From positions 1 to 37,785 of the IMG/VR virus record IMGVR_UViG_3300036802_000114: DNA of 37,785 nucleotides, one strand, 5' to 3'. A program made the position numbers and the translations under genes. The stretch is from a virus (Duplodnaviria > Caudoviricetes). The notes under the pieces were generated by a model. The model did no database searches. It was not told the origin of the DNA and was given only the letters and a program-made list of their open reading frames with translations. This document shows, piece by piece, positions 1-37,785 of this stretch; the stretch's first letter is position 1, and every line of letters begins with the position of its first letter.

Positions 1-2
1 TT

Positions 3-143
3 ATTCGACTTTTACCGCAGCAAGAACAGATTCCCTTCCATCAACTTTCATTATTTCCAGCTATGACTAGAAAACTCCTTGCCCTACTAAAGCATGCCCA
101 TGGATTAATAATATTTACTGGTCCAACCCATAGCGTCATATAA
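3..143 (+). pseudogene. comGA: 5' fragment (window-truncated) of competence ATPase ComGA, interrupted by the prophage
   Basis: Frame 3 reads IRLLPQQEQIPFHQLSLFPAMTRKLLALLKHAHGLIIFTGPT, then phage-derived HSVI*. This matches the ComGA/PilB segment leading into Walker A. Confidence 0.92.
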
Positions 144-147
144 ATAC
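123..147. other. Left att junction: core CCAAC plus attP half-arm TAGCGTCATATAAATAC (131-147)
   Basis: The arm is a 16/17 inverted repeat of 37642-37658. The rebuilt attP is symmetric about a central AC dinucleotide, as expected for a serine integrase. Confidence 0.9.
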
Positions 148-181
148 AACTAATCTAAATATCATTAAAAGGATGAAGCAA

Positions 182-403
182 ATGACCGTATTAATCAGGA
201 TTGATTATATAACAAACGACAATAAGGTAATGCGGCGGGGAGAATTTCCACTCAAAAGGAACACACCCGAACAAGCAGCCTACGAGTTTTGGCAGTGGAT
301 AAAGAACGAACATCCTTTTGCTTGTGAGTTAGAAACAGTTATGTGCGACAACGATGATATAACTGAAAAAGTAAAGGAATTAGATGCAGCTCCTCTTGAT
401 TAA
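182..403 (+). CDS. Small hypothetical protein (73 aa; alternative start 173), candidate recombination directionality factor
   Basis: AAGGA lies ~8 nt before ATG182. First gene inside the left att, followed by a terminator. Function inferred from position only. Confidence 0.7.
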   Translation: MTVLIRIDYITNDNKVMRRGEFPLKRNTPEQAAYEFWQWIKNEHPFACELETVMCDNDDITEKVKELDAAPLD

Positions 404-432
404 TTTTATTGAAAGCGATGATTTACCTTTTT

Positions 433-456
433 GAGCCCTACCAGGGCTATTTTTAT
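433..456 (+). terminator. Intrinsic terminator
   Basis: AGCCCT-acc-AGGGCT hairpin followed by ATTTTTA. Confidence 0.6.
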
Positions 457-483
457 TGCCACAAAGTATCCAAATTTATTAAT

Positions 484-509
484 AGGAAATATATAGAAAT
501 ATGTCGAAT
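484..509 (+). promoter_or_regulatory. SigH-like promoter
   Basis: AGGA-N18-GAAT (AGGAAAT...GTCGAAT) matches the Bacillus sigma-H consensus. Confidence 0.5.
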
Positions 510-537
510 GTAAGAGGAAGAAAGAGAGGTGATTATC

Positions 538-771
538 ATGCCATGGTGGATAAATGCATTTTGGGACTGGCTTTGGTATTATCGTCGAGGTAAAGTTAGA
601 TATCGAGTTTTTGATTATGGAGATACTTACTGTGCATCTGCATCAAATGGGAATACAGCAGTACATAATTGTTATGGTAGCACCCCAGAACAAGCCAAAG
701 AAATGGCTTTGTTTAAGTTAAAAAAGGCTATTAATGAAATTAAATCCCCCCCTCGTATGATCAGGGCTTAA
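538..771 (+). CDS. Small moron protein with a Trp-rich N-terminus and a HicB-like GxTPEQA motif
   Basis: GAGGTG RBS before ATG538. YCASASNG..CYGSTPEQAKEMA resembles the HicB N-domain GxTxEEA motif. Confidence 0.65.
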   Translation: MPWWINAFWDWLWYYRRGKVRYRVFDYGDTYCASASNGNTAVHNCYGSTPEQAKEMALFKLKKAINEIKSPPRMIRA

Positions 772-919
772 AATGAGATTTAATATTTCCTCTTCAACTT
801 TTTAAATAATAGGAAAATCAGTTACTATCTCACTACAAGATTTTTATTAGATTTAGTCTATTTGGACTTAACTTTTCTGCCAAATTAAGTGAAAAATAGA
901 CATATTTTAGCATTTCAGG

Positions 920-948
920 TTGATTTTAACGTATTATCCTAATATACT
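920..948 (+). promoter_or_regulatory. SigA promoter of the secreted-protein moron
   Basis: TTGATT-17 bp-TATACT. Confidence 0.65.
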
Positions 949-985
949 ATTATACTGTAACAATATGAAAGGGGAGGAAACATTT

Positions 986-1450
986 ATGAAAAACGCATTC
1001 CAAAAAATCATGATGGTTGTTGTACTGGCAATTGTAAGTTTTGTAGTATTTGGGACAGCCGGAAAGGCTTCTGCAGCAACCTGGCATGGATGTAGTCATT
1101 TGCTAGCTAATGGACATAATACGGGCGCTGCTTATGACTATGCCTTTGATGTGTGTGATACTGACGATTCTTCGAACGTTTATTTTTCAATAGTAAGTTC
1201 TGTTCCTGGTGCTATGTATAATGTCGGAGGGCTTTTTTATTATGATGCATTTTTATTGAGATGGAATGGATCAAGCTGGGTAAAAGATCGTTGGATAAAC
1301 GGGAATATGTTGACTTTGGAAACTAAAAGCCGTCAATTCAACAATGTTCCAATAACAGGAACTCCAACTCTTATTTGGGTAGATTTCTACTGGGCAGATG
1401 GATATAGCTTTTATTTGGGTTCATGCAGTACACCAGCTTGGGTTAGATAA
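986..1450 (+). CDS. Secreted protein moron (154 aa, Sec signal peptide)
   Basis: GGGGAGG RBS before ATG986. Basic N-terminus, hydrophobic core and ASA cleavage site; aromatic-rich mature domain. Confidence 0.85.
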   Translation: MKNAFQKIMMVVVLAIVSFVVFGTAGKASAATWHGCSHLLANGHNTGAAYDYAFDVCDTDDSSNVYFSIVSSVPGAMYNVGGLFYYDAFLLRWNGSSWVKDRWINGNMLTLETKSRQFNNVPITGTPTLIWVDFYWADGYSFYLGSCSTPAWVR

Positions 1451-1503
1451 AAAACTATCAAAAGCCTTTTAGAAGTGAACGACAAAATTTATGGCACTTT
1501 GAT

Positions 1504-1543
1504 AAAAAAGCCCCCTCTCGATTAAGAGAAGGGGTTTAATTTT
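1504..1543. terminator. Bidirectional terminator between the moron and the endolysin
   Basis: A-run, GCCCCCTCTC...GAGAAGGGGT hairpin, T-run, between convergent genes. Confidence 0.75.
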
Positions 1544-2608
1544 TTATTTAACTCGGATGCTTTTACCTGCGTAGATGGTATATTTGCTATCTAAGTCATT
1601 CCACGTTTTAATTTGGGCAAGCGTTGACCCATACTTTGACGCTAATTTTGAAACGGTATCACCTGACACCACTTTATGAAAACCAGCTTGAGTGGCTGTT
1701 TGAGCTGATTGTTGTTTTAATGCCGGATTATCGAGCCAGTAAAGGTTTGATCCATTATTCCCGTCTATCCAGAACTCACCGTGTACTGTATCTCCGCCGA
1801 CACAGTGCCACTGGGTGCCGTCTTTATTGACAATCTGGTAAATGTCAAATACCTCGTTAGGCACAGCGTCCCGGACATACCCAGCAGTATGACTGGGTCC
1901 TGTCCTAATATCAGTTTGGCACAATGCCTTTACGTGCATAATTACATGCGGCCCGGCTGGTTCCTTTACCTGTGCCCCTGTAAACCACTCTAAAAGCTTG
2001 CTGCCTGTTAATACGTTTAAATCTAAATTCCCGTCGTACCCAGGCAACCGACCGACTGATGTATATTGCCAAATGTCGCATGGAAAATCAGGTTTTGTAT
2101 TTTGCTGCCCATTATTTACTCCATAGCGTGGAATCCACACGAAATCAAAGAGACTAATGATTTTCTCAATCCACCAGGCTCGATATACGTTATGGGCAAC
2201 ATAAGCACCGACCTTTTGAATACCTTGTTTACGCAATTCATCAACATATGCTTTAAGGCCTTCCAACCTTTCTTGATTAGAAAATCTTGTGATGCCAACA
2301 GGATTACCGTTCTTATCAAACTCTGATTCAATATCTATGCACAAGGCTAATGATTCTTTATCCTGTCGTGCAGCTGCGTCCCTAGCTTCCACCCTTGCAT
2401 CATCAGTGGAGATAAAGGCAGGAAATGCATATGTCATAAAAGGGATACCATACTGTTTTGCACAGGAAACATGATCATTATATTCCGGGTCAGGACCGGA
2501 AGAACCATACTGGACACGAATAATAAGTAAATCTACGTTATTAGAAAAAGTCGGCCAATTAATCCTTTTACAAGATTGATATTTTGAAATATCTACAATG
2601 TACCCCAT
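1544..2608 (-). CDS. Endolysin: GH25 muramidase + SH3-like + LysM
   Basis: DISKYQ, DIE and WQYTS..G..DLN GH25 motifs; C-terminal HKVVSGDTVSKLA...IYAGKSIRV LysM. Confidence 0.93.
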   Translation of the reverse strand: MGYIVDISKYQSCKRINWPTFSNNVDLLIIRVQYGSSGPDPEYNDHVSCAKQYGIPFMTYAFPAFISTDDARVEARDAAARQDKESLALCIDIESEFDKNGNPVGITRFSNQERLEGLKAYVDELRKQGIQKVGAYVAHNVYRAWWIEKIISLFDFVWIPRYGVNNGQQNTKPDFPCDIWQYTSVGRLPGYDGNLDLNVLTGSKLLEWFTGAQVKEPAGPHVIMHVKALCQTDIRTGPSHTAGYVRDAVPNEVFDIYQIVNKDGTQWHCVGGDTVHGEFWIDGNNGSNLYWLDNPALKQQSAQTATQAGFHKVVSGDTVSKLASKYGSTLAQIKTWNDLDSKYTIYAGKSIRVK

Positions 2609-2868
2609 TACTTACCCTCTCCTTTACTGAAATTTTTTACTAGCTCAAACGCCCCTGTACTAGCCAAACCAGATGCTAATCCTCCGAGTAAGATCTGAGG
2701 AGTAAAGTCACCTTGATTAAGCCACACATTTAGTACAACTCCTAAAATGGCCATGATCAACGGAATATATTTATTAGGAACAAAATCTAAGCTATTTTTA
2801 ATGACATAACCTAACGCGATACAAATAGCTGCTACTACTAAAACAACATAATCCATTAAAATTTCCAT
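2608..2868 (-). CDS. Phage holin
   Basis: Small multi-TM protein with NKYIP and GLASTG motifs, directly upstream of the endolysin. Confidence 0.88.
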   Translation of the reverse strand: MEILMDYVVLVVAAICIALGYVIKNSLDFVPNKYIPLIMAILGVVLNVWLNQGDFTPQILLGGLASGLASTGAFELVKNFSKGEGK

Positions 2869-2869
2869 T

Positions 2870-3127
2870 TTACAAACCCCCATTTTTAGCATATTGAAAT
2901 AATAGGTTTATAGCGCCCACCAGCAAAGCAGCAATAACTGTCCGCCATAGCCATGTATTATTGCTCTCCAATTTATCGAGCCTTTTATGAGCGCTACTAG
3001 TGCTCTGTAATGCTTTTGTAGCGTCTTTTTCAACTCCGCTGATCATTGCCATTTTCGTTTCAATAACGATAAGTCGGTCTTTGATATCATCTAATTTTTC
3101 TTCTAATTTGCTGACGTTTTGCTCCAT
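2870..3127 (-). CDS. XhlA-like lysis accessory protein
   Basis: Coiled coil, SAHKRLDKLE..TWLWRT and a C-terminal TM, in the lysis cassette. Confidence 0.8.
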   Translation of the reverse strand: MEQNVSKLEEKLDDIKDRLIVIETKMAMISGVEKDATKALQSTSSAHKRLDKLESNNTWLWRTVIAALLVGAINLLFQYAKNGGL

Positions 3128-3156
3128 TGACCCGCCTCCTCAAAATAAAAGAGCAC

Positions 3157-3285
3157 CTAAACAGCTAGGTGCCCTAATCCTTCATCTTCCAAAATCTTTT
3201 TTACTTGCGGCTTAAGCAATTCCGGAACGTCCGAATATTGCTTTTGACCTTTGATAATGTACGTTGCAAATAGCATAGCTAACAT
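3157..3285 (-). CDS. 42-aa CD1375/XkdX-like small protein (absent from the ORF track)
   Basis: MLAMLFATYIIKGQKQYSDVPELLKPQVKKILEDEGLGHLAV; GGTG RBS; typical slot after the fibre chaperone. Confidence 0.75.
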   Translation of the reverse strand: MLAMLFATYIIKGQKQYSDVPELLKPQVKKILEDEGLGHLAV

Positions 3286-3291
3286 AGCGTA

Positions 3292-3627
3292 TCACCACCC
3301 TCCAAAGACTATTTGCGCCAGCTCCATTATGGCTAAAGCGTTCATGTCGTTTTGTTTCTGTACTTCTTCCAATTTTGCTTTTAATTGTTCCTTCTCTTCC
3401 TCAGCTGTCAAAAACTTTTCTAGGGCTGCCTTTTTATCGAGTGCCTTTATTTCATCTGTCAACGTGTCTGGTACCTTAACATCGTCATTTAGTAAAATAT
3501 GATTATCGTCGATAGATGAAAAAGAACCTCCATCGAAATAGAGGTCCTGTCCGTTTATTTTTGGATTTTCGATACCTTCATAGACGCTGGCTAACTCGCC
3601 ATTTTCATGATAGATTGCGATTTTCAT
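3292..3627 (-). CDS. Putative tail-fibre assembly/XkdW-like protein
   Basis: Follows the RBP; C-terminal coiled coil ending ALAIMELA. Confidence 0.6.
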   Translation of the reverse strand: MKIAIYHENGELASVYEGIENPKINGQDLYFDGGSFSSIDDNHILLNDDVKVPDTLTDEIKALDKKAALEKFLTAEEEKEQLKAKLEEVQKQNDMNALAIMELAQIVFGGW

Positions 3628-5993
3628 TATTTATACCTCACTACTAAAGTGGCGTTTGGCGCCATGTTCATATAATCCGTTGCCCCCGTAATATATGCCC
3701 CTAAACTAACGTCAATACTACCACTCGCAATATTTGTCTGAATTAAAGACGTGATATCAAACGACTTTGTCTCGCCTACTGCGATTGAAGTAGTTTGATA
3801 GTTGGCTGATATAGGAGGCGTACCATTTGGCCTGCTGGATCTGCTTGGATATTTATGTGTTCGTATATATGCTGTTCTTACGGCCGAAGACCCTCCTGCG
3901 TTACGAGTAATGGTCAAAGAAGCACTAACAATCGTTTTACTTCTGAGAGATGTTAAGTCAAAATACCATAATCCTGTCTGCTGTCCATAACCCCAATCAC
4001 CTTGAGAAACTCTATCGTTGTTGTATCCGCCAACACTTGACCAGCTATCGCCTCCTGCAGAAGTAAAGGTCACGGTTTGTTCGCTTGCTGGCGGTGGCGG
4101 CGGCGGCGCTGCTTCCCCGTTATTTATTCCTCCGCCCTCTGGGAACTCTGACCAAATATCATTTACCCATTTTGACCCGTCGTTCTTGTATGCCCCGATG
4201 ATTGATAATCCCCACCTTACGATAGAACCACTCCATCTGCTCCCTATTCCTTGTACAACACTTCCGTTATCAGCAAGGACGGCAATTGGGACACTTCCTG
4301 AGCAATTCGCTAAATATCCTTTACTTCTTAAAGCGTATAGTCCACGGTCTGATACACCATAAGCTTGGCACGTATCAATACTAAAATTCGGACAATTTTC
4401 CATCCAAAATGCGTGACTTGCTTTGTTATTACCGTACACTTTTACATCCTGCATATTCACAAAATCAGAATAATAACAATTAATCACAGATTGTCCACTA
4501 GTAGAGACATCTCCTTGTGCATCAAACGATTGGAATAAAAATCTTCCTCTTGAACATTTATTAATCGTAGTTTTACCAAATATTTTTGGCCTAGCACTTG
4601 TATTACCTACAATGAGTATATCCCCGTTGTGAAAACCAGTTACGGCAATACCACCGTAAATGTCATTTTTTAAATTTAGCTGTAGCCAAAAGCCATTTAA
4701 ATTTTTAGGCAATGAATTAATAAAGTTTTGCATATTTTTCTTGGCTGTTGCCCATGATAACCCATCGTTTGCATCATTTCCTGCCACGCTGTCAAAGTAA
4801 TAATTTATAAAACCGCCAGTCCAGACATTTTCGACATCACCGCGTATTTTGTTAGCACTTAAAGCAGGAAAATAGCCACCATCGACATCAATGCGACCTA
4901 CATCCTCTAACACTCCGCCGCCTCTGTCTGCGACAACCCTTAAAATCCCTTGGTTGCCTACTTGGCCTAATAAAAGGGAGACGCCTTCCATTGAGCCAGC
5001 AGTCATTTTACCTAAGTTTGCTGAGATGGCTGAAAGATCAGTCGCATTAAGTCGGTCAACATCGATCGACCTAGCGGCGATATTTCCACCCCAAATGACA
5101 GTAGTTCCCGCAGGTTTCCATGTGGACGCTTGAGTTTGCGTAGCATCCGCAACCTCCACCATAAAGGCATCCCAATAATATGTGCCTAAAGAGCTAATAT
5201 ATAGCATCGCTTTAGTAGCGCCTGCTGGAACAGTTACAATCGTTGCTAATCTTTGCCAACCTGTGTTACCTGAGACTGCTATAGTAGCCCCTAATACGTC
5301 CAATGCGGTATTATTAAATCTTAATCCTATTGCCTGATTATTACTTCCTGCTAAATCGCTCCTTACATAAGCACTTACAATTAACTTCTGTCCGGCAGTA
5401 ACAGGGATTGTAAAATCAGTCAGGCTCTTTGCTAAATAACCATTTCCGCCTATTGCTTGTAAAACCCTTCCGCCCGTAAGACCATTTGCATAGTCTAAAA
5501 TTTGGAATGTAGTCGCTGTTCCTTTTGTTACATAACCTGTACCGGTTGGTAATTGTGATAGTGTATCATATCCGTCTCTAACGATATTTGGATTCACACC
5601 AGTAGCTAAAAGGTCTGATGTTAAAGACCCTGCTTTCACTTGTCTTGCTGTTATGGCATCAGTTTGAATCTTTTCTGCCGAAACACTATTAGCTGCCAGA
5701 GCATCAGTTAAAATAGATTCAGGGACAATCAAGGAACCGTCCACGACAGTGGCTGTTGGCACCTTAACATGAGTCCCTTGTTTATTCAAAAATACTAATA
5801 AATCATCATCACCCAAAGTTGGAAATACGTTTGAACCATAAAAAGAAAGTGGATCTGAATATTTCCAATAAATGTAGACAAAGTTTGTATTCCCATCAGC
5901 AATTTTATATGTTTGTCCTTTATATGCGATGCTAACACCTGTCCATTTTATATACCCAGCTGACGGGGTATTATTTTTGACATCCATAGCCAT
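3627..5993 (-). CDS. Receptor-binding tail fibre/spike with a CBM-like domain and a pectin-lyase-like beta-helix
   Basis: N-terminal module shared with the upstream gene; 10-aa fibre repeats; CBM4/9-like segment (VTAGQKLIVSAYVR..WQRL..VPAGA); YFDSVAGNDANDGLS beta-helix start; poly-Pro linker; C-terminal beta domain. Confidence 0.75.
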   Translation of the reverse strand: MAMDVKNNTPSAGYIKWTGVSIAYKGQTYKIADGNTNFVYIYWKYSDPLSFYGSNVFPTLGDDDLLVFLNKQGTHVKVPTATVVDGSLIVPESILTDALAANSVSAEKIQTDAITARQVKAGSLTSDLLATGVNPNIVRDGYDTLSQLPTGTGYVTKGTATTFQILDYANGLTGGRVLQAIGGNGYLAKSLTDFTIPVTAGQKLIVSAYVRSDLAGSNNQAIGLRFNNTALDVLGATIAVSGNTGWQRLATIVTVPAGATKAMLYISSLGTYYWDAFMVEVADATQTQASTWKPAGTTVIWGGNIAARSIDVDRLNATDLSAISANLGKMTAGSMEGVSLLLGQVGNQGILRVVADRGGGVLEDVGRIDVDGGYFPALSANKIRGDVENVWTGGFINYYFDSVAGNDANDGLSWATAKKNMQNFINSLPKNLNGFWLQLNLKNDIYGGIAVTGFHNGDILIVGNTSARPKIFGKTTINKCSRGRFLFQSFDAQGDVSTSGQSVINCYYSDFVNMQDVKVYGNNKASHAFWMENCPNFSIDTCQAYGVSDRGLYALRSKGYLANCSGSVPIAVLADNGSVVQGIGSRWSGSIVRWGLSIIGAYKNDGSKWVNDIWSEFPEGGGINNGEAAPPPPPPASEQTVTFTSAGGDSWSSVGGYNNDRVSQGDWGYGQQTGLWYFDLTSLRSKTIVSASLTITRNAGGSSAVRTAYIRTHKYPSRSSRPNGTPPISANYQTTSIAVGETKSFDITSLIQTNIASGSIDVSLGAYITGATDYMNMAPNATLVVRYK

Positions 5994-6017
5994 TATTTTC
6001 TACCCCTCTCAAGTTGA

Positions 6018-6944
6018 TTAAAATAAAAAGTGTGTCGCTAAGTTTAACTTATCTTCTCCAACTGCCCCTGACCCTAAAGCGGCTCCATTTACAACACCTG
6101 TTCCAAATAAATTGGAGTTATTAATAGCACCTGTACCTAATTTCCCTGCGGTTACTGCCCCTGATCCTAGTTCATTCGAGGTAACAGCCCCCGCTTTTAA
6201 TGCATTTGTGTCTACAACATTTGCTGTAAAAAGGTTAGAGTTATTTACAGCTCCAGTTGCAATCTTTCCTGCTGTTACCGCCGCAGAACCTAACGCCGTG
6301 CTATCAACAACGCCAGACGTAAATAAGTTAGCATTATTTACTGCACCGGTTCCAATTTTACCGGCTGTGACTGCCCCTGCGGCCAATTGACCAGCTCCTA
6401 CTGCTAAATCACCAATTTTAGCAGCGGTAACTGCTTTACTTCCTAACTCATTCGACCCAACAGACCCGTCTAATAAAGCGCTACCAGGCGTCATTTTGCC
6501 GGGAGCCATCGTTAACGTAAAAGTACCACCTTCATTTACCCCAATTAAGATATCATCCTGGGTTAAGGTCGGTTTAGTATTGGACATTTGAAGCTTGGTT
6601 TTATCGGTTGCCGAGAACTGCCACCAGATATATTTAAGCGCCGAATTGCCATTTGCAATGGTGTAAGTTATACCTTTATAAACAATGTTTAAGTCAGTCC
6701 ACGCTACGGAACCAGCGATAGGAGAATTGTTTGTAAATACATAGCCATCAATCATGTGAGTAGCAATATTTAAATCTGATGTACTAATACGATGACCGCC
6801 TCTTTCAGCCTCTTTTAGCACGTTAATTCGATAGGTGACATCATGTAAGGCACTTGCTACCTCTTCGTGCATTTGATTTCTGCTTTCAGCAAATCCTTCT
6901 GAAATAACTTCATTTATAAATTTTTTCAGCCATTTTTTTATCAT
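6018..6944 (-). CDS. Tail fibre/adaptor protein with Gly/Ala-rich repeats (308 aa)
   Basis: AGGGGG RBS before ATG6944; AVTxxKIxxG-type repeats; three copies of AVTAGK(I/L)xTGA(V/I)NNxNLF. Confidence 0.75.
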   Translation of the reverse strand: MIKKWLKKFINEVISEGFAESRNQMHEEVASALHDVTYRINVLKEAERGGHRISTSDLNIATHMIDGYVFTNNSPIAGSVAWTDLNIVYKGITYTIANGNSALKYIWWQFSATDKTKLQMSNTKPTLTQDDILIGVNEGGTFTLTMAPGKMTPGSALLDGSVGSNELGSKAVTAAKIGDLAVGAGQLAAGAVTAGKIGTGAVNNANLFTSGVVDSTALGSAAVTAGKIATGAVNNSNLFTANVVDTNALKAGAVTSNELGSGAVTAGKLGTGAINNSNLFGTGVVNGAALGSGAVGEDKLNLATHFLF

Positions 6945-6958
6945 AAATAACGAACCCC

Positions 6959-8371
6959 CTAAAATAGCAAATGTGTAGCCCATTTCATTTTTTCTTCGTT
7001 GATTGCACCGGCTTCAATATTTTCGCTTTTAATAACTAAATTAGTAATTTTTTCGGTGGTAAAGTCAACTAAATCCTGTCTTACCGATACCGCCACCTGG
7101 TCAGTATGCTGTTTGGCTTTTTCTTCGACTTCGCTAGAAACAATATCAGCATGTTCTTTTGCGTTTTTTTCCGCTTCTACAGCGACAACCTCAGCAAATT
7201 CCTTAGCGTTATTTTCAGCCTGTTGAGCTTGCCTTTCTGCCTGTTCAATTGCTTGTATTAAAGCTGCCATTGTGGCTTTTTGAGACAAAATATTTTTAAG
7301 ACTAGTAATCTGTGCTTCTAAATCAGATTTCTTAAACTCGATAAAATTACCAAGCTTAAAGGATTGAATCATTTTAGTTGAGTGGGCTCTAATAACTTCC
7401 TGAATACGTGCCTCTAAGTAAAGGGGAGGCTTATACCCATCATCCTTAATTCTTACCGTTTGGCCAACACGAATTTTCTCATGAGACCGTCCAAAGATAT
7501 GTTCAAGACTAACCGCTTCGCATCCGTAACTAACAGCTGCATCGATGCGTTTTTTCAGTGCTGTTTCGGTCAGAGTTTTGAGACGATCTAAATTCATTTC
7601 TGTATCTTCTGATTCTGGCTCATACACTTCGATTAGGTGCTGGCCGTTACGCCCCCATCTCTGCAATGCTTCTTGATCTTCGACTAATACGGTTAGCCGT
7701 GTGCCATCTTCTTTTTGCGGACCGATTCCTAAAAGTGCCGTAACGATATGACTGCTATCCTCGATGCGCTCAATACCGATTAAATCTTTACCAAACACAA
7801 TCTCTTTGCCCTCAAAGCCGGCAATCTGCCTCCGCAAATCCACATAGCGACCAACAACTTTATTGCCATAAATCTCGATACGATAGCTGATTTCTAGCTC
7901 AAATGTAGATGCAATATTTTTTAATAGGGCGAGAGGATTAGTGTAGTCATCGATATTAATCGTTCGGATAAAAGTAAATTCAATATTACCAGGCTGCCAT
8001 TCAGTGCCCAATAATGCCGTACTAACCGCTGTGTATGATGTAGCACCTTGCAACGTTTGAGGCTCAATCACTTTAGCTTTTGCTAAATCTGTAAAACTAG
8101 CATTCGAACGCACGTCCTTTTCGCTACGTTTGTACTTTCTGGCATAAAATATAATGTACTCACGAAAAAAACCGTCCTCATCTTGGATGAGTAGGCGGTT
8201 TCGCTTTTTTAGGAGACTTGACTTATCCAGAGTTGCATTTGCGATAAAATCAAAGGTATTCTCATTATTTAGACTATCTTTTCTTGTATCGCCCCAGTAT
8301 TCAGCATTCTTATTATCAAGAGTACCGATTATTTCGTCTGTTTGGTGGTCTAAAATATGCACTAACGCCAT
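6959..8371 (-). CDS. Tal-like baseplate hub/tail spike (prophage endopeptidase-tail family)
   Basis: Follows Dit; motifs GKEIVFGKDLIGIER..IVTALLGIG and GQTVRIKD..LYLEARI; C-terminal coiled coil. Confidence 0.85.
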   Translation of the reverse strand: MALVHILDHQTDEIIGTLDNKNAEYWGDTRKDSLNNENTFDFIANATLDKSSLLKKRNRLLIQDEDGFFREYIIFYARKYKRSEKDVRSNASFTDLAKAKVIEPQTLQGATSYTAVSTALLGTEWQPGNIEFTFIRTINIDDYTNPLALLKNIASTFELEISYRIEIYGNKVVGRYVDLRRQIAGFEGKEIVFGKDLIGIERIEDSSHIVTALLGIGPQKEDGTRLTVLVEDQEALQRWGRNGQHLIEVYEPESEDTEMNLDRLKTLTETALKKRIDAAVSYGCEAVSLEHIFGRSHEKIRVGQTVRIKDDGYKPPLYLEARIQEVIRAHSTKMIQSFKLGNFIEFKKSDLEAQITSLKNILSQKATMAALIQAIEQAERQAQQAENNAKEFAEVVAVEAEKNAKEHADIVSSEVEEKAKQHTDQVAVSVRQDLVDFTTEKITNLVIKSENIEAGAINEEKMKWATHLLF

Positions 8372-9780
8372 TTATCCCGCCACCTCACTTCCACTTTTTC
8401 AATACAATCCGCAGGTTCAGCAACTATTGTATTTAGACCTGGTATCAAAGGGAAGTATTCTCCGATAAATGCTTTTTCCTTTGTGATGTCTTCGCCGTTT
8501 CTCCGTATGATATTAGTCTTTTGATCAAACTCAATAACGTCGCCAACCTTTGCTACATAAGGCACTTGATTAGCATTGACGTTATTTTGACGAAGCAGAT
8601 ATATATCATCAATCCATTGATCAACAACTGGAAAGTCAAATCTTTGAAGTAACTGAACTTGTATCTGTGCTACATCAGCGGTCACAAATTTATTTGAATC
8701 CACCCAATTGACTAAGTAAGGTGATTGAAAAACTCCATTGACCATCTTGTATATTGCGGCAGTCCACACATTGCCTATCCTCAACATCCGGAAAACACCC
8801 TGAAAGAAGGTATCATTAAAAATAGCCGGACCTGATTCTGGGATTATGTCAATTCCTGCCTGACCAAACCCAGCACGTAGTCTACTATAATAGGAATATA
8901 AATTTCCAAAGTGTTTTACCATCTGCACTTTTGCTACTACTCGATTTTGTGTATCTAGTAAGGACACCACAATGCCACCTGCTTGGTTTGCACCAGTAGC
9001 GATCATCCGAAAACCCACATCGAATCGAAAATCTTTAACAGTCGTGCCAAATGAGGTTTTCATGGAAGGGCCGTGCCAGCCTGCCCCCAACCCATAATTA
9101 TCTGAATAAAAGGATTTTCCCGATGTTTTTAGTATACCGGTAATTTCTGAATCTTCTTGCGTTTGAGCAGGTATGGTCCAGCCTGTCAAATTCGTATTTT
9201 TAAACACTTGCGTCTCTGGATCAACTGGGGTTTGTTCGACTTTAAAAGGCATTCCAATCATATTGAGTTTGTCTCCGTTTGAGACAGCGACAAATGTCGT
9301 ATCTTTTTTTAGAGTCACTTTTATGGTTGGTTCAGTTTCAGCGGTTCCATTCACTTTAAAAGATGATGCACCGTTAATTTTTATCATTTTTTCTGTCCCA
9401 TATTTATATGGGTCTGGACAAATAAATGTAATGGTTCCTTGTCCAAATTTTACTAATTCCTCTAAATCAAGTGATCCGTCCACAACTGCATAGTATATAC
9501 GATCTGGTTCATCATCAAAAATAAGTTCTTGAGGTTGGTCTGTGATTAGCCATGCGGCAAGGTCTTCTTTCAGTTTCTGAAGATTTGCCATACTATTAGC
9601 TTCGATAAAAATGTTTACATTCTCTGGTCTTGGCAGTACGTCTGTACTTTCCAGATATCCTCCTGGCATACCTGGAATCATTAGTATGTTTCTTTGAACT
9701 GGCGCCCAAGGAGGTCGTTTTCTGCCCCGAAGAATAGTTACGTAATCTTTTCGAATTCCTCTAAATGTCATCCCGGACAA
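8362..9780 (-). CDS. Distal tail protein (Dit) with an internal insertion ('evolved' Dit)
   Basis: LIFDDEPDRIYYA and ITFICPDPYKYG; C-terminal FPLIPGLNTI; 472 aa. Confidence 0.85.
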   Translation of the reverse strand: MSGMTFRGIRKDYVTILRGRKRPPWAPVQRNILMIPGMPGGYLESTDVLPRPENVNIFIEANSMANLQKLKEDLAAWLITDQPQELIFDDEPDRIYYAVVDGSLDLEELVKFGQGTITFICPDPYKYGTEKMIKINGASSFKVNGTAETEPTIKVTLKKDTTFVAVSNGDKLNMIGMPFKVEQTPVDPETQVFKNTNLTGWTIPAQTQEDSEITGILKTSGKSFYSDNYGLGAGWHGPSMKTSFGTTVKDFRFDVGFRMIATGANQAGGIVVSLLDTQNRVVAKVQMVKHFGNLYSYYSRLRAGFGQAGIDIIPESGPAIFNDTFFQGVFRMLRIGNVWTAAIYKMVNGVFQSPYLVNWVDSNKFVTADVAQIQVQLLQRFDFPVVDQWIDDIYLLRQNNVNANQVPYVAKVGDVIEFDQKTNIIRRNGEDITKEKAFIGEYFPLIPGLNTIVAEPADCIEKVEVRWRDKWR

Positions 9781-9785
9781 AGAAA

Positions 9786-12700
9786 CTACCTCCCTTCAAA
9801 CCTTGTTTTTCTATCTATGTTAAATTCTTGGAAACTAGTAATATCATCTACCATCCACTGCGCTAGTTGTCGTAGATCAGGTGTTACTACTTGGATGATA
9901 GCAGGTTGTTTGGCTTGTTGTGATTCCATTACCTTAGTGCCATTGCTTTGACTACCAAAACTACCAACGCCAATCATCGTTGGTGATAAACTCATTCCCA
10001 CACTCATATCAGTTGATAATCCTTTAACTGCATCGGTAACTAAACTCTTACTGTTTTCAATTCCTTTTGCCAACCCACTCATAAAATCAGGCATCCAGCT
10101 TTCATAGTCTACCAATGGACCTTCATCAGGAACGCTAAAATGTAAAAACTTACGTATATCCTGTGCTACTCCTTTAACAGCATCACCAACAGCATGTGCA
10201 GCATTCTTAATCCCTTTCACTATTCCGTTAATCATATCAGCCCCCCAGGTAAATGCTTCTCCTGGTAAGTCTGTTATAAATTTAATAGCAGAATTGAATC
10301 CTGATTTAATAACAGAACCTAAGGTAATTAAAATGGAGTTAGAACCATTTTTCAAACCAGTAAATATATTAATACCAAGATTATATAGAGTACCTGGAAG
10401 ATTTATAAAGAAATTTAGCAACCCATTCCAGATATTTATAGCTCCTTGTACGGTACTATTAAATATAGAAACAGCTGCATTTTTAAGACCGTTCCAAGCT
10501 GCTGTGGCACCGTTTATAATTCCATCCCATAATGCACTTATAAAATCTTTAAACCCATTCCAAATGGTTTTAGCTATATTTACAATTCCATTCCATTCCA
10601 TTAATAGAAATCCTGCAATTGCAGTGACCACACCAGTAAATACTAATTTAATCCCGTCCCATATTTGCGCAAATGCTGCCTTGAGACCATTAAATATTTT
10701 TTCAGCATCTGTTTTTAATTCTCCAAAGTTCCCAGTTACCAAATCGCATATTAAAAGTATAGGACCTAAAAAAATTAATTTAATCGCATTCCAAACTCCG
10801 GTAAAATATAACTTTACTCCATCGAAAATTATCGCCACTCCTGCTTTTAAACTATTAAATATATTTGTTATTCCTGAAATAAATGGGGTTAATATTGCCA
10901 TTACTCCAGAAACGATCCCATTCCACACCGAGGAAAAAAAATCTTTAATACCATTCCATATATTTTCTGTAGTTGTTTTTATCCCTGTCCATAAACCACT
11001 AAACCATGCTGGGATACCAGTAAAAAAACTAACCAATGAATTCCATGCGTTGGGAATAGTGACAGTGAAAAAATTAGCGAGTGCATCGATTGTAACTTTT
11101 GTTGCTGCTTTTATACCCTCCCATAATCCAATCCAAAAGTTTCTGAATCCCTCACAATGCGTCCACAAATACGCAAATCCAGCTACTAAAGCTAATACAG
11201 CTAAAATAGTAAGGCCAATAGGGCCCATCATAAACTCTATGGCTGCACCTAATCCAGCTATAACTGGTGTTGCCGCTGCTGCTCCACCGGTTGCTACTGC
11301 AATCGCCCCGCTAATTACAGTAAACGCACTAACGGCCGCCCCAACTACTGTCGCTATACTGCTTATCGCAAATGCTAATGGAGCGATCCCAGCTATTAAA
11401 GCCATTACTACTAATATGGTCTTTTTCGTCCCATCACTAAGCCCTGCAAATTTTTCGCCTAGTGCTTTAGCTTTTGTCGCTATATCAGATAATATAGGGG
11501 CGAGCGTCGCCATTATGGTATCTCCAAGCCCTGCACCAGCTATTTTTAACGCATTAAAGGCTATTTTGGCTTTATCTGTGCCTGATTCTATGCCTTTATA
11601 TGTGTTTTCGACTGCACCTTTGCTATTTTTCAAGGCTTCGACATAGTCCTGGACCTCAAACCTTCCACCCTGAATTGCGTCCGCGAGATCCGGGCCTGCT
11701 TTTTGTCCGAACACATCTATTGCCATTGTTGTCGCACTCGCTATATCCGGGCATTTCTTTATTGCATCAAGTGTTTTTTCAAATTCCTGTGTACTATCTT
11801 TACCATCTGCAGCCCAGCTACTTATAGCTTTCTTCATACCAGCGAACGCTGTTTCGGTGTTTACTCCGGCTTTTTCCCATCCAGCAACATCGCAATACTT
11901 GTATCTGTATCGATCCCAAGTGCCCTCATAGGTGCGCCGTACTTAGCAAGATTAGTTGTTAAACTGTCCATACCTATACCGCTCTTTTGCGCTGCGACCA
12001 TTAATTTATCAAGTACAGTTTTATATTCGTCTGATTTAATGCCGGCATCACCCATCGCTCTACTAACTAATTGGATAGCTGAGTTGACATCCATATTATT
12101 AATTGTTGCGAATGATAAAAACGCATCGCCTGCATTTTTTAATTTATCACCAGTAAAACCAAGTCGTGTATTAATTTCACCGATTGCCGCGCCGACATCT
12201 TCCATGCTATCAGGGACCGAGCTTCCCAGATCTTTATACACCTTTTCTAGGTCTTTTGCTGTTTTACCTGTTGCTCCAGTTTTTTTAATTACTGTATCCA
12301 TACCCTTGTCTACTTCGGTAAATGCCGCAATTGCACCTGTAGCCACCCCCCCGATTGCAAGTGTTACTGGCATCATTGCTTTACCGACTTTGGCAGCGCC
12401 TTTGGATATTCCATCAGCGGTTTCGGATATTCTGTTTAAGGTTGAGTTACTTTCCGCTGCAGCTATTTCTAGCCTTCTGAGTTCCGCCTCTGTATTTACG
12501 ACTTCTCTTTGTAATGCGCGATATTGTTCCTCGCTAATTTTACCCTCTGCAAACTGTGCTTGCGCCTGTTCTTCAGCGGTTTTTAATGCTCCAAGTTTTT
12601 CTTTTGTGTTCGTCACGCTTTGTGCTAATAGCGTCTGCCTTTGAGCGAGTAGGTCTGTATTTTTAGGATCTAATTTTAACGCTTTTTCTACTTCTTTTAA

Positions 12701-12808
12701 TTCACTTTTTAAGTCTCTACTTGTTTTGTTGACACCTTTTAAGGCTTTATCAAGTGGGCCAGTTTCTCCGCCAATTTCAACAGTTATCCCTTTTATATTG
12801 TTTGCGAT
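9786..12808 (-). pseudogene. Tape measure protein gene, frameshifted at ~11886 and starting with ATC
   Basis: Frame open from ATC12808 ((I)ANNIKGITVEIGG..LDKAL, a typical TMP N-terminus). Restoring one T at 11886-11887 gives IAMFAGWEKAGVNTETAFAGMKKA, continuous with the 683-aa ORF bearing W/F-periodic repeats. Confidence 0.85.
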
Positions 12809-12846
12809 TGTTCACACCTCGCTTTTTTACAAATAAAAAACACCTA

Positions 12847-13122
12847 TCATTTGCCCATTTTTTCTCTTAGGGCCTTACGATTCGGTGTCGTTTGTTCCAT
12901 TCTCCAACAATTTTCAAGGTACTTATTGCCTTCTTCACTCTGCATGTGGTTGAATATTACCGCATCTCTTAAAAGTAGCCAATACTCGAATACTTCTAAC
13001 TCATCTACTCGATCGAAATCATAGCCTGTATACTTGCAGACTATTTTTTCCTCGATTGTATTTACCGAATAATGCCCCTCATTACTATTTCCGTCATCGT
13101 AATAAGGGATTTTTAGTTTTTT
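12847..13122 (-). CDS. -1 frameshift extension of the tail assembly chaperone (gpGT-like)
   Basis: Slippery A AAA AAC (13116-13122) directly before the stop. The -1 frame is open for ~89 codons (LKIPYYDD...YWLLLRDAVI...YLENCWRMEQT) to TGA at 12847-12849. Confidence 0.85.
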   Translation of the reverse strand, partial: KKLKIPYYDDGNSNEGHYSVNTIEEKIVCKYTGYDFDRVDELEVFEYWLLLRDAVIFNHMQSEEGNKYLENCWRMEQTTPNRKALREKMGK

Positions 13123-13409
13123 GATGTTTTTTCTTTACCAAGCCATTCGAAATAAGCTGTTAAAATATCGCTCATTTGGTCAAGATCTAACTCATCAATT
13201 ATTTCAGAAGGAACGACATATTTCTTTTTATTTTTACTTAGTATCATACGCACCGCTTCTGCTAGATCATCAATAGCATCCTCGTCACGGGATTTTGACA
13301 AAGATGTTATTTTTTTTAGCACCTTTAATTTAGGTGGCTCTACTTCTAACTTTAGATCATTTAATTTAATGACAAAATATCTCCTGTTTACGGTGCTTAT
13401 ATCGAACAT
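13113..13409 (-). CDS. Tail assembly chaperone (gpG-like)
   Basis: Between the major tail gene and TMP; ends in the slippery site. Confidence 0.85.
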   Translation of the reverse strand: MFDISTVNRRYFVIKLNDLKLEVEPPKLKVLKKITSLSKSRDEDAIDDLAEAVRMILSKNKKKYVVPSEIIDELDLDQMSDILTAYFEWLGKEKTSKN

Positions 13410-13453
13410 TACTTAACCTCCAAAAAGGGCGACAAAGCGCCCTCTTATATTTT

Positions 13454-14005
13454 TTAAACTGTTGGAATATCTTCTTCATAAATAATTTTTGTACCTTCAT
13501 TATCCATTGGCATTGCTTTAAATTCAGCGTCAACGATCGTTTCTTTGTCTTTAAGAAAATTAAAACTAAATCCAGCTTGGTTATTACCAACGATCGTAAC
13601 TCTTATGTCACCGTCAATAGTGTCTTTATGCACAAATCGAATAACGTACTGCTTCCCATCTTGCATTCCTACGCCACCAATTTTAACGGTTCTTTTTCCT
13701 GCAGCTTCAGTTACTCTTGCAGTTGCACAAAGTTTTTCTAAAGTATTGCCGTTCCAAGTCATGATGCCACTTTTTAAAATAACTTCTTCTTCTGTTAAAA
13801 TTGTTTTACTGACAAGTCCTAAATCATCAGTGGCCTCATAAAATTTTGGTTTATATTCTAGTGTTGCGCCGCCCTGGATAAGTCCCAAAAGTTTTGCGTC
13901 CACTTCTAAAAGTACATCTGTCGGAATAGTCTCACCAACAAACTCATCAATATATAATTTACCGCTACCAAGTACGATTTTTTCATCGGCTGTCGCCATA
14001 TACAT
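13454..14005 (-). CDS. Major tail tube protein
   Basis: IVLGSGKLY...GGATLEYKP; size and synteny. Confidence 0.8.
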   Translation of the reverse strand: MYMATADEKIVLGSGKLYIDEFVGETIPTDVLLEVDAKLLGLIQGGATLEYKPKFYEATDDLGLVSKTILTEEEVILKSGIMTWNGNTLEKLCATARVTEAAGKRTVKIGGVGMQDGKQYVIRFVHKDTIDGDIRVTIVGNNQAGFSFNFLKDKETIVDAEFKAMPMDNEGTKIIYEEDIPTV

Positions 14006-14011
14006 AACCCC

Positions 14012-14332
14012 CTAAAATTTTTCAACTAAAGTAAAATCATAAACAGTCTCGAACATCATTTCAGTGTCTAGCCATATCCGATCTCTTTTAAATTCGATAG
14101 CCTTTTTATTTAATAAATCCTCAATCAATTCTTCTGACGGGTGATCCACTTTTAAACCATACAATTCTATGCTGATATCTCTGCTCACAATGCAATTCTT
14201 ATCATCTGCTCCACTAACATCATTATTTTCCGTAAAAATAATGTAAGGCAAAGGAGGCGGTTTTAAAAATCGTTCCTCTGATACTTTTAATCCAGTGGTT
14301 TCTAACCACAGTTTAACGTCCAGCATTTTCAA
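14012..14332 (-). CDS. Tail terminator/completion protein
   Basis: PPLPYII..GADD..IELY; synteny. Confidence 0.7.
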   Translation of the reverse strand: MKMLDVKLWLETTGLKVSEERFLKPPPLPYIIFTENNDVSGADDKNCIVSRDISIELYGLKVDHPSEELIEDLLNKKAIEFKRDRIWLDTEMMFETVYDFTLVEKF

Positions 14333-14702
14333 TCGCCTCCCTTGCTAATTCTTCCATTCTTCTTTTAGCCAACTCTTCGCCGTATATAATGTGTGGAAAA
14401 GCTCTTGTCCTTCCACCACCTATTTTTGCATGTCCTTTTTCAAGCAAGTGTGTGAGCCTATAATGGCCATCCTTCACATGCCATGTATACCCTACATTGT
14501 ATTTAGACTCATAACTTTTTTTAATCTTAAAAGCTTTTACGTATTTTCCGCTATGCTCTTTAAAGGTAACGTGTTTTTTTATTTCTTCGTTTACTTCATT
14601 TGCAACCACATTTGCAGCCTTTTTAATGCCATCTGTAATATCTTGAGAGTAATTACTCATATACTCCATTATCATATTTGCCATCTCGTCAGGACTGCTC
14701 AT
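14313..14702 (-). CDS. HK97 gp10-like protein
   Basis: YRLTHLLEKGHA..GGRTRAFPHI motif. Confidence 0.8.
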   Translation of the reverse strand: MSSPDEMANMIMEYMSNYSQDITDGIKKAANVVANEVNEEIKKHVTFKEHSGKYVKAFKIKKSYESKYNVGYTWHVKDGHYRLTHLLEKGHAKIGGGRTRAFPHIIYGEELAKRRMEELAREAIENAGR

Positions 14703-15025
14703 ACTCTAACCTTATCTAGCGTCAAGTCGATACATGGCGGATTGGTATCATATATTTCTTGCACCATTTTAACTCCATAAACGACACTATCGATTTCGAC
14801 ATAATCATAGTTATCAATGCCTGGTAAGAGAGGAATCCTTATCACTCGATTAATGTCAATCTGCCGTGCTGATGCTTCAAAAAATCGTTTGAAACCTAGA
14901 ACCCGTTTAGAAAATCCTAGGTTAGTATATTTGTTAGGTAGTCTTTCATCCTCGTAATCATTAGAAAAGATATTACAAACCCCATCGTTAAAGGCAACGA
15001 ATTCTGTTTCTGTTTTTATTTTCAT
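14699..15025 (-). CDS. Head closure protein
   Basis: FNDG N-terminus; synteny. Confidence 0.7.
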   Translation of the reverse strand: MKIKTETEFVAFNDGVCNIFSNDYEDERLPNKYTNLGFSKRVLGFKRFFEASARQIDINRVIRIPLLPGIDNYDYVEIDSVVYGVKMVQEIYDTNPPCIDLTLDKVRV

Positions 15026-15318
15026 TCCGCCACCTCATCTTCGGTTACATTTACCTGGCTATCAACATGCAAGCTTAAGAGTTCAGATGCAAAGTTCTTT
15101 TCCCACATTTCCAAAGCCTGACTGTTTGCATAACGGACATAATCAAATAAAAGAGACCTTGGTAAATTTTCTTCAGAAAAATCAAGAGACGCACCAGCAA
15201 TTGTTTGCAAGCGCGCCATCCCTCTTTTAATCATACCTGTTAAATTCTTGTCTGTTTTTTCATCGACCCACGTGATGTGTAAGTAGCTTTTAATGCTTTC
15301 TAATAATTCTTCGGGCAT
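15022..15318 (-). CDS. Head-tail connector (gp6-like)
   Basis: LLESIKSYLHITW.D..D; follows the capsid gene. Confidence 0.78.
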   Translation of the reverse strand: MPEELLESIKSYLHITWVDEKTDKNLTGMIKRGMARLQTIAGASLDFSEENLPRSLLFDYVRYANSQALEMWEKNFASELLSLHVDSQVNVTEDEVAE

Positions 15319-15333
15319 TTAAACCACCTCGAT

Positions 15334-16524
15334 TTAAGCTTGTTCTTTCGTCTTGACTACATTCTTGACAGATACTTCAAGTTCAGCTGGTTTAAGACCG
15401 GAAATATCAGCAAGGATAAATGCGTTATCATCTAATGCTCTTCCATTTCCGTAAAGTTTAGTAAGGTAAACACGTTCATCGTCTAAAAATCTAAAGTCAT
15501 CAGAAAATTCAACTTTGCCTCCGTTCGTTCCTGCACCAATCCCCATGAAATACTTATCTGCTAATCCAAAGATAGCCGTACCTTCACCTACTGCCGATGA
15601 CTGAATTGGATTTGTTGGGAAAGGGAATACGTTGTGAGAGTAAGTTCCATCTGCGGCCCTCACAGTAGTAGCTGGGAATACTTTTGTAAAATAGTCCTTA
15701 GGATTAACGATCATAAGTACCTCAGAAACTGCCCTTGTCTTTCCATTAGGAGCCTTTACTAATTTACCAACAATCGCACCATATGTCGTAGGGCTAAAAT
15801 CTACAACCGCTAAAGCATCTTTCTTCGGATATACGCCACCAGTTACGGTAACATCATCCGCAACACTTCGATCCATACCAATAGGCTCATCTTTACCAGT
15901 TCCGGTAATAATTGCTGTTTCCAACGCTAGTGCAATTGCTTCGGACAACACTCCGCGAACATAGGCATCAATCCAAGCAGGGCCTACTGCTAACATATCT
16001 TTGCTGATTGGCATAAATGCCGATAATTTGCAAAGTGTTAAATCGATCATTCCGATGGCACCAGATAATTCTTTAGTTATTTTAGAATTTAAAGGACCCC
16101 AAACTGCTAACTGCGCACCCTGTTTATTAACGATCATCTTTGTTAAAAGAGTTGTGTTAGTAAAATTGATTGCAGCTAAAAGTGGATGTGCTTCTTTAAT
16201 GTCTGCAATAACATTATCGATCACCGTTTCAGGAAATGCTGCATTGAGCCCAGCAAACGCTTGTTGTGGGTTATTTGATTTAAAGGCACCGATAATACCC
16301 TGATAGAATTTATCTTCAACTGCAGTTAACTGGTGTACTCCACGCTTAGCAAGGATATTGCTATCCGATGTTTGCTGATAAGCTTTAAATTCTTCCATTA
16401 CGTTTTCTTGGATAGCTTCAGCAAAAGGCGTAAAAGCCTGGGCAATTGCGTTTTCATCTGTACTTTTAAACGCAGCTACCAAATTGTCTTTTAGTTCTTG
16501 TAAAATTAAGTCTTTCGATTTCAT
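15334..16524 (-). CDS. Major capsid protein, HK97 fold
   Basis: KLSAFMPISKDML, IITGTGKDEPIG; synteny. Confidence 0.93.
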   Translation of the reverse strand: MKSKDLILQELKDNLVAAFKSTDENAIAQAFTPFAEAIQENVMEEFKAYQQTSDSNILAKRGVHQLTAVEDKFYQGIIGAFKSNNPQQAFAGLNAAFPETVIDNVIADIKEAHPLLAAINFTNTTLLTKMIVNKQGAQLAVWGPLNSKITKELSGAIGMIDLTLCKLSAFMPISKDMLAVGPAWIDAYVRGVLSEAIALALETAIITGTGKDEPIGMDRSVADDVTVTGGVYPKKDALAVVDFSPTTYGAIVGKLVKAPNGKTRAVSEVLMIVNPKDYFTKVFPATTVRAADGTYSHNVFPFPTNPIQSSAVGEGTAIFGLADKYFMGIGAGTNGGKVEFSDDFRFLDDERVYLTKLYGNGRALDDNAFILADISGLKPAELEVSVKNVVKTKEQA

Positions 16525-16526
16525 AA

Positions 16527-17303
16527 TTAAATTACCTCCGGTTTTTTATTAAATGCTTCCATAAGTTTTTCAGCATTCGTTTTTTGCGCCACTGGATCTT
16601 CAACTACTTTTTGCTTCTCAATTGTAAATTCTTTAAGTTGTGCTGAAAGAATCTTATTGTAATTAATCTGTTGTTCAAGTGTTTTATTCATTTTTTGCAT
16701 CATTTGCTTTGCAGTGGTTAAGTCAACTTCTTCTGCGATTACTTCATCCGCTAAGCCAAGTTCAAGACATTGTGCTGCAGTCAGCCACTTTTCATTGTCT
16801 AAGATTTCAATTAGCTTTTCCTCTGTTAATTTACCACCAGCTTTTTCAAGGTAGGCTTGTCTGTTTCCTGCCATCATAACGTCCATATCGTCAGCTGCTT
16901 TTCTTAATTGCTTTGAATTTCCTACCGCTACATTCCACATATTGTGGAGCATTTGAGTAGTGTTAGAGTACATTTTTACAATGTCACAACCAGTTAAAAT
17001 AAAACTAGCAGCACTGGCGGCAAACCCATCAACTATTCCTGTAACAGTAGCACTGTGTCTTTTTAGTTGATTTCTTATAGACATCGCCTCAAAAACAGAA
17101 CCTCCAAAACTATTACAATATAAATTAATGCTTTTCACATCTTGGTATTTTGCTAATTCCTCTTTAAAGTAATTTGCAGATGTTTCACTTACGATTTTTT
17201 CATCGTTCCACCAGTCATAACCATCAGCTTCGACATTACCATATATATACATATCTAATGCACTGGGATCGTTTGCTGATTGTTTCAATTCCCAAGTTTT
17301 CAT
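16527..17303 (-). CDS. ClpP-like prohead protease
   Basis: NSFGGSVF, DGFAASAAS, MLHN, EKWLTA..LGLAD. Confidence 0.93.
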   Translation of the reverse strand: MKTWELKQSANDPSALDMYIYGNVEADGYDWWNDEKIVSETSANYFKEELAKYQDVKSINLYCNSFGGSVFEAMSIRNQLKRHSATVTGIVDGFAASAASFILTGCDIVKMYSNTTQMLHNMWNVAVGNSKQLRKAADDMDVMMAGNRQAYLEKAGGKLTEEKLIEILDNEKWLTAAQCLELGLADEVIAEEVDLTTAKQMMQKMNKTLEQQINYNKILSAQLKEFTIEKQKVVEDPVAQKTNAEKLMEAFNKKPEVI

Positions 17304-17330
17304 TTAACGTTCTCACCTCCTTTAATTTCG

Positions 17331-18467
17331 TCATAAAGTTTCAATCTTATCGTAATTCTTTGTGATGTAATGCTGTTTGCTCCATTCGGTATTCAATGCA
17401 ACATCACCACTTTTCACTCGTAACTCATCAATGCTGTAACCACCTGATGCGATCAATTTATCAAAAGCCTGTGATATGCCAAATAAATCGACATGTTTAA
17501 TACAAGTAGTATCGATTTGTAAATACGTACCACCTAAATAGGCCTTTTTACCGAACCTTTTTCGGTTAATTTCTTCGCCCGTCATGTCACATAAAGGGTC
17601 AATGCAAAAGGTAAGATAATTGTCAGTCGTCGCCCCGATATCTGCTATATCGCCGCGCAATAATGCCGATGGAATTTTAAACGCCTGGGCAACTCTTTCA
17701 AATATTTCCTTTGTTATAGCCCCAATATCAACAATTTCACTTGTTGATTTCTTGCTACCTTCTCCACCTTGTTCTTCGTATTTGAAACCTTTGTGTAACG
17801 GCAACACAGCATTTTCAGATTCAAAGTATTTTTTGAATCTGTTATTCATCAAATCATCAAATTTTGCTTGGAAATTTTTATCACCACTTGCTGTGGTATC
17901 AATGTCTAGTATCCCTTTTCTGCCGCCACTACGCTTGTACTTACCAATCGACATATTTACGAGATTGTTATAGCCAATCATCAAGTTTGATAACAACTCT
18001 CTTATATCCGCATTTCCTAATTTAAAATACATAACCTCTGACATTTTAAAAGTACGGTTAAAGCTCCATGTACCTTTTGTTACATTGTCAAAATAATTTT
18101 CCTTAATCGCAAATTCGTTTTGGGAAAAACTATCTGCAATGATTAGCTGACCATTAACATCCAGTACCAAGCATTCGTTGTTAAATAATAATTTGGAAAC
18201 GAGTTCCTGCAAGAATTGGCTTGAGTTTTGGTTTTTATTCGGTTCGATATTCCAAAGATAAAATTCATCGCCTTTGTTTTCGGTGCCTTTGGAGTATGTT
18301 TTAAATTCACACTTTGAAATAGAGCTGGCGATTAGATTAATAGCAGAATAGATTGCAAACATTTCTATGGCCAACTGCTGTTCTTTAGTTGCTATGGCAC
18401 TTTGAGTTACGCTGATTGTTGTTTCACCGACACCAAAAAACGACTTTACCCAGTCTGTAAACTTCAT
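17331..18467 (-). CDS. Portal protein (HK97 family)
   Basis: AINLIASSISK, LWNIEPN.NQ, VAQAFKIP; GGGGGTG RBS favours ATG18467. Confidence 0.92.
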   Translation of the reverse strand: MKFTDWVKSFFGVGETTISVTQSAIATKEQQLAIEMFAIYSAINLIASSISKCEFKTYSKGTENKGDEFYLWNIEPNKNQNSSQFLQELVSKLLFNNECLVLDVNGQLIIADSFSQNEFAIKENYFDNVTKGTWSFNRTFKMSEVMYFKLGNADIRELLSNLMIGYNNLVNMSIGKYKRSGGRKGILDIDTTASGDKNFQAKFDDLMNNRFKKYFESENAVLPLHKGFKYEEQGGEGSKKSTSEIVDIGAITKEIFERVAQAFKIPSALLRGDIADIGATTDNYLTFCIDPLCDMTGEEINRKRFGKKAYLGGTYLQIDTTCIKHVDLFGISQAFDKLIASGGYSIDELRVKSGDVALNTEWSKQHYITKNYDKIETL

Positions 18468-18480
18468 GTTCATCACCCCC

Positions 18481-20142
18481 TTAATACGTATAAACCCCAA
18501 AGTCTATATCAACCGATTCGCCACTATCGATCAGATTATCGCTCCCACAAAAAGCAGCTACCATGGCCATAAACGGATCTGTTTTTCTTGATTTCTCTTC
18601 AATTTTCCCGAACGTTACGTTTCCCGCTTGTGATGTGATTAAACAGCTATTATTTATAGCCCATCGAACCAAAGGATTATCTCCTACTACGATCGCATGA
18701 TTAACAAATGCGCTATTGATAACTGGACTAAAACGCATTTGGTCACTCGGTCTAACAAGTTTAATAGGATTGGAGCCGCTACCTTTTTCAGTATCAAACC
18801 CCACATTTTTTAGTGCCCTTGCTAATAAGGTATAGCGAAAATTATCCATTGATAGAGTAGTAATATTATATTTTTGTCCTTGTTCTGCTAGCCACTCTGC
18901 TACAGTTTCAGGCGGCACTTCTGGACCATCAACAAATGTTAATAGCCCTATTTTCTCCCATTCATTCAACGGCGCCTTAATCCGTGGAAGGTCTTTGCTC
19001 TTTTTACAAACCCACGTGTGACTTAACCAGTAATAAATTCCCTTAAACTTAAATAGCAAGCCTGCAGCTACGAAGTCATTTAGCTTTGCATAGTCGATTC
19101 CAGCTACGCAAGTGCAACCTTCCAAATCTGGTATAGGCTGGTTAGTCGCTAGTATGTTTTCCCAAGGTGTAACCTCAACATCTTGATTACCTTTAGGTAT
19201 ATTCATCCTCTTTGTCATAAAGCTAGAATTGTTAACAGGGTCCTCTTTGAAATCAACGTATTCTCGTTTCATAGTTGCCAATAATTCTGGGAAGTGATGC
19301 AAGGACGGATTGGCTTTATCCCACATTTTCGGATTATCTACTTCTTTTTCATCATCCAGTTTGCAAATAAAAGGCAGCAGTCCGTTGTCGTCTGCTGCCC
19401 CTTTTAATATATTTTGTGCTCTTGCTATAAGCCGATCTAGTGGTCCGTCTCTCACATCTCCATTAGTTGTGGTGATCGTTGTCCTCGGATTTTTCTTTTT
19501 CCCTAGACCTGTCTTAAATACCTGGATGCTTTTGTAATCCTCGTATTGGTGGTACTCATCAAAATCGACTTTACCAGGTCTGCCTCCGTCTTTTGTTTTG
19601 GCATTGCTCGTCCTAAATCTCAGCTTTGAACCAGTTTTTATGCTTGTAATTAATTCCTTTGTCCAGGTGAAATGGGATTGTAGCTTTTTCTTGTTATCTT
19701 CCAGCACATTCCATATATCATCAAATGATGTCTTCGCTTGTTCTTCGGCATTAGCGCAAATATCAATGTCATAATTTTTAACTTTATTATGTTCACTGAT
19801 TAAGCAAAAATCCTCAAAGCTTAAATAACCATTCTTCCCAGCTCCACGCCCAACTAAGATAAATAAGTCTGGCCATCTAAGTACGCCTGGTTGTGCGTAA
19901 GTGCAATTATGCAGCGTAAAACAAAATACCTCCCAATCTAATAAATCGAAAGGGAAGTATTTTTGTAATCCTAAGTATTTATGCAGTTGTTCTTCATCGA
20001 CAAATAATTTTTCATTTTTAAAACACTTTTCAACATATTCACATAACTGGATTTGTTCTTTGCATACTTCTATTTTCTTGCTGCGTACCAGGTCAATATA
20101 ATTTTGTATTTCGGGGATTAGCTTTTTAGAGTTCGTTATCAT
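18481..20142 (-). CDS. terL: Terminase large subunit
   Basis: GRGAGKN Walker A, VDFDEYH Walker B, WDKANPSL, GIDYA, KTDP nuclease motifs. Confidence 0.95.
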   Translation of the reverse strand: MITNSKKLIPEIQNYIDLVRSKKIEVCKEQIQLCEYVEKCFKNEKLFVDEEQLHKYLGLQKYFPFDLLDWEVFCFTLHNCTYAQPGVLRWPDLFILVGRGAGKNGYLSFEDFCLISEHNKVKNYDIDICANAEEQAKTSFDDIWNVLEDNKKKLQSHFTWTKELITSIKTGSKLRFRTSNAKTKDGGRPGKVDFDEYHQYEDYKSIQVFKTGLGKKKNPRTTITTTNGDVRDGPLDRLIARAQNILKGAADDNGLLPFICKLDDEKEVDNPKMWDKANPSLHHFPELLATMKREYVDFKEDPVNNSSFMTKRMNIPKGNQDVEVTPWENILATNQPIPDLEGCTCVAGIDYAKLNDFVAAGLLFKFKGIYYWLSHTWVCKKSKDLPRIKAPLNEWEKIGLLTFVDGPEVPPETVAEWLAEQGQKYNITTLSMDNFRYTLLARALKNVGFDTEKGSGSNPIKLVRPSDQMRFSPVINSAFVNHAIVVGDNPLVRWAINNSCLITSQAGNVTFGKIEEKSRKTDPFMAMVAAFCGSDNLIDSGESVDIDFGVYTY

Positions 20143-20434
20143 CTTCCATCACAACGTTTCTTGTGTTCAACTCTAGTTCTTTTAAAATTGCCAATTTTTG
20201 TTTGTTATATGCTACTGCATTTTTTACGGAGGGATTTTCTTTTTCAATCATAAATCCAGATGCAGAAGTTGTTTTAAACATAAATCCACGTTCTTTTATA
20301 TCCTTTTGCATAGCTTTTTCCTGCTTCCAATACCATAAATAATCGTCAATTAAACTCTTAAAATGTTCAACTTTTGCGTTATTATCTTCAAGTTGTTTTA
20401 ATAAAGAATCCTTGATAGTCTTAGCACTAGACAT
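20126..20434 (-). CDS. terS: Terminase small subunit (P27 family)
   Basis: DIKERG...KENPSV...NKQKLAILKELEL; GGAGG RBS. Confidence 0.88.
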   Translation of the reverse strand: MSSAKTIKDSLLKQLEDNNAKVEHFKSLIDDYLWYWKQEKAMQKDIKERGFMFKTTSASGFMIEKENPSVKNAVAYNKQKLAILKELELNTRNVVMEDDNEL

Positions 20435-20484
20435 ATTTTCAATCCCTCCTCCCAAATGCAAGATTAATCCATTTTTGTCCTATT

Positions 20485-20582
20485 TTTTTCTCGCGCACGT
20501 GATATTTCTGTTTTGTCTTATACCCTTACCGTTTCCCGTGATTTCTGACCGCTTTTCAAATAAAACGACCGGGGGGATCTTA
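20485..20582 (-). other. Putative cos packaging region; candidate cosN CGGTAAGGG (20523-20531)
   Basis: CCCCCCGGTC...GGAAACGGTAAGGG...CACGTGCGCGAG lies between HNH and terS, the usual layout in Firmicutes cos phages. Confidence 0.55.
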
Positions 20583-20612
20583 TTATCTACCATTTTTTCA
20601 TTCAATTGTGTA

Positions 20613-20801
20613 TTAATAATTTGGATGTTCATATTCTTCTTTTTCTTGATTCCAATTACATTTTTCGCAAATTTTGTCTCCGTTTTCCCATAGTTCAACT
20701 CTCAAGCGTCCACAATTTACACACTCTTTATCTGTGTACCCGATAATTCTTCCTCTATCTTTTGGAGTCTCATTGGTATCGTTAAGATTAATTTTCACCA
20801 A
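20613..20801 (-). CDS. Small zinc-ribbon protein
   Basis: CVNC and CEKC; AAGGAG RBS. Confidence 0.65.
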   Translation of the reverse strand: MVKINLNDTNETPKDRGRIIGYTDKECVNCGRLRVELWENGDKICEKCNWNQEKEEYEHPNY

Positions 20802-20841
20802 TATCTCTCCTTCACAATGGGATATAATACTTACCTATGCA

Positions 20842-21153
20842 TTACCATTTCTCATCATTTAATTGCTTTTTATATTCAATCGTATGATGTATCTTATAAT
20901 GGCACTCATCACACAATGCCATAAGGTTGCTCTTAGTCAATGCTAAGTGTGGATGCTCCCTAACATACTTGATATGATGTACCATTGTGGCCACCTCAAA
21001 CAGTCCATTATCCTTACACATCTGGCATTCATTATGTTGCTCTGCTAATACCTCTGCTCTTAGATGTCTCCATGCTGCTGACTTATAAAAGACTACAATC
21101 TTGTTGTTTCTAATAATTGTTGTTATCCATTGCACTAACTCTGTATCATTCAT
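20842..21153 (-). CDS. Terminase-associated HNH endonuclease
   Basis: FYKSAAWR, ECQMC, VHHIK, NLMALCDECHYKIH. Confidence 0.92.
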   Translation of the reverse strand: MNDTELVQWITTIIRNNKIVVFYKSAAWRHLRAEVLAEQHNECQMCKDNGLFEVATMVHHIKYVREHPHLALTKSNLMALCDECHYKIHHTIEYKKQLNDEKW

Positions 21154-21157
21154 AGCT

Positions 21158-21301
21158 CTACATCTCATCCAATTTGTGAAGCATTTGATAGGATTCACCA
21201 GCAACAATAAAACTTAAAGAATCGTTGACAAAGAATGCTACTGTCATTACCCCATAAAAATCAGACAAGATTTGATAGCTAATCTTTAAGTGTAGTTTCA
21301 C
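21158..21301 (-). CDS. Possible 47-aa hypothetical protein
   Basis: GTG start after GAGG; fills the gap before HNH. Confidence 0.35.
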   Translation of the reverse strand: MKLHLKISYQILSDFYGVMTVAFFVNDSLSFIVAGESYQMLHKLDEM

Positions 21302-21358
21302 TACATCCTCACCGCCCCCAAATAAAAAAGGACAACTCGTTTGAGCGTCCTTCCTGTG

Positions 21359-21541
21359 TTATTTATCCACTTCTGTTACATCAAAATTAATTACTTTATT
21401 CATGTTATAATATTTTTCAGTTTCATCACATTTTACCCATTGATTATTAGTAAGGACGGTTACTACATTTTGTAAATGGTTGTTTTTAACTATAATACTA
21501 TCGTAGGATCCATCTTCCAATTTCAACATTACTGAGAACAT
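21359..21541 (-). CDS. Hypothetical moron protein
   Basis: GAGGGG RBS; SigH-like motif upstream (~21566-21592); hairpin downstream (~21326-21352). Confidence 0.65.
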   Translation of the reverse strand: MFSVMLKLEDGSYDSIIVKNNHLQNVVTVLTNNQWVKCDETEKYYNMNKVINFDVTEVDK

Positions 21542-21617
21542 TTCCGCACCCCCTCTCGCCTATTATTTCGACAAAAAGGAGCAAATTCCCTGTAATAAAT
21601 TGTTAATATTTAGTGAA

Positions 21618-21782
21618 CTATTTATTTCTTATAGCACCATTCTTCCTGGTGTACGTTTGCCTATCCATACCCATCAGGTGCTTAATATCTTCTGTGCTTA
21701 GTTTCTCAGGCTTGCGTTTCTTCTTAGGTGACTTACCCAGCTGCAGTTTCTGTTCTTTGGATAAGCGATCAGCAATTTTCAT
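21618..21782 (-). CDS. Small basic phage protein
   Basis: AAGGTG RBS before MKIADRLSKEQ; ends LMGMDRQTYTRKNGAIR. Confidence 0.7.
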   Translation of the reverse strand: MKIADRLSKEQKLQLGKSPKKKRKPEKLSTEDIKHLMGMDRQTYTRKNGAIRNK

Positions 21783-21829
21783 TTCAACACCTTCTAAAAC
21801 AAAATAAAAAAACATCCTCGAAAGGATGC

Positions 21830-22207
21830 TTAGTCTTGAAATAATCTTCTCATGACAACTTCATCAATTTTTTTATAGTATATAAAAATACTATCAATTA
21901 ATTCTTGCAGTTCTTCAACGTTGTAATCAAAATCTTCATATTCGTAATTTTGGATTACTTTACCTACAGCAATTTCATACTTACCCATTTCTTGTTCTAA
22001 TTCTTCAATATCAACTCTTTCTAATGGCCAAACTTTTTTTAGCATTTCTAAAGTGGTCTGCACTCTATTCCTTGCTATTTCCACGTCTCTTTTTGAATTG
22101 ATACTTCTAAAAATACTATGGTCTTGATGAAAATAACGGTTAGCATATTTTCTACGTTTTTGAGAATATCTATGTTCATTTAAAAATTCTTTTGCTATTG
22201 GATCCAT
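21830..22207 (-). CDS. Hypothetical helical moron protein (125 aa)
   Basis: AAGGAGG RBS; terminator-like hairpin at ~21813-21830. Confidence 0.75.
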   Translation of the reverse strand: MDPIAKEFLNEHRYSQKRRKYANRYFHQDHSIFRSINSKRDVEIARNRVQTTLEMLKKVWPLERVDIEELEQEMGKYEIAVGKVIQNYEYEDFDYNVEELQELIDSIFIYYKKIDEVVMRRLFQD

Positions 22208-22308
22208 TATTTATTCCTCCTTATACTCACAATTATGAGTATAAGGAAATAGATGGACAAACACTATCGTTCGACATTTATTGACAAACCATCATTTACT
22301 TCGGCAGA

Positions 22309-22424
22309 TGACAACCGCTGAGATCCACACCTTATTTGCTACAGTCGCAAACCTGAAAGGAAGGGGAAGGAAAGCAATGATATGCTGAATCAATCAGTCA
22401 TTCATAGCCAGGTGTGGAGTGTCA
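22309..22424. ncRNA. Candidate structured non-coding RNA
   Basis: Nested pairings TGACA/TGTCA and TCCACACCT/AGGTGTGGA enclose two small hairpins; no ORF. Confidence 0.4.
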
Positions 22425-22490
22425 ATATAGAAAAAAGCGCCACTCCGTAAAAGGAGGACGCTTCTACTAACTTTATAAAATTTCATACTA

Positions 22491-22566
22491 CTAATATAAC
22501 ATGACTAAAACAAAACATTCGTTCTTTTTTCTGCCGTTTTTCTGCCGTTTTTCTGCCATTTTTCTA
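22491..22566 (-). promoter_or_regulatory. Putative ArpU-activated late promoter: extended -10 plus three 11-bp direct repeats
   Basis: TGTTATATT on the minus strand (22493-22501); TTTTTCTGCC(G/A) x3 at 22526-22558 with about one helical turn period. Confidence 0.7.
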
Positions 22567-22569
22567 TCA

Positions 22570-24021
22570 TTAAAGCAGATGACTAATAAATTTTATAAAT
22601 AATACAAAGTCTATTATTTCTTTAATTATCTCAGCTATTTTAAAAATAAATACTGTAATGAGTAGTCCTATATTTATTCCAACAAAAAGCATTCGTAATT
22701 TATTTATAGAAATTAACAATTCAGAGTAGGGATCTTCTAAATATATTTTTCGGATTTTTGTCACTTCATCAGTTGGTATTAAAGATATCTCATCAATAAA
22801 AAGATTAAATTGTTTACTAATTAAATCATATCTTTTGATAGAAGAACTTTTCATTAACATATAGAAAATAATTGAAAATACTATAAAAATAATTATAAAG
22901 GTAACCGCATATATAAGTGTAATATTGTCTAGAGTCCTAAACAATGTAGTAACCAATAAAATTAAAACTGATAATATAGAACCGATAAAAGAATTACTAA
23001 TTTTATCTGTCTGTTCAAAGATAACTTTAGAAGCACTCATAGCCTCCTTTAGTAGCTGATCTTTCGTCTTAAAAAAATCTTTTATATCATCTTCAATATA
23101 ATGATTATAATAATGACTTATTGTTTTCCAAATGTTAGGTAGACTTTCATCCAACTTCGATATTGAATCCTTATCAACTAAATAGAGAGTTATAACTCTT
23201 TTAATGATCATATATTTTTCAGTATATCTTCTTTGAGAAATCAAAAAAGAAAATATGTTTAAAAAATCCTGGTAATGTTTTGTAGAGAATTCATTGGTAT
23301 TTGAAATTGATATATTTATTTCTCCTCTTATAACATATCCATTGATATCTTCCTTTTCCGCTAAACAATCTAAAAATGTTTTATAAAATTCATTTTCCAG
23401 CATTTTCACAAATTCGTTTGTACTCTCTTGATTGTTTTTCAAAATAAATGAATAAGGATTATAATTATAATTTTGCTTACTTCTTTTATTATTAGAAAGG
23501 TAGAAATCCAAGTTTTCAATAATTTGTTCATGGATTTTGTGGACGGCGACATCCCCAAAAGAATTTTCATTTTCTAAACTAATAAAATTAATAATTTCGG
23601 TCTCCACATTTTCATTATTAATAATACCTATATTCAATTTATTTAACCTTTTTTCGGTAATATTACATAAAGAACTTATTGCCGACTTCTTATCAAAAAA
23701 TAAGTAATCAATTTTATCATATTTATCGAAAGTTATGTTTTTTTCAAGATTAATGGAAATATCCGTTATTTCGGAAATTTCTTTCATATTGTTTTCAAGA
23801 TCATATATAATATCCTCTATATCTTCATTAAAGGGATTACAAGATAAATTAAAATAATTTATTTTATCTTTAAATGATTTAATAAGCTCCAAATTTAAAT
23901 CTTGACTTATTCTTATTGCGATAATGTCTATGGTTTCTGTATAATCGAAGGATTTATTTTCAAGCAACAACAAAATTGACGAAAATTCCTTAAATACGGG
24001 AAATATATCAACTCTACTCAT
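22570..24021 (-). CDS. Uncharacterised 483-aa protein with ~3 C-terminal TM helices (cargo)
   Basis: Very AT-rich; GGAGG RBS; hydrophobic segments FIGSILSVLILLV, LIYAVTFIIIFIVFSIIF and LFVGINIGLLITVFIF. Confidence 0.85.
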   Translation of the reverse strand: MSRVDIFPVFKEFSSILLLLENKSFDYTETIDIIAIRISQDLNLELIKSFKDKINYFNLSCNPFNEDIEDIIYDLENNMKEISEITDISINLEKNITFDKYDKIDYLFFDKKSAISSLCNITEKRLNKLNIGIINNENVETEIINFISLENENSFGDVAVHKIHEQIIENLDFYLSNNKRSKQNYNYNPYSFILKNNQESTNEFVKMLENEFYKTFLDCLAEKEDINGYVIRGEINISISNTNEFSTKHYQDFLNIFSFLISQRRYTEKYMIIKRVITLYLVDKDSISKLDESLPNIWKTISHYYNHYIEDDIKDFFKTKDQLLKEAMSASKVIFEQTDKISNSFIGSILSVLILLVTTLFRTLDNITLIYAVTFIIIFIVFSIIFYMLMKSSSIKRYDLISKQFNLFIDEISLIPTDEVTKIRKIYLEDPYSELLISINKLRMLFVGINIGLLITVFIFKIAEIIKEIIDFVLFIKFISHLL

Positions 24022-24037
24022 AAAATCCCTCCTCCGA

Positions 24038-25087
24038 TTATTTTAATTCTCTCTCTAATCTTACAGTTTTATCTATTGTAATCACAGTATTTTTTTCTTT
24101 ATCTTTAGTAACCTGTATTTTATCCAATAATCCATTATTATATCTAAAAAAGATTTGATTCTTCTCTCCCTTATATACAATAGTATTATCATTTCTCTCA
24201 GCCAAAAATGTTGTCTGATGGTCTGGATGCTTTTTAATGTATTCAGTTACAAATTGGTCAGCAGAGTTCTTTATAAATAATTCTCTATCTTGTTTTTCAG
24301 CTGGTACGCTATCCTCCAAAATATTTTTAATAGCGGTACGTAACTCAATCCGTGAATTATTTGAGAATTGTCTGTCTATATGTTCATAAATTCTATTAGG
24401 ATCTACTTCTGGTACAATATTAACTAAATTAGCCCTCGCACTTCTAATTACTTCTTTTGTAATAATTTTATCGTTTAATAATTCTTGGGCTTGTAGAAAT
24501 GTTTCAATGAAAAACCTTGCAGCCTCCCCTTCTTTTTGTTGTTTATCCATTACATAAAGTTCGGCCTCTTCTCCATTAATTGGTTTATTAAACCTAATAA
24601 TTGAACATTTGTGTACTCTATCATTTGAATCTGGCAATATGTTTTCCAATGCACGAACTGTTAAATTCTCATAATCTACTTGAACACCAGTTTTTGGATC
24701 TAGTTTTATAAAGAAAATACATTGTTCCCCACTCAATACAACATCTAATACAAAGAATGTTCCACTACTATTAGAACTTGAGCTTTTCATTATCGTAAAA
24801 AGGTTTTCGGTTAATTCTTTTGAGAGCTGCAAAAAACCTTCATCACTAATATTCTGTTTATATCTATCAATTTTAATTTTTACTGAAGCATCATCATCAA
24901 TAAATTTACAGCTTTTGGTACTTTTACCTTCCCTAGTTTCCAATAAGTGAGTGATAAAAAAATCATTAATAATACCGCTCTCGTTTACTAAAGGAAACAA
25001 ATGATCAGAAACCTTTGGTGATGATGCCAATAAGTCTAAATGATTAATTGTAAGCCTATTTAGTTTAAAATTATTCTGCTTTTCCAT
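24038..25087 (-). CDS. Nucleoid-associated protein-like (NdpA/YejK, NA37 family)
   Basis: 349 aa; N-terminal INHLD, SSGTFFV..FFIKLD, VHKCSII, LYVMDKQ..ARFFIETFL pattern recalled for this family. Confidence 0.6.
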   Translation of the reverse strand: MEKQNNFKLNRLTINHLDLLASSPKVSDHLFPLVNESGIINDFFITHLLETREGKSTKSCKFIDDDASVKIKIDRYKQNISDEGFLQLSKELTENLFTIMKSSSSNSSGTFFVLDVVLSGEQCIFFIKLDPKTGVQVDYENLTVRALENILPDSNDRVHKCSIIRFNKPINGEEAELYVMDKQQKEGEAARFFIETFLQAQELLNDKIITKEVIRSARANLVNIVPEVDPNRIYEHIDRQFSNNSRIELRTAIKNILEDSVPAEKQDRELFIKNSADQFVTEYIKKHPDHQTTFLAERNDNTIVYKGEKNQIFFRYNNGLLDKIQVTKDKEKNTVITIDKTVRLERELK

Positions 25088-25129
25088 TTCGATTCCTCTA
25101 TTCTTGTTATAATTAAATAACTATTGTTG

Positions 25130-25241
25130 GTTATCCATATCTTATATTGTGTGGAACTCAGTCAAACGCTGAAAGCATTGATACACATATTTTCATACCA
25201 CTTCTTAAAAATGAATTACACATTTCTATAATATGGATAAC
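25130..25241. repeat. Inverted pair of ~30-bp putative tyrosine-recombinase sites
   Basis: GTTATCCATATCTTATATTGTGTGGAACTCA (25130-25160) and, reversed, GTTATCCATATTATAGAAATGTGTAATTCA (25212-25241). Confidence 0.6.
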
Positions 25242-25257
25242 TAGACAAAAAAAGCAA

Positions 25258-25288
25258 TAAAAAACTCACCTTCCTATTAAAGGTGAGC
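25258..25288 (-). terminator. Terminator after the tyrosine recombinase
   Basis: GCTCACCTT-loop-AAGGTGAGT followed by a T-run. Confidence 0.7.
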
Positions 25289-25830
25289 TAGATTTTGAAT
25301 TCCTTCATAGCTTTGTTCATAGCATCTTGGTCAATTCCAATATATCTGAGTGTGAAAGCTGGGTCTGAGTGATTTAGAATCTTCTGGAGCAATGCTACAT
25401 CTCCAGTCTGTTTATACAAATGATATCCAAATGTCTTTCGTAACGTGTGAGTGCCAATATCATCAATACCTACATATTCAGCTCCTTTCCGTAATATCTT
25501 ATACGCCATGCTTCTGCCAATGGGTTTATTTAATCCTTCTCTGCTTTTAAATAAGTATTCATGGTCCTCTTTACCATCAATGTATTTTTTAAATTCTCGT
25601 TGAAGCTGCGGTGTCATATCAATCCGTTTCTTTTTATTTGTTTTCATTTCTATAATATTAAAATACGTTTTTTTGGCATCAATCACTTTAAGAGGAAGGA
25701 TATCTGAAATTCTAAGTCCTGAATTAATTCCTGTTACAAAGAGCATATAATTACGTTCATTTTGCTCCTTTAAATATCGTTTAATTTCAAAAATCATATC
25801 CGGATCTCGTATAGGTTGGACGAAATTCAT
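25288..25830 (-). CDS. Small tyrosine recombinase (catalytic domain only, 180 aa)
   Basis: GLRISD, HTLRKT, LNHS and RYIG supply the R-H-R-H-Y catalytic residues. Confidence 0.93.
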   Translation of the reverse strand: MNFVQPIRDPDMIFEIKRYLKEQNERNYMLFVTGINSGLRISDILPLKVIDAKKTYFNIIEMKTNKKKRIDMTPQLQREFKKYIDGKEDHEYLFKSREGLNKPIGRSMAYKILRKGAEYVGIDDIGTHTLRKTFGYHLYKQTGDVALLQKILNHSDPAFTLRYIGIDQDAMNKAMKEFKI

Positions 25831-26273
25831 GCTTCATTCACATCCAATTCCTCATAAACTTCTATTTTAAGAGCAAAAGCAAGACTATAAAATGCTCGAG
25901 CTTTTAACCGGTAAAACTTCCTTTCAGACATCCCCATTTCGTTATATAACTCATAATCATACATTTCATCGTCACTGAAATACCGTCTAATAATTATTTC
26001 TCGTTCCTTGTACTTTAAACGGTTTATTCCTCTACGAACCCATTCAATATATGATTCTTTTTTTCTTTCTAGATCCACATTGTTGATTGCTGCATCTTCT
26101 GTAGATGAATGAAACAAATTAGTGTTTGTAGGAGGAACAAGTGAATAGGTTGAAGTAACTTTTGGAGCTCTTTCATCTGGTACAGATAGCAAATATAATC
26201 GGTATTTCTCTAATTTTTCTTCAACCGCTGATTTAGTTTTTTTTCTATCGATTTCAGGTAGCAAAAAAGGCAT
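25827..26273 (-). CDS. arpU: ArpU-family late transcriptional activator
   Basis: LPEIDRKKTK, PKVTSTYS, STEDAAI, SERKFYRLKARAF. Confidence 0.88.
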   Translation of the reverse strand: MPFLLPEIDRKKTKSAVEEKLEKYRLYLLSVPDERAPKVTSTYSLVPPTNTNLFHSSTEDAAINNVDLERKKESYIEWVRRGINRLKYKEREIIIRRYFSDDEMYDYELYNEMGMSERKFYRLKARAFYSLAFALKIEVYEELDVNEA

Positions 26274-26340
26274 CCTAAATTCCTCCCATATGGTAAAATA
26301 GATTGTCGAGATATTACCAAGCTAGGAGAAATCCTGGCTT

Positions 26341-26517
26341 TTATTTTTTTCTTGCTTTCTTACTAGCCATAGATCCTCTCTCTCCACGCCACTTATAATC
26401 GATATGAATATTGTCAAACGTAACAACATTTGGTTTTTTCGTCGGCCTAATCGGATGTCTTTCAATGTATGCTAACCGTTCTTCCTCAGTCATGTACCAG
26501 GTTAAGACTTGTCCCAT
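26341..26517 (-). CDS. 58-aa hypothetical protein (absent from the ORF track)
   Basis: GGAGGAG RBS; MGQVLTWYMTEEERLAYIERHP... Confidence 0.7.
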   Translation of the reverse strand: MGQVLTWYMTEEERLAYIERHPIRPTKKPNVVTFDNIHIDYKWRGERGSMASKKARKK

Positions 26518-26556
26518 CTTCTCTCCTCCGATCTAACTCTTCTATCATTTTGTTTA

Positions 26557-26757
26557 CTATGCGAATTCAATCACTTCTGTATGAATAATATTTTCAGAGT
26601 AAATATCACATTCTTGAACACTATATAATTCGAAATTTTCATCAATGCCAAATCCTTCTCTTACAAGCTTTTCAGCCTCACCTTCATTTTTTGCAGTTAC
26701 AAAGGCCACATGTTGTAAATAAGCTGCAAAATAAGCAACACGATATACTTTCATCAT
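26557..26757 (-). CDS. Small hypothetical protein
   Basis: AAGGAG RBS; early operon orientation. Confidence 0.65.
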   Translation of the reverse strand: MMKVYRVAYFAAYLQHVAFVTAKNEGEAEKLVREGFGIDENFELYSVQECDIYSENIIHTEVIEFA

Positions 26758-26906
26758 TCAAACTCCTTCAATATCATTTTCGTTCGACTGATTCGCCTTT
26801 AAGGACGCTGTTCAAAATAGGTACCATTTACCAAACGTATTGATAAGCTTGGTGTTGTATAATCTTTAGTGGAGCAACGCGTATCGTCATAAGGTGTTGG
26901 TGCCTG

Positions 26907-27005
26907 ATGGACTTATTAATGTTCATAATTATGCTTTTGGATTTGTTACTATCGTTATTTTTAGCAAGAAAAGAAATAAAAAAGTTTTTCCGAAAAAGAA
27001 AGTAA
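26907..27005 (+). CDS. 32-aa hydrophobic peptide, type I toxin-like
   Basis: MDLLMFIIMLLDLLLSLFLARKEIKKFFRKRK; AAGGTG RBS, upstream TATAAT (26858-26863), downstream hairpin (~27042-27084). Confidence 0.6.
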   Translation: MDLLMFIIMLLDLLLSLFLARKEIKKFFRKRK

Positions 27006-27141
27006 ACTTTTAAAGCTCCCAAGATTCAAAAAATAAGATATGCGGCCCGGCCTTCTCTTAAATGGGAGACGTCCGGGTCGTTTTAATATTAAATAAGTAA
27101 ACATATGCATAATTTCTTCATCTTTTATCTCGTATTGTTCA

Positions 27142-27303
27142 TTAAGGTTTATCAAGTTCCTTAATTTCAACAACAGTTAAACTTCCGTCTTTTTCTTTTC
27201 TAGCTGTCACTTGGACAGCCTTATCTCCGTTCTTTCCCCAATCAACTCCGATTACTTTATTCTCTAAGTTAAACACTTGTTCGGATGGGTCATAACAGTG
27301 CAT
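27142..27303 (-). CDS. 53-aa hypothetical protein
   Basis: AAGGAG RBS; MHCYDPSEQ...IGVDWGKNGD...ELDKP. Confidence 0.55.
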   Translation of the reverse strand: MHCYDPSEQVFNLENKVIGVDWGKNGDKAVQVTARKEKDGSLTVVEIKELDKP

Positions 27304-27365
27304 AAGTATCACTCCTTCACAATTTAAGTCAAAGACAAATTAACTCTATGCTTTATTGTGTTTCC

Positions 27366-28421
27366 TTAAACAGGACCACCAGAAACTCCCCTAAATGCTC
27401 CTGCTGGCAGCTCCCATGAATCCATTATCAAATCCTCTTTCCTAAAAGAACGATTTAAGGCTAATGACACCCATTTGCTTAACCTTTTATCTTTCGGCAA
27501 GCGTTCCAAAGAGCCTAAATTTGCCTTTTGTTCAAGTGTCATTCTTCTAGTATCAATGGTGTGATTTAATTTTTTTTCAATCTCTACTAGTCTATTGAAA
27601 CGTTCTGGAGCAATCTCTCGCATCATTGCCCACAAATCAGAAGTACTAAAAATACAACCGAAACAACTAGTTCTATTCCATCCGAGCAAGTATGCTGGAT
27701 GAGGAAGAAATCCTCTTTTTTCGTATTTATCCCAAATTTTCTTTTCATCCCAATCAATTACTGGACGCCAAGCGTGTACTAATCGTTTTCGGTTATTACA
27801 AATGTGCAATTCAGCTTCGGCGTATCGCGCTCGATTTGGAGATTCTTCTCTTCGTTCACCAGTTATTACTAGGACTTTTTTGTCAAGAAAGCGAGGATGG
27901 TTATTCAAAACTCTCCGAAAAACGTCTATTTTCACATAAGGGCTGCACCAACGGACACGTAAATCAGGGCTCATTGCTGGCCATCTTAAACGGGTACTTG
28001 GTTTCCCATTCTTTGTAGGAAGATGAAAGAGTTCCCCTTCATCACAATAATAAACATCACCAGTAAGGCTGTCTTTCCTCATCAGTTCGTTATAGATTCC
28101 ACCTGTTCGCCATTGAAAGCTGGTTTTTATACCAAAATGTTTTCCAACGGCTTCAATATAGCTTTCGGTAACTGGCCAATCCATAAATTCAACTGCATCG
28201 GCGTCACCACCATCCACCGATTGATGCCACAATTCAATTTTTTCTTTTTTGACGCCTTGGTCCAAGAGATCAAAGAGGCATGCCATGCTGTCTTTTCCTC
28301 CACTTTCAGAAATAATGACATGATCATATTCACCAAGTGGTAATAGACTAACCGTATTTTCTCTGGGGACCTTGGTTTCGATACTCACTTCTGATTCATT
28401 AAATAAAGTTAGCTGCCTCAT
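27366..28421 (-). CDS. PAPS-reductase-family (PP-loop) protein
   Basis: SESGGKDS, RWCS..K, GERREESPNR, HPAY..G..RTSCFGC. Confidence 0.88.
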   Translation of the reverse strand: MRQLTLFNESEVSIETKVPRENTVSLLPLGEYDHVIISESGGKDSMACLFDLLDQGVKKEKIELWHQSVDGGDADAVEFMDWPVTESYIEAVGKHFGIKTSFQWRTGGIYNELMRKDSLTGDVYYCDEGELFHLPTKNGKPSTRLRWPAMSPDLRVRWCSPYVKIDVFRRVLNNHPRFLDKKVLVITGERREESPNRARYAEAELHICNNRKRLVHAWRPVIDWDEKKIWDKYEKRGFLPHPAYLLGWNRTSCFGCIFSTSDLWAMMREIAPERFNRLVEIEKKLNHTIDTRRMTLEQKANLGSLERLPKDKRLSKWVSLALNRSFRKEDLIMDSWELPAGAFRGVSGGPV

Positions 28422-28503
28422 TGCTACCCTCCTAATCTATAACTCAATAAATTCGTTAATAGTTTTTCTTCCGGCCTCCACCTATGTAAGGAGGTCGATT
28501 TTT

Positions 28504-28656
28504 ATGAATACTTTAAATCGATTAATGTTAAGGTTAATTAACAGCAAACTGACTTACAAATTTATTCTTGCCCTGAACCAACCACCAAAACCACATCCTA
28601 GTTTTATACAGATTGTAATGTTTCTAGTGAAATACCTTATTCACCATTTTTTATAG
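28504..28656 (+). CDS. 50-aa antisense-oriented peptide with a sequestered SD
   Basis: AAGGAGG RBS within a hairpin; downstream hairpin GTAGGGGCC-gaaat-GGCCCTTAC. Confidence 0.5.
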   Translation: MNTLNRLMLRLINSKLTYKFILALNQPPKPHPSFIQIVMFLVKYLIHHFL

Positions 28657-28702
28657 TTTGTAGGGGCCGAAATGGCCCTTACTAAACTTAATTACTCTTA
28701 TG

Positions 28703-29470
28703 TTACTTTTGAACAATCTCTGTCAGCCTATTGGCTGCATGTTGGATAGTTTGAATTGTCTCAATGAATTTAGGTGGAACCGTAGTAACCAAGGCCTTAT
28801 CCAATTCATCAGTTGCATTCCATCTATTTGCATTCAGTCCATGTTTTTTCATAACTACTTGGAAATCTTTGAAAAGGTCTTTATCCATTTGCATTCTTTC
28901 ATTTTCGCGTTTTAGACTTTGGATCTGCTCTTGCATTTCTTTCAGTTCCTTAGCCATTTTTGTTCCTGCTCTGCGACCCAGTTCAGATTTTTCTACTTTA
29001 TCCAAGACATATTGCTCAAACATTTCCCTCTTGCTACTGAAGAAAGGATGCCGTTCATTGTCTAGCCTGCTGAGAATAATGTAATAAAACATATCCGTTG
29101 ACATCTTAATGTCTCTAAACTTCGCCTTCTTCCTGGTATATGGTTTCTTGTCTTCATTGATCCAAATTAAACCGACATCATCCGGGAGTTCATCTGGTTG
29201 TATTAAACCTTTTGGACAAGCGAAGTAAAACCGATGACACGATTCTTTATAAATAGGCCACTTTTCATCGTTCATAAAATCAGAGCGAGATACTTTTATT
29301 TCATAACCAGTCAAGCAAGGTTTTGCCCAACTTTTCTTAATTGCCAATCCGTCCATTATGGCCAACTCCTTACCCATCCAGGTGGAGCCGTTCTTGACTT
29401 CCGTTAAAAAGAAATCCTCTCTATGCTTAAGGCTTAACGCGTGCTTAACTTCATGGGCTGTGATCTTCAT
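28703..29470 (-). CDS. MmcB-like PD-(D/E)XK nuclease-fold protein
   Basis: FLTEVK, MDGLAI, GYEIKVSRSDF..D.KW..Y, FYFACP.GLI...ELP..VGL. Confidence 0.8.
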   Translation of the reverse strand: MKITAHEVKHALSLKHREDFFLTEVKNGSTWMGKELAIMDGLAIKKSWAKPCLTGYEIKVSRSDFMNDEKWPIYKESCHRFYFACPKGLIQPDELPDDVGLIWINEDKKPYTRKKAKFRDIKMSTDMFYYIILSRLDNERHPFFSSKREMFEQYVLDKVEKSELGRRAGTKMAKELKEMQEQIQSLKRENERMQMDKDLFKDFQVVMKKHGLNANRWNATDELDKALVTTVPPKFIETIQTIQHAANRLTEIVQK

Positions 29471-29509
29471 CCTGCCCCTCCTTTTTTGGAATCACAACAA
29501 ATTCAAGAG

Positions 29510-29896
29510 TTATTTAAAATGCGGATAGTCTTCGAACTCTGGAATATGCTCACAGTGTGATACAGCATATTCCTCTTTAGTCATATCCCAGCAGTTTTTG
29601 CACATATTAGCCCCGATATCCGCAAGGAAAGGTGTGGGACGAACCTTATTTGCTTCTCCGCCGCAGTAACTACACTCGGGTAGTTTTATAACATCTCCTG
29701 ATATTTCTAAGTATTCGAGCCAGGATTCGATGTTAGAAGCTAATTCCGAATTCGGAGTAATCTCTGCATATCTTTTTAAGGCCGCAAATGCCGCTGGGTC
29801 TTTTGACGGTTTTAATACAAAATACTCTCCATCTTTTTTTTCACCTGTTTCGCGATCCAATATCTTATATTTGTTGTATAAACCCTTTTCTCTCAC
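29510..29896 (-). CDS. Hypothetical phage protein with a C-terminal Zn finger
   Basis: GLYNKY..YFVLKP..D.AA..AL..YA; CSYC and CKNC. Confidence 0.75.
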   Translation of the reverse strand: MREKGLYNKYKILDRETGEKKDGEYFVLKPSKDPAAFAALKRYAEITPNSELASNIESWLEYLEISGDVIKLPECSYCGGEANKVRPTPFLADIGANMCKNCWDMTKEEYAVSHCEHIPEFEDYPHFK

Positions 29897-29937
29897 TTGA
29901 CTTCCTCCTTTTTGGGAAACTTAACATATTCTTTTGT

Positions 29938-30228
29938 TTAGTAAGCCTTGCCGCCATGTTTGTGAGTTCTGCCTTTATTTCGATCCATCTTATCCAAGAT
30001 GGCCTTTTCTAAATCGATATGCCTGGATCCGCATAAATCAAAAATCCTGATACATACATCTGCTAACTCTTCAACAAAGTTTTCTTGATCACCCTTACGA
30101 TCAGCTTCAAGTGCTTCACTTACTTCGCTATGAACAAGGGCTAATAATGTTCCAGTTTCCCGTGGCACGTCATGCCAACCTTTTGATTTAGCTGTTTCAA
30201 ATGCTTCTTTGCAAAATTGATTAATCAT
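29938..30228 (-). CDS. MazG-like NTP pyrophosphohydrolase
   Basis: LALVHSEVSEALEA...EELADVCIRIFD...KMDRN. Confidence 0.85.
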   Translation of the reverse strand: MINQFCKEAFETAKSKGWHDVPRETGTLLALVHSEVSEALEADRKGDQENFVEELADVCIRIFDLCGSRHIDLEKAILDKMDRNKGRTHKHGGKAY

Positions 30229-30485
30229 CTTCTTTTCCCCTTCAACCCGTGTTTACGGGCATGTATTTTATCTTCCTTAGCTAAATGCATGAGCGCTAGA
30301 ATCACCTCGTCTGGATCACGGTCAAAACACTCTGCCATTTCCTCTATGTCGACACCTTTTTTCCACATTTTTCTCATTTCTGTGAGTTCTCCTTCATCCC
30401 ATACGAAATTAAAATCCTCACAGACAATCACACGGTTTATTCTCGGTTCCCTAAGCAGATGTTCTTTATATGGTGAATCGTTCAT
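30225..30485 (-). CDS. Small HTH-like protein
   Basis: FVWDEGEL..MWKKG..IEEMA..FDRDPDEV. Confidence 0.7.
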   Translation of the reverse strand: MNDSPYKEHLLREPRINRVIVCEDFNFVWDEGELTEMRKMWKKGVDIEEMAECFDRDPDEVILALMHLAKEDKIHARKHGLKGKRR

Positions 30486-30667
30486 CGAAACAATCGATTG
30501 TCACTGTTTTCGATGTCGACTTTTTTCGCTGCTTCTAACCGTTTTCTATCATCCTCCAATAACTTTTCATTTAGGGCTTTCCCCCAACAGGTTTCGCACA
30601 AGAAGTTCATATAAGCTGGAACATGATCGCCGCATTCAACACATTTTTTCGATTTATATGTTTTCAA
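30482..30667 (-). CDS. Small Zn-finger protein (TTG start)
   Basis: GAGGTG RBS before TTG30667; CVEC and CETC. Confidence 0.6.
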   Translation of the reverse strand: MKTYKSKKCVECGDHVPAYMNFLCETCWGKALNEKLLEDDRKRLEAAKKVDIENSDNRLFR

Positions 30668-30707
30668 CTTCTTCACCTCTACTAAGCTATTTACTTCGAA
30701 TTGCGTA

Positions 30708-31076
30708 TTAACTGGCGAATTTATTACACCATCTACAAAAGGCTTTAAGGATTGGTTGTACATTGACATCACTAAATTCCGCACCAAAACCAATAAAACC
30801 AGTTGAACTAAATGTAATACCTTCTCTCCTTTTGAAATAACTACCGTCTATTTGGATTCGAGCATACTGTAGACCACTTTTTAACACTTTTACATCTTTA
30901 ATCCTTGGTTTGCTCACTTTCATGTCCATCTGTTTAGCGTGCTCTCCACCATTTACGTAATAATCATCAAGTTCTTCTGATATAATTTTTAATAGCGTTT
31001 TAATATGCTCTTCGTTTAAACTTTCGTAATTTAAACACGAACTTTTAAAGTGTTCTCTCGCTTCATCCCTATTCAT
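30708..31076 (-). CDS. Hypothetical phage protein
   Basis: GAGGAG RBS; YFKRREGITFS..GFIGF. Confidence 0.75.
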   Translation of the reverse strand: MNRDEAREHFKSSCLNYESLNEEHIKTLLKIISEELDDYYVNGGEHAKQMDMKVSKPRIKDVKVLKSGLQYARIQIDGSYFKRREGITFSSTGFIGFGAEFSDVNVQPILKAFCRWCNKFAS

Positions 31077-31117
31077 TTCAACAACTCCTCTTTAGGAAAC
31101 ACATCAAATTCTTTTGA

Positions 31118-31774
31118 TTAATATGTTCTAACCGGTAATATCAGAGTTTTTACAAGATAATCATCATCTAATATCATTTGTTGGAAAGGACTTGCTAACC
31201 ATATTGTTAATGTTTCTGAATTAAGCTTGGAGTGAGCTTCTAGAGCATCACGCATATACTCTGCGCTAAAGGTAATTCGTTCTTGTTTTTCATCGATTGG
31301 TCTTGTACATGGCAAACTAATTTTAATACCATGGTGCTTCATGCTGATGTCTACCTCCTCTGATGTATCTGGAAATGACATGCTCACAATTTTTCCTCTA
31401 TCCTTTAAAACCTTTAGAGTTTGATTAATAGATTTGAATAGCTGTAGCCATAGCCTTATCTGTTCTTTTGTTAAAACAACCATCCCTTTGTATTGATCTG
31501 TTCGTTGTATTAATTTTTCTGTATCTGGAAATTTACCTTTGGCGACCATATAATGATTTGGATTAATCAGATAATCCTTCTCAAATCCGTGCATGTCTTT
31601 AATATGGATTAGGCGATGAGAATCAGTTGCGATCATATCTCCGTTAGCTGCGTGAAAAACGTAATTTAAAATAGGTCTTGTTTCGCCTTTGTTTACAAAT
31701 TTTCTAGCTACTTCTAAAGCTGTTCCATACGAATCTTTATGAATAAATTCAAGACTTTGAATATTTCTATCCAT
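31118..31774 (-). CDS. Truncated DNA polymerase III beta-clamp homolog (218 aa)
   Basis: TRPILNYV, ATDSHRL, KFPD, ITFSAEYMRDAL and terminal LILPVR mirror DnaN domains 2-3. Confidence 0.78.
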   Translation of the reverse strand: MDRNIQSLEFIHKDSYGTALEVARKFVNKGETRPILNYVFHAANGDMIATDSHRLIHIKDMHGFEKDYLINPNHYMVAKGKFPDTEKLIQRTDQYKGMVVLTKEQIRLWLQLFKSINQTLKVLKDRGKIVSMSFPDTSEEVDISMKHHGIKISLPCTRPIDEKQERITFSAEYMRDALEAHSKLNSETLTIWLASPFQQMILDDDYLVKTLILPVRTY

Positions 31775-31866
31775 CCTAATTCCTCCTTTTTTTTACGAAA
31801 CACAATACAAATTTCGTTAATCAGTTATTCACTCCTAATTTATTATTTTGGAAAATCCGAACCTCC

Positions 31867-32745
31867 TTACTTTCTGAATTGTTTAAGCTTTTCTTCAATC
31901 ACACGTTTTTTTTCTTCAAATTCAGCTTCATCCACAGGATTAGGAACATAAGGCTTATCAAAATTATCTGGAAGTTTTTCTTGTCTGATTGGTGCTTTTC
32001 CTGTTCTAGATTTCTTTCTATCTTCTTTACATTTCAAAACTAGCTGGTCCCATTTTTTTCTAAGTTTTGAGATAGAAAGTATGTTAGATTTCCAAAAATA
32101 ATCACTCTGTGTCCAATTGATTAGAAATGAAATCTGTTCAATTGATCGGTTATCATTTTCTCGCATTAAGCGAACTTCATTAGCCCATATTTCTAAATTT
32201 GGCTTTTTAACACCTTGATTATTTTCTAACATTTTTTCAAACAATAATTCTGCCATTTCCATGTCGCAATTTTCATAATTGAGACGTAATGGTTTTTTAT
32301 TATCATTATTTTCATTTTTACCCTTATTACCATTATTGTTTGTGATCAATTGTTGTTCGTTTGTTGTTCGTTTGTTGTTCATTTGTTGTTCATTAGGTTG
32401 ATAATTCAACCAATTTTTTATTGTAACAATGCTATATTTTGTTGTTGTTTTGATGTTCAAAAAATCATATGTTTCTAGCATTTTCAACCATCTCCACAGA
32501 GTTATTTCCGGAACATAATTATTTTTCTTTGCCCCTTCGTTATAAACACTTGCTAAAGAAAAACGTCCTGTAACAAATTGACCTGGTTGAAGTTTTACAA
32601 TTTGTTTCCCCACTAATTGTTCGTGGTCTTTATGCGATGCTTCCAGCAAGCACAACATCCACAGTTTTAATAATTTAGGATCCTGCCATACTGGATTATT
32701 CATAATTTTTCTGTGGATGCTCACCCATCCTTGCAAAGCATTCAC
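31867..32745 (-). CDS. Phage replication initiator
   Basis: GWVSIHRKI..W, GQFVTGR wHTH; C-terminal FWKSNILSISKLRKKWDQL; internal iterons. Confidence 0.88.
   Translation of the reverse strand: MNALQGWVSIHRKIMNNPVWQDPKLLKLWMLCLLEASHKDHEQLVGKQIVKLQPGQFVTGRFSLASVYNEGAKKNNYVPEITLWRWLKMLETYDFLNIKTTTKYSIVTIKNWLNYQPNEQQMNNKRTTNEQQLITNNNGNKGKNENNDNKKPLRLNYENCDMEMAELLFEKMLENNQGVKKPNLEIWANEVRLMRENDNRSIEQISFLINWTQSDYFWKSNILSISKLRKKWDQLVLKCKEDRKKSRTGKAPIRQEKLPDNFDKPYVPNPVDEAEFEEKKRVIEEKLKQFRK
32350..32393. repeat. Replication origin iterons, 4 x TTGTTGTTC(G/A)T
   Basis: Four tandem 11-mers inside the initiator gene, next to an AT-rich tract. Confidence 0.8.
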
Positions 32746-32854
32746 CGCCTATTTATTAATAAGACTTTAATTAACTTTTTGGCATAAAACTTATTCATTA
32801 TGATAAAATAAAAGTAAGTTTATTTTCTTTTGGGCCGATGTTGGTAGCATCGGG

Positions 32855-33064
32855 CTATTTTTGTTTACTATTCTTTTTACTTTCATTAACTTCATCTTCC
32901 CTATCACAAATAGCAAATGGACATTCAACGCAAATCAATTGATAGTTTGGGTATCGCATTAAATAATTCCGAACAATAAACAAGAAATTTAGCTCAGACC
33001 AGTTTGATTTTTCTTTTAAGATTCTCTCTGGAAGTAATACTTTACAGCGAGTAGATGAAATCAT
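32855..33064 (-). CDS. Small hypothetical protein
   Basis: ATGA coupling with the upstream ORF. Confidence 0.65.
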   Translation of the reverse strand: MISSTRCKVLLPERILKEKSNWSELNFLFIVRNYLMRYPNYQLICVECPFAICDREDEVNESKKNSKQK

Positions 33065-33357
33065 ATTCCCACCATATCTTCTATAAAAATATGAAGATGG
33101 TTATGTTTATTTTGTGGTAATTCTTCTCGAATACTTTCCGCTTTGTCTTGGCATTCTGAGACACTTTCCGCAAAAATAAATTCTTTATGAACAGTTTGAA
33201 AATAACCGTTAATTTTTATAGAAAAATCAACCTCGAATAGCATTAGAGCCTCTTTTCCGCAAGACCATTTGCCAATCTTACTATGTTTAGAATTCATATC
33301 CCCTACAATCACACCTAAAATAAAAGTGATAACCGCATAACAGTAGGCAATTAACAT
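33061..33357 (-). CDS. Hypothetical protein (start 33357 or 33243)
   Basis: TGATG coupling to the antirepressor; internal GAGG RBS before MLFEVDF. Confidence 0.55.
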   Translation of the reverse strand: MLIAYCYAVITFILGVIVGDMNSKHSKIGKWSCGKEALMLFEVDFSIKINGYFQTVHKEFIFAESVSECQDKAESIREELPQNKHNHLHIFIEDMVGI

Positions 33358-34034
33358 CAGGAAACCATCCTCGGCACCCATGCTTCAATGTAGCGAATAG
33401 CTGATAATAAATCCTTACGTTTAATATCCTTATAACTAGCTACAGCGAAACGGTCTTTAATTTCCCTGTGAAGCTCGCGGAATAATTGAGAGCGTACATC
33501 TTGATCATTTTCCAGTTCATATACTTTATGACCGATTGCTTTTTGGATTCGCCTTTGTTCTCCATGGTCTAATGTGATTTGTTGTTCCACTTTTTGTTCT
33601 AGCAAATAAACCTTTGATTCGATTTTGTCCACTTTTTCAGATGTTTCAATTGTTAGTTTTAAAGATTCCTTTAGCTGCTCGCGTTCTGATAAAACCCTAA
33701 CTTGTTGCTTAACTGTGTAATAATCATCTACTAATGATTCATAAGCATCCCAAGCTTCATCTGAATTTAATGATTTTGCGTGGAGCCATGCTCCTTTTTC
33801 TGTCCATAGATATAATACAGAAGTATATTTAAGGCTGACGTCAAATTGACGTGACCCTTTGAATTCTTTTAAATGCTCTCCTGTTAATGCAAAATAATGT
33901 TTACCTTCGAGATAGCGATCCGAATTCCGCTGAAAGTTTCTATTAATGATTTTGCTTTCCGTTTCATATGCTTTTGCGAGTTGTGCACTAGTTAAGACTC
34001 GTTTACCATTTTTTTCGATGATTTGTAATTCCAT
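33357..34034 (-). CDS. ORF6N/ORF6C antirepressor-type protein
   Basis: RVLTSAQLA..Y, EGKHYF.L, LYLWTEKGA..HAKSL; C-terminal FAVASYKDIKRKD. Confidence 0.88.
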   Translation of the reverse strand: MELQIIEKNGKRVLTSAQLAKAYETESKIINRNFQRNSDRYLEGKHYFALTGEHLKEFKGSRQFDVSLKYTSVLYLWTEKGAWLHAKSLNSDEAWDAYESLVDDYYTVKQQVRVLSEREQLKESLKLTIETSEKVDKIESKVYLLEQKVEQQITLDHGEQRRIQKAIGHKVYELENDQDVRSQLFRELHREIKDRFAVASYKDIKRKDLLSAIRYIEAWVPRMVS

Positions 34035-34081
34035 TTCGAAAACTCCTTTCGTGCTATAGTGAGAGTGTAAATTGTGTTTCT

Positions 34082-34366
34082 TTATTTGCTCACTGTTCGT
34101 AGCAGTGAGTTTTTTATTACTGCAATTTTAATACCATTACCTTTTAAATCAGCTGCTAATCGATGCATTTTGTCATGTTGTTTTTTCTTATCAATAAGTT
34201 TGTCCAGGTCTTTCTTACAACGCTGAAATTCATTTACCAATCTTTCTGCTTCGCCAATGTGATCTTTATTTAATTCCAGTTGTGCCCGATTTAAAAAGCT
34301 GTAACAACATTCATAAAGATTCTTGGCCATCTTAAAATCTTCTGGAAGAACACTGCTAGCAATCAT
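34082..34366 (-). CDS. Hypothetical helical protein
   Basis: GAGGTG RBS. Confidence 0.7.
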   Translation of the reverse strand: MIASSVLPEDFKMAKNLYECCYSFLNRAQLELNKDHIGEAERLVNEFQRCKKDLDKLIDKKKQHDKMHRLAADLKGNGIKIAVIKNSLLRTVSK

Positions 34367-34462
34367 TTATTTCACCTCATATTTTCTTTTGGTTGCGAAA
34401 TTAATAGCGACTAAACGTTCCTTTGTAGTCATTGCTAACCATTGTTTCGGTTTGATCCGCAT
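34367..34462 (-). CDS. 31-aa peptide
   Basis: AAGGAGGTG RBS; MRIKPKQWLAMTTKERL...; stop abuts the next start. Confidence 0.6.
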   Translation of the reverse strand: MRIKPKQWLAMTTKERLVAINFATKRKYEVK

Positions 34463-34512
34463 AGTATCACCTCCTTAAAAGTTCTTCCTGAATAAATTCC
34501 AGTAATCTAGCA

Positions 34513-34827
34513 TTAACAATTAATACCTTTAATTTGGATGTTTAAGGTCGAAAGCACTTCATTAATCAGCGCTCTATAAGATCCTTCAGGTGGATAACTT
34601 TCATATAAATCTACTATTTTTTCTTCTGGATCAGTTTCAACTTCATATCCAACATAAAGAGCTCGGCAAACATCATCCAAATCCAAATCGTTTAAAGGTG
34701 CTCTATTGCCATCCCACAATCCATTTGCAGCGTGCCAAGCAACTACATTAGCTTTATCACCACCATTAATTTCAAGCGCACTTTCCAAAGCTTCAGCTTC
34801 TTCTTTATTTATTAGAACTTTTTCCAT
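34513..34827 (-). CDS. Hypothetical protein
   Basis: Purine-rich RBS before MEKVLINKEEAEALE; ALYVGYEVE. Confidence 0.7.
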   Translation of the reverse strand: MEKVLINKEEAEALESALEINGGDKANVVAWHAANGLWDGNRAPLNDLDLDDVCRALYVGYEVETDPEEKIVDLYESYPPEGSYRALINEVLSTLNIQIKGINC

Positions 34828-34927
34828 TTCCCTTTTCCCTCCTTGATTATTCAAACTTCAACAGCAATCTTATAAATCTCGGTACTTTCGGCAGCATTTT
34901 TCGCACGCATGGCCTAAAAAAAATAAT

Positions 34928-35065
34928 TTAATTTGATTGTTGATCACTGGCATCTTTTTTTCTTTCAGCAAGAATTCGAGGAATAGAAGTTATTGCAAAG
35001 AATTTTGCCATTTCCTTTTTTGTCTCTTCACTTATAATTGGATGGTTTATTTTTATTTCATTCAT
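34928..35065 (-). CDS. 45-aa protein downstream of cro
   Basis: AAGGGG RBS; SEETKKEMAKFF..TSIPRIL. Confidence 0.6.
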   Translation of the reverse strand: MNEIKINHPIISEETKKEMAKFFAITSIPRILAERKKDASDQQSN

Positions 35066-35077
35066 CTCGATCCCCTT

Positions 35078-35302
35078 TTAGGCCGTTTTCAATTTCCGAA
35101 AAAATTCGGATTGTGGTCCAAAAAAAATATTTTCTACCGGAATTTTATAAAATTCTTCTATCTTTACAAAAAAAGAACGGGGTACGTTTGTTGAATCCTT
35201 TTCGTATTTAGACAGCGTATCTTTATTGATACCAAACAACTTAGCAGCTTCTACAAGTTTAAGTCCCGTATTGACCCTTGCCGCCCGAAGAGTAATTTTC
35301 AT
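35078..35302 (-). CDS. Cro-like HTH regulator
   Basis: TLRAARVN.GL...EAAK..GI...TLSKYE; divergent from the repressor. Confidence 0.9.
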   Translation of the reverse strand: MKITLRAARVNTGLKLVEAAKLFGINKDTLSKYEKDSTNVPRSFFVKIEEFYKIPVENIFFGPQSEFFRKLKTA

Positions 35303-35470
35303 CGTTATCCACCTCCTTTGTTGTATGTTTAATTAGATGGTATCCGAATTTTTTCGGAATGTCAACCGAATTTTTTCGGATTACTAATTTTCCCTATGGA
35401 TTGTGAAGAAAAATTATTTACGAATTTTTTCGGAATTATTATGTACATTCCGTTCTTTTTCGGATATAAT
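35095..35470. promoter_or_regulatory. Lysis/lysogeny switch: five 16-bp operators and two divergent SigA promoters
   Basis: TCCGAATTTTTTCGGA-like sites at 35095, 35343, 35365, 35419 and 35449. Minus strand TTGACA-17-TACCAT (35337-35365); plus strand TGTACA-17-TATAAT (35442-35470). Confidence 0.88.
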
Positions 35471-35487
35471 ACAAATATAGGAAAAAG

Positions 35488-36147
35488 GTGGTGAAAAAAA
35501 TGATTGATCGTGATCTACCGCTTAAACGGGAAATTTCGGAAAACATTAAGCGACTGATGAAGAAAAAAGATTGGACTCAATTAAAACTTAGCGAAGTTTC
35601 TAGTATTTCAAAAAGCACATTATCGGACTACATAAACTGTAAAACTTTGATAAACCCAGGTAACGTAGAAAAACTAGCTGAGGCATTTTCAGTTTCAAAA
35701 GCTGAAATTGATCCAAGTTTTAAAAGAACCGACATTATAAAAGAAGAGACATCGCCTTATGGTGATTTTGCTTTTCTGCCAATCGTAGGAGCCATTAGTT
35801 GTGGAAACGGTGCAGTAGCCTACCAAGATATAGAGGGATATGAGGAAACCCCAAAATCCTGGTTAAACGGTGGTAAGTATTTTTATTTAAGAGCGAAAGG
35901 TGATAGCATGATTAATGCTCGGATATACGAGGGTGATTTGCTCTTAATTAGAGAACAAGAGGAGGTCGAGAATGGCGAAATTGCCGCGGTTCAAATAGAC
36001 GGAAATGCGGTATTAAAAAGGGTTTACAAAAAAGAGGAAACTCTTATTCTTCAAAGTGAAAATCCTAAGTATGGGCCAATCATTGTAAATGGTGACAACA
36101 ATATAAAAATTATAGGTAAACTTAAAAAAGTAGTATTAAATTTCTAG
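35488..36147 (+). CDS. CI/LexA-like repressor (HTH + S24 peptidase)
   Basis: N-terminal HTH; ISCG cleavage site, GDSM Ser and LKR Lys. Confidence 0.93.
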   Translation: MVKKMIDRDLPLKREISENIKRLMKKKDWTQLKLSEVSSISKSTLSDYINCKTLINPGNVEKLAEAFSVSKAEIDPSFKRTDIIKEETSPYGDFAFLPIVGAISCGNGAVAYQDIEGYEETPKSWLNGGKYFYLRAKGDSMINARIYEGDLLLIREQEEVENGEIAAVQIDGNAVLKRVYKKEETLILQSENPKYGPIIVNGDNNIKIIGKLKKVVLNF

Positions 36148-36164
36148 CTAGATGTTTAATCATC

Positions 36165-36190
36165 AAGGTGGGCGACGGCTCACCTTTTTT
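36165..36190 (+). terminator. Terminator between the repressor and integrase
   Basis: AAGGTGGGC-gacg-GCTCACCTT followed by TTTT. Confidence 0.7.
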
Positions 36191-36211
36191 CAACGAAAGG
36201 AGATAGTAACA

Positions 36212-37642
36212 ATGGGTACTATTAACTTTATCATGACAGTAGCCATTTATATCCGCGTTAGTACACAGGAACAAGCGAAGGAGGGTTATTCTATACCGGC
36301 GCAAAAAGAGCGCTTAATAGCCTACTGTGTGGCTCAAGGATGGACTAATTATAAGTTTTATATTGACGAAGGTGTTTCAGCAAAAGACACAAATCGCCCA
36401 GAACTAAATCGCTTGTTAGCTGATGCCCAATCAGGAAAGGTAAACGCCGTATTAGTCTATCGCCTTGACCGTTTTACACGACGAGTAAAAGACTTATATA
36501 ACTTATTGGATAATTTAAAGAAATATAACTGTGCTTTTATTTCCGCTACAGAGCAATATAATACCTCTAGCGCAATGGGAAAAATGTTTATGGGACTAGT
36601 TGCTTTGCTTGCCGAATGGGAAACTGAAAACTTATCTGAACGTGTCAAAATGGCGCTAGAAGAAAAAGTAGCTGGTGGAGAACGTGTTGGAGGGATCCCC
36701 TACGGATTTGACCTGTCGGAAGATGAAAAGCTAGTAAAAAATGAAAAAGCAACTGCAGTACTGGATATGATTAAAAAGCTTAAGTCAGGCATGTCTGTAA
36801 ACGCTATTGCAACCAATTTGAATAAAACAAACAGTGATAAGTCAGATTGGAAGGCGAACACTGTCTTTCGCATTTTAAAGAATCCTGCCCTGTACGGTGC
36901 CACCAGGTGGAACGATAAGGTTTATGAAAATACCCATGAAGGCTTACTCACAAAAGCTGAATTTGAAAAATTACAATTGATATTAGAAGATCGTGGACAA
37001 CATCGAAGAAGAGAAGTTGAAAGCACATACATTTTTCAAGGCGTTCTTTTCTGCCCTCTTTGTAATAATCTACTTTCCGTAAATCGACACGTGAGAAAAC
37101 GAAAAGATGGATCCGAATATCAAGGGGCGTGCTACAAATGCCAGGTGTGTTATAAGGAAGGGCGTAAAATGATTTCAATAGGAGAACACCGCTTTTTAGA
37201 AGCTTTAATGGGCTATATGAAGAATGTAGAGTTTAAGGATGTGCAACCCGTTGTAGAAAAAGAAAATGAGAGAGGAATTTTGGTGAAACAACTTCAAAAA
37301 ATAGAAAAAAAGCGAGAAAAGTATCAACGTGCCTGGGCATCCGATAAAATGACGGATAAAGAGTTCGATAAGTTAATGGACGAAACAAAATCTGCTTACG
37401 ATGAGTTAAAAAAGAAAATAGAGGTATTTAAAGCCCCCGTAAACGTAGACGTAAAAGAGCTTAAAAATATCGTTTTCACTTTTAATGAAAACTTTACCCA
37501 TTTAACCAAGGAAGAACAGCGTATGTTTATTTCTCAGTTTATTAGGAGAATTGAATTTGATCTAATTCCCCAGCCACCAAAAAATCACAGAAATAAGAAG
37601 GGCAAAGAGTTAGTGGTTATTAATGATGTGGCTTTTTATTAG
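36212..37642 (+). CDS. Large serine recombinase (integrase)
   Basis: YIRVSTQEQ, VYRLDRFTR, recombinase domain, CPLC/CQVC zinc ribbon, coiled coil; AAAGGAG RBS. Confidence 0.96.
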   Translation: MGTINFIMTVAIYIRVSTQEQAKEGYSIPAQKERLIAYCVAQGWTNYKFYIDEGVSAKDTNRPELNRLLADAQSGKVNAVLVYRLDRFTRRVKDLYNLLDNLKKYNCAFISATEQYNTSSAMGKMFMGLVALLAEWETENLSERVKMALEEKVAGGERVGGIPYGFDLSEDEKLVKNEKATAVLDMIKKLKSGMSVNAIATNLNKTNSDKSDWKANTVFRILKNPALYGATRWNDKVYENTHEGLLTKAEFEKLQLILEDRGQHRRREVESTYIFQGVLFCPLCNNLLSVNRHVRKRKDGSEYQGACYKCQVCYKEGRKMISIGEHRFLEALMGYMKNVEFKDVQPVVEKENERGILVKQLQKIEKKREKYQRAWASDKMTDKEFDKLMDETKSAYDELKKKIEVFKAPVNVDVKELKNIVFTFNENFTHLTKEEQRMFISQFIRRIEFDLIPQPPKNHRNKKGKELVVINDVAFY

Positions 37643-37663
37643 TATTTATATAACGCTACCAAC
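37642..37663. other. Right att junction: attP half-arm GTATTTATATAACGCTA plus core CCAAC
   Basis: Inverted repeat of 131-147; abuts the integrase stop codon. Confidence 0.9.
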
Positions 37664-37785
37664 TGGCAGTGGGAAAACGACCACATTATACTCGCTATTA
37701 AATGAAACCGCGCACCTATTTCATCGTAATGTCATTACACTTGAAGACCCCATCGAAAAAAACTATGATTCCGTTTTACAGGTAC
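37659..37785 (+). pseudogene. comGA: 3' fragment of comGA (runs off the window)
   Basis: PTGSGKTTTLYSLL...RNVITLEDPIE: Walker A and Asp box of PilB/ComGA ATPases. Confidence 0.93.

Follow-up and report, generated by a model that had tools for sequence, protein, structure and literature searches.

We found that the tail operon of this phage probably carries a plug-and-socket joint. A short C-terminal peptide (the plug) and a domain (D, the socket) appear to be the two halves of one connector; some phages encode it as a single fused unit, and here the halves lie on separate genes. This assignment is well supported because the peptide is linked to the socket across related loci, the two halves occur as in-register fusions, and a trimer model docks one on the other. 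The three proteins that carry these elements, a Tal-type initiator, a spacer, and a tip protein, would probably form one linear Tal–spacer–tip fibre, with the Tal plug displacing a copy of the plug that is held in cis at the spacer socket (probability about 0.55).

Organization of the tail-fibre locus

Initiator, spacer, and tip are encoded in one operon order, both in the window (the whole 37,785-base record that was analysed) and in the 37 related loci with the upstream gene in view. The features are as follows.

8362..9780, minus strand: Dit (distal tail protein), given as context (Pfam Sipho_tail and SPP1_Dit; phrog_202)
6959..8371, minus strand: Tal-type tail tip protein, 470 aa, the initiator (Pfam Prophage_tail, E = 2e-22; TIGR01665)
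6962..6991, minus strand: initiator plug KMKWATHLLF, free C-terminus of Tal (from sequence; upstream plug in 36/37 spacer loci)
6018..6944, minus strand: spacer fibre protein, 308 aa, with helix, cis plug, socket D, GAV repeats of ~10 aa, and free plug
6801..6941, minus strand: spacer N-terminal helix, residues 2–48 (helix in the AF2 model; conserved L-x-D-x-x-Y-R)
6744..6776, minus strand: cis plug DLNIATHMIDG, spacer residues 57–67, joined to the spacer's own socket (same register as covalent plug–D junctions)
6501..6743, minus strand: spacer socket domain D, residues 68–148, predicted beta-sandwich of shoulder-like fold
6051..6467, minus strand: GAV-type fibre repeats of the spacer, ~10 residues each, variable in number (phrog_892, tail fibre)
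6021..6050, minus strand: spacer plug KLNLATHFLF, free at the C-terminus (docking site in the model: RBP residues 20–28)
3627..5993, minus strand: tip protein (likely RBP), 788 aa, C-terminal part variable (phrog_11032, tail protein N-terminus)
5742..5987, minus strand: domain D of the tip protein, an open socket, residues 3–84 (profile match; modelled docking)

Neither the spacer nor the RBP had a Pfam match, and the spacer had no NCBIfam match; PDB sequence searches gave no significant match, and the ESM Atlas returned unnamed clusters only (0.86–0.90). A weak DNRLRE match was seen at residues 663–759 of the tip protein (E = 0.0099). The AF2 model of the whole spacer was poor (mean pLDDT 62, with residues 49–63 below 50), and a fold search with this model was filled by generic helices.

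A C-terminal plug shared by Tal and the spacer

The initial annotation had proposed matching C-terminal peptides in Tal and the 308-aa protein, and these are real: Tal ends in ...EEKMKWATHLLF and the middle protein (ATG at 6944) in ...EDKLNLATHFLF, with the H-x-x-F end common to both. A six-frame scan of the window for ATH.[LIM][FD] returned three exact matches only, at 6979, 6764, and 6038. The looser end, H-x-x-hydrophobic-stop, was found in 3/150 other window frames of at least 60 aa and in 0/455 unrelated frames of at least 150 aa from related loci. H41 of the spacer free plug was invariant in 35/35 aligned ends, the rows having been picked for the motif, and W at position −7 was present in 17/37 initiator plugs and 0/39 spacer plugs.

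The third, internal copy is present at residues 57–67 as had been described, but it is not a stray one: it directly precedes the spacer's D, and its register is that of a free C-terminal peptide relative to the D of the next gene. Such a covalent copy lies ahead of the spacer's own socket in 38/39 spacers. Thus, the suggested division of labour (peptide in Tal, both elements in the middle protein, domain in the RBP) holds for the motifs, but the middle protein is not an open socket plus a peptide. In the cis plug, Asp, Thr, or Glu replaces the terminal aromatic residue and the His is often lost; the junction reads D-G in 23/38 spacers and T-G in 14/38.

A probable shoulder-like fold of the socket domain

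The domain common to the 308-aa protein and the RBP N-terminus was confirmed (33/70 residues identical, 47%; pair E = 5e-21) and extends over ~80 aa. With a D profile, two copies and no more were found in the 37,785-base record, and D was present in 1,649 clusters at 50% identity. D had no Pfam, NCBIfam, or PDB sequence match, and 59 D copies compared with Pfam gave chance-level matches only. Among the best 150 profile matches, D was N-terminal in 64 and occurred as several internal copies in 39, many of these preceded by KL-x-x-x-x-H-phi-phi-x-G.

The D model (pLDDT 92) probably shares the "shoulder" beta-sandwich of p2-type RBPs, with Z values of 4–6. The top fold match was 8kec (Z 6.1, rmsd 2.9, 77 residues aligned), and 2wzp (Z 4.8, rmsd 3.0, 79 aligned), 2xc8 (Z 4.8), and TssK (Z 3.8) were also found; 12 of the 14 matches were phage RBP/fibre or T6SS TssK/IglD chains, every Z being below 8. 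Foldseek with the same model gave nothing at E <= 0.001.

Plug and socket are linked across related phages

After dereplication, 58 related loci were obtained. The gene preceding the spacer ends in the His plug in 36 of the 37 loci in which it is in view, and the remaining case is an H-to-Y variant (background 0/455). For open-socket genes, a plug was encoded one or two genes upstream in 41/43; when D was buried in a long protein, an upstream plug was found in 0/9, one further case being ambiguous. The profile check of relatives therefore bore out the expected co-occurrence of peptide and domain. The exceptions were L050, in which no plug is encoded upstream of the open socket, and phiCD211, in which a plug-like stretch lies 21 residues before the Tal end. 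The initiators vary among Tal, gpJ, and podovirus-type proteins. A search of genome contigs yielded one locus; matches to Rhizobium phage L338C were set aside as weak (E = 7e-5) and partial. TVCOM_ph1 of Terrisporobacter, which has the same three-gene set, is a reported active prophage region, and the available part of that report does not mention electron microscopy (PMC11253131).

In-register plug–D fusions were found in P0054–P0058, P0174, and L107. Contiguity of plug and D in fused relatives would also be expected if the arrangement were the relic of a duplicated, split gene, or if the proteins were fused by readthrough or frameshifting. However, the spacer–RBP gap is in frame yet contains two further stops, another gene is inserted between spacer and tip in 8/43 loci, and the plug is retained across very different tails. 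Fusion by readthrough or frameshifting was rejected on account of the extra stops and the inserted genes, and this explanation as a whole is largely refuted.

Model of the plug–socket joint

Binding of the peptide by the domain, which the initial annotation had suggested checking by multimer prediction, was supported for the spacer plug on RBP D: the trimer-on-trimer model gave an ipSAE of 0.80, and the best control gave 0.00. The ipSAE mark is reached by 116/157 solved complexes and 2/215 mismatches and is a rough guide for this model, with its own alignments and trimers. The docking runs had at least 92% of contacts in common, with a partner pLDDT of at least 87 and a D trimer pLDDT of 87–88. 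In the model, the spacer end runs antiparallel to RBP strand V20–Y24 with one plug per subunit (contacts 20–43, 22–42, and 24–40), the plug His packs on W43, L65, and Y24 of the RBP, and RBP residues 2–3 contact the plug, as fusion would require. The comparison with donor-strand pili fits because the modelled peptide lies antiparallel along a strand of D. We discarded a six-His metal clasp, as its second His (RBP H75) lacks conservation.

Order of assembly

In the linear chain, the three end peptides of each trimer would add a beta-strand to the D of the next, as predicted for spacer on RBP. Linear extension needs strand exchange, because the cis plug is already attached at the spacer socket; the cis copy may fill this socket as a weaker placeholder, which the Tal plug would displace to give trimers at ~1:1:1. 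The degeneracy of the cis plug may reflect covalent linkage rather than designed weakness, because the His is kept in only 12/79 junctions of covalent multi-D fibres. Repeat number would set the reach of the fibre, and the length from D to the end of the spacer varies by repeat number (126–409 aa). Swapping everything behind D would change the tip; relatives of the tip protein have D in common and differ behind it, in support of the swappable tip that had been envisaged.

Two records, L030 and L031, both incomplete, have two free plugs and only two D copies, both cis-plugged, with no open socket, and L091 has a free plug ahead of a cis-plugged tip protein. From these arrangements, the cis plug cannot be an absolute block. 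The displacement argument draws on one lineage (L030/L031) and one 1.6-kb contig (L091), and scans for further cis-plugged tip proteins gave no new lineage.

A branched fibre would account for the typical locus having two free plugs and one open socket. Here, the cis plug would stay in the spacer socket, Tal and the spacer would each bear a tip trimer, and the spacer would attach sideways through its N-terminal helix, e.g. to the groove of the tip D trimer or to the Tal stalk. The fusion of initiator-type W plugs straight onto tip-type D in P0054–58 and P0174 and the spacer-less dyads L041 and L051 agree with such an arrangement. The helix is also strongly conserved (L33, D35, and R39 invariant in 21/21 spacers), and in A-1(L) a helical stem follows the groove of a shoulder trimer (PMC10966104). 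Since the helix is conserved while the initiators vary, it is unlikely to anchor on the baseplate. In contrast, L030/L031 retain both plugs without any open socket, a spacer without an initiator plug was found in 0/37 loci (one being the H-to-Y variant), and L107, a contig from a record that is 36% complete, has the initiator fused to the tip with one D and no spacer. We regard branching as somewhat unlikely.

If a free plug can displace the cis plug, the spacer's own plug might do so too, allowing polymers. Head-to-tail joining of the middle protein had been raised in the initial annotation; spacers arranged in this way between Tal and tip (n > 1) would be like A-1(L) gp81. In favour of this, the spacer combines a socket with a free plug, cis plugs seem open to displacement (L030, L091), proteins that contain 2–4 plug–D units in one chain exist, and a gp82:gp81:gp80 ratio of ~1:14:1 provides a precedent (PMC10966104). 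Against it, the cis and free spacer plugs resemble each other, and the tethered copy should thus be a good competitor; fibre length is already varied through repeat number; and the W of initiator plugs is missing from spacer plugs. Spacer and tip sockets also group by role (3 label changes vs 38.7 when shuffled, weakly resolved over 82 columns). Tuned repeat number and role-clustered sockets fit a fixed chain better, and we consider a polymeric extender quite improbable.

A role of the spacer outside the virion, as a holder or chaperone occupying the tip socket until handover to Tal, is highly unlikely, and so is cleavage of its first 67 residues as a pro-piece. Dyads and fusions do without a spacer and the cis junction is often D-G; yet the spacer is made of fibre repeats of variable length, T-G replaces D-G in over a third of junctions, and no cleavage motif was found.

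We also put forward, only tentatively, a more general proposal: a portable, self-capping donor-strand-exchange coupling. Its two parts, a C-terminal strand of ~10 residues and a socket of 80, may connect trimers on tails of Tal, gpJ, and podovirus type, and assembly order may be set without a chaperone by a decoy strand tethered in the spacer socket. If this were true, a spacer without its decoy would polymerise to any length.

Comparison with known systems

In chaperone-usher pili, the strand of one subunit completes another; the donors are N-terminal, the subunits are monomers with Ig folds, and the chaperone is a separate protein. Here, by comparison, the donors are C-terminal, the subunits are predicted trimers, and the placeholder is tethered, its exchange being proposed.

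The view that the module was undescribed stands in part: the plug–D connector was not found in the literature searched, most subscription papers lying outside it, and the same literature gave no papers linking tail fibres with daisy chains, strand augmentation, or strand complementation. However, the initiator–extender–cap logic is published for the A-1(L) neck fibre, gp82–gp81(x~14)–gp80 (PMC10966104). As in that fibre, three adjacent genes encode trimers that would follow one another along the fibre as initiator, extender, and cap. In A-1(L), the joint is made by beta-hairpins that extend backwards from the N-terminus of the distal trimer; in our system the donor would be the C-terminal strand of the proximal trimer, and the N-terminal hairpin joint was not encountered, the conserved element being C-terminal on the proximal subunit and used by the modelled interface. 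The A-1(L) extender is a polymerising globular bead; our spacer is made of fibre repeats and would fill its own socket, and the fibre is on the tail tip.

The T4 long tail fibre (gp34–gp35–gp36–gp37), in which the gp36 trimer attaches to the N-terminal part of gp37 (PMC3004832), is likewise linear and built from separately encoded trimers. Unlike T4, there is no monomeric knee protein here, and one joint type would be used twice; D had no PDB sequence match by profile, and no T4 chain was among its 14 fold matches. Like the shoulders of p2 RBP (2wzp), SPP1 gp22 (2xc8), and A-1(L) gp34 (8kec), D is N-terminal in a trimeric RBP and has an anchoring use, modelled in our case. The p2 shoulder receives its first strand from a neighbouring subunit (PMC3893620). 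It is held from the side by the Dit "hand", as the A-1(L) shoulder is by the wedge. At ~80 aa, D is smaller; in the model it accepts a C-terminal strand from a different fibre trimer, and it is also found in repeated copies as internal knobs.

Anchor-branched RBPs (K1-5 gp37, G7C gp66/gp63.1, and KP32 gp37/gp38; PMC6872550, in part) similarly permit RBP exchange through a short conserved peptide and a docking domain. Their peptide is at the N-terminus of the distal RBP and their proximal T4gp10-like domain supports branching. The polarity is opposite here, with free peptides at the C-termini of proximal proteins instead of the N-terminal peptide of G7C and KP32, and the T4gp10-like domain was not among the 14 fold matches of D (all Z below 8).

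Implications

RBP–tail coupling limits host-range evolution and phage engineering. The known couplings are mostly bound to one phage group, whereas plug–D is found on Tal, lambda gpJ-type, and podovirus-like tails and has no curated family. These findings offer a reading rule for unannotated tail operons: one gene has H-x-x-F/Y at its end, and the gene after it opens with D. Plug and D are also candidates for a minimal tag-and-catcher system with which trimers could be joined. Should the cis plug prove to be a placeholder that can be displaced, this would be pilus-like strand exchange inside one phage protein.

Phage record and tail operon

The 37,785-base phage record has a completeness of 98% (CheckV) and carries on its minus strand a siphophage morphogenesis operon comprising terminase, portal, Clp protease, capsid, tape measure, Dit, Tal, a 308-aa protein (spacer), a 788-aa tip protein (the likely receptor-binding protein, RBP), holin and GH25-LysM lysin. 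Fictibacillus, Saccharococcus and Peribacillus supply the named close relatives of both fibre proteins, and the host is therefore likely a member of the Bacillaceae. Further features of the window are:

920-1450 (+): moron-like 176-aa ORF opposite the lysin, signal-peptide-like N-terminus; phrog_24885 (function unknown)
3292-3627 (-): 111-aa gene with a one-base overlap with the RBP stop and no significant match in family searches; a possible tip chaperone
9786-12811 (-): tape measure gene broken near 11,870 into overlapping frames of 316 and 718 aa (measured between stops); either a sequence error or a real frameshift

Predicted structure of the plug-and-socket joint

The initial annotation had described three ATHxLF-type peptides and a shared domain, and both were confirmed: ATH.[LIM][FD] occurs three times in the six frames of the window, and a profile search found two copies of the domain (D, or socket) in the whole record. 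The peptide (plug) ends Tal and the spacer, and its internal copy in the spacer (cis plug) ends in D-G and is directly followed by the spacer's own D. D modelled alone formed a confident beta-sandwich (pLDDT 92) whose best fold match was the A-1(L) long tail fibre shoulder (Z 6.1, rmsd 2.9, 77 aligned), followed by p2 RBP and SPP1 gp22 (Z 4.8) and further by HFTV1 fibre, Mtd and TssK; these scores are middling, with 12 of 14 rows of shoulder, RBP or TssK kind.

The proposed binding of peptide to domain is supported by prediction. Co-folding of three RBP(1-118) chains with three chains of the last 44 spacer residues gave an ipSAE of 0.80 (0.80, 0.81 and 0.78 per run; 0.00 in three controls), with contact agreement of at least 92% and partner pLDDT of at least 87. 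Of 157 solved pairs, 116 attain the ipSAE mark, as do 2 of 215 mismatched ones; these frequencies apply only roughly to the trimer model here, and split-unit halves tend to pass the mark. In the top contacts, plug residues 40-44 run antiparallel to RBP 20-24, which form a strand when D is modelled alone, for the most part with one plug per subunit. The plug His packs against Y24, W43 and L65, and residues 2-3 of the RBP are likewise in contact with the plug. A PDB sequence search returned no complex of similar sequence. The model supports binding of the spacer plug to the D of the RBP, and we place the probability of a plug-and-socket joint at roughly 0.9.

Co-occurrence of plug and D

Loci were picked by D or helix patterns, and the plug was not used. 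The set comprised 78 D-bearing loci: the window, L010, L018, L022 and 74 of L025-L099. L001-L009 and the remaining L011-L024, being duplicates or repeat-only matches, stayed outside it. At 90% identity the set was reduced to 58. Spacers, present in 39 of the 58, are defined by their end plug, so that His in 39/39 is circular. Co-occurrence held upstream: the preceding gene ends H-x-x-[FYC] in 36 of the 37 spacer loci with that gene in view, and Y-R-I-Y in the other. A script identified 48 genes with an open socket (D lacking a cis plug), and 43 were left after removal of five with internal D; a plug lies directly upstream in 33 and beyond one intervening gene in eight. The plug of L095 is one residue longer, and L050 has none. 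In ten loci D lies deep inside a long protein; nine of these lack an upstream plug, and the tenth has an overlapping upstream frame ending H-R-G-L. Of the 455 background frames, a good part of which are spurious, none has such an ending.

Among the initiators that carry a plug are Tal, lambda gpJ-type proteins (L051, L098) and, in podovirus-like operons, short proteins (L029; L107, adjoining a head-closure Hc3 match). TVCOM_ph1 of Terrisporobacter has the complete triad, and L001, L002 and similar high-GC loci look like actinobacterial phages. In phiCD211, D follows Tal and the plug-like LNSKRHLFI lies 21 residues before the Tal end; a free carboxylate may therefore not be essential.

Genes between the spacer and tip genes include the following two sets, the second possibly assembly chaperones:

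L033 8758-9441, L037 8956-9630, L038 8952-9635, L057 8990-9670, L081 4097-4684: genes of ~200-230 aa
L036 9300-9638, L045 4573-4914, L094 409-792, L042 9046-9198: small acidic low-complexity ORFs

The L033 gene (phrog_1574) has a weak glycosyltransferase-2 match (E 0.0075) and may glycosylate the fibre.

Family of D and its junctions

Spacer residues 45-160, a query that leaves out the C-terminus, retrieved 18 relatives, all ending in H-x-x-F. RBP residues 1-100 retrieved 42 proteins of 469-1234 aa with varied domains behind D. In 35 of them D stands at the N-terminus, in five (P0054-58) it is joined to the rear of an initiator-type plug, and in two it is preceded by a ~380-aa extension. Among the loci, three tip proteins without a cis plug carry ~380 aa before D, suggesting that the socket tolerates an entire N-terminal domain ahead of it:

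L029 8597-12904
L032 8742-10223
L092 4885-7248

A D profile (59 sequences) gave 1,649 matches among 1.84 billion representatives (E <= 0.001); the best 150 comprised 64 with N-terminal D, 23 spacers, 39 with several internal copies and 24 with a single one. Internal copies are frequently preceded by a repeat and KL-x-x-x-x-H-phi-phi-x-G, which argues that plug and D form a single structural unit, either covalent or split, as judged from sequence; in multi-D proteins, His occurs in just 12 of 79 junctions. At the split junction H-F-L-F-stop is followed by M-x-x-x-N-N in most tip proteins, and the covalent junction reads H-M-I-D-G-Y-V-F-T-N-N, a comparison suggesting that the split between genes replaces the turn glycine. 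All 38 cis plugs have D, T or E as their last residue, and 26 retain His; in initiator plugs the last residue is F, Y or C, and 36 of 37 retain His.

In L097 (126-1499), a ~230-aa insert, which we take to be LamG-like, seemingly interrupts D between its last strands. Three relatives (P0112, P0120, P0121) share an identical N-terminal part of ~165 aa, made up of helix, cis plug and tip-type D, and diverge behind it into a free plug or one of two different terminal domains; either tip exchange or spacer-tip fusion between close relatives would account for them.

Order of assembly

The socket site to which the cis copy maps is that of the free plug, indicating that a typical locus would hold two free plugs, a single open socket and a second socket filled by its own cis plug. 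A free plug would displace the cis plug by strand exchange, giving a linear Tal-spacer-tip chain, an arrangement we consider somewhat better than an even bet. It is supported by L030 and L031, which retain two free plugs yet have both D copies cis-plugged, by L091, where a free plug precedes a cis-plugged tip protein, and by the fact that no spacer locus among those examined has lost its initiator plug. Moreover, the spacer helix is conserved despite unrelated initiators, which suggests that the baseplate offers little for it to bind. Against the linear chain, the basis is a few incomplete contigs, covalent linkage alone would relax the motif, and tip-type D is also fused directly to initiator plugs. 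These fusions, found in some relatives, favour sideways attachment of the spacer, a branched fibre that we regard as rather unlikely.

Head-to-tail polymerisation of spacers, as initially suggested, appears quite improbable, and a fixed chain is preferred to it for three reasons. The sockets of spacers and those of tips fall into groups according to role (3 changes versus 38.7 shuffled, 0/200, on a tree from 82 columns with many forks open). The plugs of initiators and spacers are unlike, with W at -7 in 17/37 versus 0/39. Spacer length varies between 126 and 409 aa with the repeats.

Relation to known fibre joints

The initial statement that this module lacked a description stands for the connector itself, none being found in a search of main texts, with subscription journals mostly outside coverage. 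It does not extend to function: the connector would work like the A-1(L) neck fibre and, in T4, the joint of gp36 with gp37, and its socket is likely of the p2 RBP shoulder type. The defining polarity of the A-1(L) fibre, and that of the G7C/KP32 peptide systems, is not matched here. The connector is real, widespread and without annotation, and is a variant of modular fibre joints, a more striking one if self-capping exchange proves true.
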